NCBI GenBank assembly: GCA_002189035.1
Contig: CM007990.1
Coordinates: 5,146,001-5,210,000 of the forward strand
DNA length: 64,000 bases
Reading direction: 5' to 3'
Source of the DNA: Utricularia gibba
Taxonomy: Eukaryota > Plantae > Magnoliophyta
Notes under the pieces: generated by a model
The model's input: only the letters and a program-made list of their open reading frames with translations
What the model was told of the DNA's origin: nothing
Database searches by the model: none
Part shown: positions 1 to 64,000 of the stretch, in pieces
How the letters are laid out: every line of letters starts with the position of its first letter
Position numbering within the stretch: position 1 is the stretch's first letter
Position numbers and translations under genes: made by a program

Positions 1-923
1 TGCTTGTCGACCTGATTTGATGACAGAAAAAGAGATGCAAGTGTGAATACGAAAATATAGGATAGAAAACTCAACAACAGAACCCACTATACCCTATCAC
101 TCAGTGAGGTTCCAAGGGGAAGAGGTCGAACTGTTACTGTTCCATTCAACGCCTCTTCAAGCACATTGGCAGAAACTGTGGTCTTGATTGGAACACCCAG
201 TTTGCTTCAAAAAAATAAAAAAACATAGAGTCGTATTTTACAGTTAATGATAAAATGAGAAAAATAAATTCTGCAGATAGAGTAAAACCTGAACAAAGCA
301 GCGAACATGGTATTGACTGTTCCAAGATTTGACAAATCAACTTCCATATCTAGGGACTCAGCATCCAGTGCCTACAAATGAAAAAGGAATAACTTCGACT
401 TGGAAAGGACAGCAGAAATTCCCAAAAAGTTTTCTATAGGAATTTAGTAGCTTAAAAAAAGACGTCAATAACTTACCTCAAACCCTGAATTATTATACTG
501 TCTACGCTTTTCGGGGTCTGAAAGAACACTATACGAGTAGGCCACCTCCTGGAAAAGCCCTGAAGCTTCTGGATTATCAGCATTCTTATCCGGGTGGTAC
601 CTGCCAATGCATAAGATTCAACATAAATCCTTTATGGCGTGTATTCCGTGCGCAGAATTTGGCCAAATGTGAACTGATTTTCAATTAAAAATGAGGAATC
701 AATGAAAGCCTTTCTACCAACAATAGACATTAAAGTCTAAATACCGGGTACCCAAATGCACAAAAAAAAATTGGCAAGGCAGAGAAAGATGCACTGCAAA
801 GATAACTCACTTGAGAGCAAGCTTCCTATAAGCTGCCTTAATTTCATTATCAGAAGCGTCCCGAGACACGCCTAGCACTTCATATGGATCCCGCCTCAAA
901 GGTGGAGCAGATGGACCTTCCAT
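1..923 (-). CDS. ARG1: DnaJ/Hsp40 chaperone of the ARG1 (dnaJ 15) type, 5' part; gene runs off the window start
   Basis: Exons 923-811, 600-477, 371-289, 204-93 and 11-1 with GT-AG borders splice to [73 protein letters not shown]...[33 protein letters not shown]: a J-domain with HPD plus ARG1-specific downstream sequence. Confidence 0.93.
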
Positions 924-2197
924 TGTTGCACCCACCGTTCTCCTCTTCTCCTCTTAATCGTTTGTAACTCTTTCTCGTCTACAAACCCAACATTTCCTTC
1001 GCTTCACTTCTACTATCCCCTTCAACGTCAACAATCAAGACTAAAGGAAATTTACCAATCCAAATCCTAGTTTAGGAATCACCGCGACGAGTCCCAGCCC
1101 CTAAAAATCTCACAGCAAAAATGATTATTTTTAGATCAAACCTCAAGAAATTCCTACTACCACTACCGAATGGGAAAACACGATGCACCGGATCTATCAA
1201 AAAAGAAAATAGAACGTACATCGTCTTCAACGAAACATCAGCTAAACCATTAAAAAAAAGAAAGAAACGATCCATTTCACAGAATTTCAAACCCCATCGT
1301 TCGAACATTCAAAAATCATACGAACCAAAGCTAGGGTTTCAAAGAATCACCTCGGATTGTGTGCTTTGAGCGACGAAGAGAAATTTGAAACGGCGACCTT
1401 TCTTCCTCCCCTTATTCCAGTTTCAAATGAACCCCAGTTGCTGGAAATGAGCAACAAATATTCTTAACTAGGAAGCAAAATGTTTTTTCAATATATATAG
1501 AATGACGAATGCAAACAAAAAAAAACATTTTATTTCGTTTTAACCTAAATTACAATAACTGGATTGGGCTGATTATTATGGGCCTCAAATATCATGAAAC
1601 TTGGGCTTTAGCTTGAGTTGAGCCCGAGCTTTATGCGCTGTCTGGTTCCAGCTCTTTGGGACAGCGGTAAATCTGGACCGTTGATGCGGAAGGCGAGATG
1701 AACGATGGAAGGAGTTCCGCAGCTTGAACTTGTCTTTTTTGATTGCTGATGTTTACATGAAAAAATTATATTATTTATTGCGAGTAGACTTGACCAAAGC
1801 CGTGAAGGCGCAGGCAAATAAGCAGTTGGTTCACTCGCTGAATCCGATGCAATGTCGGGTAGCGCGGGTCTAAGCTATTGGGGCTTTCTTTCGTGGGGTG
1901 AATTGTGAGTAGAGGACATGGGTATATGAGTCGAACGCCGCTGCGCCACTCATCCCTCACCGGAGACTGCGCCCACCGCCGCAGAAAAGGAGCTCCGATA
2001 TCCAAGTCCAATGCCATTGGTGTCCATGGAAGGGGAGGGGCTTTTCCGCAGAGAGTGAGATGGTGAGTAGTAGACAAGGTGGATGAAAGCCCTCTTTTCT
2101 CTCAAACTAGAAGTATGAACTTAATGGCCTTAAACACACTAAACTTGAGACTCAAAACGGAACCTATTGAAGAAAAACAGGCTGGGAAAAAGGATTA

Positions 2198-2270
2198 TTC
2201 GGTTGCCGGGACTTGAATCCGGGTCTCTCGGGTGAGAGCCGAGTATCCTAACCACCTAGACTACAACGGA
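2198..2270 (-). tRNA. tRNA-Glu (anticodon CTC) with two stem mismatches; possible pseudo-tRNA
   Basis: Minus strand reads TCCGTTGTAGTCTAGGTGGTTAGGATACTCGGCTCTCACCCGAGAGACCCGGATTCAAGTCCCGGCAACCGAA (73 nt). Anticodon arm CTCGG/CCGAG with loop CT-CTC-AC, followed by a T5 Pol III terminator. C3:C70 and A53:C61 are mismatched. Confidence 0.88.
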
Positions 2271-2429
2271 TTTATTAGTTGTCCATTTCAATTAAGAAAA
2301 CTGAAGGTTTTCACACAATAGCCTCATTCAAACTAATAGTTTTCGAGTTCCAGGAGTTGTACATCGGCGGGAGATGCAACTGCACGAGAGGAATCTTCAG
2401 CAACAGCAAATGATCCTGCACCAAAACCA

Positions 2430-5110
2430 TCAGCTACACAACACAGGAGTAGAGCGAGCTCCTTCTAAAGGACACTTACAGTAGCTGATCAGTCCATTAG
2501 AGTACAAGTAGGCCAGAAACACAGCCAGCAAGATGAGAATGATCGAAATCTGACAATTCAGAACAGCACCGGATCACTCTACCAGCAAACACACTTGATA
2601 CACGTACAGTGATTATTTAGAAGCCATGAGGGGAAAAAAAAAAACCTAACCGAAGATGCACTGATCTGGGGCTTGCTCTCTATGATGTAGGATTTCCTGT
2701 TGGATGCACAATACATTAAAGTCTACTCCAGTTTTATCAAGTGGGACAGCAAGATGGTTCCATACCATTGACTCATGGTTCCCGAGCTCTTGCAGTTTTC
2801 CAGAATGGATTCCAGGCGATCTCTTGTCTTGCTGGAATTGGGATCCGCCTCATCAATCTGTATGTTTGCAGAACAAGAGGTTTCCAGAGCATGATCACAA
2901 AATCTAAAAAGGCCAACTTCAATGGCTAGGAAGATTACCTTGGACTTTATAATCAGACAGAAATCATGAAAAGCCCCATAAACATCTGAAATCGTGTTGG
3001 TTCTGTAAATGATTTTAGCAGTCAAACCTACCCCAACATCAAACAAGAATAGTTAGACTTTTGCAGGAGATTAAGGATATGCAAGGAGTGAATATTGGGA
3101 CTCGGGAGCCATGAAGATCATACCGCGCCTCATTTTCACCACACCTCTGAAAACCTGAGGGTTGTTGTAGCACAAAGCTAAAGAGCCAATGGCCATGATC
3201 TGGTTGCATTAAAATGAACCACAGAGTGGGGGAGGGTAAGTGTAAGCTTATTAGTAGAATAGCTTGGGACACAGTAGTGGAATAAACGTGGTATGAGCAC
3301 CTGTGGAATTGCACAACATCGAAAGATGACTGGATCCCGCATGGCAGACATATATTTCAAGCAATCATCTACGTGCGACAGAGCATCCGCAATCATCTCA
3401 TTCAAGCACTGCACAGCCTTCACAGAGTTTTCTTCATACTTGAAGTCCTATGTTCACAAATCCAATCAAAATTCTCTCTCACAGAATACCATCTTTGTCA
3501 TTAGAGAATAACCATACCTCAAGTTTCATGGCGTACTTGCTCCAAATCTCACGAGGCCAGAACATACGTGGCTTTGGCATCTCATTGATATCCTCCAGAT
3601 AGTCTCTGATAATATTGACTTTCTGAAAGAATTAAGCAAGAAAATCCTTAACAGAAAGCCTCATTCTTCTCCCATATAGAATGACAAGCTTGTTTAACAG
3701 AAGTAGGAAGCATGGTGTACGGTTCTCTGAAATATGGGGAGGGAGAATCATAGATAATTGCCGTGTTTTGATCTTATTCATAACACTACTACCACTTCAA
3801 ACAATCCCAAAATCTAGTATCTTGTACCTGCAGAAGGACACCCATTGCATTAGAGAGAGTATCTGAAGCAAGATCTTCCCTCCCAGAAGCATGGAAAAGC
3901 CTCGACAACCCAAGTGCAATAACCCCGCACACACAGTGGCTGTACTCATTAAGATCGTCGACAGTTTCAACCTAGCAAGTACAAAAAATCTCAAACATTT
4001 CACGGCAAGCAAAGACTAGTCAGGCACGCACAAGTACATAAACGAATTTCAGAATCATGTCATTAACAAGTTTGATTATCACGTACCTCCTTGCAAATGA
4101 ATTTTGAAAATCCAGCCCCAATTCTCATGCTCATATCTTGTATTACCTCCTGATAACTGCACATAATTAAAGCCTGGACTTTAGACACCGGATATCACAA
4201 TAATAACGATTTAGCATCCAACATCAGAATGAAAAGCATCTTTCGCCCTCAACGGATCATAACTATAGCTGCACATTTTGCTCACACCTTTTATCAAGCT
4301 CCAAAAAAGCAGTCTGAACATGATAGAACTCATCCATGAGAACTTTGTACTCCTTTGTACCACCTACAAAGAGTAGATTATACTGAACACTCTCAAGACA
4401 GAAAAAAAGCCATTGCCAATATGAGGTAAGGAATCCAGAACTCACATGAAAAATGCCACTCTCGGTCGGGAAAATGACGATAAAAATCATTCAAAATAGG
4501 CACTTTCACATCTGCTTCAATGCTTGTATCGTCCTCTGTTGGAAAAGTATATAACGCGTGAAGCGTAATTAGTTCACATGCAAGATGGACTATGCAACCA
4601 TCAGGACAACGGTTTATGTCAAAGCTTGCTTCTTTAACTAACCCAAAGAAATCAACGCAAAAAACAGAGGAAATCTGTTCACAAGAGCCGAAGAAAACAA
4701 AAGCTTTAGCAGTTGGAATCCTACCAATGGTGTCGAGAGCACGGAGGACTAAATAGAACACGCACATCTGCAACAAGGAGACGTGAAGTGCGTAATGGAT
4801 CCATCACTACTTCAATTCAAATAAATGTAATGCTTGAACAAATGCTTTCTACGGTCCACCACCCGCGTCAGAAAGCACGATGCTGGCAACACACAGTCAC
4901 TAAAAATCCGATGAAATAAAAACTCACGATGTCCCGAAGATCGGAATCCAACTGCTGGATCACGAGAGCGTAACTTCTAGAAACCTTTTGGAGCATGGTG
5001 TAACAAAATCGCCAGTGTGGCTCCTTCGGGATCTGCTTCTCCACCCTCTTCATTGCCATCTTCAATTTCAGCAGCGGGTATATTTCGTCCAAATGCTGCA
5101 GCATCTCCAT
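2430..5110 (-). CDS. SQS: Squalene synthase-like protein, copy A (intact, about 426 aa, divergent active-site pocket)
   Basis: 13 exons: 5110-4928, 4767-4725, 4535-4446, 4363-4288, 4156-4087, 3971-3828, 3622-3518, 3447-3301, 3199-3124, 3027-2939, 2857-2766, 2696-2651, 2549-2430. All borders are GT-AG and in frame. Motifs [24 protein letters not shown] and a C-terminal TM helix. The last exon may instead splice 2480 to 2379. Confidence 0.95.
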
Positions 5111-5252
5111 TCCTCCACTCCCCTAACCGACACTCTCGTCCCTGGAGACAAGCCGCAGAAGTATGGAAAGAAAACAGCTGTGGAAATGCCCACTCCCCAG
5201 TCATCAGCCCCCACCCCTCTGAGAATCCCATCTTCGACCATACCGACAACCT

Positions 5253-5870
5253 CTGAGAGTTGGTGAAATATCTAATGTCAATAAAGATATTTGCAGAATA
5301 ACTGAGTTTGATTTAATATTTGTGAACTAACTGACTTTTATAATAATATTTGAGAATTATCCAAAAAACCTTAAATAATTTAGTAATTATTTTTTAGATA
5401 CTTTAAATCACTATGTGAATTATTCAAGTGTCCAAATGAAATGCATTCCTTATGATTTTGTAATTATAATCGAATGTGATTTTTATTTTTTTATAATATT
5501 CATTTAATTTAAAAAAACATTCATAAAATTTAGTAATAATTTCAAGTATTCTACGTAAATAGTCATTATTTGTTTAGTTAAAATATTTTTATTATATGTC
5601 AAAAATATTTTATGTATTTATTTTAATATTAATTTAAAATTTTCTTACACTACGATAATATTTTTAAATTTTGAAATGATTTAGTAATTCATAAAAATAA
5701 TATTGATAATTAATTGTTATATAAGATTAGTTATGTTACGAATGTTTTTTTGAAAACTTAGTTACTTTGCAAATGTTGGAAGTAAACTTAGTTACTTTGC
5801 AAATGTTGAAATTAAACTTATTTACTTTGCAAAGTAAATTCTACTGACACAGCTATTTTGCCAATTTAGC
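5253..5870. mobile_element. Degenerate foldback/MULE-like non-autonomous element in the copy A promoter
   Basis: About 620 bp AT-rich block absent from the otherwise near-identical copy B upstream region, where 9260-9271 is contiguous. The left end (gagttggtgaaatatctaatgtcaataaagatatttgcag...) resembles the reverse complement of the right end (gctaaattggcaaaatagctgtgtcagtagaatttactttgcaaag...). No clean TSD seen. Confidence 0.55.
5754..5834. repeat. 30-bp tandem repeat, about 2.7 copies (aaacttagttactttgcaaatgttggaagt), subterminal in the putative MITE
   Basis: Units start at 5754, 5784 and 5814. Confidence 0.9.
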
Positions 5871-6491
5871 CCAATCACTTTCCCTCCATTTTTTTAACAT
5901 ATTCAAATCCCAAGACAACACAAAAAAAAATTAATTAAGAGTACGAAAAATAAACAAATACTGATATCAAAATATTAATAACATAATATTAAATTTTTTA
6001 ATTAATTGAAAATGTTCTTTCTACTTACTCATCCTTCTTCCTGGGGATTATGCAAAAATATCTACTCTTTTCTTCTATGTTTTTTTTTTCAATCTTTTTG
6101 GTTGTTTGTCCTCTATATGTACTTTTTTTCAGGTGTTGATGTGATTGTTACAAATACATGTGTCTCCTTTTTGTGTTGTTCAACTTTGTTCCATTTTTTT
6201 CCTAGAGTGGCATGTCATGCTTCCTTGTAGAAATTAGATAATTTGGGATGCAAAGATTGAGAAAAATGATCATAAAGAATTAAATAAACTATTTTATTTT
6301 CCTACCTACAAAAACACAAGTTCACATATCAAAGGTTTTTCAAAACACAAAATATGAGAAACTCAACACCATTTAGTGTTTTTTTATTCAATACAAATGG
6401 TTTTTCGAGTTCCATGAGTTGTACATCGGCGGGAGATGCTGCTGCACGAGAGGAATCTTGAGCAGCAGCAAATGATCCTGCAGCGAAACCA

Positions 6492-9123
6492 TCAGCTACA
6501 CAACACAGCAGTAGAGCGAGCTCCTTCTGAAGGACACTTACAGTAACTGATCACTCCATTGGAGTAGAAGCAGGCCAGAAACACAGCCAGTAAGATGAAA
6601 ATGATCGACATCTGACAATTCAGAACAGCACCGGATCACTCTACCAGAAAAACACTTGATACACGTACAGTGATTATTTGGAAACCATGAGGGCAAAAAA
6701 AGAAAACTAACCGCAGATGCACTGATCCGGGGCTTGGTCTCTATGATGTAGGATCTCCTGTTGAATGCACATATGATTAAAGTCTACTCCAGTTTTATCA
6801 AGTGGGACAGCAAGATGGTTCCATACCATTGCCTCATGGTTCCCGAGCTCTTGCAGTTTTCCAGAATGGATTCCAGGCGATCTCTTGTCTTGCTGGAATT
6901 GGGATCCGCCTCATCAATCTGTATGTTTGCACCACGAGAGGAGCATCATCACGAAATCTAGAAAGGCCAACTTCAATGGCTAGGAAGATTACCTTGGACT
7001 TTATAATCAGAGAGAAATCATGAAAAGCCCCATAAACATCTGAAATTGTGTTGGTTCTGTGAATGACTTTAGCAGCCAGACCTACCCCAACATCAAGCAA
7101 GGATAGTCAGAAAATATGAGGCACTTTTGCAGGAGATTAAGGATATGCATGGAGTGAATATTGGGACATGGGAGCCAGGATGATCATACCGCGCCTCATT
7201 TTCACCACACCTCTGAAAACCTGAAGGTTGTTGTAGCTCAAAGCTAAAGTGCCAATGGCCATGATCTGGTTGCATTAAAATGAGAAGCACACAGTGGGGG
7301 AGGGTAAGTGTAAGCTTATTAGTAGGAGAACTTGGGACTCAATGGTAGAATAAACTTGGTATGAGCACCTGTGGAATTGCAGAAAATCGAAAGTTGGCTG
7401 GATCCCGCAAGGCAGACATACACTTCAAGCAATCATCTACGTGTGACAGAGCATCCGTAATCATGCCATTCAAGCACTGTACAGCCTTGAGAGAGTTTTC
7501 TTCATACTTGAGATCCTAAGTTCACAAAGCCAATCAAAATTCTCTTCCACAGAATACCATCTTTGTCATTAGGGAAATAACCATACCTCAAGTTTCATGG
7601 CGTACTTGCCCCAAATCTCACGAGGCCAGAACATACGTGACTTTGGTATCTCATTGATATCCTCCAGGTAGTCTTTGATAATATTGGTTTTCTGAAAGAA
7701 TTAAGCAAGAAAATTCTTAACAGAAAGCTTCTTTCTTCTCCCATATAGAATGACAAGCTTGTTTAACAAGAAGTATGATTCTCTGAAATATGGGGAGGGA
7801 GAATCATGGATAATTGCCGTGATCTGATCTTATTTATAACACTACCACTACTACTTCATACATTCCAAAAATCTAATATATTGTACCTGTAGAAACAAGC
7901 CCATAGAGTTGGATAGAGTATCTGAGGCAAGATCTTCCTTTCCAGAAGCATGGAAAAGCCTCGACAACCCAAGTCCAACAAGTCCGGCCACATAGTGGCA
8001 GTACTCATTATAATCATCTACAGTTTCAACCTAGTAAGTACAAAAAATCTCAAACATTTCATGGGTAGCAAAGGCTAGTCAGGCATACACAAGCACATAA
8101 ACAAATTTCAGAATCATGTCATTGACAAGTTTGATTATCATGTACCTCCTGGCAAATGAATTTCGCCATTCCAGCACCCATTCTCATGGTGATATCTTGT
8201 ATTACCTCCTGATAACTGCACATCATGAAAACCTGAACTTTAGACAGTGGATATCACAATAATAAAGATGTAGCATCCACTATCAGAATGGAAAGCATCT
8301 TTCACCCTCAACAGATCATAACTATAGCTGCACATTTTGCTCACACCTTTTACCAAGCTCCAAAAAAGCTGTCTGAACATGATAGAACTCGTCCATGAGA
8401 ACTTTGTACTCCTTTGTGCCACCTACAAAGAGTAGATTTTACTGAACACTCTCAAGACAGAAAATAGCCATTGACAGTATGAGGTAAGGAATCCAGAATT
8501 TTACTCACATGAAAAATGCCACTTACGGTCGGGCACATGACGATAAAAGTCATTCAAAATAGGCACTTTCACATCTGTTTCAATGCTTGTATCGTCCTCT
8601 GTTTGACAAGTAAATAACGCGGGAAGCGTAATTAGTTCACATGCAAGATGGACTATGCAACCATCAACACAACGGTTTATGTCAATTCATAAGAGCCGAA
8701 AAAACAAGAGCTTTAGGAGTTGGAATCCTACCAACAGTGTCCAGAGCACGGAGGACTAAATAGAACACGCACATCTGCAACAAGGAGACGTGAAGTACGT
8801 AATCGATCCATCACTACTTCAATTCAAATAAATGTAATACTTCAACAAATGCTTTCTACGGTCCACCACCCGCATCAGAAAGCACCATGCTGGCAACACA
8901 CCCCACACGTCACTGAAAATCCGATGAACTAAAAACTCACGGTATCCTTAAGATCGGAATCCAACTGGTGGATCACGAGAGCGAAACTTCTAGAAACCTT
9001 TTGGAGCATGGTGTAACAAAATCGCCAGTGTGGCTCCTTCGGGATCTGTTTCTCCACCCTCTTCATTGCCATCTTCAATTTCAGCAGCGGGTATAATTCG
9101 TCCAAACGCTGCAGCATCTCCAT
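6492..9123 (-). CDS. SQS: Squalene synthase, copy B (intact ORF, near-canonical core with several substitutions at conserved sites)
   Basis: Same 13-exon structure (exon 1 9123-8941), no stop or frameshift found. Motifs [49 protein letters not shown] and a TM tail. Confidence 0.94.
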
Positions 9124-9489
9124 TCCTCCACTCCCCTAACCGACACTCTCGTCCCTGGAGACAAGCCGCAGAAGTATGGAAAGAAAACAGCTGTGGAAAT
9201 GCCCACTCCCCAGTCATCAGCCCCCACCCCTCTGAGAATCCCATCTTCGACCATACAGACAACCATTCACCAGTCACTTTCCCTCCATTTTTTTAACATA
9301 TTCAAATCCCAAGACAACACAAAAAAAAAATTAATTAAGAGTACGAAAAATAAACTAAAATGTCAAATATTGATATCGAAATACTAATAACGTAATACTA
9401 AATTTTTTAATTATTAAAGATGTTCCTTCTAGTTACTCATCCTTCTTCTTGGGGATTATGCAAAAATATCTACTCTTTTCTTTTTTTTG

Positions 9490-11100
9490 GGTGTCTATTT
9501 GATAAGCGCCCACCTCTCTTCTAAAAAATATGAAAAATACCCATAATCTCAACACGTGTTGATAAATTACCATTGTTAATATTTTATTTAAAATTAAATA
9601 CATAAAAAATAAAATACAATGACATGTCAATGTATTGTATGGCATATTTTAAAAGTTTTTTTTATCTATGCATTTATATATATATTCATATTTATTTATT
9701 ATTTTATTACAATTTTCATAAACAATAATAAATATCATATTATTTGTATTTAAATGTATAATATTGAAAAACATTGTAATAAAATTTGATATATTATATT
9801 ATGTAATTTAGAAAATACAAAATAAATATCAATATAAATATTAAAAAGCTAAGCATAAATATTTTGAATGCTGAGTTTAATAACAATCAACGTACAACAT
9901 ATTTTGACTGTCGTCACATAATTCATAATCTATTTTGGTCATAATTTCAAAGAAAAACAACACTTACAAAAGGTTTTATAAGTAAATACATATTGTATTA
10001 CTCTTTTCAAACATAAATATTTTGATAAAATGATACAATTTTCAATATATAAAAGAGAGATCAACAATCCAAGAAATTTCCCTAAAATATTTGCATCGAT
10101 TAAAATAAGAAAAATTTTATATTCATGAAAAAATTTCCAATTTGAAATAAACTTGGTCAATCATTAACTAATAAAAATCTAAAAATCTATCACAAAAACA
10201 AAATATTCATACAAAACATCCAAAATAAAAGTCATAGCTATCTTCTATCATAAGAATGCCCAAAGTGTTTTTAGGCATCGCTTATAGCCGTAAGCAACAT
10301 CCAAAACATTTTTGGGCACCACTTATAACAGCGAATAACATTCAATGTTTAATGATAAATATTATTAAAAAATTTAATAATTTAATTCTATGTAAAATAC
10401 ATAGTTATAATATTTTGTTTTTTATTGAAAAAATATATTCGTGATATTGTTAAATATAATTTGTAAATAATTTTTTAAAATATTTTTTGAAAAATTTAAA
10501 ATAATTCAAAAAAAATTAAATATATATATATACTTTAATTAAATATATATTAACTTTTATTTTAAATCTGAAGTCTTCTTCTACTCAACTGTGGTTTCTT
10601 CCATCATTCTTTATCTTCAAAATCTACTTCTTCTTTGGGATGTATGTTAGATAAATCTTTTTATTTTTATCAACATATAAGATTTCAAATCTCATCAATT
10701 CATTCAAGATATGTAATATTTTTTTAGTTTTTATATTCCCTACATGTTCTATATTTTCTAATTCCATTAATATTCATAATAATAGATTACTTTTGAAGAT
10801 AGAATCAGACAAAAATATTTAATGCTAGAAAATTTTGTAATATCAAATAAAGAAGAAGATAAAAAATTTTTAAATAAACCACTATAATATGTTGGTCCTC
10901 ATACTTTTTTTAATTAACATGAAAAATTTTAGATGTGAATTAAGATTAACTATTCAAGCATTTTAATGTTATATACTCACCAATAACATCGTGTCAATAT
11001 TATAGATTTTTTACATTAATGAAATTGAAAAAATTAAAATGTACTTCTATAATAACAAATGTATTCTATTTAAAAATATATTCATCATGAAAATATACTA
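9490..11100. other. Very AT-rich non-coding block that replaces the inter-copy spacer between SQS copies B and C; probable decayed non-autonomous TE
   Basis: Homology to the spacers at 5871-6400 and 13146-13590 stops near 9490 and resumes for only 20 bp at 11101-11120. Local imperfect inverted repeats, e.g. 10258-10318. Confidence 0.4.
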
Positions 11101-12993
11101 AGTTCCAGGAGTTGTACATCATGAAATTGAAAATTATAGATCTGCTTGCATTAAAATGAGAAGCACACGTGTAAGCTTATTGGTAGGATAGCTTGGGACA
11201 CAGTAGTGGAATAAACGTGGTATGAGCACCTGTGGAATTGCACAACATCGAAAGATGACTGGATCCCGCACGGCAGACATATACTTCAAGCAATCATCTA
11301 CATGTGACAGAGCATCCGTAATCATCTCATTCAAGCACTGCACAGCCTTCACAGAGTTTTCTTCATACTTGAAGTCCTACGTTCACAGAGCCAATCAAAA
11401 TTCTCTCCCACAGAATACCATCTTTGTCATTAGAGAATAACCATACCTCAAGTTTCATGGCGTACTTGCTCCAAATCTCACGAGGCCAGAACATACGTGG
11501 CTTTGGCATCTCATTGATATCCTCCAGATAGTCTCTGATAATATTGACTTTCTGAAAGAATTAAGCAAGAAAATCCTTAACAGAAAGCGTCATTCTTCTC
11601 CCACATAGAATGACAAGCTTGTTTAACAGAAGTAGGAAGCATGGTGTACGGTTCTCTGAAATATGGGGAGGGAGAATCATAGATAATTGCCGTGTTTTGA
11701 TCTTATTCATAACACTACTACCACTTCAAACAATCCCAAAATCTAGTATCTTGTACCTGCAGAAAGACACCCATTGCATTAGAGAGAGTATCTGAAGCAA
11801 GATCTTCCCTCCCAGAAGCATGGAAAAGCCTCGACAACCCAAGTGCAACAAGCCCGGACGCATAGTGGCTGTACTCATTTAGATCGTCCACAGTTTCAAT
11901 CTATGAAGTACAAATAATCTCAAACATTTCATGGGTAGCAAAGGCTAGTCAGGCATACACAAGCACATAAACAAATTTCAGAATCATGGCATTAACAAGT
12001 TTGATTATCATGTACCTCCTGGCAAATGAATTTTGCCATTCCAGCCCCACTTCTCATGGTTACATCTTGTATTACCTCCTGAGATCTGCGCATAATGAAT
12101 GCATCAACTTTAGAAAGTGGATACCACAAACAGGCGATTATAACTATAGCTGCACATTTTGCTCACACCTTTTATCAAGCTCCAAAAAAGCAGTCTGAAC
12201 ATGATAGAACTTGTCCATGAGAACTTTGAACTCCTTTGTACCACCTACAAAGAGTAGATTTTACTGAACACTCTCAAGACAGAAAATAGCCGTTGCCAAA
12301 ATGAGGTAAGGAATCCAGAACTCACATGAAAAGTGCCACTCACGGTCGGGCACATGGCGATAAAAATCATTCAAAATAGGCACTTTCACATCTGTTTCAA
12401 TGCTTGTATCGTCCTCTGTTGGACAAGTAAATAACGCGGGAAGCATAATTAAATAGCATGCAAAATGGACTATGCAACCATCAAGACAACGGTTTATGTC
12501 AAAACATGCTTCTTTAACTAACCCAAAGAAATTAACACCAGAAACAGAGGAAATCAATCCATAAGAGCTGAAAAAAAGAAAAGCTTTAGGGGAATCCTAC
12601 CAACAGTGTCCAAAGCACGGAGGACTAAATAGAACACACAAAGCTGCAACAAGGAGACATGAAGTGCTTAATCGATCCATCACTATTTCAATTCAAATAA
12701 ATGTAAAATTTTCATCAAATGCTTTCTACAGTCCACCACCCGCATCAGAAAGCACCATGCTGGCAACACACCCCACACGTCACTGAAAATCCGATGAACT
12801 GAAAACTCACGGTATCCCGAAGATCGGAATCCAACTGGTGGATCACGAGAGCGCAACTTCTAGAAACCTTTTGGAGCATGGTGTAACAAAACCGCCAGTG
12901 TGGCTCCTTGGGGATCTGCTTCTCCACCCTCTTCATTTCCATCTTCAGTTTCAGCAGCGGGTATAATTCGTCCAAATGCTGCAGCATCCCCAT
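11085..12993 (-). pseudogene. SQS: Squalene synthase-like copy C: exons 1-8 intact, exons 9-13 deleted
   Basis: Exons 12993-12811, 12643-12601, 12415-12326, 12244-12169, 12085-12016, 11900-11757, 11551-11447 and 11376-11230 are in frame. After the exon 9 acceptor (11141) only ATC matches; the frame then reads [17 protein letters not shown] (TGA 11087-11085). Confidence 0.85.
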
Positions 12994-13642
12994 TCCTCCA
13001 CTCCCCTAACCGACACTCTCGTCCCTGGAGACAAGCCGCTAGAAGCATGGAAAGAAAAACAGGTGCAGAAATGCCCACTGCCGAGTCATCAGCCCCCACC
13101 CCCAGAGAATCCTATCTTCAACCACACCGACGAATGGCGACGTGACTTCCCTCCATTTCTTTGACATATTCAAATCCCAAGACACAAAAAAAAAACTATT
13201 GAATAAAAGTACGAAAAATACTAATCACATAATATTATATGAAAATGTTTCTTCTAGTTCCTTATCCTTCTTCTTCGGGAGTATGCCAAAATATCTACTA
13301 TTTTTTTTATTATTTTTTCAATCTTTTTGGTTGTTTGTCTTTATATGCACTTCCATATCTTCCTTTTTTCAGATTTTGATGTGATTGTTCATGTACAAAA
13401 ACATGTATCTCCTCTTTGTCTTGTTCAACTTTATTCCATTTTTTTCCTAGTGTTGCATGTCATGGTTCCTTGCAGGAATCGAATTGATAATTTACAAAAA
13501 CATAAGTTTACATATCAAATGCTTTTCAAAACACAAAATATGAGAAATTCAACACCATTTAGTGTTTTTTTATTCAATACAAATAGTTTCTCGCGAGAGG
13601 AATCTTCTGCAGCAGCAAATGATCCTGCAGCAAAAACATCAG

Positions 13643-16336
13643 CTACACAACACAGGAGTGGAGCGAGCTCCTTCTGAAAGAGTCAAACTTACAATAACTG
13701 ATCACTCCATTAGAGTACAAGTAGGCCAGAAACACCGCCAGCAAGATGAGAATGATCGAAACCTGACAATTCAGAACGACACCGAATCACTCTACCAGCA
13801 AACACACTTGATACATGTACAGTGATTATTTGGAAGCCATAAAAACTAACCGAAGATGCACTGATCTGGGGCTTGCTCTCTATGATGTAGGATCTCCTGT
13901 TGGATGCACATATGATTAAAGTTTACTCCAGTTTTATCAAATGGGACAGCAAGATGGTTCCATACCATTGCCTCATGGTTCCCGAGCTCTTGCAGTTTTC
14001 CAGAATGGATTCCAGGCGATCTTTTGTCTTGATTGAATTGGGATCCGCCTCATCAACCTGTATGTTAGCAGAAGAGGTTTCCAGAGCATCATCACAAAAT
14101 CTACAAAGGCCAACTTCAATGGCTAGGAAGATTACCTTGGACTTTAGAACCAGAGAGAAATCATGAAACGCCCCATAAACATCTGAAATCGTGTTGGTTC
14201 TGTAAATGATTTTAGCAGTCAGACCTACCCCAACATCAAACAAGAATAGTTAGAAATAAGAGTCACTTTTAAGGATATGAATGGAGTGAATGTTGGGACA
14301 TGGGAGTCATGATGATCATACCGCGCCTCATTTTCACCACACCTCTGAAAACCTGAAGGTTGTTGTAGCACAAAGCTAAAGTACCAATGGCCATGATCTG
14401 GTTGCATTAGAATGAGAAGCACACGTAAGCTCATCAGTAGGAGAGCTTGGGACACAGTTGTAGAATAAACGTGGTATGAGCACCTGTGGAATTGCACAAA
14501 ATCGAAAGTTGGCTGGATCCCGCAAGGCAGACATATACTTCAAGCAATCATCTACATGTGACAGAGCATTCGTAATCATGTCATTCAAGCACTGCACAGC
14601 CTTGACAGAGTTTTCTTCATACTTGAGATCCTACTTTCAGAAAGCCAAATACAATCAAAATTCTCTTCCACAGAATACCATCTTTGTCATTCGAGAAAAA
14701 ACCATACCTCGAGTTTCACGGCATACTTGCCCCAAATCTCACGAGGCCAGAACATACGTGACTTTGGTATCTCATTGATATCCTCCAGGTAGTCTCTGAT
14801 AATATTGGCTTTCTGAAAGAATTAAGCAAGAAAATCCTTAACAGAAAGCTTCTTTCTTCTCCCATATAGAATGACAAGCTTGTTTAACAAGTATGATTCT
14901 CTGAAATATGGGGAGGGAGAATCATGGATAATTGCCGTGATCTGATCTTATTTATAACACTACCACTACTACTTCATACATTCCTAAAATCTAATATATT
15001 GTACCTGTAGAAACAAACCCATAGAGTTGGATAGAGTATCTGAGGCAAGATCTTCCTTTCCAGAAGCATGGAAAAGCCTCGACAACCCAAGTCCAACAAG
15101 TCCGGCCACATAGTGGCAGTACTCATTGTAATCATCTACAGTTTCAACCTAGGAAGTACAAAAAATCTCAAGCATTTCATGGCTAGCAAAGACTAGTCAG
15201 GCATACACAAGCAGATAAACAAATTTCAGAATCATGTCACTAACAAGTTTGATTATCATGTACCTCCTGGCAAATGAATTTCGCCATTCCAGCACCCATT
15301 CTCATGGTGATATCTTGGATTACCTCCTGATAACTGCACGAAATGAAAGCCTGGACTTCAGACTGTGGGTATCACATAAATAACGATTTAGCATCCACCA
15401 TCAGAATGAAAAGCATCTTTCACCCTCAACGGATTATAACTTTAGCTGCACATTTTGCTCACACCTTTTACCAAGCCCCAAAAAAGCAGTCTGAACATGA
15501 TAGAACTCGTCCATGAGAACTTTGTACTCCTTTGTACCACCTACAAGAGAATAAGAGAGTAGATTTTACTGAACACTCTCAAGACAGAAAATAGCCATTG
15601 CCAATATGAGGTAAGGAATCCAGAACTCACATGAAAAATGCCACTCACGGTCGGCCACATGATGATAAAAATCAATCAAAATAGGCACTTTCACATCCGT
15701 TTCAATGCTTGTATCGTCCTCTATTGGACAAGTAAACAACGAGGGAAGCGTAATTAGCTCAAATGCATTCGGTGCTGAAATTTCAGCACGCAACACCAAA
15801 AAAAAAAAATGATGAGTCCTCTCATAAAAACAAGATGGACTATCCAACGATGAATCGCAAGGGTTTATACCAAAGTTTGCTTCTTTAACCATCCCAAAAA
15901 ATACCCCATTCCGGCCGTAGGGCTTCAGAAATCAATACATAAGAGCAGAAAAAACAAAAGCTTTAGGAGTTGGAATCCTACCAACAGTGTCCAACGCACG
16001 GAGGACTAAATAGAACACGCACACCTGCAACACGGAGACGTAAAGTGCTCAATCGATCCATCACCATTTCAATTCAAATAAATTTACTGTCGCATCAAAT
16101 GATTTCCACGGTAAACCACCCGCATCGAAAAGCACAACAAAACAAAAACTCACGGCATCACGAAGATCGGAATCCAGCTGCTGGATCACGAGAGCGAAAC
16201 TTCTAGAAACCTTATGGAGCATGGTGTAACAAAACCGCCATTGTGGCTCCTTCGGGATCTGCTTCTCCACGCTCTTCATTGCCGTCTTCAGTCTCAGCAT
16301 CGGGTATAATTCGTCCAAATGCTGCAGCATCCCCAT
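13643..16336 (-). CDS. SQS: Squalene synthase, copy D (most canonical copy, likely the housekeeping SQS)
   Basis: 13 exons (exon 1 16336-16154, exon 2 16024-15982, exon 3 15720-15631, exon 4 15540-15465, exon 5 15333-15264 and so on). Motifs [56 protein letters not shown] and a TM tail. Confidence 0.95.
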
Positions 16337-16457
16337 TCTTCCACTCCCCTAACTTACACCCTCGCCCCCTCCCCCTGAATCCTTGAACCCAGAAATAGGA
16401 AAAGCAAACAGCAGCGCAAATGCCCAACTGCCCAGTCAGCGCGCTGTTGGAAAGTCG

Positions 16458-16472
16458 CCCCCCCCCCCCCCC
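16458..16472. repeat. C15 homopolymer (G15 on the gene strand) upstream of SQS copy D
   Basis: Seen directly; the equivalent position in copies A-C is a shorter cccccacccc tract. Confidence 0.85.
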
Positions 16473-17517
16473 TGCCCCGCAGAGAATTCAACCTTCAACA
16501 ACGCCAACGAATGACAACCGTTGCCGATAACTCTGACCCGAGGAACAACTGCGGTTTTTTTAATTCGTTTTTCATCACTTATTACATTAATTTCTGTATT
16601 AAAAAAAAGATCTTTTTTTCCTTTTGTCCTCGTCCTCCAGGTTGAACTTCGGGAGTTCTAAATGGGAGGCGTATTTGACTGAGGGCTGACCCGGTCAACA
16701 TTGACTAGTCAAACCATATGGGCTTCAAATTCAAAAAAATTTTAATTTCAAATTACCAATTATTATTTTTATATTAATTGATAAATTCGCTTATATTCTT
16801 TTTGCAAGTTAACCTGATTAAGAAGATATTAGGGTTACGTGATAGAGGAATAGTTTATGTTACTATTTGGATGTACTAAATATTGTACACTATAACGTAA
16901 ATCCCAATTAACATATTTTTATCAGGCGGCATTTAATAAAGACGTCAACGCCAATTAATAGTTTTTGGAATATGGGAGACTTTCAGCACCCCTCGTCAAA
17001 TTACGTCAACCGAGTTTTTATTTTATTTATTTATAGAGAATTTATTTCACCTTAAATTAAAACACACGAAAAACAAAAAAGAGTTGTCCTGAAATCGCAT
17101 CAAAAGAGGTTTGGGGAATGATTGACGGCGCAGTGAAAACAGTCAAATCCCACAGTAAAAAAAAGTTGGTAGGGGCGATCACCGTAAATTTTGAATTCGT
17201 GGTAAATTTCAAATAAAATGATGAGATTCGCAAGAATTTGGGGGGAACAAATTTAAAATTTTGGGATCATTTTTCATAGAGGGGTGCTGATCTCCTTTTT
17301 GTATAGTTGTATCTGAGAGTTAAACCTACCATGGACTCATCGTCTCAGAGATAGCAGCCAATGCCATATGTCACCACTACCGAGTTTGCAAGGATGAACT
17401 ACATGCAGTTGAGCAGGAAGGCCAAAGGACGGGGCATGATGATCGCTGCGCAGATCCGGGAAGCTCCTTTCTTTCAAATCCCTGGGCTTTCTTTTTTGTT
17501 CTTGGGTAGGCTAGGGA

Positions 17518-18619
17518 TTAGGGATTATGATTAGCAGCACGTTTTCCTGGGAACCCTCCTCGCCGGTTTCCCACCAGCGCCACAGAAGTTTTCTGTCCCG
17601 TCCCATCCCTCGCCGGCGTAAAGCTTACAGGAAGAAACTCGTCACTTTCACAATCGAATATGGACTCCGAGAAGTGCTTCACCAACGCCTCCTTCCCCTA
17701 CAAAGTATGCATGAAATGAAAAGCTGTGAAACTGTTGGGGGATGGCGGCCTCGGAAAAGGAAGCGAGAGCGGGACCTGGACTTTCGCGGAGACGACTTCG
17801 ATCTTCTTGTGCCAGTTGTCTCGGACGGGGAGGCAGCTCCACTCTTTGGAATGGAAGGCCTGGAAAAAGTTCCATGCTGATAGGGTGTTGGTGAAGTTGA
17901 CGAAGGCAAACCCTCTGCTTTTTCTAGTTCTGTGGATGCATGAATCATGGATTCAGACGAGAGCTAAAGGGTTTGAGTTTCAACTATTTGTATACCTGAA
18001 ATCAATTGGCAAGTAGACAAAATCATAACCACAGACAACACCCAGATCTGATTCTTTGCTGTTTTGTGTGACACAGAAGGAATCGATGACCGAAATCAGC
18101 TCTGTGCGGCTGTAGAAAAACCAGCAAGATGGAAACAAATCAGTAAAAAAAAGAACAGAACAATTTGACAAGGAAAGAAGAGAAAAGAAGAAAATACGCG
18201 CAATCATAAGGTATGTTCTTGATCATGACTGTTGTTTTACTGTCTTCTCGAGCAAGCGGCACGGTCTCGTGCGGGGTGATCACTTTCCGTATGCTGTCAT
18301 CTCGTGTGAGAAACCCTAGACGACCTTTCTCGTTTCGTCCTTTCAATCTGCTTCCTCGAGATGGTTTCTTCGCCTCCCAGGTGTATCCAGAAGCCGCTTG
18401 GCGATGGGGTTTCTCGAACGGAGGAAGCGGCGGTGAGAGAGAATGGAGATGGTAGTAGCGCGGGAGTTCGTAAAAGGAGGAGTGCTGCGCGAAGAGAAGA
18501 GTAGGAGAAGACGGCGGCGGGAGGTAGTCGACGTTGAAGGCGGCGCATGGAGGAAGCGAGAAGATGAGGGCGGAGGATGGACTGAATTCCGGTGCACCGG
18601 GGTTCAAGCGGCGTGGCAT
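17518..18619 (-). CDS. MEI2 C-terminal-RRM-only (MCT/terminal ear1-like) RNA-binding protein, about 289 aa
   Basis: Exons 18619-18198, 18109-17996, 17929-17776 and 17697-17518 give MPRRLNPGAPEF...KTTVMIKNIPYDCARTELISVIDSFC...YDFVYLPIDFRTRKSRGFAFVNFT...AKVQGKEALVKHF...DEFLPVSFTP, i.e. the MEI2 RRM3 signature only. Confidence 0.88.
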
Positions 18620-19359
18620 ATTTCTCGGTGTCCGTGGCGAAGACGCAAAGCGACGCACGGGTTAAACTCAGCCGGAGAAGATAATTCCGACTTATCTTAT
18701 TTAATTTTAACCACGATATTTATAGCTGTATTTTTATTTTTTAACCGACTTATCTTCTATTTAAAAATAATATTGAATATAATTCTTTATTAATCGAAAA
18801 TATTTCAATATTTTTTTAAAAGAAATTCCAAATGATTTAATAATTAATGTGAAAATTGAGTAATCGATGGTTGGGGTGGGCCAAGCCCATCTGGAAAGTG
18901 ACCGTTGGGAACAAGAAATACGATAACCGGCAAGGTGGGCCCATGATCCTGATAACACGGCCCCACCACTGGAACAACCAGCTATGAGTGATGGGAGTCG
19001 GATTGGATTGCGTTGCTTTTCAACCGCTCTGCGTTCGGGAGGAGATCTGTTATCCGCATTCCAAAGCTTTTCGCGCTTTTGTCTGCTTCCTTTTTTGGCA
19101 GAGGGATTCTTGGAGATCTGGGCCACGCTACTCAGGTGATTGTTCGGGTGATCCGATTCGGAATGCTTCTGTTTTTGTCTGATTCGGTGTGCATTAGACT
19201 TCTTTGTATGATGTGGGTCGTGGATGAATTGGGGTATTGGAATCTTTTGACAGGATCTGAGTGACTTTAGATTTGATTGGTTCTGTTGTGAATTTGACTG
19301 ATGAGCAATGCATGGGATGATTTTGTTTCCAGAGAGGAAGGTTTGGTGATGATTGAAGA

Positions 19360-21248
19360 ATGGGGAGGAAGATCGGATGGTTATCGAAAGTAAAGAAGGC
19401 TCTCAGTCACGATTCCAAGCGAAAAAAGGCTGAGGTTTGTATGATCTTTTATAGTTTTATTGGCTGCGCAATCCTTTGAACTGCTTTCTTCTTCCTTCCA
19501 GAGGACGAAGGTGGAATGTGATGTAACAGAGAAAGAAAAGCCGTCGGTGAATGTAGATCCACTTACTGAAGTGCCTCTTCCTCCTTTTGTGCCACAAGTA
19601 ACTGAAGAGGCGAAGGTTGAGTTTGAGAATGAGCAGACGGTTCAAGCTCACTCTGTTTCGGATGTAACCGCTGAAGCAGTTGATGCTGCAGCTTCGGATT
19701 CAGAGGTTGCCGCAATTGACTCTCAACAAGCTGCATCTACACAATTGACAGGAAAACTGAAGCGCGAAGTCGCAGCAGTGCGAATCCAGAATGCCTTCCG
19801 AAATTATAAGGTCGTCCCGAATATTCAGTAATCATGGGTGGATTTTGAAGGATTATTGGTGTTGATACTGTTTAAATCATTGTTATTATCATTATCAGGC
19901 TAGAAAGGAGCTAAGGACTCATAGGGGGCTAGCCAGGCTCAAGTCCCTTGTTGAGGGACCGTTTGTAAAACGCCAAACTTCAAGCACCTTGAAAAGCATG
20001 CAAGCTCTGTCCCGTGTGCAGTCTCAGATTCAGTCAACAAGGATCCGAATGTTGGAGGAGAACCGGGCACTTCAGAGACAGCTCCTGCAGAAACGTGCAC
20101 AGGAGCTAGAGAGCATGAAAGTTAGTTTTGGCTGCAATTTTATTAATATTTCGCGCTATTCAGGTGCTAACGTTAATCAAATCACTAGTAACTGGTTCAG
20201 TCCTTTTGATGAGTCATTGGTTAGTGTGGATCACGTGTGCTTGTTCAGATGGATTATTTTCCTTGAATGATGGTGCTGAACTTTTTTCAACTTTTGATGT
20301 CATCTTGTCCACTGTCATTGAAAAAAAAAAATCTTGCCCACTGTTTGTAAATGTATGTGTTGCCCTTTTCCAGATTGGTGAGGATTGGGATGACAGCCTG
20401 CGATCAAAAGAGAAGATTGAGGAGAATTTGCTGCAGAAGTATGAAGCTGCAATGAGACGAGAAAGGGCACTTGCGTATTCATATACTCATCAGGTACTGC
20501 TCTGCATTACACATCATTGAACTTAAGAGTAACCGGACAGGATTCAGATGCAGTAGTTGCCTTTCATAGATTCTGAAACTGGGGTACCTGGTTAATGTCT
20601 TCTTCTCATGAATAGCAAACATGGAAGAAATGTCCAAGACCTATCAACTTATTGTTCATGGACCCGATGAATCTCCAATGGGGCTGGAGCTGGCTAGAAA
20701 GATGGATGGTTCCCACGTCAGTTGAGTCGACAAAGAGCATAGCGGAAAGGGATCTCAATGGTGATCCACCATCAACCGAAAACATTAGTGCAGGAGAAAT
20801 CACCAAGTCTTTTGCTCGCCATCAGCTGAACTCCAAGACCAATCCGTCTACTCCTGCCAGCCAAAAGCTGGGTCCTGCCACCCATTCTTCACCTGCAAAT
20901 TCTTCGTCAAAGATGACCGGGAGAAAAATAAAGACTGGCAGCCCAAAACAGAGCCTGGCAAATCAAGATGATGATTCAAAAAGCAGCACTTTAAGTGTTC
21001 ATTCTGACAGGAACAGGAGGAGCTCAATACCTGGCTCTTCGATGGATGATGCTGAAAGCATGGGCAGCTCCCCTTCTGTTCCAAGTTACATGGCAACCAC
21101 CCACTCAGCAAAAGCCAAGTTGAAGTTGCCAAGTAGTCCCTTGGGAGTGGAAAATAGGCGCCCATTGGAGAAGGCAGCAACTGTTCCTCCCAAGAAACGA
21201 CTTTCCTTTCCTCCATCACCATCAAGGCCTCGGAAGGTCGAGGCATGA
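19360..21248 (+). CDS. IQ67-domain (IQD) calmodulin-binding protein, IQD1/2/3-like
   Basis: MGRKIGWLSKVKKALS start; IQ motif AAVRIQNAFRNYK|ARKELRTHRGLARLKSLVEG split by a phase-0 intron; WDDSLRSKEKIE...AAMRRERALAYSY; WGWSWLERWM; PSYMATTHSAKAK; KKRLSFP. Confidence 0.92.
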
Positions 21249-21642
21249 CTCCCTTTCTGAGAATGAGATTCTCTGTTGAAGGTTGGTTCATCTCCTCCCA
21301 CCCTGATTTCTTTGAAAACAATGGGCATCAGAGCAAAGGTTGAGAGGGTCGCAAATCACGTTTATCTCCTTGTATGTATTATGTATCCATTGTTTGAGAG
21401 TTTGCTTTCAATAGCTTGTCTGAATCAGTGAGTTATTCATCTGTTGTAAGTTTCTTTGAGTTGTATGAGTAAACTGGAAGTTGTTCCATAAATGTATAAT
21501 TTATTATTTTTTTTTCTCCTGGAATACATTTGTTTAAGGTATGGAGGCCCAATTTTTAATTAAGAAAACTGAAAGGGCCCAGCCCACAAGGTAAAAGCCC
21601 AGAGGGTTTACCTAAGTCGTTGGCGCCACATTCCCACAAGAG

Positions 21643-21651
21643 TTTCCCGCC
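21643..21651 (+). promoter_or_regulatory. E2F-binding site (TTTCCCGCC) in the MCM4 promoter
   Basis: Consensus E2F element about 80 bp upstream of the MCM4 ATG, with site II (GGCCCA/AGCCCA) motifs at 21545-21600. MCM genes are established E2F targets. Confidence 0.7.
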
Positions 21652-21729
21652 AAAACCAACGTCACTGATCTTCATTGCGGACACTTTGCTTCTCTAACAG
21701 TGGTGCTTTCTCCTACTGGTTTGGCGACA

Positions 21730-25889
<4,160 letters not shown>

Positions 25890-26527
25890 AAGCTGCTAAA
25901 TACGCATTCTTCCTCTTCCTGTACATGTGCGGTGGCCTTGTCTCCGCATTTGGCTCAGATTTCTCAGCTTCCGTCCAATGAAAGCGATCCAGAAGACGTG
26001 CTCTGCCTCCTACCTACAAGCCCCAGGAGGATCGCCAGATGTCGAACACAGAAATCGGTGTTTGTTTGACAGTTGAAAAAACAAGGTGAAAATGCAAGTC
26101 CTGGATTTAAACTACTACTAGTACCGCACCGCGGCGCCTTCGCCTTCACCTTCACCATTGTTGAAGGTGCTCCTCCACAGCGGGTTCGGGTTTCCGAGCT
26201 GGAGGCTTCTGTTGCTTCCGCCGATCATCATCCACTCGGATTCTTTCAAGTTTCAAAACGCCCAATCGATTGCGACTTAATAGGATATTAACATGTAGGA
26301 TCGCTCCTGCAATTTATTATTAATTAACACAACTCACTCGAATAATTGTAATTAGTAAGAGTATAAATATTCAGAATTTATTTATACTTCGGACATATTT
26401 AATTTGAAAACACACATCATGTAAGTTTTATTAATAAAATATAATTTTTTTTATCTGTTTTAATATACTTGAAAAGTAATAAAAAAAATAATAAATATGG
26501 AATCCAAGTCTCGATATACACTGCACA

Positions 26528-27421
26528 TCAGCAAATGTTGCCACGAAGAAGACTCCTGTATATGGCAATCATTGATATCAGGAGGAAGATGAAAACCAGT
26601 GAGACGGACATGACCACTAAGACGGCCAGATTTCTCAGACGGCGATATGGCAGTGGCGACATTTCTAAATAACGCAGGGGAGAGTCCTTTTTGATCCGGC
26701 ATTCACAGTAATGGCGATGGAGCCGCCTCCCACAGTTGTAGCAGAAGTCAATCCCGCATCTGAATCAACAAAAACCAGAAACAGGTCGGAAAACAGGGAA
26801 CCCACAAGACCAGAAACAGTAAGATCAGTCACCTGCATCTCATCACTGAGCAGCCCTCCCCCAACTCCACGAATTGCTTGCACCGGGGGCATCTCATCCA
26901 CCGGCTTGCATTCGCAGTTCTCACAAACGCCGCGTCGTCGGGATTCATATTCTCCTCGCATTCATGATCCCTGTGACAAATCATCTGGCACTCGAAGCAG
27001 AACCATTTTTTGCACCTTGGGCACTTGGTTTTCTTCACCCTGTCGTCGCCGCACTCGTTGAGGATCAACTCGCTGCAATTGGGGTAGGGGCAGTAGCACC
27101 TCCTCCCCAAGTCGAAAACGGCGGAATCGCAGAGGACGTCGCACCACCGGAGGAACAGCGCGGTGCCGGTGAATGACTCGGGATCGAGAGCGCAATGGCA
27201 GCCGATCGCGGGGCAAATGATGAGGTCCACGTTGTCTTCGAGCTTGTAGGCGATGTACTCCGCCATGCAGTCGGTGCAGAAGGGGTGGGAGCATCTATTC
27301 CCGTTCCTGAAAAGCCTGCCCTTAGTGAGCTCCATGCATATCTCACAGGTGAACTCTACTTCGCCGCCTGAGTCCGACGGCGGCGCTCCGGCAGCAATAA
27401 TTTTGGGACTTCCCCCCTCAT
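26528..27421 (-). CDS. Small RBR (RING1-IBR-RING2) E3 ubiquitin ligase with a C-terminal transmembrane helix; start apparently frameshifted
   Basis: FTCEICME...CSHPFCTDC...CPAIGC (RING1), CYCPYPNC...KCPRCKKWFCFEC (IBR), RCPRC...GCSVMRC|RCGIDFCYNCG (RING2), then LAVLVVMSVSLVFIFLLISMIAIY. The only ATG upstream of RING1 (27421) is one base out of frame across a G6 run. Confidence 0.8.
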
Positions 27422-28071
27422 TGCGTGCCCTTCTTCGTATGGAAGACGATCGATGTGAGAAGCTTATTCACGTCACCTTTATATAATACCTCCACGATAT
27501 AACCTGATTTATTCGAATGTAATATCTGGATAGATCATTCAAACAAATCATATTTATGAAAGATTTGGATAAATTTAATAGTTTGTTTGATTTTTTTTGC
27601 AATAATTAAATGAATTTTAATTAATAAAATCTACTTTAAATATGATTAGTTTGAGGAATTAAGAAAATTAGCAAACCGATTCCATATATATTTGAATTAG
27701 CCGGTGCATTGGATTTCCCCGCGAGCATCGGAGTCGGCGTGGAAGGAGTGTAACCACTTCTCGCCGTTTTTGAACTTGCTTCGAGTCGACTCTTCGTAGC
27801 CGCGATCCGGTGGAGTTGCCAGAGGATTCACTATTGTTTTTCGCGGCGGGAGCTTTCACTCTCAACAATCGACAGAAACAGGTATAAATCACACTAACAC
27901 ATGGATTATGAACGGAGAAATAAGATGTGTAGATTGAATGAGTGGCTGAAGTTGAATACAATCGTTTGTATGTATAAGTGAAGCGGTGTTGGCATAACTG
28001 TTTGTGAAAATGCCTGAGAAAGAATGGATATGGATTATATGCAGGTTGTGTGAGACTATGGGAGTTGTACT

Positions 28072-31000
28072 CTATACCAGTGTAACCGATCTTCTGACAA
28101 GGGAAATTCTGGAAGCATCGCCTCCGATTTCTTCGAAAAGTAGCAGCAGGTTCCCGGTAGGCTTCAGCCATGACCGTGGGACATGGTACCTGATTGATAC
28201 ACAGGATCCAAAGGTTAAGAGATGGACAGATGATGGCCAACACAGCTCAGCTCAGTTCACTGAGGTTTGGGTTTCAGCTCTAGTAGGTGAATCGATAAAA
28301 TGTACTTACCATCTTTGAGTAGGGTTTCCACATCCGGATAGGCACTTTTCCGACCTGAATGGGCCAGCGTAGCTGCAAGCATTGCATTGGCCTGCGGCTG
28401 GTGTGGTCCAGTACCGCCCAATGCTCTGGCCATTGATCCATGCTTGGCCTTTGCCCATGCTGCCTAAGTCCAAGGCTAATGGCTCGTTTCCTTGTGGTGC
28501 GTTGAAGTATGCCTGCAAGAGAGAGTATCCACATATTGTGCAACTGGTATGTGGAGGAAGCAACAGATGCATCAGAACATCTGCTGATGAGGTTCATTTT
28601 TCAGTACCTTGTACCAAGTGAGAGGTTGGTGGTTAGCCAGGAGGGATGTATTTGCCGAATCGACCAAAGAAACTCCGGTCAGGTGAGCTAAGTCATTGAT
28701 TTCTCCTTTCAATCCAACCTGAAAATGGAAGGGAAAAAAAGGGTAACAAGGGTACTTCACGAGTTTGCATGCCATCACACACCTTGTATGACCACTTTTG
28801 CCGAGACAAATCTCTCGGTCCACTGTTGAGGCCATGTAAGATAACTGGGCCAAGAACTCCAGTGCTCTGTGTTTCGAAACGAGCGCCATCATTCTTGAAT
28901 TGAAGCAGCAGAGACGAATGATTAGAGCTTGTCGTGTTGGTCTTTGAGAAGGTTAACTTTTGAACAAACTTACAGGCAAGCCAACAGCTACACTGAGCAG
29001 AGCGATGTTATTTATACCAGTATGAAGATTTACACCTCCATTGAAAGTGAATCTTCTGTTTCGGTGAGAGCCAAAAGCTGATCCTGCAACATCATGATTC
29101 CACAGGTTGCAGAAATCAGAACCTTTTGGTCATAAAATCCAATTGAAGAATGTGATTGCAGCAAAACGAAGGAAGAACACCAAACATGGAGTGCAGCAAC
29201 TTCATGCACTGATCAGATAAAGTAAACGAGGAGAACCTGAAAATTGTCCATTTATGAATACATGCAAGACATGGCCAGCTGATTCAACAGTGAGGGCAGG
29301 CCGTTGTCCGCCTTGAAGAAAGGATTCTGATTCAGCTAACTCAACGCTTCGACAAATTCATTCACAGAGCATATCAGAAAGATCGCAGTGGACTGGAAAC
29401 AGAGACGTGGTTTTGCTGACACTGCATACCTGGTCATGTACCACAAGTAATCACTAGTATCTCTTGTGACATTAAGTTGGTCCACTAGGCCAAAGACAGT
29501 GAATTTCGCATCAGCATCATTCTCAGATATGTCCTCATTGAAGGTTTCCCATGAAAGCATTTGAACATTTGCTGGAGTCATTTGCACCCAAGAAGTTCTA
29601 CCTTGAACCTAGGTATGGAAAAAGCAGCATTCTTCTTCAGTACAGAGCATATGCGTGAGCTTATAGATTGTGCAAGACTCACGTTGGCAGTGTTGAAAAT
29701 GGCGTTTCTGCAATCGGGAAGTATGCTGGTTGACCATGGAGGCAGGTGATAGTACATGTTGTTGAACTTGACTGTTACAGCCATGTCCGTGTGGATATTC
29801 GTTAAGAAAGCTGCACAATGTCCTGATGCTGAATGGAAGACATGAGCCTGTATAGGAAGCAAGCATAAAGACTTCGCAGTTTAAAAGAGGAAGGGATGAG
29901 AGACTCAGTTATATCACCATACTTGTTCATAGTTTCCTAGAGCTATGATAGTCGGATCAGCTGACACCAGTGCAGGCTCGCAAAGCTTGATAGCCTTGTG
30001 AAGCTCCCTCAGATGGTCATACTTGGGCTGTCTGAGTAACCCTATGAATAAAACAGTTGAGGTAATCACTTGATATGGCACTAAGCATCGACAACCAGGT
30101 ATCTCACAGGCTCACCATATTCATCTATAGGAGCATCATAGTCATAGCTGGTAGTGATAAAAGGACCTCCCGCAGTTCTTCCAAAATTTGTTCCTCCATG
30201 ATACTGAATACAGGCAGGAGGGAAAAAGTTGCTTTTTTCAGCCAACCCATCTTCAGTTCAATTAACAGATGTAAAGGAAATAACAGGCAGAACAGGGAAG
30301 CTGAGGGGAGGACATATACCATATAGTAGTTGACAAAGGATCCTCCTTTCTGGATGAACCTGGTAACTGCAAATGCCAAATCTTCTACTGGGCGATGGCG
30401 AATCGGGTCCCCATAAGTTTCAAACCTTCGGAGGTAAAAGAAAACACTCATGAATCACAAAGCAGAATCCTCCACAAAAAGGGATGTAGATGAGCAGGGA
30501 AGTGAGAATACCAGCCAGACCAAGCCTCAGTCCACATGGTTGGCTTGTATGGTTTATTAGGGGTGAAATAATCACAATAAAAACCATTACATGTGTTTAT
30601 CTGTCAAACAAGATCCTTCAGGCATCAAGACAGGGATTTCCATTACTGAAATTCGTTAAGGATTCAGATTATTACCACAGGATCTGGGGCATCGTTCTCC
30701 TTGCACATCAGCCATGGCACCCCGTGTTCAAGGATTGAGCCATTTTTGCAGCCCAAGACATGTAAGCATAGCCAGCAGCTCCAAAATTATTGGTAACAAG
30801 CCCATACTCATTTTCAATCTACAGTCCATCAGGGATGGTACTTAAGACAAAGAATTCCCTCACAGTTTTTTTAGACAGAAATCCCAATTTGACAGAGATC
30901 AGAAGGCAGATACAAACAAGACAAACTTGCCTGAGAGAGAATGATAGGGCCACCTTGAGAGTGAAATAACCCTTCGTTCTTCAGCATTTGGACAATTTTT

Positions 31001-31824
31001 TGTGTAAAGCTTTGCATAGCCATCTTCAGAGCAGAAAAAGGGGTGATTTGAGAACCAAAAAAGAGTACAGCAGTTGTTTATTCCTGCAGCAATTGGCCTT
31101 CATACCTTGAAAGGTTCATTGTTAGTTCTGAAGCTAATCCCTGGAACATACTTCAGCCACACAGGAAATCCTCTGATATCAAAGCCAAAAGCAAAGGATA
31201 TGTAAGGAAAGCATTAGCAGCAAATCAAACCTGCTTTAAAGGAAAACTACCCATATTTCCATTCTGCACAGACATAAGGTCCTATGCGAAGAGTTACATA
31301 AAGTCCAGCTTGATGAATCAGTTTTATGAAGCCAACCAAGTTTGCTCTTCCCTCGAAGTTATACTGGAAACCCAAAACAAGTGTCAATTTTGAATCTCCA
31401 AGCGAAGGACTTGCAGAAAATCAGCATATGGTGCAGAAACAGTTTAGAAGTGTCTTTTTTTTTTTTACAGTTCCAGGTGCAGGCTCGTGAAGGTTCCAGA
31501 AAACATAGGTGTCTATAGCATCCAGCCCTCCATCTTTAGCTTTCTGAATTAGCCCCTCCCACATCTGCATTGCAATATATTTTCAGTTTCGCCCTGATGG
31601 TGAAAAACCAAGATCCTTGAAATGCAGCAAGCGTTTATGTCTCCAAAATCTTATACCTCAGGGGTACTTCTGGGATAATGAATGGAGCCAGAAAGAAGAA
31701 TTCTCCTCTGCCCATTGATGATAATAGCTTTTCGGTCATATGAAACACTGCACCGGGAGGGACGAAGAACTGAAACTAAGAGCAGAAAGAGAAGACAAAA
31801 CTTCCTAACAGAAGCAACCCCCAT
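28072..31824 (-). CDS. BGAL: Beta-galactosidase (GH35), secreted, without the C-terminal lectin domain (BGAL5-like)
   Basis: Signal peptide, then [41 protein letters not shown] (acid/base Glu), WTEAW (nucleophile), [26 protein letters not shown]; ends [10 protein letters not shown]...[10 protein letters not shown]. One GC-AG intron, donor at 30930. Confidence 0.95.
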
Positions 31825-34175
31825 CTTCCCTCTTCAGCAGAAACACTGAAAGTTGCAATTTTTGGGAGTGATAACCGCTGAAAACAGATCCAACTTCCAA
31901 GTTTCATTCGAAGAGGGGAACTCCCAGTTTGCAGGGGAGAAAGTGTGAGAAGAAGACTTAAGATTCACGGATAAATATAACATTGCAATCCCTGTCCCAT
32001 CCTCCTGTACAGATACTTGCAAGCCAGGACCATATCCTTGTTGTTCTTTTCTTTACTGTTGTTTTCCCAACGGTTATATGTAACTGCTACGTCTTTTGAA
32101 AACTCTGCAATATTTTCTTAATATCTCTCAGCGGCGCATATTAGACCACCTTGGTACGGACATGAATTATTCCATTTCCATTTCCTCTCCGGAGATGACT
32201 GGACGGGCTGGAGTTAGCTAAACAAACAGAATCACGTTGCGGGCGGTGCTCATTAAAGGTAAAAATACTTTTTCCGATGCTGTATATGACACCAACTAGA
32301 CCTAATCCCCTTATTCTTGCTGTCGGTTATTACATGATTTTTGTTAAGACAGGCTTTGTTTTCTTATGCCACGGAATCCAATGTATCTGCGCTGGCAAGA
32401 TAAGCACATGAGTAAAGCAGAAAAAGACCTCGTCAATTATCCTCTTTGATTTTCAAGACCCGTCTCTTGATCCATCTCCCATTGTCTGGATCAGATGAGT
32501 GTGCCTTGTAGCCACTCACACGCTTCCTCCTCCCCAACTGGCTCCACACAGAGCCAAGAGACGGCAAGGATGAAATCAAATCACACACCATTTCACACTA
32601 TTTTCCACCTTATCAGCACCACCCAAATAGTTGGTTTTACAACACACAGCAACTGGGAAACCCATATCGCCGGATCATGGCGAGTGGACACCTAACCAAA
32701 AGGCATGATAGGGAATGATGCGTGTCTTATTAGCAGTGGTTGAGAATAGGCGGACCCGCCGGAGGACGACGTCGCACCTTAAGGCGGCTGTCACACCCCC
32801 CTTGTAACGACGTCGCACCTTCTGGGTGCTTGAAAACTACCCATATGGAAATATTTCCATATTGCCCCATTATATATACGTTAAAAATATTTCATATTTT
32901 GTGAAGTTAGATATGAATTAATAGATATATTTATAAATAATTTTTAAAAAAATGAAAAAAATAGAATAATTTTAACAAATGTGATGGAAAAAATTATATG
33001 AATATTAATAAATCATGTGTATATTTAAAAATAAAATTTATCTCACAAACATAAACATCGAAAATGATGGCTGACGCGTGGCGACATCGAGTACCTTGAA
33101 TAGCCCTCCCACCCAATTTTACTATTTCGAGTTCCACTTTTTTTTCTACTAATCTTATTCCTTTCTTTATTTAGAGTGTGTACGGTAACTTTTTTGGGTA
33201 ATTTTAATAAATTCTGTTTAATAACCTTTTAAAAAATAATATTTCATTTTAATTGAAGCTCTTGTTGACACCCATTGCGCAGGCGATCGAGTACGGAGTT
33301 CCCGGGGAGGGAAAGCGTCACTTCACTTACCGGGTGTTTTGAAGTATGGGTGCTGATCAAATTTGGGGAATGGTTTGCGAGTGTTTAGGGCGCGATTCAA
33401 TGGGGGCATGTGGTGGGTGCGAGCGCATTCAACTGCGGGGTGCGTCGGCGGCAGTAATTGCAATGGATTCGCCGCACTTTTGTTGGTAGATTGGTATTGA
33501 CCGGATGGTGTTGGGGACTCTTTTGGATGTAGCTGTCTGTGTGTAGGTATTATTAGGGTTTGATTGCTCGCATTATTGCTGTAGATTCACCCCCGTAGCT
33601 TAGGGGTTTGACCATCCAAAAGAATGGTGTCCGGTGAAGGAAATGAGATGGGAAGAAGAGAGGGCTCCCCGCCCGGCATGTCCTACCGCCTTCGTTAGCG
33701 GAGAGCGCAAGGGGTGACAGTTGACACACACAGGAAGAGATCACATCTGGGAAGAGGAGCACTAATTCGATGACGCTGAGACGAATGCAGTAAAGGAAGG
33801 GGGACCTTCACATCTCCCATGGTTCCTGAAGTCGGGGAGGGGGCGGGATGGGCCTAATTCGGGCCTTAGGGACATCAATAATGGGCCTAATGCAGGCCCA
33901 CAATCAGATGGTGCTTTGAAAGGCTTATCTTTTTAGGGACAAATTATGGCAATGCCCTGATTCCTATAATTACGTTCTGTCTTATTATATTTACAAATTG
34001 ATTTTAATAAAAAGAAATTAAATTTATGTAGTTTCCTAGAAATAAAAACATTTTTAAATTAATATTTTTTTATTATAAATTCATTCATATTCGAAAATAA
34101 AATTATTTGTAAAACGTTTTTTTAAAAGATAGAAATTGAGCACACATATGAGACGTATCAGGTGCGTTGGGACCA

Positions 34176-34394
34176 AATTGTGTAGTCCCCGGACACGTTG
34201 CTTGGATCTGTGGCTGTGAATTGGGGGGAACATGCAAACAACTTAATTGTCCCAACGGACACGCCCACGACACGCTGCCGGGGTCTCTGGCTGTGAATGG
34301 GCGCACCATGCAAACATAAAAAAACATAATTAATTGTCGCCCGGACACGCACGACGCGTTTCCTGGGTGGCTGGTTGTGAATTGGCGCATGCAT
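34176..34394. repeat. Degenerate tandem repeat, 3 units of about 65-87 bp
   Basis: Units start at 34176, 34245 and 34332; each has aattgt...cggacacg...tgg(c/t)tgtgaat(t/g)gg...catgca. Confidence 0.75.
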
Positions 34395-34764
34395 TCAGCA
34401 CCCAGGGCCTTGCGAGTGAAAAGTTTCTTGGATTCACCCACACCCAAATTCCTTCGTTTTTTCTTTTTTTTTTTTACCTGGAGGTGTACACTGTATAGCT
34501 GTTGCTCTTTGTTTTCCTCACTCCAGTTTGTGGTCTAGGTAATCAGTGATCAATCTTGATTCAGGGTTCTTTTCAATTACCGAAGAAACGTCTTTCGGGT
34601 TCATGTTGAAGCTAATTTGTGGGACAAGTCACTTTGATACTGTAATTCTGCCCCTCTTTTATTTCAATTTGTGTTCCCACAGTTCATGTTTTATTCATAT
34701 CCATTTTTTTTTCTGGTTGAGAAGTTTGGTTCAGGACTTTGAAGAGTAAGGGAGAGGCGAAAAA

Positions 34765-36969
34765 ATGGATATTGAGAATTGCTATAGGATGAAAGATGGG
34801 CTGTGTGTATTATCCCACCTGTTTTGTGGTATAATTGTCATATGTGTTTTCCACAGGTTTTCCACCAGTCTTTTTAGCATTCGTACTGTTCCAAAAATGC
34901 CTAGTCTTTTCCCTGGACTGGGGGAATTTGAAAAGGAGAAAACTTCGAAAAAAAAGATTCGTGTTTTTATGGATGGTTGTTTTGATTTGATGCACTATGG
35001 GCATGCGAATGCTCTTAGACAAGCTAAAGCACTGGGGGATGAATTGGTGGTCGGAGTTATTAGTGATGAAGAGATCACAATGTATAAAGGCCCTCCTGTG
35101 TTGCCCATCAAGGAGAGGTATAAGTACTATGATGTGCTTATTTGAATCCTATGATTCGATATCAGAGAATTGTGTTCGCTTTTTTCCAGGCTGGCTCTCG
35201 TTGATGGGCTGCAGTGGGTGGATGAAGTGATCCCCAATATTCCATATGCGCTTAATGAGGATTTCATGAATATTCTTTTTAAAGAATACAGGATTGACTA
35301 CATTGTACATGGAGATGATCCCTGCATTCTTTCTGATGGAACTGATGCTTATGCTCCAGCAATGAAAGCTGGGAAGTATAAGCAGATCAAGCGAACTGAA
35401 GGCATCTCCAGCACTGATATTGTAGGTTGTACATTGTTGCTTCCATCCTAGGTGCTAGCTTTCTGGCGTTGCAAAGGATAATTTTATTCAGCGTGTGCAC
35501 AAAGCCTATTATTTATGCGACTGCTCATCGTTCATATTGCAGGAAGGATACTTTCCAGAAAAGCTCCTCTGTCATCTTCACGATCCATTGAATCCGATAA
35601 CTGTTTGAACACCAAAACCGACAACTCTGTTGTCAGTGGTGTCCAAATGTCACATTTTTTACCAACTTCAAGAAGAATCGTGCAGTTCTCTAGGGGCAAG
35701 GTATTCCCTGCCATTAACATTAAACCGTAGCTTGTTCCCTTTTATTAGTTCATTGACAGACTGAAGTTATGATTCTCTTCATTAGGCACCTGGACCAAGC
35801 TCTCGTGTTGTGTATATTGATGGTGCCTTTGATCTTTTTCATGCGGGGCACATGGAGGTGTGTTAGCTTTTGTGAGCTTCATGCCCATTTGAAGCATTAA
35901 TTCACAATTTTTGGTTCATACCGATGACTAAAAATGCCACAAAATGAAATTTTAAGACAAACCTTCAGTTTTTTACTCTATTTTTATTTGTTGGTGTGTT
36001 CTGCTATAGCCTTTTATTCTCATTTGCCCATGGATTTTGTTCAATTTTTAAGGTGAAAAATAATGTACGTAATCAGGATATTAAAAGATCGGTTTCATAT
36101 TTTTGTCAGCGTAGAATCCTCTAATTTATGTCTTTCTGGTGCCCAGATTCTGAAGAAAGCAAAGCAGCTGGGAGATTTTCTCCTGGTTGGGCTGTACTCG
36201 GACCAGACTATTAGGTATTGCCTTTGTCCCGTTTCTGGCTATTGCATCCGTCACGTGACACCATCACTGATGGCTTCCTGGTTTCCCAGTGAGCTCCGTG
36301 GGAATAATTTCCCACTGATGAATCTCCTTGAACGTTCCCTTAGTGTTCTGGCTTGTCGTTATGTCGATGATGTCATAATAGGTGCACCTTTTGGAGTCAC
36401 CAAGGATTTGGTGAGTTTTATTTTTGTGCACTTGAAAGTCATGTGGAGCAGGTCCCATATTTTGAAAAAAAGAACAGAACCGCTTATTTCTCTTGTATGC
36501 GCCTTATTCAAAAAGCTCACTGTGTTTTCATAATGCATGAAATACAAAAAAGATCACTACGTTCAACGTGTCATTGGTGGTACGAGGTACAATAGCCGAG
36601 AACAACTCTTTGTGGGATGTATGTGAGCGTCTCTCTTTTCCTCTCCTTCCTAAAAAACAAAACTTTGGTCCCTAAATGGATAAATTCACTGCTCAGGGTT
36701 CTTCAGATCCCTACTCCGTGCCTAAGGCAATGGGCATTTTTCGATTACTCGAAAGCCCAGAAGTCATCACCACCAGCTCCATAGCCCAGAGAATACTTGC
36801 CAACCATGATATTTATCTAGTAATTTTCTTTTATCTCAAGCTACCTTCTTCTGTGTCTCCACTAGATTTGGCTACTGATCCTATATCATCTCAACAGGAA
36901 CGCAACGCGAGAAAACAAGTGAGTGAGGAGAAGTATTATGTTGAGAAAAAACATGTGGCAGAACACTGA
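34765..36969 (+). CDS. PECT: Ethanolamine-phosphate cytidylyltransferase (PECT/ECT)
   Basis: Hydrophobic N-terminus, two cytidylyltransferase domains (RVFMDGCFDLMHYGHANALRQAKALGD and VYIDGAFDLFHAGH), KRTEGISSTDIVGRI; ends KYYVEKKHVAEH*. Confidence 0.93.
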
Positions 36970-38337
36970 GGTAAAAAGTAGTCACTGCATCATGAAGATA
37001 TGCACACCCCACATTTAGTTTTGCAGCAATAATCAAACGTTTTCCTGTTCCTGGAAGATGAGGAATGATAATTTAATGTATAGAAATAGGAACTTTTTGC
37101 ATCTCTAAATTTATAAATATACCTCTAGAGAAAGCTTATTATCTGCCACAAACACAAGAAAACGTGAAGCTTCACTTTCAGTGTCACGAGAAGGATGCCT
37201 CTTTTCTTCTGATTCTTTTGGTCCCTCTCCTTTTCTTCAGGCCCAGAAAAAACTACTGCACAAAGTTACACTCTGGATCTCATATTCACGTCTGTTTCTA
37301 GTGTTACAAGTTCTAGTATGGCCACCATTCAATTGGAAATTCTGGTATGGCTACTAGTCTTTCTGGATCTCATATTTACTGGTGAAGAAGTTTTTGTATC
37401 TTTGTTAGAACTTAATCTCAAAATGAAGAAGAAACAAAAATCTGATGAAGAGGAAGCAAGAATCAAGCTTAAATTCAGAGTCTTAGCATGGTTGATTTTG
37501 ACCTATCGCATAATAGTTCATTTATTTGGTTGTATTTGTACTTGCATACATAATGTAGTAGTTCACTCTGAACAAATTACCGAAGACTAAACTCTAGACC
37601 TTCACACTTTGCTCTGTACTCACTGTTATTCTCGTGTTGGGAACTGCGGATTCATCCTGACGAATGAGAACATGATGTTTTCAGTAGGCATTTAGGGTTG
37701 TTACACCTCCTGATCCCTCATATTTTGATGTTGAACACTTAAAATCCGATTTGTCTGCGTTTCCTTCAACTGGGTCCTTTTGAAAGCTACTAAAAGATCA
37801 GAATTTGTGTACTTGATGAAGCATCCAGAGGCAGCAGGATACCCTCATCTTTTCTCCTGAGTGACATGCTTCTGTTTGGGAGTTCTTTACTCCAAGTGAT
37901 CAACACAAGGTACAGTGGAGAGAACCTCTCCAGTCTCTCTTTTCTGTGGAAGTGCTCTTCATCTTCGTGATGTCTGTGAATTAGAATAACTGGCATGCGC
38001 TATACTACTACAACGTATTATAAAGATTCGAACATCATGCCTCCAAAGATACGCATTTTGTAAGCTATCCATGTGATGGAACGCAATTAAAAGCTCAAAA
38101 GGCAACGAAATAGCGTCGTGCCTGGTGATGGAACTCCACATTGTTGATTCCTGTGATGCTATTTGGGAAGATGAAGAACTGCACTTGGCAGGGAGGTGGG
38201 GCTTGGATGTTGGAACAAATAATATCTCCCACAAAAAAACGGGTTTTCTTGTTACTGCACAAAAAGGCTAACAGTAGCATTTAGCGCATCATCTAAAGAT
38301 GATCAGAGTTACAGGGATCAAAGGATATCTGCTGATA

Positions 38338-41300
38338 TCAGAGATAGAGAGAGTTTGCAAACATGATCCCCCGGCGAAGGCTCTCGCTTGCTGATGCAAA
38401 CTTGTTTTCCAAATCAGTTTCTCCCACTGCATGAGCAGCTCCTCTCAACTGCGACGTCGCAAGGTTTGTGTTAAAAAAATTGTTAGCACGAAATGCGACA
38501 AAATGGGGGGAGGTTAATCACCTGGTTCAGAAACTCGTCAAGTCTTCTGGTTAGTCTTATGATGCTGCCTTCAAAGATATCGGTCATTCGGATGACCTCC
38601 GCAAAGCTTGCTCCCTGCAAACAAAATCAAGCGGATTGATCAGACTTGAAAAATGGCCGAGAGTTAAGCTGAGCATTGCCCTTTCGATCCAAACAGACTT
38701 CAAGATCCGATGCATGCCCATCACCAGAAGGCTATCCCCAGCAGCTTCAAGTGCCAGAGCTTGCCAGTGATGAACACATTTTTATACCGACCTTTGACCA
38801 ACAGTAGATCACATCCATCAAGTATGGTCTGATTGACGCCTCGACATACTCATCTACGTTTATTTCGAGTTTACATTCCCGTTGTACCTGCAACAGAATG
38901 GCATTACCCAGAGATACTATCCATGACATTGAAAATGAACTTACACCAGATCTTTAGGGGTAGAAGTGATGAAGAAATGGTTGTTCCGGACAAAAGCAAA
39001 AAAAAAAAAAAATACCTCTGCTATTCTCCGAGCACTATCTTGGAGTTGCTGCAGAGGTTTAGAGAGTTCAGCTCTCAAATTTATCTGTTCACTGGATTTG
39101 TCGCAAGGTATGAAACAACTTGCCAGTGCCGCAACTTGATGATGATCGAGATCATTGAATGTTCCTATTCAAACAATAAGTGGGCATGGCCCAAAGCACA
39201 GTGCAGTTTATCACAGATATATGGCCCCAAAGTAATATGCATTATGAAGTGAATCTAGCGAGTCATAGAAATATTTGACCCAACCCACTGTCAACGAGCC
39301 TTCCCCCACCAGGGAATTTGCCTAGACATGGATCACGGGCTCTCTCACCCTTAACCTGCTGCTTTTCTCAGCTTAGCTGTGGGGTTTGCTCAAGAAACTA
39401 AATTAAGAGCAAGAGTAGCCCCTAAACAATGTGACAAATGAAACTGGGAATCATTCAAGTGCCTTACCGTTGAACATCAGTTCAGTGACAAGAAGTTCAT
39501 CTCCTGTGTCTATCAAGCATGCTGCCCTTCCCTTCAACTGCACAACACCATCGCTATCAATATGGCCAAGCCTTTTCAAAACGCGTGAGCGATTCTTCAG
39601 TTCATCTCGAAATTTTTGAAGCTACAGAAACAAAAACATGATTATGCGCCAAAAAGAAAGACGAGCTTTAGACACATGAATAAAAGCATCATGCAGTAGA
39701 AGCTAAAAAGCAGACGAAAATACCTGAGAATCACGCATTCTTGACTTCAGCTGTTGAATTTCATGATTAACTTCTGCCTTCTTTTGGAAACTTTTAATCT
39801 GATTTTCATCTTGGGACTGTAGCACAAATTCATGCAACAAGGAGCCAATATACAGACAGTCAGGAGTACCAAACATGCAAACCCGAACGTAGAAAATCGA
39901 AACTGAATGCCAAAGACGAGAGAAAATAATAATAATCATAGTGATGATGATGATAACCGAACCTTGTGCAGTGGATGAGAAGACAATTTATCTTCAAGTT
40001 CCTTAATTTGATTAGCCAAGTCTACAAGTTCTGGGTCATCAATTCCCATATCCTAAAAAAATGAAAGAAAATCATATCACGCACAACCATCGAGTAACAG
40101 AATGAGGTATTGTAACATGATGTAGATGGAGACGAAAAGTAAGAGCAATAGTTTTGGGTAGTGCCTTCCACTGGAAAGAATAAGGTTAACAACTTCACCT
40201 TCAGAGGATCAAACTTAGGAAGACCTTCAGGAAAACGCTTCTCAAGTTCCCGTACAGCAAGGAGAATGTTGTTTCTAGTTTCTAAAGGACGCAAGTCTGA
40301 AGGGACCAATATTTTTAGCTTGCTTAGCGTAGAAATCAGAGATAATTGAACAGGAACCTGGGACAAGATGCGGAAAATTGTCTAGTTATGAGCACAAACA
40401 TTTAAAAATTTCTAGCCTAATGATAATTGTATCACTGGCATACATTGGAGAGAAACAATTTACCACATGCATTTCACCACTCTCTCCAGGGCGAGGAGGA
40501 CAAGGTTTCGGTTGTGATCCGTTGGTACTGGACCCAAGAGAGCAATGGAGTAACACATCTACAATATAAGTACTGCCACGTGAAGAAGCAAGAGCAGCTG
40601 GCAAGGAACTAGATGTTGCTGGAGGTATTTTCACCACATTGACTACAACTCCCCAACCCCAATTTGTTCCACCTTCCCTTACTTTAACCTGAAATTTTGA
40701 AAACGTTTACGTAACTTGTGGAATATACAACATGAATTATGTATGCCAAGCTTTAAAGATAGTAAAGAAACCCTCTAGGGACCTATGACACAGAAAACCA
40801 CGTACTTGAGCTTACCAGTCTACCAGGGGTAAGGAATGATAAAACTTTCTCAGGCCTCGTTATTTCTACCATCAGTCTCTTCTCAAGTTGCGCTATCTCA
40901 AGTTGTAGTCCATGATATTCAGCAATCTCTTTCTAAACATGGATATAAAATTTTGTTAATAAAAATCCAAAGTCAGAAAAACCACTTCAGGAGTGTAAAC
41001 AAAGCAAAACCCTTACCTCTCCAGAAGCATTTAAAACAGCAGCTTCTTCCTCAAGTTGTGCTACCTTCTTCCCAACATCAGGTAAAGCCTTTAGTAGAAG
41101 AGGTGGAATCTTTTTAGTCATTTCCAAGAACACTAGCGTAAGAGATTTTAGTTCATATGTATGACCTTTTCATATTGAAATTGATGGAAGGAATTCTTGA
41201 TAACATGCTCTGCATTAATCTGTCCCTCAGAGCGGCTCATTAAATTCAAAATTGTGTAGTAGCTAAGCCTGAAGGTACTGACTAAAGGTGCAGGTCTCCC

Positions 41301-43251
41301 CAAAACCATGTCCTTCAGAGTATTCATTTCCATCTGATATTGAAACACAACGGCTACATTTTAAGCATAAAATTGATGCTGTCTAAAATACTTAGTCGTG
41401 GCTACATATTCAACCTAACACTTTCATCTCATATATGAGAATGATTTCAGTCAAAGAGTACCAAAACCTTCAACAATATATATAGTATGGTATTTACCTT
41501 GTCATCAATCATTATTATGCATATACCACACTCATCCTTACCACGACGCCCAGCTCTGCCACTCATCTACAACATAGACTAAATATCAGCAAATGTGGGT
41601 TGGCAGCAGATAGTTAATGAAAATTCTCACTGATCACCTGGATATATTCACCAGAGCCCATTAGACGATGACTATCACCATCCCACTTCTTAACAGTTGT
41701 AAAAACGACAGTTTTCGCAGGCATGTTCAACCCCATCGCAAACTGTTTATAAGGAAATTGAGTAAAATTCCCAATGATAAAAAAAAAAAGGCTCACTGGG
41801 ATGCTATACAAACGTAATGGTGGCACCGATAAAAAAACAAGTTACAGAACATTACTGTTTCTGTGGCAAAAAGTGCCTTAATAAGCCCTTCTTGAAAAAG
41901 AAGTTCCACAAGTTCTTTGATAATAGGGAGCAAGCCAGAATGATGCACAGCAATTCCTCGCCGAAGTATTGGCAACATTAGCTCAATGGCAGGTAAGCTT
42001 CTGTCATCCTCATTCAAACATAAGATGGCATTTGTAAACACCTGATCCACCACATCTTTCTCCTCCTGAGTATTGAGATCAAGGTTTTTCATCGAGAGTG
42101 CATGCTGTTCACATTCTTTTCTGCTAAAGCTAAAAATAATTACAGGCTGAAACTTCCGTTCTACGATCATCTGCAGAATTAGCACCTTTGGATGTCATCA
42201 TCATCAAACAGGCATCAAAAGAAGAATAAAATATACCAGAAATCATGCAAATAGCTTTAAAATATATGGATTTTGTCACCTTTATAATTCTGCTTATGTC
42301 AGAAAAACCAGAAGCACTTCCTCCTTTCGAAATTCTGCCATTGGCCTTGCCATATGAAGCGCTACTCCCCTTTGTATTTTTCTGAGTGAAGGTATCCTGA
42401 AGTTTCAAAAAATTATTTTCTTTAAACTGCTCGTTTTCATCCACTACAAGATATAAGCCAGAACCACCCATGGGAAATACATAATGCTGCAGTGGTGTTG
42501 GCCTAAAATCTGTGTAGGCAACATGACATGGCTGTTTATGTAAATTACATATCCATTCAGCAAACTCAGTTGCGTTTGACATTGTTGCAGAAAGAAAAAC
42601 CATCTTAATGGCAGGGGGGAGGAAGATAATGCTTTCCTCCCAAACAACACCTCTTTCTCTATCCTTCATGTAATGTATCTCATCAAATATGACCCATGCA
42701 ACTTCCTTCAACACCTCAGAACCCCTATAAAGCATTCCTCTCAGAATCTCAGTAGTCATCACCAGACAACTTGCATTAGGAGAAAGTGTAACGTCGCCTG
42801 TCATCAATCCAACATCTGAAAACTCCTGGTTCAATTCTCTGTACTTCTGATTGCTCAGTGCTTTTAAAGGAGATGTATAAATAACCCTCTGTTTATCCCT
42901 AAAGGCCATGGCTATCGCATATTCCGCAACAGCAGTTTTACCTGCTGAAGTGTGTGCCGAAACTAAAACTGACTCTTTTCTTTCTAAACAAGATACAGAA
43001 ACCTCCTGAAACGGATCAAGAACAAAAGGGTAGGTTTTAGCCCTTTCCCCAGTGTATCTCGGCTCAGAGAGGGTGCCATACATAGATTCATCCTTGTTAG
43101 AAGTATACCCACTTGGGACTGCTACCTCATGTACACATGTCCGGGCTGTCTTAGAAGTAGACGGATTGGCATCAATTTTCTGTTTGTCGTTTGAATTTGC
43201 GTTCTCCTCCTGGTGCTTCCGTTTAAGAGATACAGGAGACTTACTACCCAT
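38338..43251 (-). CDS. HEN2: Nuclear exosome cofactor DExH helicase, MTR4/HEN2 family (HEN2-like)
   Basis: [55 protein letters not shown]/arch region; ends [14 protein letters not shown] (TGA 38340-38338). About 16 exons traced in frame. Confidence 0.93.
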
Positions 43252-44190
43252 TTTCGTACTGAACGACGCAGCGGGGGAAAAATCAAAACTTTTCACTAAC
43301 TCCGCTCAATGCTCTAAGTAGACGAACTGCCTCCCTGTTACGCATGAAAAGGTCTCGTACCTCCGCTCATTATGATTGCGTCGACCTCTCGTGTGTCTCG
43401 CCCGGTGCGCCAGCGACAGTAGACCAACTAAAACAAGGAAACAAAAAGCAAACCAATTAACCTAAAGATTAGGGTTTCACCTTCTATGAACAGAAGAGGA
43501 CCAAGTTTGACCAACAGCAAACCTCTTTCAGGAGCAAAAAACTTCCAAGTTGAAATTGATTCACCGCCGGTTAGTCTTCACGAACCCAAACCCTAATTTT
43601 TTTTTTAATTTCCCAATTTTGGAACGCGTCAGCATTTTATTTAATTATTATTATTTTGCAAACTGTTCTAATTCATTACATTATGTTATATATTGTATGA
43701 ATTTACATATAATTTTTACTATAAAATATATTAATAACTAAAAACTCATCATCAACTCTCCATGTTTCGTAGTGTTTTAGGTGCAGATTTCTGTGTTTTT
43801 AGGGTTTCTTCCTAATTGTTACATTTGGTCAGGTTCTTTAGGATGACTGATCTGGTCCTTTTTCTTTGTCCATGAACTGCTTGAAGCCCGTGCTTGTTCA
43901 GAAAGATGTTTTTTTTTCCTGTTGCTGTCAATTCATCAAAAGATACAATGAACAAATATCAAGTATTGGAACCTTCATCTCTAACAAAATCTACCCCTTC
44001 AAAATGAACCAGCTCTAAGATTCTTTCATCAGTTCTGTTCTGAAAAATATTTTGGCACTGACATGCGCTGAGTATCAGAGTGAGTCTGGGATTGGATGAC
44101 CTGCAAGTGATTGATCAGCAAAGTTAGTTGGGATGAACTTACATTATGAATCACTATAGAAGTTACTGACATGATCTCTTATTTTTTGTT

Positions 44191-47071
44191 TTATTCTGCA
44201 AAGAGGGAGTTTTTAGATGAACTTACATAAGAATGAAAACTTTCTTGAGTTGGTGGGATTATGAGACTTGGGGCAGAGTAGATGCGCATTCTCTCTTCAG
44301 CAAATGCTCCCAATCTGTTGAGTTCTGGAAGTACCACAGTCGCAAGGTCAGGCCGATCTTTTCGCCTTAATTCTGTGCACTTGAGGGACATTTTAGCAAA
44401 ACTCAAAGCCTCTTCTAATGGCCAGTCGGGAACTGCAGGATCCAGCATCTCAGGGAAACTTCCTTGTTCTATAGCTCTTTCGACATGATGAGATATACCC
44501 ATTGGAGGCTTCGCCGTTATGATTTGAAGTAGCATTACTCCCAGTGAGTACACATCAGATTTAATTCCCAACATGCCAGTTTGTTGGTACTCAGGGTCTA
44601 TGTAGCAGAAGGTTCCTGCTGTTGCAGTCATTCGATATTGTGTCACGGTGTCGGCTACAGAAGGAGGGACAAGCCTAGCCAACCCCACGTCGCTAATCTT
44701 GCTCACAAAGTTTCCATCAAGGAGAATGTTTCCTGGTTTAAGATCTCTGTGCACCAGTGGCTCTGGCTTTGTTTGGTGCAGGAAAAGAAGGCCAGTGGCG
44801 ATTTCTGCTGCTATTTTGAATCTGATTTGCCAGGAGAGAACTGGAGTATTTCCTCGTCGGAACAAACGATCATCTAAGCTGCCATTGGCCATATATTCAT
44901 ATACCAAGCAGCCATACTCCGGGCAGGCACCGAGGAGGAGAACCATGTTAGGATGCCTAATGCAGCTCAAAACTTCAACCTGCATCACAACATTCATAAT
45001 GTTAAGCCACTGGTTTTTCCAAGGGATATCTAGCTTGCATCTAGTTCCTTTCACCTCTTGTTGAAACTGTGATCTTCCTTGTGCTGCATCTGGTCGAAGA
45101 ACTTTCACTGCAACTGGTGTATGATCAAGATGGCACTTGTAGACCGGGCCATATCCACCTTCTCCAATTTTAAGAGATGTGGAGAAGTTCTCAGTAGCTG
45201 CCTCTATCTCCTCCAAGGTGTATCTCCGGTATCTTACACCACCAGTGAACTTATCCTGCATCTTGATCCCCTGGTCTGCTTCTTTCATGGCTTTCATTTC
45301 TGCATTCATTCTTTTTTGAGCTTCAAGTTCGGCTATTTTTTGTGCTGCTTCTGCCCTCTGTAGAGCAGCCTTGCATTTAGCTTTTTCCTTCTCTGCAATA
45401 GCTAGTGCTGCTTCTTCAGCTAGCCGTGCCTCCTCGAGTCTCTGTTCTTCTTCTACTTTCCAACGATGAAGTTCCATCGCCTGTACAAATACAAGGATAC
45501 ATGATCAAAATATAACATGTTTCTTGAATCCTTTATGAAACAATCTATTGGAGAATTCATTATTTTGCTGTTCAAGAAATATGCCTTCTGTTTCGCACTA
45601 AGTGCTTCCTTGCAGGCCGTGCTGTACATTTCCATTGTCTGTTTGAGCTCCTGCTTGAGCCTTCGCATCTCAGCTTCTACTTCGTCCTATATTATCAATT
45701 CAAACATCATAAAAAAAGAATCCCTTTTATCGAAGATACAACCATTCTTTGACAAACAAATACATGTGCTCACCATGCTTTGGGAGCCAGACCATGAAGC
45801 GTTTAGACTGTCCTCTGAGCTAGATGAGAAGATACCAAAACTGGTACTTCCATCCGAAATCCTTGAATTCGAGAACGCTGACCCGAAACTTGATCTGTTT
45901 TCTGTGTCTGAGTTGGTTGAAAGGCGACAGGCCATCAGCAGATCCTGATCAGATGTCATGGAGCCATTGCTTAGCCGGACTGGGCTAATGAAAGATATGT
46001 CACTCTCAGGCTTTGAAATATCCCCATATTGTCGGTTCAGACCTTTGCCTCTAGTAAAAGGTGACCTACAGACACATGCCATTAAATTTTTTCAGTTCAG
46101 CAAAAAATTTACTTTGACCATGACCAACCTTATTGTATCTGAATCTTCTAGGATGCTCCTTGGTGCTTGCTGGAGCGCTTGCCCTCTTACGGATTCATCA
46201 ACACGAGCATCTTTAAAAACAGAAGATGTAGCTCCTACGTTCAGGCAGTGTTAACTTCTCAAAGCTTGGTGTAAAAATAGGAGCATTTAGGCTAAAGAAG
46301 CAACCTTTTATGGTTTCATCAACGCGGGGAGCATCCCTCGAAGCAGCCTTGATGGAGGCGATTTTCCCTTTAGCAATGGCATACACCATGCAAAAATCTG
46401 GTGCTATTTTAGTGATGGTACCCACGATATCGACAGTCTTGAATCTTCAATCATGAGAAGATGATTTGTAAGTTCTGCATAAAGATCTCCCCAGAGAAAC
46501 TTCTTTTGTATTACCTAATGAATCCATTCTTGACTGAGGATCCTAGCACTAAGGTGTCAATCATGCTGTTCCTCACATAGTCACAGATTGCTCTGCAGAT
46601 GTCTGAATCTTCGAGTATGACTTCCAGAACTTGTATCTGTTGGAAATTTGCTCCATGTTATGTGTATGCAGATTGTGCAAATGTATGGAAGACAAGGGCA
46701 GGACTGGTTTCTTACATCCTTACGAGTGCAGAAGCACCGGAAGGGAAGAAAGATTTCTTTGGCCTGGCTATCGAGAGGGACAACCTTCCCTGCTGGTTCA
46801 ATGCAGCCATTATCAGAAAAACAAACAGAACATCACATGAAATCTGTGCCAATCTGTGTGATATCCGAAGTATATTCCATTGAAAATTACCTTGAGCAGC
46901 AGATGAAGAGGACTTGTGCCTAACATGAATGAGGATGGCCTGTTTGCCTCTGGTCAAGAGATTATCAACAGCCCATTTCAAAGCAGCTTGGCTTCCTTTG
47001 TCTTTGTCTACAGCAATTGCAACTCTGTCAGGCTTCCTTTCTCCTGTACTCAGACCTCTCTGGTTCATCAT
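44191..47071 (-). CDS. USP (adenine nucleotide alpha hydrolase-like) domain Ser/Thr kinase, PUB35-like without a U-box
   Basis: [23 protein letters not shown] (USP), coiled coil, [52 protein letters not shown]. The 3' end is uncertain: a GTAAGT donor near 44225 could add exons down to a TGA at 44029. Confidence 0.9.
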
Positions 47072-47796
47072 TTCTCCCTTATGTTGTAGTTTCAGAGGTG
47101 GAACAAGACAAAAGAAAGCTTGTGGTGTTCCACCTCAGGGTCCAAACACTCCCTTCTTCTTCCTTGAGAAGAAGGTTGTTTTGCTGTGTTTCCAGAGGGA
47201 AGGGGAAGGCTCCAAGTTCTACATCTTCATGATTGGGACTGAATGAATGTCTTATTGTTTACCCACAAAGATCTCCTGAAAGTGTGGGAGTTTCTTGAAC
47301 CATCCATCTTATCCCCTGGTTAACAGAGCCCATTCCCCACATGGAAAATGGCATTTCCCATGTAAACAAATGGCCTAGAGATGTTCCCTGATCATGGCAC
47401 TTCTGTTCTTGCATAGAATTATGCTGATTTTTCAACTTGTGGACAATCAATTATCTTATACTAATCAAATAATGTGTACTGTAAACAATGATGATTAGTG
47501 GTAATAAATTTATTGAAGCCATTTTGGTAGCATTAGGAACTAGGAACCAGCAGAAAAAGGCAAGTGCAGATCTTGTAACAACACAAACAAATACATTTAA
47601 CACGCCCAAACACGCATAGGATCTTCTCTACACATCCAAGAGCAAAAAATAAATAAAAGCAAGGATGCAAATTAACAAATAACAAGGATAAAAGCAGCAA
47701 CCAGTTCTTATCATATGCTTGATGCCTCCTCCCAGAGAACGCGACAAGCTGATACAAAATCACATGTCAATCGAAACCAACCGTCACAGGAATCAG

Positions 47797-49380
47797 TCAG
47801 TCTGTGGTTCTGGGCTGGCTGATACAGCACCTGAAGCGTGCCTTCCGAACGGTCGTCATGATCTCATTCTCTGCAGATTCGAGCATTCTTACAACCTCGG
47901 AAAACGAGGGTCTAACATCAGGATTTCCGTCCCAGCATAGGGTCATTATGCGACTTAGAGACGGAAGGCAGTCCTGGGGGATTGCAGGACGAACACCCTT
48001 GTTCACAACGGCAAATGCAGCTTGGACAGCAGTCATGTTCTGGAACGGGAGCAGTCCTGTTATGAGCTCCCATAGCACAATCCCGAAGCTGTACACGTCG
48101 ACTTTTTGGGTGTAAGGCCGATGCTGGATCATCTCACTGCAATTCCACACCACAAGAATGGTAAGAGAAATTATACTGATACAAGATAACCACGATGATG
48201 CACTGGCAATTCCAGTAACACTTGAATGAAAGGCTTGTTCTCAGAAGAAATTCTTATGGGTTCATCTAATTCAAGCAACGCATGTTCATTCATGTCTTAG
48301 TCGAGAAAGGTGAAAGTCTCTTATAGAGTCAACACATCAAATGAAATATAGATTAACATGCATCACCAAAGCCTTGACAGGCAATATTTAGAAATGTGAC
48401 AGTCTACCCCACATCTCAATCCCAATAACTTGCTACTCAGTATATGTTATGCTGCAAATAAAAATGAGAAAAGGCAGAACTTACGGTGCCATCCACCGAT
48501 AAGTTCCAGTCTCTGGTGTCATGCCTTCCGTCTGCACTTCGATACGAGCAACTCCAAAATCAGCGATTTTAATGGACTTGTCAGAAGAAATCAGAAGATT
48601 ATCAGACTTTAAGTCTCTGTGTATCAAATTTAACCCATGGACATATTCCATCCCTCTTGCCACATCCAAGGCCTGTTTCACAGCCAATTTCAAGGGCACA
48701 GAACGATTCTGACGCTTTGTCAAGAATTGTCGCACAGAACCACCCTTGGCATACTCTGTGACAATACACCAGACCATGGGCTTGCGGCATGCACCAATGA
48801 AACGAACTATATTGGGGTGTTTTAACCTTGACAACATCATCACCTCTTGCTGAAATTGCTGCTCCATCAACTGTGCCCTCTCCACATCATTCTCTGGCTT
48901 CTCCAGTAATTTAATAGCAACATCTTCACCATTATACGTTCCTCTATAGAGCTTTCCAAATGCACCCTGAGCAAAAGCATGGCCCATGATGAGCTTCCCC
49001 AAATCAATTGACCAATCATCATAATATCCAAGTCCTTCAGTAGGATACCGAGGATCCATCAAAGCTTGTGCCAGCATATCATTGCTCGGCCCATGAGAAA
49101 CTCTCCCACGATTGACACTGGCAGCTACAGAGTAGTTTTTTACATGCTTAAGGCCCTGATGGCCCAAGATTCGAGTGCGGGATTCATTAGATCCTACACT
49201 ACTATTGTCCACAGACATGGCAACAGATCCTCCATTTGTCAACTGCAAGCTCCCATAACTATCAATGGACATGTTCGATCCCTCATTCAGCTTGCGATAG
49301 AAATTATGTGATAAATCATAATTGTCGTACAAATCATTCTGTCCAATAACTCCGTTAAACTTTGGGCCACCCTCCAACAT
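47797..49380 (-). CDS. Raf-like MAPKKK (subgroup C, STY13/RAF22/RAF28-like)
   Basis: Two coding exons, 49380-48485 and 48136-47797: MLEGGPKF...NMSIDS...[11 protein letters not shown]...[10 protein letters not shown]...[34 protein letters not shown]...VRKARFRCC. Confidence 0.95.
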
Positions 49381-50182
49381 TTTCCAAGGTTCTCCTTTAA
49401 ACTCTCCGCATTAGTGTCTTTAAGTTTATGTTGACACGTCCAAAACCTGCAAAAACCAAACAACAACAACAAAATACGCGTTATGTACAAGAAAATGGGC
49501 CTACATGAAAGAAAGGCGAGAAGATTAGAATCCACAATTAACAACGCTCGCTAACCCTGGACTAGTTAACTGAAGACAGAGGAACATATAACTTTAAAAC
49601 TGTCATATGCGTATACTACTGCTTCATTTCCACAAGTGGGGTGATTTTAATGTTATCTCAAATAACTCCCGCATTACAACTAAAGCCTTCATAACGCCAA
49701 CCTTGTAAAACCCATTATACCACGTAGATACAAACAAAATCCCCTAAAAAAAAGAAAAAAAAAGGAAATCCAAGCTACCCCATCATCAATTCACAGCGAT
49801 CAACAAGAATCACTTCATCACAAATGACACAGAGCAAAACAAAAACCCACTCATCGCATCAACATGAAACCCCCCCTCTAAAACCTGTAAAAGAAAAATA
49901 AAACAAATCCACCTCCGGATTTCGCTTCGTCAACGAAATACAGTAGCCAAAACCCCAGTAACACCATCAAAACAGATCAAAAAATTCAATGATCCAACAC
50001 TCGTTTTAGACAACTTCCACGAAAACAGACCTCGATCAACGCCTCTTCCGCTTCAGCTTCTACTTCCGGCTCCAATAACACAGATCAACATATATACGAG
50101 CCCCAACTTCAGCTCTTCTCTAGTCCTCGCCCGAAGAAGCAACAGAAGAGTCAAAGCGGCGTCGTACGAGGAGACCAATTCT

Positions 50183-50202
50183 AGAGAGAGAGAGAGAGAG
50201 AG
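50183..50202. repeat. (GA)10 microsatellite in the 5' leader region of the Raf-like kinase
   Basis: Seen directly; GAGA elements are typical BPC/BBR-binding sites. Confidence 0.8.
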
Positions 50203-52244
50203 CGAGAGCAGGTAACAGAAGAGAAAAGGAAGAGGGGAGGAGCGCGAGAGGGGTATGGACGACTGACGAGCGTCTGCAGAGAGAAAGAAACAGTCAGCGG
50301 TCTACTTTTGCTTTTATTTATTTACTTAATTTTTAGTTCCCCTACTCTCAAGTTTTTTTTTTTCCACGCGAACAACTTCCCCTGCATCCCGTGTACACAC
50401 CACACCATCTTTCTTCTTCCTACGCGGGACCCGCCAGAACCCAGCTCGGCCCGCTTCGCGAATCGTGACGCAGGAGTGCACGCAGGCTGCTAAGAAAGCA
50501 AAAAAGGATTCATGTGGTCTTTAGAATCTGTGGAGTTGCAGGGGGGCAAACCACTTGGCTTCAGAAACATATCACATGAAGCTGCAGATTAGCTTCAAGA
50601 AGCAGGAGAAAGAAAAAAATAGGGCAAATGTAACATCTGAATCCGCAAAAAGTACTTCCACATGTTCAAACCATGGCTAAGAAGTTGGATCAGAAAACTG
50701 GAAGAAATAATGTCCTATATAAGAAAGCCACTGTACCATCATATCGAAGGAAAAGCTTCCAAACCGTTGAGAAAAACCAAGTATTTTATTTGGTGGGCAA
50801 CGAATGACCCCCATAGTAATAATAATAATATTCCTGGGGTTCGTATGATTTCTGAAGAGGAACTTTTTTCAACTTTCTCCTTGTTTCAGAAGCCAGCCTG
50901 TTCTTTGAAATTTCTGGAGACAATTTTTTTGCCTGCAATGACAGAGGGATTCAAAGAAGCGCCTCTTTCATCCTGTTTAGGTAGGTTCTTATCACAGATC
51001 AAAGGCAAGTGCAATACACAACCCTGTAAAAGCCACAATGTGAGGCCATGAAAGAGAACACTCAAGTAGCCAACCTTATCAGCAAGCGTATGCAACTCGG
51101 GAGCTCTCCTAGCCGCATCCTTCAGGTTAGTTTCACAATCATTTTACCAAGCAGTTAAAAATCTACTGCAATCGAATAAGGATTCCATATCCTCCATAAA
51201 ATTACGCAGTTCGCTTGTCATAGTAGACAAGCACATCCAACGTCCTGATCACCGCCGGCAAGTGAAAGTGGTTCACATACATTGCTCCTACTAATCGCTC
51301 ACAGTGCCATTTGAATCCAATAGACACACACAAAAAACTTTCACAGTCCTTATACCAGTATTATACGCAGAAAAAAAACGTAAGAAATGCAACAACTCAC
51401 CGTCTGATGAAACGGAGGCGAACTGACCAAGTTCTGCAGATTCGCATTGAAACCGAACACATCCAGATCTAGCGCGATTCAAGGGCACAACAGAGATGCA
51501 ACAGAAACTGAATAACCAGCAACCTAATGCAGTAGTAATCCATCAGCATCTTTCGAGAATGTGAACCTCTAACCGGAGCTTCGCGCGACTCCATGATCGT
51601 TGTGTGCGAGTGTCATAACAACGCTTATTTCAAACCCAGACCCATCGGGAGGTAATTTTGGGCTGGGCCGAGATCTTGCAGGCCTTCGGCCCAAAATACT
51701 GAGTAGAGATCACCAAATAACGCAGCCTGGCCCATCACAACATGCAGGGCTCCATAGAGCTCGGCCCACGACAAATGCTGTGTTCAGTCCCACTTTGCTT
51801 TGACAGAGAACGTTTCTGTGCTGCTCGCTTTGCTTCATCTGTGTCTCCTCATTTTGGCTTTTGTTTTTTGCTATCTTTTTTGTGGGCGATGGGGCAGAGA
51901 AATCAGTGTGTGGTGGAGGGTGATGTGTAGCTGTGTTTAATATTGCGCAGAAAATTAGGCCACTCTCACATGGTTCTGAGTCAAAAAGACATATGAATCA
52001 AAGAAAAGTCTGCCATGGTTCTTGATTCAATGCTGGAGGGTCTGAACAAAAAGGCTGTCACTTCATTTAAGACAAGCACAGTTTTGGCCTAGATTCGAGT
52101 GTAATGCAATAAAGTGCCGTGCAAATCAAACAACGCTACAAAAAGTAACAATCTTTTTATTCAGGCACTCAAAGCTACTTCAGTCCGTACACGCCACAAT
52201 CTAAAATTCTCTAGTAAAACAAGGAAGCATTGACCAGATGTGTC

Positions 52245-53726
52245 TCATGGGTTACCTGAGAAGTAGTTGCCGGAGTTGAATAACTGGTATTCCGGCGGAT
52301 GGTCGGTGGTGACGTTGACGGTGTTCATCAGGGAAACAGGCAATGAGACTGATGTATTATTTGGATGAAACAATGAAAGTGGATATGACTCTGAATTCAA
52401 GTGTGAGATTGTTGGAAGGTAGTTCCCACGAAGAAAGACCTGCATAGGACTAGTTTCACTCTCGTTCAAAGTCCATGTGTTTGATGACAGAAGAGAGGGA
52501 GCGGTGCCGAGAAGATCTGGTGCAATTGGAGAATTGGTTGTGGGTATGTGTAAGCCTGCCACACTCAAGATTGGATGCAAGAAGAGATGAACAAAAGAGA
52601 AAGAAAAAAAGAGACCTGAAATAAGGGGATGCTTTACCTTGATCCATGATGTTTCTGGTTGAATCCAGATGTAAGCTGGAGACTGAATTGCGCATCTCAT
52701 CATTGGAGAAACACAGAGGTCCATCAAGTGCTCCTGTTTGAGAGATGGGGAATCCATTCAACAGTAAGTTGTGCTCCATCTTGTGACTTGCCCCTAGAGA
52801 CACAAGCAAAAAGATGACAAAATCAGATAAAAGGTGTATAAGTGGTAAAATCTAAGGGCAGCAATAGGGGGAACCAAAAAAGACCATAAAGAGCAGAGGG
52901 GAGTCCTTGAGAGTTAAGCTGAAAAGACTCTGGCTGAACTCTACGCCGCCGGGCGTTGTGATCGGAGAGACGCCTTCTGCAACTTCTTTTCTTGTCATCA
53001 AACTCAGACAATTCATGGAACCTTTCGGATCAAACAAAACGGGAAATAGCAACCGGTGAATGACATGAAACCGCAATTTCCTTCATGTTAGAAGAAGAAA
53101 AGAATCATATTTTCTCACCTGCTGCACTGTTGGCAAAACCGGCGTTCCAATCCTGAGACAATAACCTTTGGGCTCTTTGAGTGATTCTCACAGATCCTGT
53201 GTCTCCGGTGGTAATCCTTGGCTGACTTGAGATCAAGATTGCATCCTTCTACTTGGCAACATGGATTCTGAAGACTATGATAAGAAGCTCTGGAACGTTT
53301 CATTGGGAAGGAAGAAACAGGGAGTGAAGAAACAGAGGATTTAGCACTGCTACTACTAGCAAAAAAACTATCCCCATATTCTTTGGGTATTCCAAGCCTT
53401 AAACCTATAGTTGGCTCAACTGAGCCAGCAGGGGAAGATGAAAATGTCCCACCAAGATTGTGCATACTAAAGAGATCTTCATATGTGCTTTTGTAGTGAG
53501 CCACTTTTCCCAGATAATCCATTGACGGTTTGGTTGATTCATGAGAAGCACAGGAGATGGGATACTTCGAGGAAGAACAGGTTCCAAGATCATTTCCACA
53601 TAAAGCATTACTGCCTGATGAAGACATAGAAAAACAAATCTGTTCTTGGAATTCAATAGGCTTCCCACTGTACAAAGCTAAGTCTTCCCACTCAAGCCCA
53701 CTACTGCACATGGACTTCCTCTCCAT
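52245..53726 (-). CDS. SPL: SQUAMOSA promoter-binding-like (SBP-box) transcription factor, SPL2/10/11-like
   Basis: Four coding exons; SBP domain [47 protein letters not shown]|[27 protein letters not shown]; the last exon contains a miR156 site. Confidence 0.93.
52485..52504 (-). promoter_or_regulatory. miR156 target site (variant) in the SPL last exon
   Basis: mRNA sense CCGCTCCCTCTCTTCTGTCA versus the perfect complement GTGCTCACTCTCTTCTGTCA; miRNA positions 1-13 are fully paired. Confidence 0.85.
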
Positions 53727-56661
53727 TACAGAGACAAGTTTAAAGAAAGTGGATTCCCCCAAAAAGTTTGAGACTGAAAAAAATATTTGCCTCTTTAAGA
53801 CCCCGGAATCCCATGCATGAGCAATAGAATAAATTTATTTCATATTCAACGACATGAGTGACTTTAAATTGGCATTATCATCCCATGTTACACGCAAAAC
53901 CCAAGAATTTAAGCAGAAACATATAGGGTAGGTGGCGGACAGCTCAGTGTTTCCCTCTAAGAAAACAGGCTACATAGGATGCACCGGGGCCTAGAGGTTA
54001 AAAGCCTCGAATTGAATGCATAATAGACAAGTGGTAAAAGGACAAAAGGCTAAAAAACAATATAGGGCTTGCACTACCGTTTTACTTTTACTTTTTGGAT
54101 TTAACTCTTCAAGTTAAGTCCTCAGCAGGGATACATCTCATCAAAGTGTCATTGAATTAAGAAAATAGTCTTTTACATCAGAAGTAAAAATAATAGTAAG
54201 GGCACAGGTTCAATTTGTCTGACATCTCATGTGGGTTTCAGCCTACCCCATTTCGGCCCAGACAGAGTTCAATCACCACATTATTTGCATAGAATACAAG
54301 CGGGAGAGAGTTGCTAAAACTTAGTTTATCTTTCTTTAGTTAAGGGAAAACCCCACAAACAAATGAGAATAGTTTGCCAAAAAAAAAAAAAAAAACTGAC
54401 AACAGAACCCCCTCAACCTAAACCTAAACCGAACAACATGAAGTCAGTTCTTGCTGCATTTATATGTATAGCCTCCTCACATTACCCGTCATCAGGCAGC
54501 CTGCTGCCATTTTCATACCTCTCTCCCATCTCTCCACCTACAGCTTGTGAACATTCTGGGCAAAAGTTCTCTTCTGTTGATTGTTCCCTCCGTGTTTCTC
54601 TGCAACAAACAATAACTGCCCATAACATGTTTGCTGAGCAACCATTAAAGCATCAACTAACAGAGATCCACCGTTCTCATGACCAGCCGATACTATTGAT
54701 GGGAGCCATATTTTTACCATGACGACAGACCATTTAGTCCAATAATAAATTCCACATCTTTAACGCTGTCCCATCCACGAAGCAGATGGATCATTCAAGC
54801 GTAGGGCATTCTTTAATGAATTCAAACGTCGGTCTCATATTGCATGTTTTCTTTTTACCGCATTCAAAAAAATATAACCCGGAAAAGAATTAAAATAAAA
54901 CTCTTGAAAATAGTTTCAGAAACACATGCCAAACAAAAGGGCATACTAGGAAAAAGGAACCTTGTTTAATGTTAAGGCTATTAACAACAAATATTATAGT
55001 ATAGCAACAGTCAATCAGGCACTTTGGGACTTTCGACAAACACCTAGTCTACAACATTATAAAACTGTAGACCACAACCAACCTTGCCTAATTCTATCAA
55101 TAAAATACTAGTGTCAGCTACTCCACACTCAAGAATGAGAATAATGTCAAAACAACTTAAAATCAAACAAACAATCCACTCGTACTCACCAATGAAGAGA
55201 ACTACTTCAATTCACGGCTAATCTACCTGATGAGAACTTAGACAAAAGCCACGTGCTACAAAAAACGAAAAAGGTGTTCTGGTTTCCGGTTGGTCAGCTG
55301 TTTGAGGCCTCAATAAATGCGCGTAAATGAACTTCTTTCCAGTTTTCCATCCGCCTGATTGGAACATCAATAATGCAGAACATAAATTCCACTCATAGTG
55401 TTAAATCCTATGTCAAATTAATGGATCATAACACCGTGAAGAACACAACCGCCACAAGCTTTTTCACCATCACCCTTCTCCCCCCATCGAATCGGAAAAT
55501 ATTCCGACTTGTGGAAAATATGCTTGAATTGCATGATATATGGGCAATAAAGACGTACATGGGATGCCAATAAGCAGTCACATGCAGCGGAACTGAGAAG
55601 AACAACTCAACCGATGACAACGACGCGACACCTATGGCTGCAATCATGGACCCGACTACTGGCTCTGCCTCCAGCACGTCACACCCTCGCTCCACCTCTT
55701 CAATTCTCTCGTAAAAAGCATTTACATTTGTCAATAATTTGTAGGGTGACCCCCGCTAGGCGACACTTATCAAAGGCATGATCTTATGCTGAGTAGCCTG
55801 CCGTGTTTTAAGAGACCGGTAAACCATTGTCTCGCCCCAGCCTTTGGACGCCATAATGGGTTCTGGAATCAGTCCAATCCCATTCAAAAACACAACACCC
55901 ATGTTCCATTTTTCAATATGGACAAGTAGAATGACTCAAAATTTGAATTTTGAACCAGAGGCCTTGGTGTCCGATCTCCGGTGGAGTTAACCAACTCCCT
56001 TCCGGACGCTGATGGTCAAGTGCTGGACTAACCCCGCGTTGGTTGGCTCTAAAATAAATCTTAATCATGCAATAAAATACTCGTCCGGTAAACCAGTTTT
56101 CAATTGGATGACCAACAGGAGCAGAAGATGACGAGGGGGGAGCAGAGAGACTGAACCCCACAAGGGCAACGGACTCGGGTGAATCGTGACGCATACCACC
56201 ACCACCTAAAGGCTAAGATTAAATCGTGTCTGGAAGTACACGATGATCCGACAGGATCCTAAATGGCCTTTTCACAGTGCAAAACTGTACGAATGCTAAC
56301 CAACAATTAATAGGACCGAATTACAATAAGACAAGAACACAACTCAGGAGCAAATTATTGGCTGCCGCTTTTGGGGATAAAAAGAGAGACATCTCAATGC
56401 TAGACCTCGGCCGGGAACGGGAACGAGTCGTACGGCAAGAGCGATCGCCATCTGAAATAGTATATCTGTCTGGAAAATGCAACGAATGCAGATTCTGCTG
56501 GAAAATGCAACGAACGTTCAAACCCTATAAACATTCGGGCTGTGGCCCGTTTCGTGACCCGGGAAGATCGGCCCAATATTATTATGGGCTGTGGAGCTCG
56601 TCGGTTCAATTTGGGCCTAATGGGCTAATACCCGTGAAGCAACATCTATTGATCTGTTTAG

Positions 56662-58212
56662 TTACTGAAAAATGAAGATCAAGCTATATATCAACAGCAG
56701 CCCCGACAAGGCTGCTCGTCCGGCGGTCAAGTCTCCGGCGAATGACGTCGCCGGAATTCTGGGCGCCGCCTCATGTCTCCCGTTGTCAATCATGACGGGG
56801 TACCTACAGGAACCGTATCGGGCACTTGGATCGATCCTGGTAAGCGCCGCCAGATTCCCGAACTGTTCACACGAGCCCGCCCGCTGGTTCATCGTCTGGT
56901 AATACATGTTAAAGGCGTACGACGCGTTGCCGCGGGTATCCATTCCGGCGCATGAAGACCCAAATCCGAGACTCGTGCAATCGGCATAGGTACAAGCGAA
57001 GTTGATCCTTTCCGGGAGATTGGGATCCGAGACGTCGGCGTTTGAGGCCATCACACACCATTGTCGATCAAGGTAACGGACTCCCCTAGCCGCCGTGAGA
57101 TTCCGGCCTGATCCCAGATTCAGTGGGTACTTGATCGTTCCGTCATAGGCGAAAACCCCCCAGTGTCGTTCAAAGTTTCCCGGTTGAAGATTCTTGGCGT
57201 CTTCATCGATCAGGGAAAACAGGTATATATCAGGGGGATTTGGGCGTCTAGGTGTACCGATTCTTTGATTTATCCGGTTGATCAAACCTTGATTAAACCG
57301 CCGCGCTAGCTCCGGATTAGCGTTGGAAACGCCGTCCGTTGGCCAGCCCACTTCACCGATAATGATGGGTATCGCCGAAAAACCGTTCTTCTCCAGAGCG
57401 GAGATGAGGGTATCGTAATTCGCATCAAAGACATTGGTGTAGGTGATGGATCCGTCGACTACCGGGGAAGCGTTGCCGTCGAAGAATGCGAAATCGAGCG
57501 GGAAATGGGGGTCAGCATTCATGCTCAGAAATGGGTAGATGTTGATTGTGAGAGGGGCGCCATTGTTGTCCAGAAACCTGATCAACGAAACCACGGTATC
57601 CTGTATGTCCGGCCGGAAAATCCCCCCCGACGGGACTCCGTTTTCCGATAGGTAAACGTCGGCGTTTAGCGGAACCGTCGCTTTGACGTCGCGTCCCAGA
57701 CCTGCTCTTATCAACGCCGCCTGAATATTCTGCAGAGCCGGCAAAGTCACCGCCGTGAATCTGTTGTTGTACGTCGCCAGAAACGGCTCATTTCCGACAG
57801 CAACATACCTGAAACAAGCAGTTGGATAAATAACGAATCATATCGACGCCGACGTTCGAAAACGATGAAAGGACCTTATGTCGACGCCCTGGTTCGACAA
57901 ATAATACGACACATTGCGCGAAACCCATTCCTCCGCGGCGGCGAGGCTGCTGGCCATGGTGGCCAACATGTCGTTCGGAATGCCGACCATCACTTGGATG
58001 CCGGACCTCCCCAGACTGCGCATCACCCTCGGATCAGCCTCAAACAGTTTCACTCTGTTGAATCCATTGTCTTGCATCAGTTTCACAACTGTGTTAGGAG
58101 ACAAAGGGTGCGTGGACAGAATTCCCCAGTTGCAGCTGAGTCCGGTAACGAGCATGGCGCCGGCGAGCAAAACGGAGGACAGGAAGATGACCACCACCAC
58201 ATGATAATCCAT
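56662..58212 (-). CDS. Glucan endo-1,3-beta-glucosidase (GH17 + X8/CBM43, likely GPI-anchored)
   Basis: Signal peptide, CNWG...VKLF...YVAVGNEPFL...IIIGEVGWPTDG...YLFSLIDED...FERHWG, X8 domain WCVM...ACTYADCTSLG...NASYAFNMYYQ...C, hydrophobic C-terminus; single 66-bp intron at 57809-57874. Confidence 0.95.
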
Positions 58213-58496
58213 TCGTGGGGAAATGTCAGCAGATTCTTAGCTACCTTCGTGATATAAACATGGAAGATCATCTAAATTTCTTTTCTGGTACTTTGGAAAC
58301 AAGAAAGATTGTCTTTTATGGATCTAAAAGGAAGGAATGAAACTGCAGAAGGAATTCAACAAGGAACATGATTCCCATGTAGCCACAGGCTGTACGTTTG
58401 GAACATCTGTGCTCACAATTCAGCTCTGAATAAAGAAGATCCAAGCTACAAGCAATGATTAAGAATGAGAGAAGCTACACTACACAAGACTCACAA

Positions 58497-58991
58497 CTAT
58501 AGAAGCAGATCATCTCCGAAGAGGTAAAGCATCTGCTCCACCACCCAGCTTGGATTCTCCGGCGGAGGGGGCATCGTGGGAAGAAGACTGGCCCGACAAA
58601 GTGGACAAGACAATCGATTGTCGTACGCCACCCATTTCTCTAAGCAGTGCTTGTGGAAAACATGGCTGCAGTTTATCAGCTCCCAGACTTGGCAGCTTGG
58701 CTTCAGTTTATCAAGGCAAACAGCACATGATGAATCCGTATTCTGCATCTGGGAAAACTTGATGTTTCCTAGTGTTGTTGAAGTCATACTCTGTGTTACC
58801 AACTTGATGTTACTTGATGAACATGATGCAGGAGAGCAGCATGAAGAGGCAGAGGAGACATGTGAAGAAGAAGAGGCCCCCATGAAATGGTTGAAGAGGT
58901 CCAAAGCAAGAGACAAGAAGCATCGTATGGCAACAAGCACGAGAGCTGCTTCACACCCCAAAAATTGATCATAAACCGCCATGATCGGCAT
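58497..58991 (-). CDS. RING-H2 E3 ubiquitin ligase, RHA1-like, intronless
   Basis: CAVCLDKL...ELINCSHVFHKHCLEKW...CPLCR and the C-terminal PSWVVEQMLYLFGDDLL typical of RHA1-type proteins. First ATG is at 58991; the frame is open slightly further upstream. Confidence 0.87.
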   Translation of the reverse strand: MPIMAVYDQFLGCEAALVLVAIRCFLSLALDLFNHFMGASSSSHVSSASSCCSPASCSSSNIKLVTQSMTSTTLGNIKFSQMQNTDSSCAVCLDKLKPSCQVWELINCSHVFHKHCLEKWVAYDNRLSCPLCRASLLPTMPPPPENPSWVVEQMLYLFGDDLLL

Positions 58992-59103
58992 CTGAAGGGA
59001 GTCACTGATCAACCAAGAAAGCAGAGAAGTGAGACCAAAGAAGCGGATAGAAGTGAATGAAATGAAGGATAAGGTTCATTTGGAAGTAAAAGACAGTTAT
59101 ATA

Positions 59104-59383
59104 CATAAGAAAAGCAAGTCTGGTGCAGTGCAAGCTTAGCACAGAGATGACCTAACCAAACCTTTTGCCTCCTCATCAACACCACACTGGAAATTACAAC
59201 TAAAGGCCAAAATTTGCAACCAATATCTTACAATTCAAAAAGTGTGCATAAAAAAGCAGGGCGCAGTGCAAGCTTAGCACAGAGATGACCTAACCAAATA
59301 CCCCTTTTGCCTCCTCATCAACACCACACTGGAAATTACGACCAAAGACCAAATTTTGCAACCAATATCTTGCAATTCAAAAG
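59104..59383. repeat. Tandem duplication, about 138-bp period, 2 copies, upstream of the RING-H2 gene
   Basis: gcagtgcaagcttagcacagagatgacctaaccaaa...ttttgcctcctcatcaacaccacactggaaattac...gcaaccaatatctt.caattcaaaa at 59125 and 59263. Confidence 0.9.
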
Positions 59384-60042
59384 TACCCAACGACATTCAA
59401 AGCATCACAGGCTAAAGTATGCAATCTTTATCACGCCCACCTGTTCCACAGTTGTAGCTCTTCCTTATCCACCTTCAAAAAAGAAAAGCATCTAAAACCA
59501 TGAAAAATCAATCACTGGTAACGCAATTTGACCATTCCAATTGGCAAAGACCTATTTGTTCAACAGGAAAAGTGGAGCCATATTCAATATTCTCATCCCA
59601 CTGAACCGTCGTCGATTGAGACCAAGTCCCTGTCACTTTATCCAGTGAACGATCGCATAGCTTCCAAATCCATTAATCAAATAACTAACGCAAGAATCAG
59701 CACACCAACTCAGACAAGGAACAACGATCAATCGCCAGCCGCCAAAATTACATGAAAAACGAAAGCACCACGAGGCGACGAAAAGGGACCCCCGAACAGT
59801 ACGGGGTCCATCGTCGTCTTCCATTACGGCACGGTATGCCCACTAGCAGGAAAATTTAAACACGTGTTCGAAATCTATTTTCATATATAACATTAAACTT
59901 GTATTTATGATTTAATATTTAGTCCGTACAATCAATCAACCAAAACCTTCTTCACACCCATTTTCGCTTAAATAGAAGTCTGCAGTTTTAGAGCAGATCT
60001 GGGAATCCTGTCCTGCACTGAGTTTGTACAAACCATGGTAAC

Positions 60043-63000
60043 TCACAGTCTATCGATCTTGGTCTGTAACTTGATGCCGCAGGCCTCCAAAATCTCCAAC
60101 GCTGCAAGAGCATGATACTGATCAGAAGCCATGAGCTTGAAAAGAACCAAGTTGAAGAGTGCAGACCAAAGCAATTACATACCAGGCTCGTAAATTTCAG
60201 GGAGTATAGGCCTCAACACGCCCTTTGCTTCCACGTTTCCCCACAATAGGAGCTTCAAACATTTGCCACCATTGATCAAAAATGGAGAATGTAAGGTAAA
60301 GAGTGCAGAGGAAAGCAATTACCAGTGCTCCAATGGCCACAGGGATGCCAACTGTTAGAGCCATGGCTGTGCATTTTCTTGGATGATCTGTCTTCCCGAA
60401 CTCCAGAAGAGTCGCTCGGTGGTTTTCTACATGCCCATCATTTGGGAACTCGGATTCAACTTCGTGGAGTAAGAGCACCATATCCTTGATCACATATGCG
60501 GTTATCATTATCAAGCTACTGTCAAACAACAGGCAATCAGGGAAGGAGTATGCTTTGTTTACCTTCTCTTTGTCCGTGTACGCCATGCGTTCTTCGAAGC
60601 GTAGGCAAGAAACATCAAAAGCACATCGGCAAGATGATGGTATTTCAGTCTTGTCCAGGAAGCCTAGAAATCTAGAACAAGTGCAGGCTCAAATAGATTA
60701 AAGAAGGATCACAGAACTGATGCATGTACCTTCCATGAAGTGATGAAGAGCTTACATTATAGTTTTGGCAGCGTTCGCTGCCACTTCACTCTCTTTGCAC
60801 AACCCAAGGGAAATTAATTTTTCATAAATCCATTTCTCACTCACTACAGATTCGTCCAAGTTCTCCACCTGGGATTCAAGAAGCGATAGAAGAAACGCTC
60901 TGTAAGTTGGCCTTTCCTTCTTTTCCATCAGTGAAGTTGCTTCGGAGTTAAAGAAACCGATTTTCGCAAGTGTTGCCATTATTTTTCCAAAACCTGCATT
61001 ATATATGGACGTTGTGCCGATGTGATCATGATTTGCACAACACCAACTTGCATAGACCGAACTACATATGAAAACAAACCTTCATATCTGAGTGTTCCAC
61101 GAAAGATTGTTGATGCTTCATTCTGTATTCCGTAAAGATCTCCATAAACCAAGGAATTCCGGTTTGGAAGACATTCCAATGCAAAAGCTGGATAATCTGG
61201 TATTCGAAGCCTTGAAGCGGAATCATATAAGTTCTTCCCTGTATTCAGATACCAATAAAACCAGGATGTATGAAGTAACATACAGTTGATCTAAGAAGGA
61301 TGCGGTTGATTATGCCAGTAAAAACACACCATCAACATGCACGATGTCTCCACCATAGCGGTATGTTGCAGGATTTTGCCCAGCTCTAATAGCACCCATG
61401 GGACTCCAACTGAAAATTATAGCAAATATATGAATCATCTGAACCTTAAAATTTTTTCCTTAGTTTCCACAATAACTCTAGATGATAGATGATAGTGCAC
61501 CTAAACTTGTAAGCGAGAGGATTGTTTGCAGCATCTGGGGAGGGAAGTCCACCACAATAAGAAATGAAAGACTTAATCCTTCCTCCCTGCGCTTTTGTTT
61601 CATTTATCATCTTCATTGCCAGCATATGATCTGTAAAAAACCCACTCCATTTTACCTTCTGAAACTGGAGTTGAGAAAAATGTTGGTGATGAAAAACTAC
61701 CTATCCCCGGATCCAATCCCATTTCACATAGGATGGAAATACCAGCTATTTTTGCTGGTTCATCCAACTTGGACATGGATTCATCCACATAGCTTGCAGT
61801 AGCAAGATGTTTTTTGAACTGCATTGGGAACACAAACAGACTGATGTAATCAGTCCCTTGCCTTCAGCGAATTACAAAAAGATAAGAATCTGTCACCTGG
61901 ATACATGCGTTCGCTATAATAACATGGCAACTAGGAGGTATTAAGCTGATAACCACATCAACCTGTAGAAACAGAAGGAACCTTTGTTTACAATTTATTT
62001 CCTTTTCGGAAGATTTTTCACTTAGTGTTTCTGAAATAGAGTAAGAAAAAAAACACAAAACTATTGGAACTTTCCATGAATTCCATGATCTAAACATGCA
62101 AAGGATAGGCACATCAGCTGCAATAATTGTATGGTAAGATTACCTGTGAAATGCAGTCATACAGTTTTTCCTTGTTCATGACATCAAGTTGAACAGCAGA
62201 GCAATTTGGAAGACCCTCAATAACCTGCAAAAAAATTTAAACTTATTTCGATGCCTTGAAAACAGAAAATGCTAGCATTCTATGCTGACCAGACCTCCTC
62301 GGCATCTTTCAGAAAAAGTGAACCAACAATGATATGTACAGAAGTTCTCTCTTTGCTCTCCTTGTCCAAGTACGAGTTCAGCCATTGTTTTGATGGATGC
62401 CCAACAGATGTTAGAAATTCTACAGCTGGTCGACACACATGACCAGCGCCTATAATCAGCACAGTTGATTCACAGACGATATCATTGTCCTTCTCAATGG
62501 GCTTCTCAACTTTGAGAGACATCATGTTGTCGGTGCTCCTAATACTGGCATCACTGGCATTAGCCAGTGAACTCAAAGAATCTATAATTTCATCGAGAGT
62601 GCTTTTGTCACGTGCACTAATCTGCATGAAAAATAAAATGCCATTTATATCAATCTATAATCTATATTGTAAACAAGCCATCATTGCTATGCCATTTGAT
62701 ACGGTCACATTATTTTGGTATCCAGTTTTACACATTATACATAGCTCATTTCTTGTCAAAAGAAAAGGAAATATCTTTTCCACCAGGGCATTCATAGCAT
62801 CTCATTGAATCTTACCTCAAGTTCTGAGTAAGTGGGAGCATCTGAGCTCTGGCCAACATGACATTTCACAAAATGAAAGGAGCCACCAGCTCCTTCAATG
62901 ATATCCAGGGCCTCATTTATTAAGAACTTATCAAATAAATGGCCTGTTAAGGAGACCTAGAAAGAATACCACAGTTAACTACTCCCTCAAATTTCGATTA

Positions 63001-64000
63001 GATGATAATTAATTTGATAACCATAAAAACCTTTATGTCAACTAAGAAAGTAAACAAAAACCTTCTATTTGATCAAGTAAGGGTGACAATACATGTAAGT
63101 AGGGTAAGGTGAAATTCCAGATGATTAGAGCAAAAGTAATTTCTTAGAATTAAAAAATAGGATTCAAAAAAAAAAAGGAATTGCTATTTGTATATGACCG
63201 TGGGCTGCCCGGGATTCGAACCCGGAACGATTCGGATGGAGTAGATAATTTCTTTTTTAAGTTAGTTAAATAAAGAAAGACCGCTCCCCAAGCCGTGCTT
63301 GCATTTTTCATTGCACACGGCTTTTAGAAAACAATATGGGAAACAGCTAATACCAGTGTCGTGTACTTCACTTCTGCAGCCGTTGCATCTTGTGGAGTTT
63401 CTGATAAGTCGCTGCAAGGAAGAAATACAATTATGCTGTCACCAAGAACTCTGCTCATTTTGGCACAAGAGTTTGACGTGCAGATTAAACCAGAAATCTC
63501 ACGGAGATTAATAAATAACACTAAAAAAGAAAAAAAAAAAGAAACACTACTTACCCAGTATCTAAGTTTCTCATTCTAGAAATATATTGATATAAGGATG
63601 TGACAGCTCCAGAGTGAACTATGCACGATTTTTTTAAATGCTGTGGTAATGTATCAAGACATTTTGAAGATGCTAAGCTTCCAGTAAACTGAGATAGAAT
63701 GTCGCTGAAGTGTTGGGAAGCCTGCAATTAATAAAATCATGTCAATGTCGTATACATGAAGAAGGAAAAATTTTAAATGCAGAGGGCCGAAGAAAATTAC
63801 AGAATGAGGCTTCTCACCTCCCTAGCAAACTCAGTAGGCAGAATGTCAACAGCAAGGAAGATTATGCCATTGCCCTCCATGTTATGATGATATGATTCGT
63901 CAAAAGGATCGTATCTGCTTTTGATATCAGTTGCATTAATAAAAGCAGGATGCAGTAGAATAGCTCACGAAAGAAAGAAAAAAAAAAGGAAACTAAAGAA
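60043..64000 (-). CDS. LKR/SDH: Bifunctional lysine-ketoglutarate reductase/saccharopine dehydrogenase (alpha-aminoadipic semialdehyde synthase), 3' part
   Basis: [17 protein letters not shown] (end of LKR), [24 protein letters not shown] (linker), [11 protein letters not shown] (SDH Rossmann), [36 protein letters not shown]; ends [13 protein letters not shown] (TGA 60045-60043). Confidence 0.95.
63185..63326 (-). other. trnK: Nuclear plastid DNA (NUPT): 3' end of the trnK-UUU group II intron plus the trnK 3' exon, inside an LKR/SDH intron
   Basis: Minus strand AAGCCGTGTGCAATGAAAAATGCAAGCACGGCTTGGGGAG (domain V) ...AATTATCTACTCCAT followed by the 35-nt CCGAATCGTTCCGGGTTCGAATCCCGGGCAGCCCA (63235-63201), matching the angiosperm plastid trnK 3' exon as I recall it. 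Confidence 0.88.

What the first reader, a model, noticed from the sequence alone, without database searches (positions are those of the whole stretch)
2430..5110. Intact squalene synthase-like enzyme (copy A) with a rebuilt substrate pocket: candidate new head-to-head prenyltransferase
Seen (human FDFT1 numbering from memory): the reading frame, all splice sites, R52, Y73, R77, D80xxED84, Y171, Q212, R218, D219xxED223, VKMRR and the TM anchor are kept. Pocket and second-step residues are changed versus copy D: SRSF>SRSY (F54Y); [10 protein letters not shown]>[10 protein letters not shown] (M150I, M154F); [14 protein letters not shown]>[14 protein letters not shown] (C172S, Y174C, A176C, L178V, V179I, G180A); NSMGLFLQ>NAMGVLLQ (F210L); residue 214 is Val (Thr canonical, Ala in D); FRFCAIPQ>FRCCAIPQ (F288C, codon 3318-3316). 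Established, as recalled: F288 mutants of mammalian SQS lose the NADPH-dependent second step and accumulate presqualene diphosphate (PSPP); the Ala of YVAG is a product-specificity position distinguishing Botryococcus squalene synthase from SSL-3; inactive Arabidopsis SQS2 has Ser at the F288-equivalent site. Inference: first-step chemistry is preserved but the product or chain length differs (PSPP/presqualene alcohol, 1'-3-linked botryococcene-type, or shorter prenyl substrates given the bulkier M154F/G180A/V179I). Decay, as in SQS2, is the alternative.
Basis: partly seen in the sequence, partly recalled or inferred. Interest (0 to 1): 0.88.

Follow-up and report, generated by a model that had tools for sequence, protein, structure and literature searches.

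The report
Expressed squalene synthase copy, remodelled pocket
One of four tandem squalene synthase genes in a compact plant (Lamiales-like) genome is intact, spliced and transcribed, keeps every catalytic residue but has rebuilt the greasy pocket that shapes the product, so it may make something other than squalene, although slow decay of a spare copy is not excluded.

Summary
Copy A (minus strand, ATG 5110) is an intact 14-exon gene for a 410-aa squalene synthase (SQS) homologue. RNA contigs from two studies show it spliced as modelled. Every listed substitution is present, including F288C at 3316-3318. Corrections: a 64-nt intron (2416-2479) splits the stop codon, so the CDS ends at 2414. 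Copy B is not canonical (R218K, Y276C, C289S, C303S). T214 and F54 vary in other plant SQS.

A kept 14 of 14 polar catalytic residues and changed 6 of 15 literature-defined hydrophobic pocket residues. In exons 6-8 the A/C-type stem took 14 nonsynonymous and 3 synonymous changes, against 2 and 5 on the B/D stem. Four of them lie on the pocket face of one helix.

The evidence stays ambiguous. Omega on that stem is about 0.5-1.2, all four copies evolve loosely, sister copy C is truncated, and no A-type relative was found. That absence is uninformative, because the window's own proteins were never returned.

Best reading (about 0.45): a functionally diverged head-to-head prenyltransferase with an altered second step. 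Rivals are a drifting weak or inactive spare, or still a squalene synthase. Euphorbia peplusol synthase and the Botryococcus SSL enzymes are precedents, so this is a new variant of a known kind. The scan noted this array before, on this same window only.

The parts
2300..5136 (-). Copy A transcription unit. ATG at 5110; the stop codon is split by the last intron and ends at 2414; the 3' UTR reaches at least 2300.
   Evidence: Gene model. RNA contigs of runs X1, X2, X3 and X5 lie on it with 0-1 mismatches and give the exon joints.
4928..5110 (-). Exon 1 (61 codons). It holds the flap SRSY (human S51-F54, F54Y; codon 47).
   Evidence: F54 is described as a wall of the hydrophobic cavity in PMC10378455.
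4725..4767 (-). Exon 2. With the start of exon 3 (4446-4535) it forms the first Asp-rich motif DTIED. Y73, R77, D80 and D84 are kept; V69M.
4087..4156 (-). Exon 5. The segment I146M, T/C147S, M150I, M154F, A155S (human numbering). Four of these five changes are specific to A; M150I is shared with the A/C stem.
3828..3971 (-). Exon 6. It holds the helix with catalytic Y171 (kept) and the changes Y/W168L, C172S, Y174C, A176C, L178V, V179I and G180A, then S206A, L209V and F210L. Q212 is kept.
3518..3622 (-). Exon 7. T214V, with N215, R218, DYLED and R228 kept.
3301..3447 (-). Exon 8. FRCCAIPQ, with F288C at codon 3316-3318. Y276, C289 and P292 are kept.
3124..3199 (-). Exon 9. T299S, and the VKMRR loop (putative NADPH site) is kept.
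   Evidence: The loop's role is given in PMC10378455 and PMC12219392.
2480..2549 (-). Exon 13, the C-terminal membrane anchor. It ends with the first base of the stop codon.
2416..2479 (-). A 64-nt GT..AG intron that splits the stop codon (T|GA). It is conserved in B and D.
   Evidence: Joint 2414/2479 in RNA contigs of X2 and X5. The same joint occurs in D. Sequence comparison.
6492..9123 (-). Copy B. An intact paralogue, canonical in the pocket helix but carrying R218K, Y276C, C289S and C303S.
   Evidence: Its expression was not tested.
11230..12993 (-). Copy C. An A-type paralogue holding exons 1-8 only, truncated after exon 8.
   Evidence: Only low-depth unspliced RNA pieces are specific to it.
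13470..16336 (-). Copy D. The most canonical paralogue; T214A is its only change among the literature-defined residues. It is spliced and expressed.

Best explanation
Copy A is a live, membrane-anchored enzyme of the squalene/phytoene synthase fold. It arose by tandem duplication of the plant's squalene synthase gene.

It still has everything needed to bind two prenyl diphosphates and ionise one of them: the flap SRS, Y73, R77, both Asp-rich motifs, Y171, Q212, N215, R218 and R228. It also keeps the VKMRR loop thought to bind NADPH.

The hydrophobic wall that holds the prenyl tails and shields the cyclopropylcarbinyl cation of the second half-reaction has been rebuilt. The changes are F54Y, V69M, M150I, M154F, C172S, Y174C, A176C, V179I, G180A, F210L, T214V and F288C.

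The most likely consequence (inferred, not shown) is this. A still condenses two farnesyl diphosphates to presqualene diphosphate. It then handles the rearrangement and reduction step differently from squalene synthase. The outcome would be a non-squalene C30 product, release of the intermediate, or, less likely, acceptance of a different chain length.

Shown here: intactness, splicing, transcription, and the pattern of substitutions. Inferred: any activity or product.
For: - Intact 410-codon frame and 13 GT..AG introns.
- Spliced RNA contigs in two independent studies. One 408-nt contig joins exons 9, 8, 7 and 6 with 0-1 mismatch. Its depth is about one third to one half of copy D's.
- 14 of 14 polar catalytic residues are kept, while 6 of 15 literature-defined pocket liners changed. 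Fisher p is 0.005 against the rest of the protein and 0.011 (one-sided) against the polar set.
- In exons 6-8 the A/C stem has 14 nonsynonymous and 3 synonymous changes, against 2 and 5 on the B/D stem (p 0.02).
- The four stem changes on the Y171 helix (A positions 161, 165, 169, 173) point in the same direction as the documented liners A176, V179, L183 and F187 (p about 0.005).
- Under strict neutrality, the exon 6-8 block and its splice sites would stay intact with probability of only about 0.01-0.03.
- Exons 6-8 have stayed split into two types (dS 0.25-0.28), while the flanking exons show much lower divergence (dS 0.06-0.18).
- Precedent: changes at A176, T214 and T299 equivalents are among those that switch Euphorbia SQS to peplusol synthase.
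Against: - Omega on the A-type stem is 0.46-1.24 depending on how five unpolarised synonymous changes are assigned. This is compatible with loss of constraint. With all five placed on that stem, the contrast with B/D is no longer significant (p 0.12).
- All four tips have omega of 0.4-0.76. A's tip (0.76) is as loose as that of truncated C (0.61).
- The only other A-type copy (C) has lost its 3' half, so the type is dispensable at least in one dose.
- F288 replacements abolish the second step in mammalian SQS.
- Copy B also carries odd active-site residues, which fits general relaxation in a redundant array.
- No A-type relative was seen in three database searches.
- No biochemical data exist, and no structure model of A could be made.
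- The neighbouring genes give no sign of a biosynthetic cluster.
Confidence: 0.45

Rival explanations
1. A is a redundant spare copy drifting under relaxed selection. It is still transcribed and folded, but catalytically weak or dead, like Arabidopsis SQS2 (recalled from memory). It is on its way to the fate of truncated copy C.
For: Omega on the A-type stem is compatible with 1, and all tips have omega 0.4-0.76. C, the sister of A, is truncated. B also carries R218K, Y276C, C289S and C303S. F288 is needed for the second half-reaction. D has the most canonical core (89-91% identical to Lamiales SQS, against 75-77% for A) and the higher contig depth. No A-type orthologue was found.
Against: None of 14 polar catalytic residues changed, while 6 of 15 liners did. 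The frame and 26 splice-site dinucleotides are intact. Neutral survival of the exon 6-8 block alone has probability of about 0.01-0.03. Substitutions sit on the pocket-facing face of the helix rather than at random. Spliced transcripts occur in two studies. The failure to find orthologues is uninformative, because the searches never returned the window's own proteins.
Confidence: 0.35
2. A is still a squalene synthase, perhaps with altered kinetics, inhibitor sensitivity or tissue use. On this reading the pocket changes are tolerated variation.
For: All catalytic motifs and the NADPH loop are kept. Several of the 'odd' residues occur singly in other plant SQS that are annotated as SQS but not assayed here: T214A/V/I, F54S and A176S. 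From memory, some F288 replacements in rat SQS retain partial activity.
Against: A has 27 A-specific departures at columns at least 97% conserved in 104 eudicot SQS, against 6 for D. F288, Y174, C172, G180, M150 and M154 are invariant in that panel. No other sequence among the 389 fetched combines these changes.
Confidence: 0.2

Closest known systems
Plant squalene synthase (EC 2.5.1.21; human FDFT1 structures 3VJ8, 3WEG and others)
   Same: The same fold and length, with E 4e-88 to human SQS over residues 34-359. Both Asp-rich motifs, Y171, Q212, R218, R228, the VKMRR loop and the C-terminal anchor are present. Exon structure matches its neighbours B and D. A nests inside Lamiales SQS in the tree.
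   Different: F288C, A176C, V179I, Y174C, C172S, G180A, M150I, M154F, F54Y, V69M, F210L and T214V. The core (exons 5-9) is only 75-77% identical to Lamiales SQS, against 89-91% for copy D.
Euphorbia peplusol synthase EpSS-L1/ElSS-L1 (Czechowski et al. 2025, PMC12219392)
   Same: A tandem duplicate of SQS lying next to a squalene-making copy. It also has accelerated evolution, kept Asp-rich motifs, and changes at the equivalents of human A176, T214 and T299. The A/C stem passed through A176S, the very residue found in peplusol synthase.
   Different: None of the seven determinant residues is identical: A has F, V, N, S, C, R, C where EpSS-L1 has M, M, T, G, Y, P, S. The NADPH-loop Arg is kept in A. 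The origin is independent, in the Lamiales and not Euphorbia. A is 85% identical to its partner, against 72% for the Euphorbia pair.
Botryococcus braunii SSL-1/-2/-3 and lycopaoctaene synthase (PMC4823828)
   Same: SQS duplicates that keep the catalytic motifs but split or redirect the two half-reactions, or change chain length.
   Different: These are algal, roughly 45-60% identical to SQS, and of independent origin. Which residues set their specificity could not be checked in the held library. The A176 and F288 links are recollections only.
Arabidopsis SQS2 and the uncharacterised Eucalyptus 'squalene synthase-like' P0149
   Same: Both are divergent plant SQS paralogues with changes at pocket positions. 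SQS2 has Ser at the F288 site and is inactive (recalled from memory). P0149 has A176S, V179I, T214Q, C289W and P292F.
   Different: The residue sets and lineages differ. P0149 also alters the flap (SKTF) and N215, which A keeps.

Membership tests
Squalene/phytoene synthase superfamily (Pfam PF00494, class 1 head-to-head prenyltransferases) | Significant sequence similarity over the whole catalytic domain | tested here: met
   phmmer against PDB gives human SQS chains at E 4e-88 over residues 34-359. The nearest database proteins all carry PF00494.
Squalene/phytoene synthase superfamily (Pfam PF00494, class 1 head-to-head prenyltransferases) | Two Asp-rich motifs (DxxED) that bind Mg2+ and diphosphate | tested here: met
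   DTIED and DYLED are present.
Squalene synthase proper (EC 2.5.1.21) | Catalytic Tyr171, flap S51-R52-S53, Q212, N215, R218 and R228 | tested here: met
   All 14 polar residues taken from the literature are identical in A.
Squalene synthase proper (EC 2.5.1.21) | Phe288, required for the second (rearrangement and reduction) half-reaction | tested here: not met
   Cys (TGT, 3316-3318). Phe is found in 104 of 104 eudicot SQS. Its role is given in PMC10378455.
Squalene synthase proper (EC 2.5.1.21) | Conserved hydrophobic pocket (F54, V69, F72, A176, V179, L183, F187, M207, L211, T214, Y276, C289, P292, C303) | tested here: not met
   With F288 included, 6 of 15 liners changed: F54Y, V69M, A176C, V179I, T214V and F288C.
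Squalene synthase proper (EC 2.5.1.21) | JK-loop VKMRR/VKIRK (putative NADPH site) and a C-terminal membrane anchor | tested here: met
   VKMRR and a hydrophobic C-terminal stretch of about 23 residues are present.
Squalene synthase proper (EC 2.5.1.21) | Makes squalene from 2 FPP plus NADPH | not testable with these tools
   This needs an enzyme assay.
Peplusol synthase (Euphorbia EpSS-L1 type) | Determinant residues M69, S173, M208, T209, G294, Y298 and P313 (EpSS-L1 numbering) | tested here: not met
   A has F, C, V, N, S, C and R at these positions.
Peplusol synthase (Euphorbia EpSS-L1 type) | Membership of the Euphorbia-specific clade | tested here: not met
   A, B, C and D form one clade (support 100) inside the core Lamiales.

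The most novel reading that the evidence does not exclude
Copy A is an independently evolved plant squalene-synthase-like enzyme, in a compact Lamiales genome, that no longer makes squalene. Instead it would make a different head-to-head product from farnesyl diphosphate: a presqualene-derived alcohol, a 1'-3-linked or otherwise rearranged C30 hydrocarbon, or a mixed-chain product. That would define a second angiosperm route to non-squalene linear triterpenoids, using a residue solution different from peplusol synthase.
Probability: 0.3. Interest if true: 0.75.

Novelty: new variant of a known kind. Interest (0 to 1): 0.55.

Why it matters
Squalene synthase is among the most conserved enzymes of sterol metabolism. 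Natural variants that redirect its carbocation chemistry are rare: the Botryococcus SSLs and Euphorbia peplusol synthase. They are valuable both for understanding product control and for making linear triterpenes.

Here a natural series sits side by side in one array: a near-canonical copy (D), a lightly altered copy (B), a strongly remodelled copy (A) and a truncated sister of A (C). This gives a ready-made mutational path, for example A176 to Ser to Cys, to test which pocket residues steer the second half-reaction.

If A proves inactive, the array is still a clean example of birth-and-death evolution in an essential gene family within a compact genome.

Tried and rejected
1. Database searches for A-type relatives. 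A spliced protein has no reference, so I built profile queries from scaffold proteins plus A's exons given by reference.
- MAFFT misplaced fragment rows in most attempts (A1-A5, A7-A9). Only A6, A10, A11 and A12 were clean or nearly so (A12 has one short misplaced stretch); A6, A10 and A12 were searched.
- The three searches returned only canonical SQS.
- They never returned the window's own proteins, so absence of A-type relatives is uninformative.

2. The exon-6 search of the 50% representatives gave nothing above 71% identity. All plant SQS collapse into a few clusters there.

I did not attempt it elsewhere. I used site-pattern counts among extant sequences with three cDNA outgroups instead.

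4. Structure prediction of A, and distance-based definition of the pocket, were left out. Full-length A has no reference and models give no coordinates. Pocket residues were taken from papers instead.

5. One search used a typed early model of A (426 aa, with a wrong C-terminal tail), against the instruction on long strings. Its aligned region (34-359) is unaffected. I did not repeat this.

6. Literature checks failed for Arabidopsis SQS2, for the Botryococcus SSL-3 determinants and for the lycopaoctaene synthase determinants. Those points remain recollections.

7. A biosynthetic gene cluster reading is rejected. The neighbours are a helicase, kinases, GH17, MCM, SBP, IQ-like and RING genes.

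8. An exact look-up of a neighbouring kinase ORF, meant to name the genome, found nothing.

Full report
**What is there.** The window is nuclear plant DNA. On the minus strand between 16336 and about 2300 lie four head-to-tail squalene synthase (SQS) homologues (tblastn and genomic alignment).
- Copy A starts at 5110.
- It has 13 coding exons: 5110-4928, 4767-4725, 4535-4446, 4363-4288, 4156-4087, 3971-3828, 3622-3518, 3447-3301, 3199-3124, 3027-2939, 2857-2766, 2696-2651 and 2549-2480.
- Every intron is GT..AG and there is no stop or frameshift.
- The finding's lower end (2430) is the stop of an unspliced reading. RNA contigs show a further 64-nt intron (2416-2479) that splits the stop codon (T at 2480, GA at 2415-2414).
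- The protein is therefore 410 aa and ends just after the membrane anchor. B and D share this feature.
- B (9123-6492) and D (16336-13639) are intact. C (12993-11230) has exons 1-8 only.

**The substitutions.** A phmmer search of solved structures aligns A to human SQS at E 4e-88 and fixes the numbering.
- All residues it listed as kept are kept. F288C is TGT at 3318-3316.
- Against 104 full-length eudicot SQS, A departs at 38 of 235 columns that are at least 97% conserved. B departs at 22, D at 17, and C at 28 of 191.
- Counting only changes derived in one copy, A has 27 at such columns and D has 6.
- Some single changes are less special than claimed. T214A/V/I, F54S and A176S occur in other plant SQS.
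- No other sequence among the 389 fetched combines them.

**Expression.** RNA-run contigs of the same (coded) organism carry spliced A.
- One 408-nt contig joins exons 9, 8, 7 and 6 with 0-1 mismatch in three runs of one study. A run of a second study also holds spliced A.
- D is spliced and present at roughly two to three times the contig depth in the first study. No D-specific contig was seen in the small second-study run.
- Contig depth is a poor measure of expression, so this shows only that A is transcribed at a comparable order of magnitude.
- C has only low-depth, unspliced pieces specific to it. B could not be tested.

**Origin.**
- In a protein tree the four copies form one clade (support 100) inside the core Lamiales, on a long stem (0.31). 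A and C are sisters (support 98).
- Across the catalytic core (exons 5-9), D is 89-91% identical to Lamiales SQS and A is 75-77%. D is therefore the best candidate for the housekeeping enzyme.
- The long stem comes largely from changes in the N- and C-terminal regions that all copies share.
- DNA runs of the organism assemble to about 95 Mb, and the genes here are very compact.
- This fits a small-genome Lamiales lineage. From memory, such lineages (Lentibulariaceae) have fast substitution rates, which would explain the stem. I could not test this.
- In exons 6-8 the tree is ((A,C),(B,D)). dS between the two types is 0.25-0.28, and dS within each type is 0.06-0.07.
- The flanking exons show lower, scrambled divergences. 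This fits an old duplication into two types, a later duplication of a two-gene unit, and gene conversion outside the catalytic block. It agrees with the sibling note s1-222662.

**Pattern of change.** I used three Lamiales/Solanales cDNA outgroups (L001-L003) and simple site-pattern counts.

| Branch, exons 6-8 | Nonsynonymous | Synonymous |
|---|---|---|
| A/C stem | 14 | 3 |
| B/D stem | 2 | 5 |
| Not polarisable | 1 | 5 |

- The two stems differ at Fisher p 0.02. This falls to 0.12 if all five unpolarised synonymous changes are given to the A/C stem.
- Omega is then about 0.5-1.2 on the A/C stem, against 0.05-0.11 on the B/D stem.
- The A tip adds Y174C, Ser176-to-Cys, L178V, V179I and F210L. 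In exon 5 it adds C147S-equivalent, M154F and A155S.
- Codon 176 went from Ala to Ser on the stem (still Ser in C, as in peplusol synthase) and then to Cys in A.
- Tip omegas are 0.76 (A), 0.61 (B), 0.41 (D) and 0.61 (C).

- polar ligand and catalytic residues from PMC4006925 and PMC10378455;
- hydrophobic liners from PMC10378455, PMC6102583 and PMC12219392.

The results were as follows.
- A changed 0 of 14 polar residues and 6 of 15 liners: F54Y, V69M, A176C, V179I, T214V and F288C.
- The liners are enriched against the rest of the protein (p 0.005) and against the polar set (one-sided p 0.011).
- D changed only T214A. B changed Y276C, C289S, C303S and R218K.
- On the helix that carries Y171, the four stem changes (A positions 161, 165, 169, 173) have i+4 spacing. 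On an ideal helical wheel they point the same way as the documented liners A176, V179, L183 and F187 (joint p about 0.005). This assumes helix geometry, not coordinates.
- A simulation of neutral change at the age of the A type (d 0.11-0.13) leaves the exon 6-8 frame and its splice sites intact in only 1-3% of cases, indels ignored.

**Interpretation.** The data fit an enzyme that keeps prenyl-diphosphate binding and ionisation but has a reshaped cavity around the second-step cation.
- F288 is reported as needed for the second half-reaction.
- Positions equivalent to A176, T214 and T299 are among the seven that interconvert Euphorbia SQS and peplusol synthase.
- I therefore favour (0.45) a diverged head-to-head prenyltransferase whose second step or product differs from squalene synthesis.
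- The changes both enlarge the cavity (F288C, Y174C) and fill it (M154F, G180A, V179I, A176C). I do not endorse the 'shorter substrate' idea over others.
- The main rival (0.35) is drift of a redundant copy. Omega on the stem does not exclude 1, all copies are loose, C is truncated, B is also odd, and no orthologue supports long-term conservation.
- A third reading (0.2) is that A still makes squalene.

**Comparison with the known.**
- A is a member of the squalene/phytoene synthase superfamily.
- It fails two defining features of squalene synthase proper: F288 and the conserved pocket.
- It is not a peplusol synthase, with 0 of 7 determinants and a different clade.
- Divergent SQS paralogues recur in plants and algae. 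Examples are Euphorbia, Botryococcus, Arabidopsis SQS2 (from memory) and an uncharacterised Eucalyptus paralogue seen here.
- So this is a new variant of a known kind, not a new kind.

**Limits.**
- Full-length A could not be searched or modelled, because a spliced protein has no reference.
- The profile work-arounds never retrieved the window's own proteins.
- Ancestral reconstruction was not available.
- Several literature points remain recollections.
- Counts are small throughout.

Noticed in passing
window 2416-2479 (A); about 13624-13692 (D); the equivalent position in B near 6476-6541: All intact copies have a short (64-68 nt) intron that splits the stop codon (T|GA) just after the membrane anchor. 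It is confirmed by RNA joints for A and D.
   Followed up: partly
window 6492-9123 (-): Copy B has a canonical Y171 helix but carries R218K, Y276C, C289S and C303S (human numbering) at otherwise near-invariant active-site positions. Its expression was not tested.
   Followed up: partly
window 10300-11230: Copy C stops after exon 8. The DNA where exons 9-13 should lie is AT-rich and unrelated, so it is either a deletion or an insertion. Only low-depth unspliced RNA pieces are specific to C.
   Followed up: partly
window 2198-2270 (-): A tRNA-Glu(CTC) gene lies on the same strand just downstream of A. One RNA contig that covers A's 3' UTR runs about 100 nt beyond 2300, so it may reach this tRNA gene.
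   Followed up: no
window 13639-16336 (-): Copy D, the most canonical copy, has Ala at T214. All four copies share departures at sites at least 97% conserved in eudicot SQS (for example Y98P/A, H119Y, S122Q, K361E, L369M, R372W), mostly in the N- and C-terminal regions. The cause is either a fast-evolving lineage or relaxed constraint on the C-terminal hinge.
   Followed up: partly
proteins P0149, P0010 (Eucalyptus and relatives); P0078, P0059: An uncharacterised Eucalyptus 'squalene synthase-like' paralogue has a changed flap and pocket (SKTF, A176S, V179I, T214Q, N215D, C289W, P292F). Two plant annotations join a decayed SQS-like part to a polyprenyl synthase-like part, probably because neighbouring genes were merged.
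   Followed up: no
window 17500-64000: The neighbouring genes are ordinary and densely packed: an IQ/DUF4005-like gene, MCM N-terminal domain, DEAD-box helicase, two protein kinases, an SBP-box gene, GH17 glucanase with X8, and a RING finger. There is no P450, cyclase or acyltransferase.
   Followed up: partly
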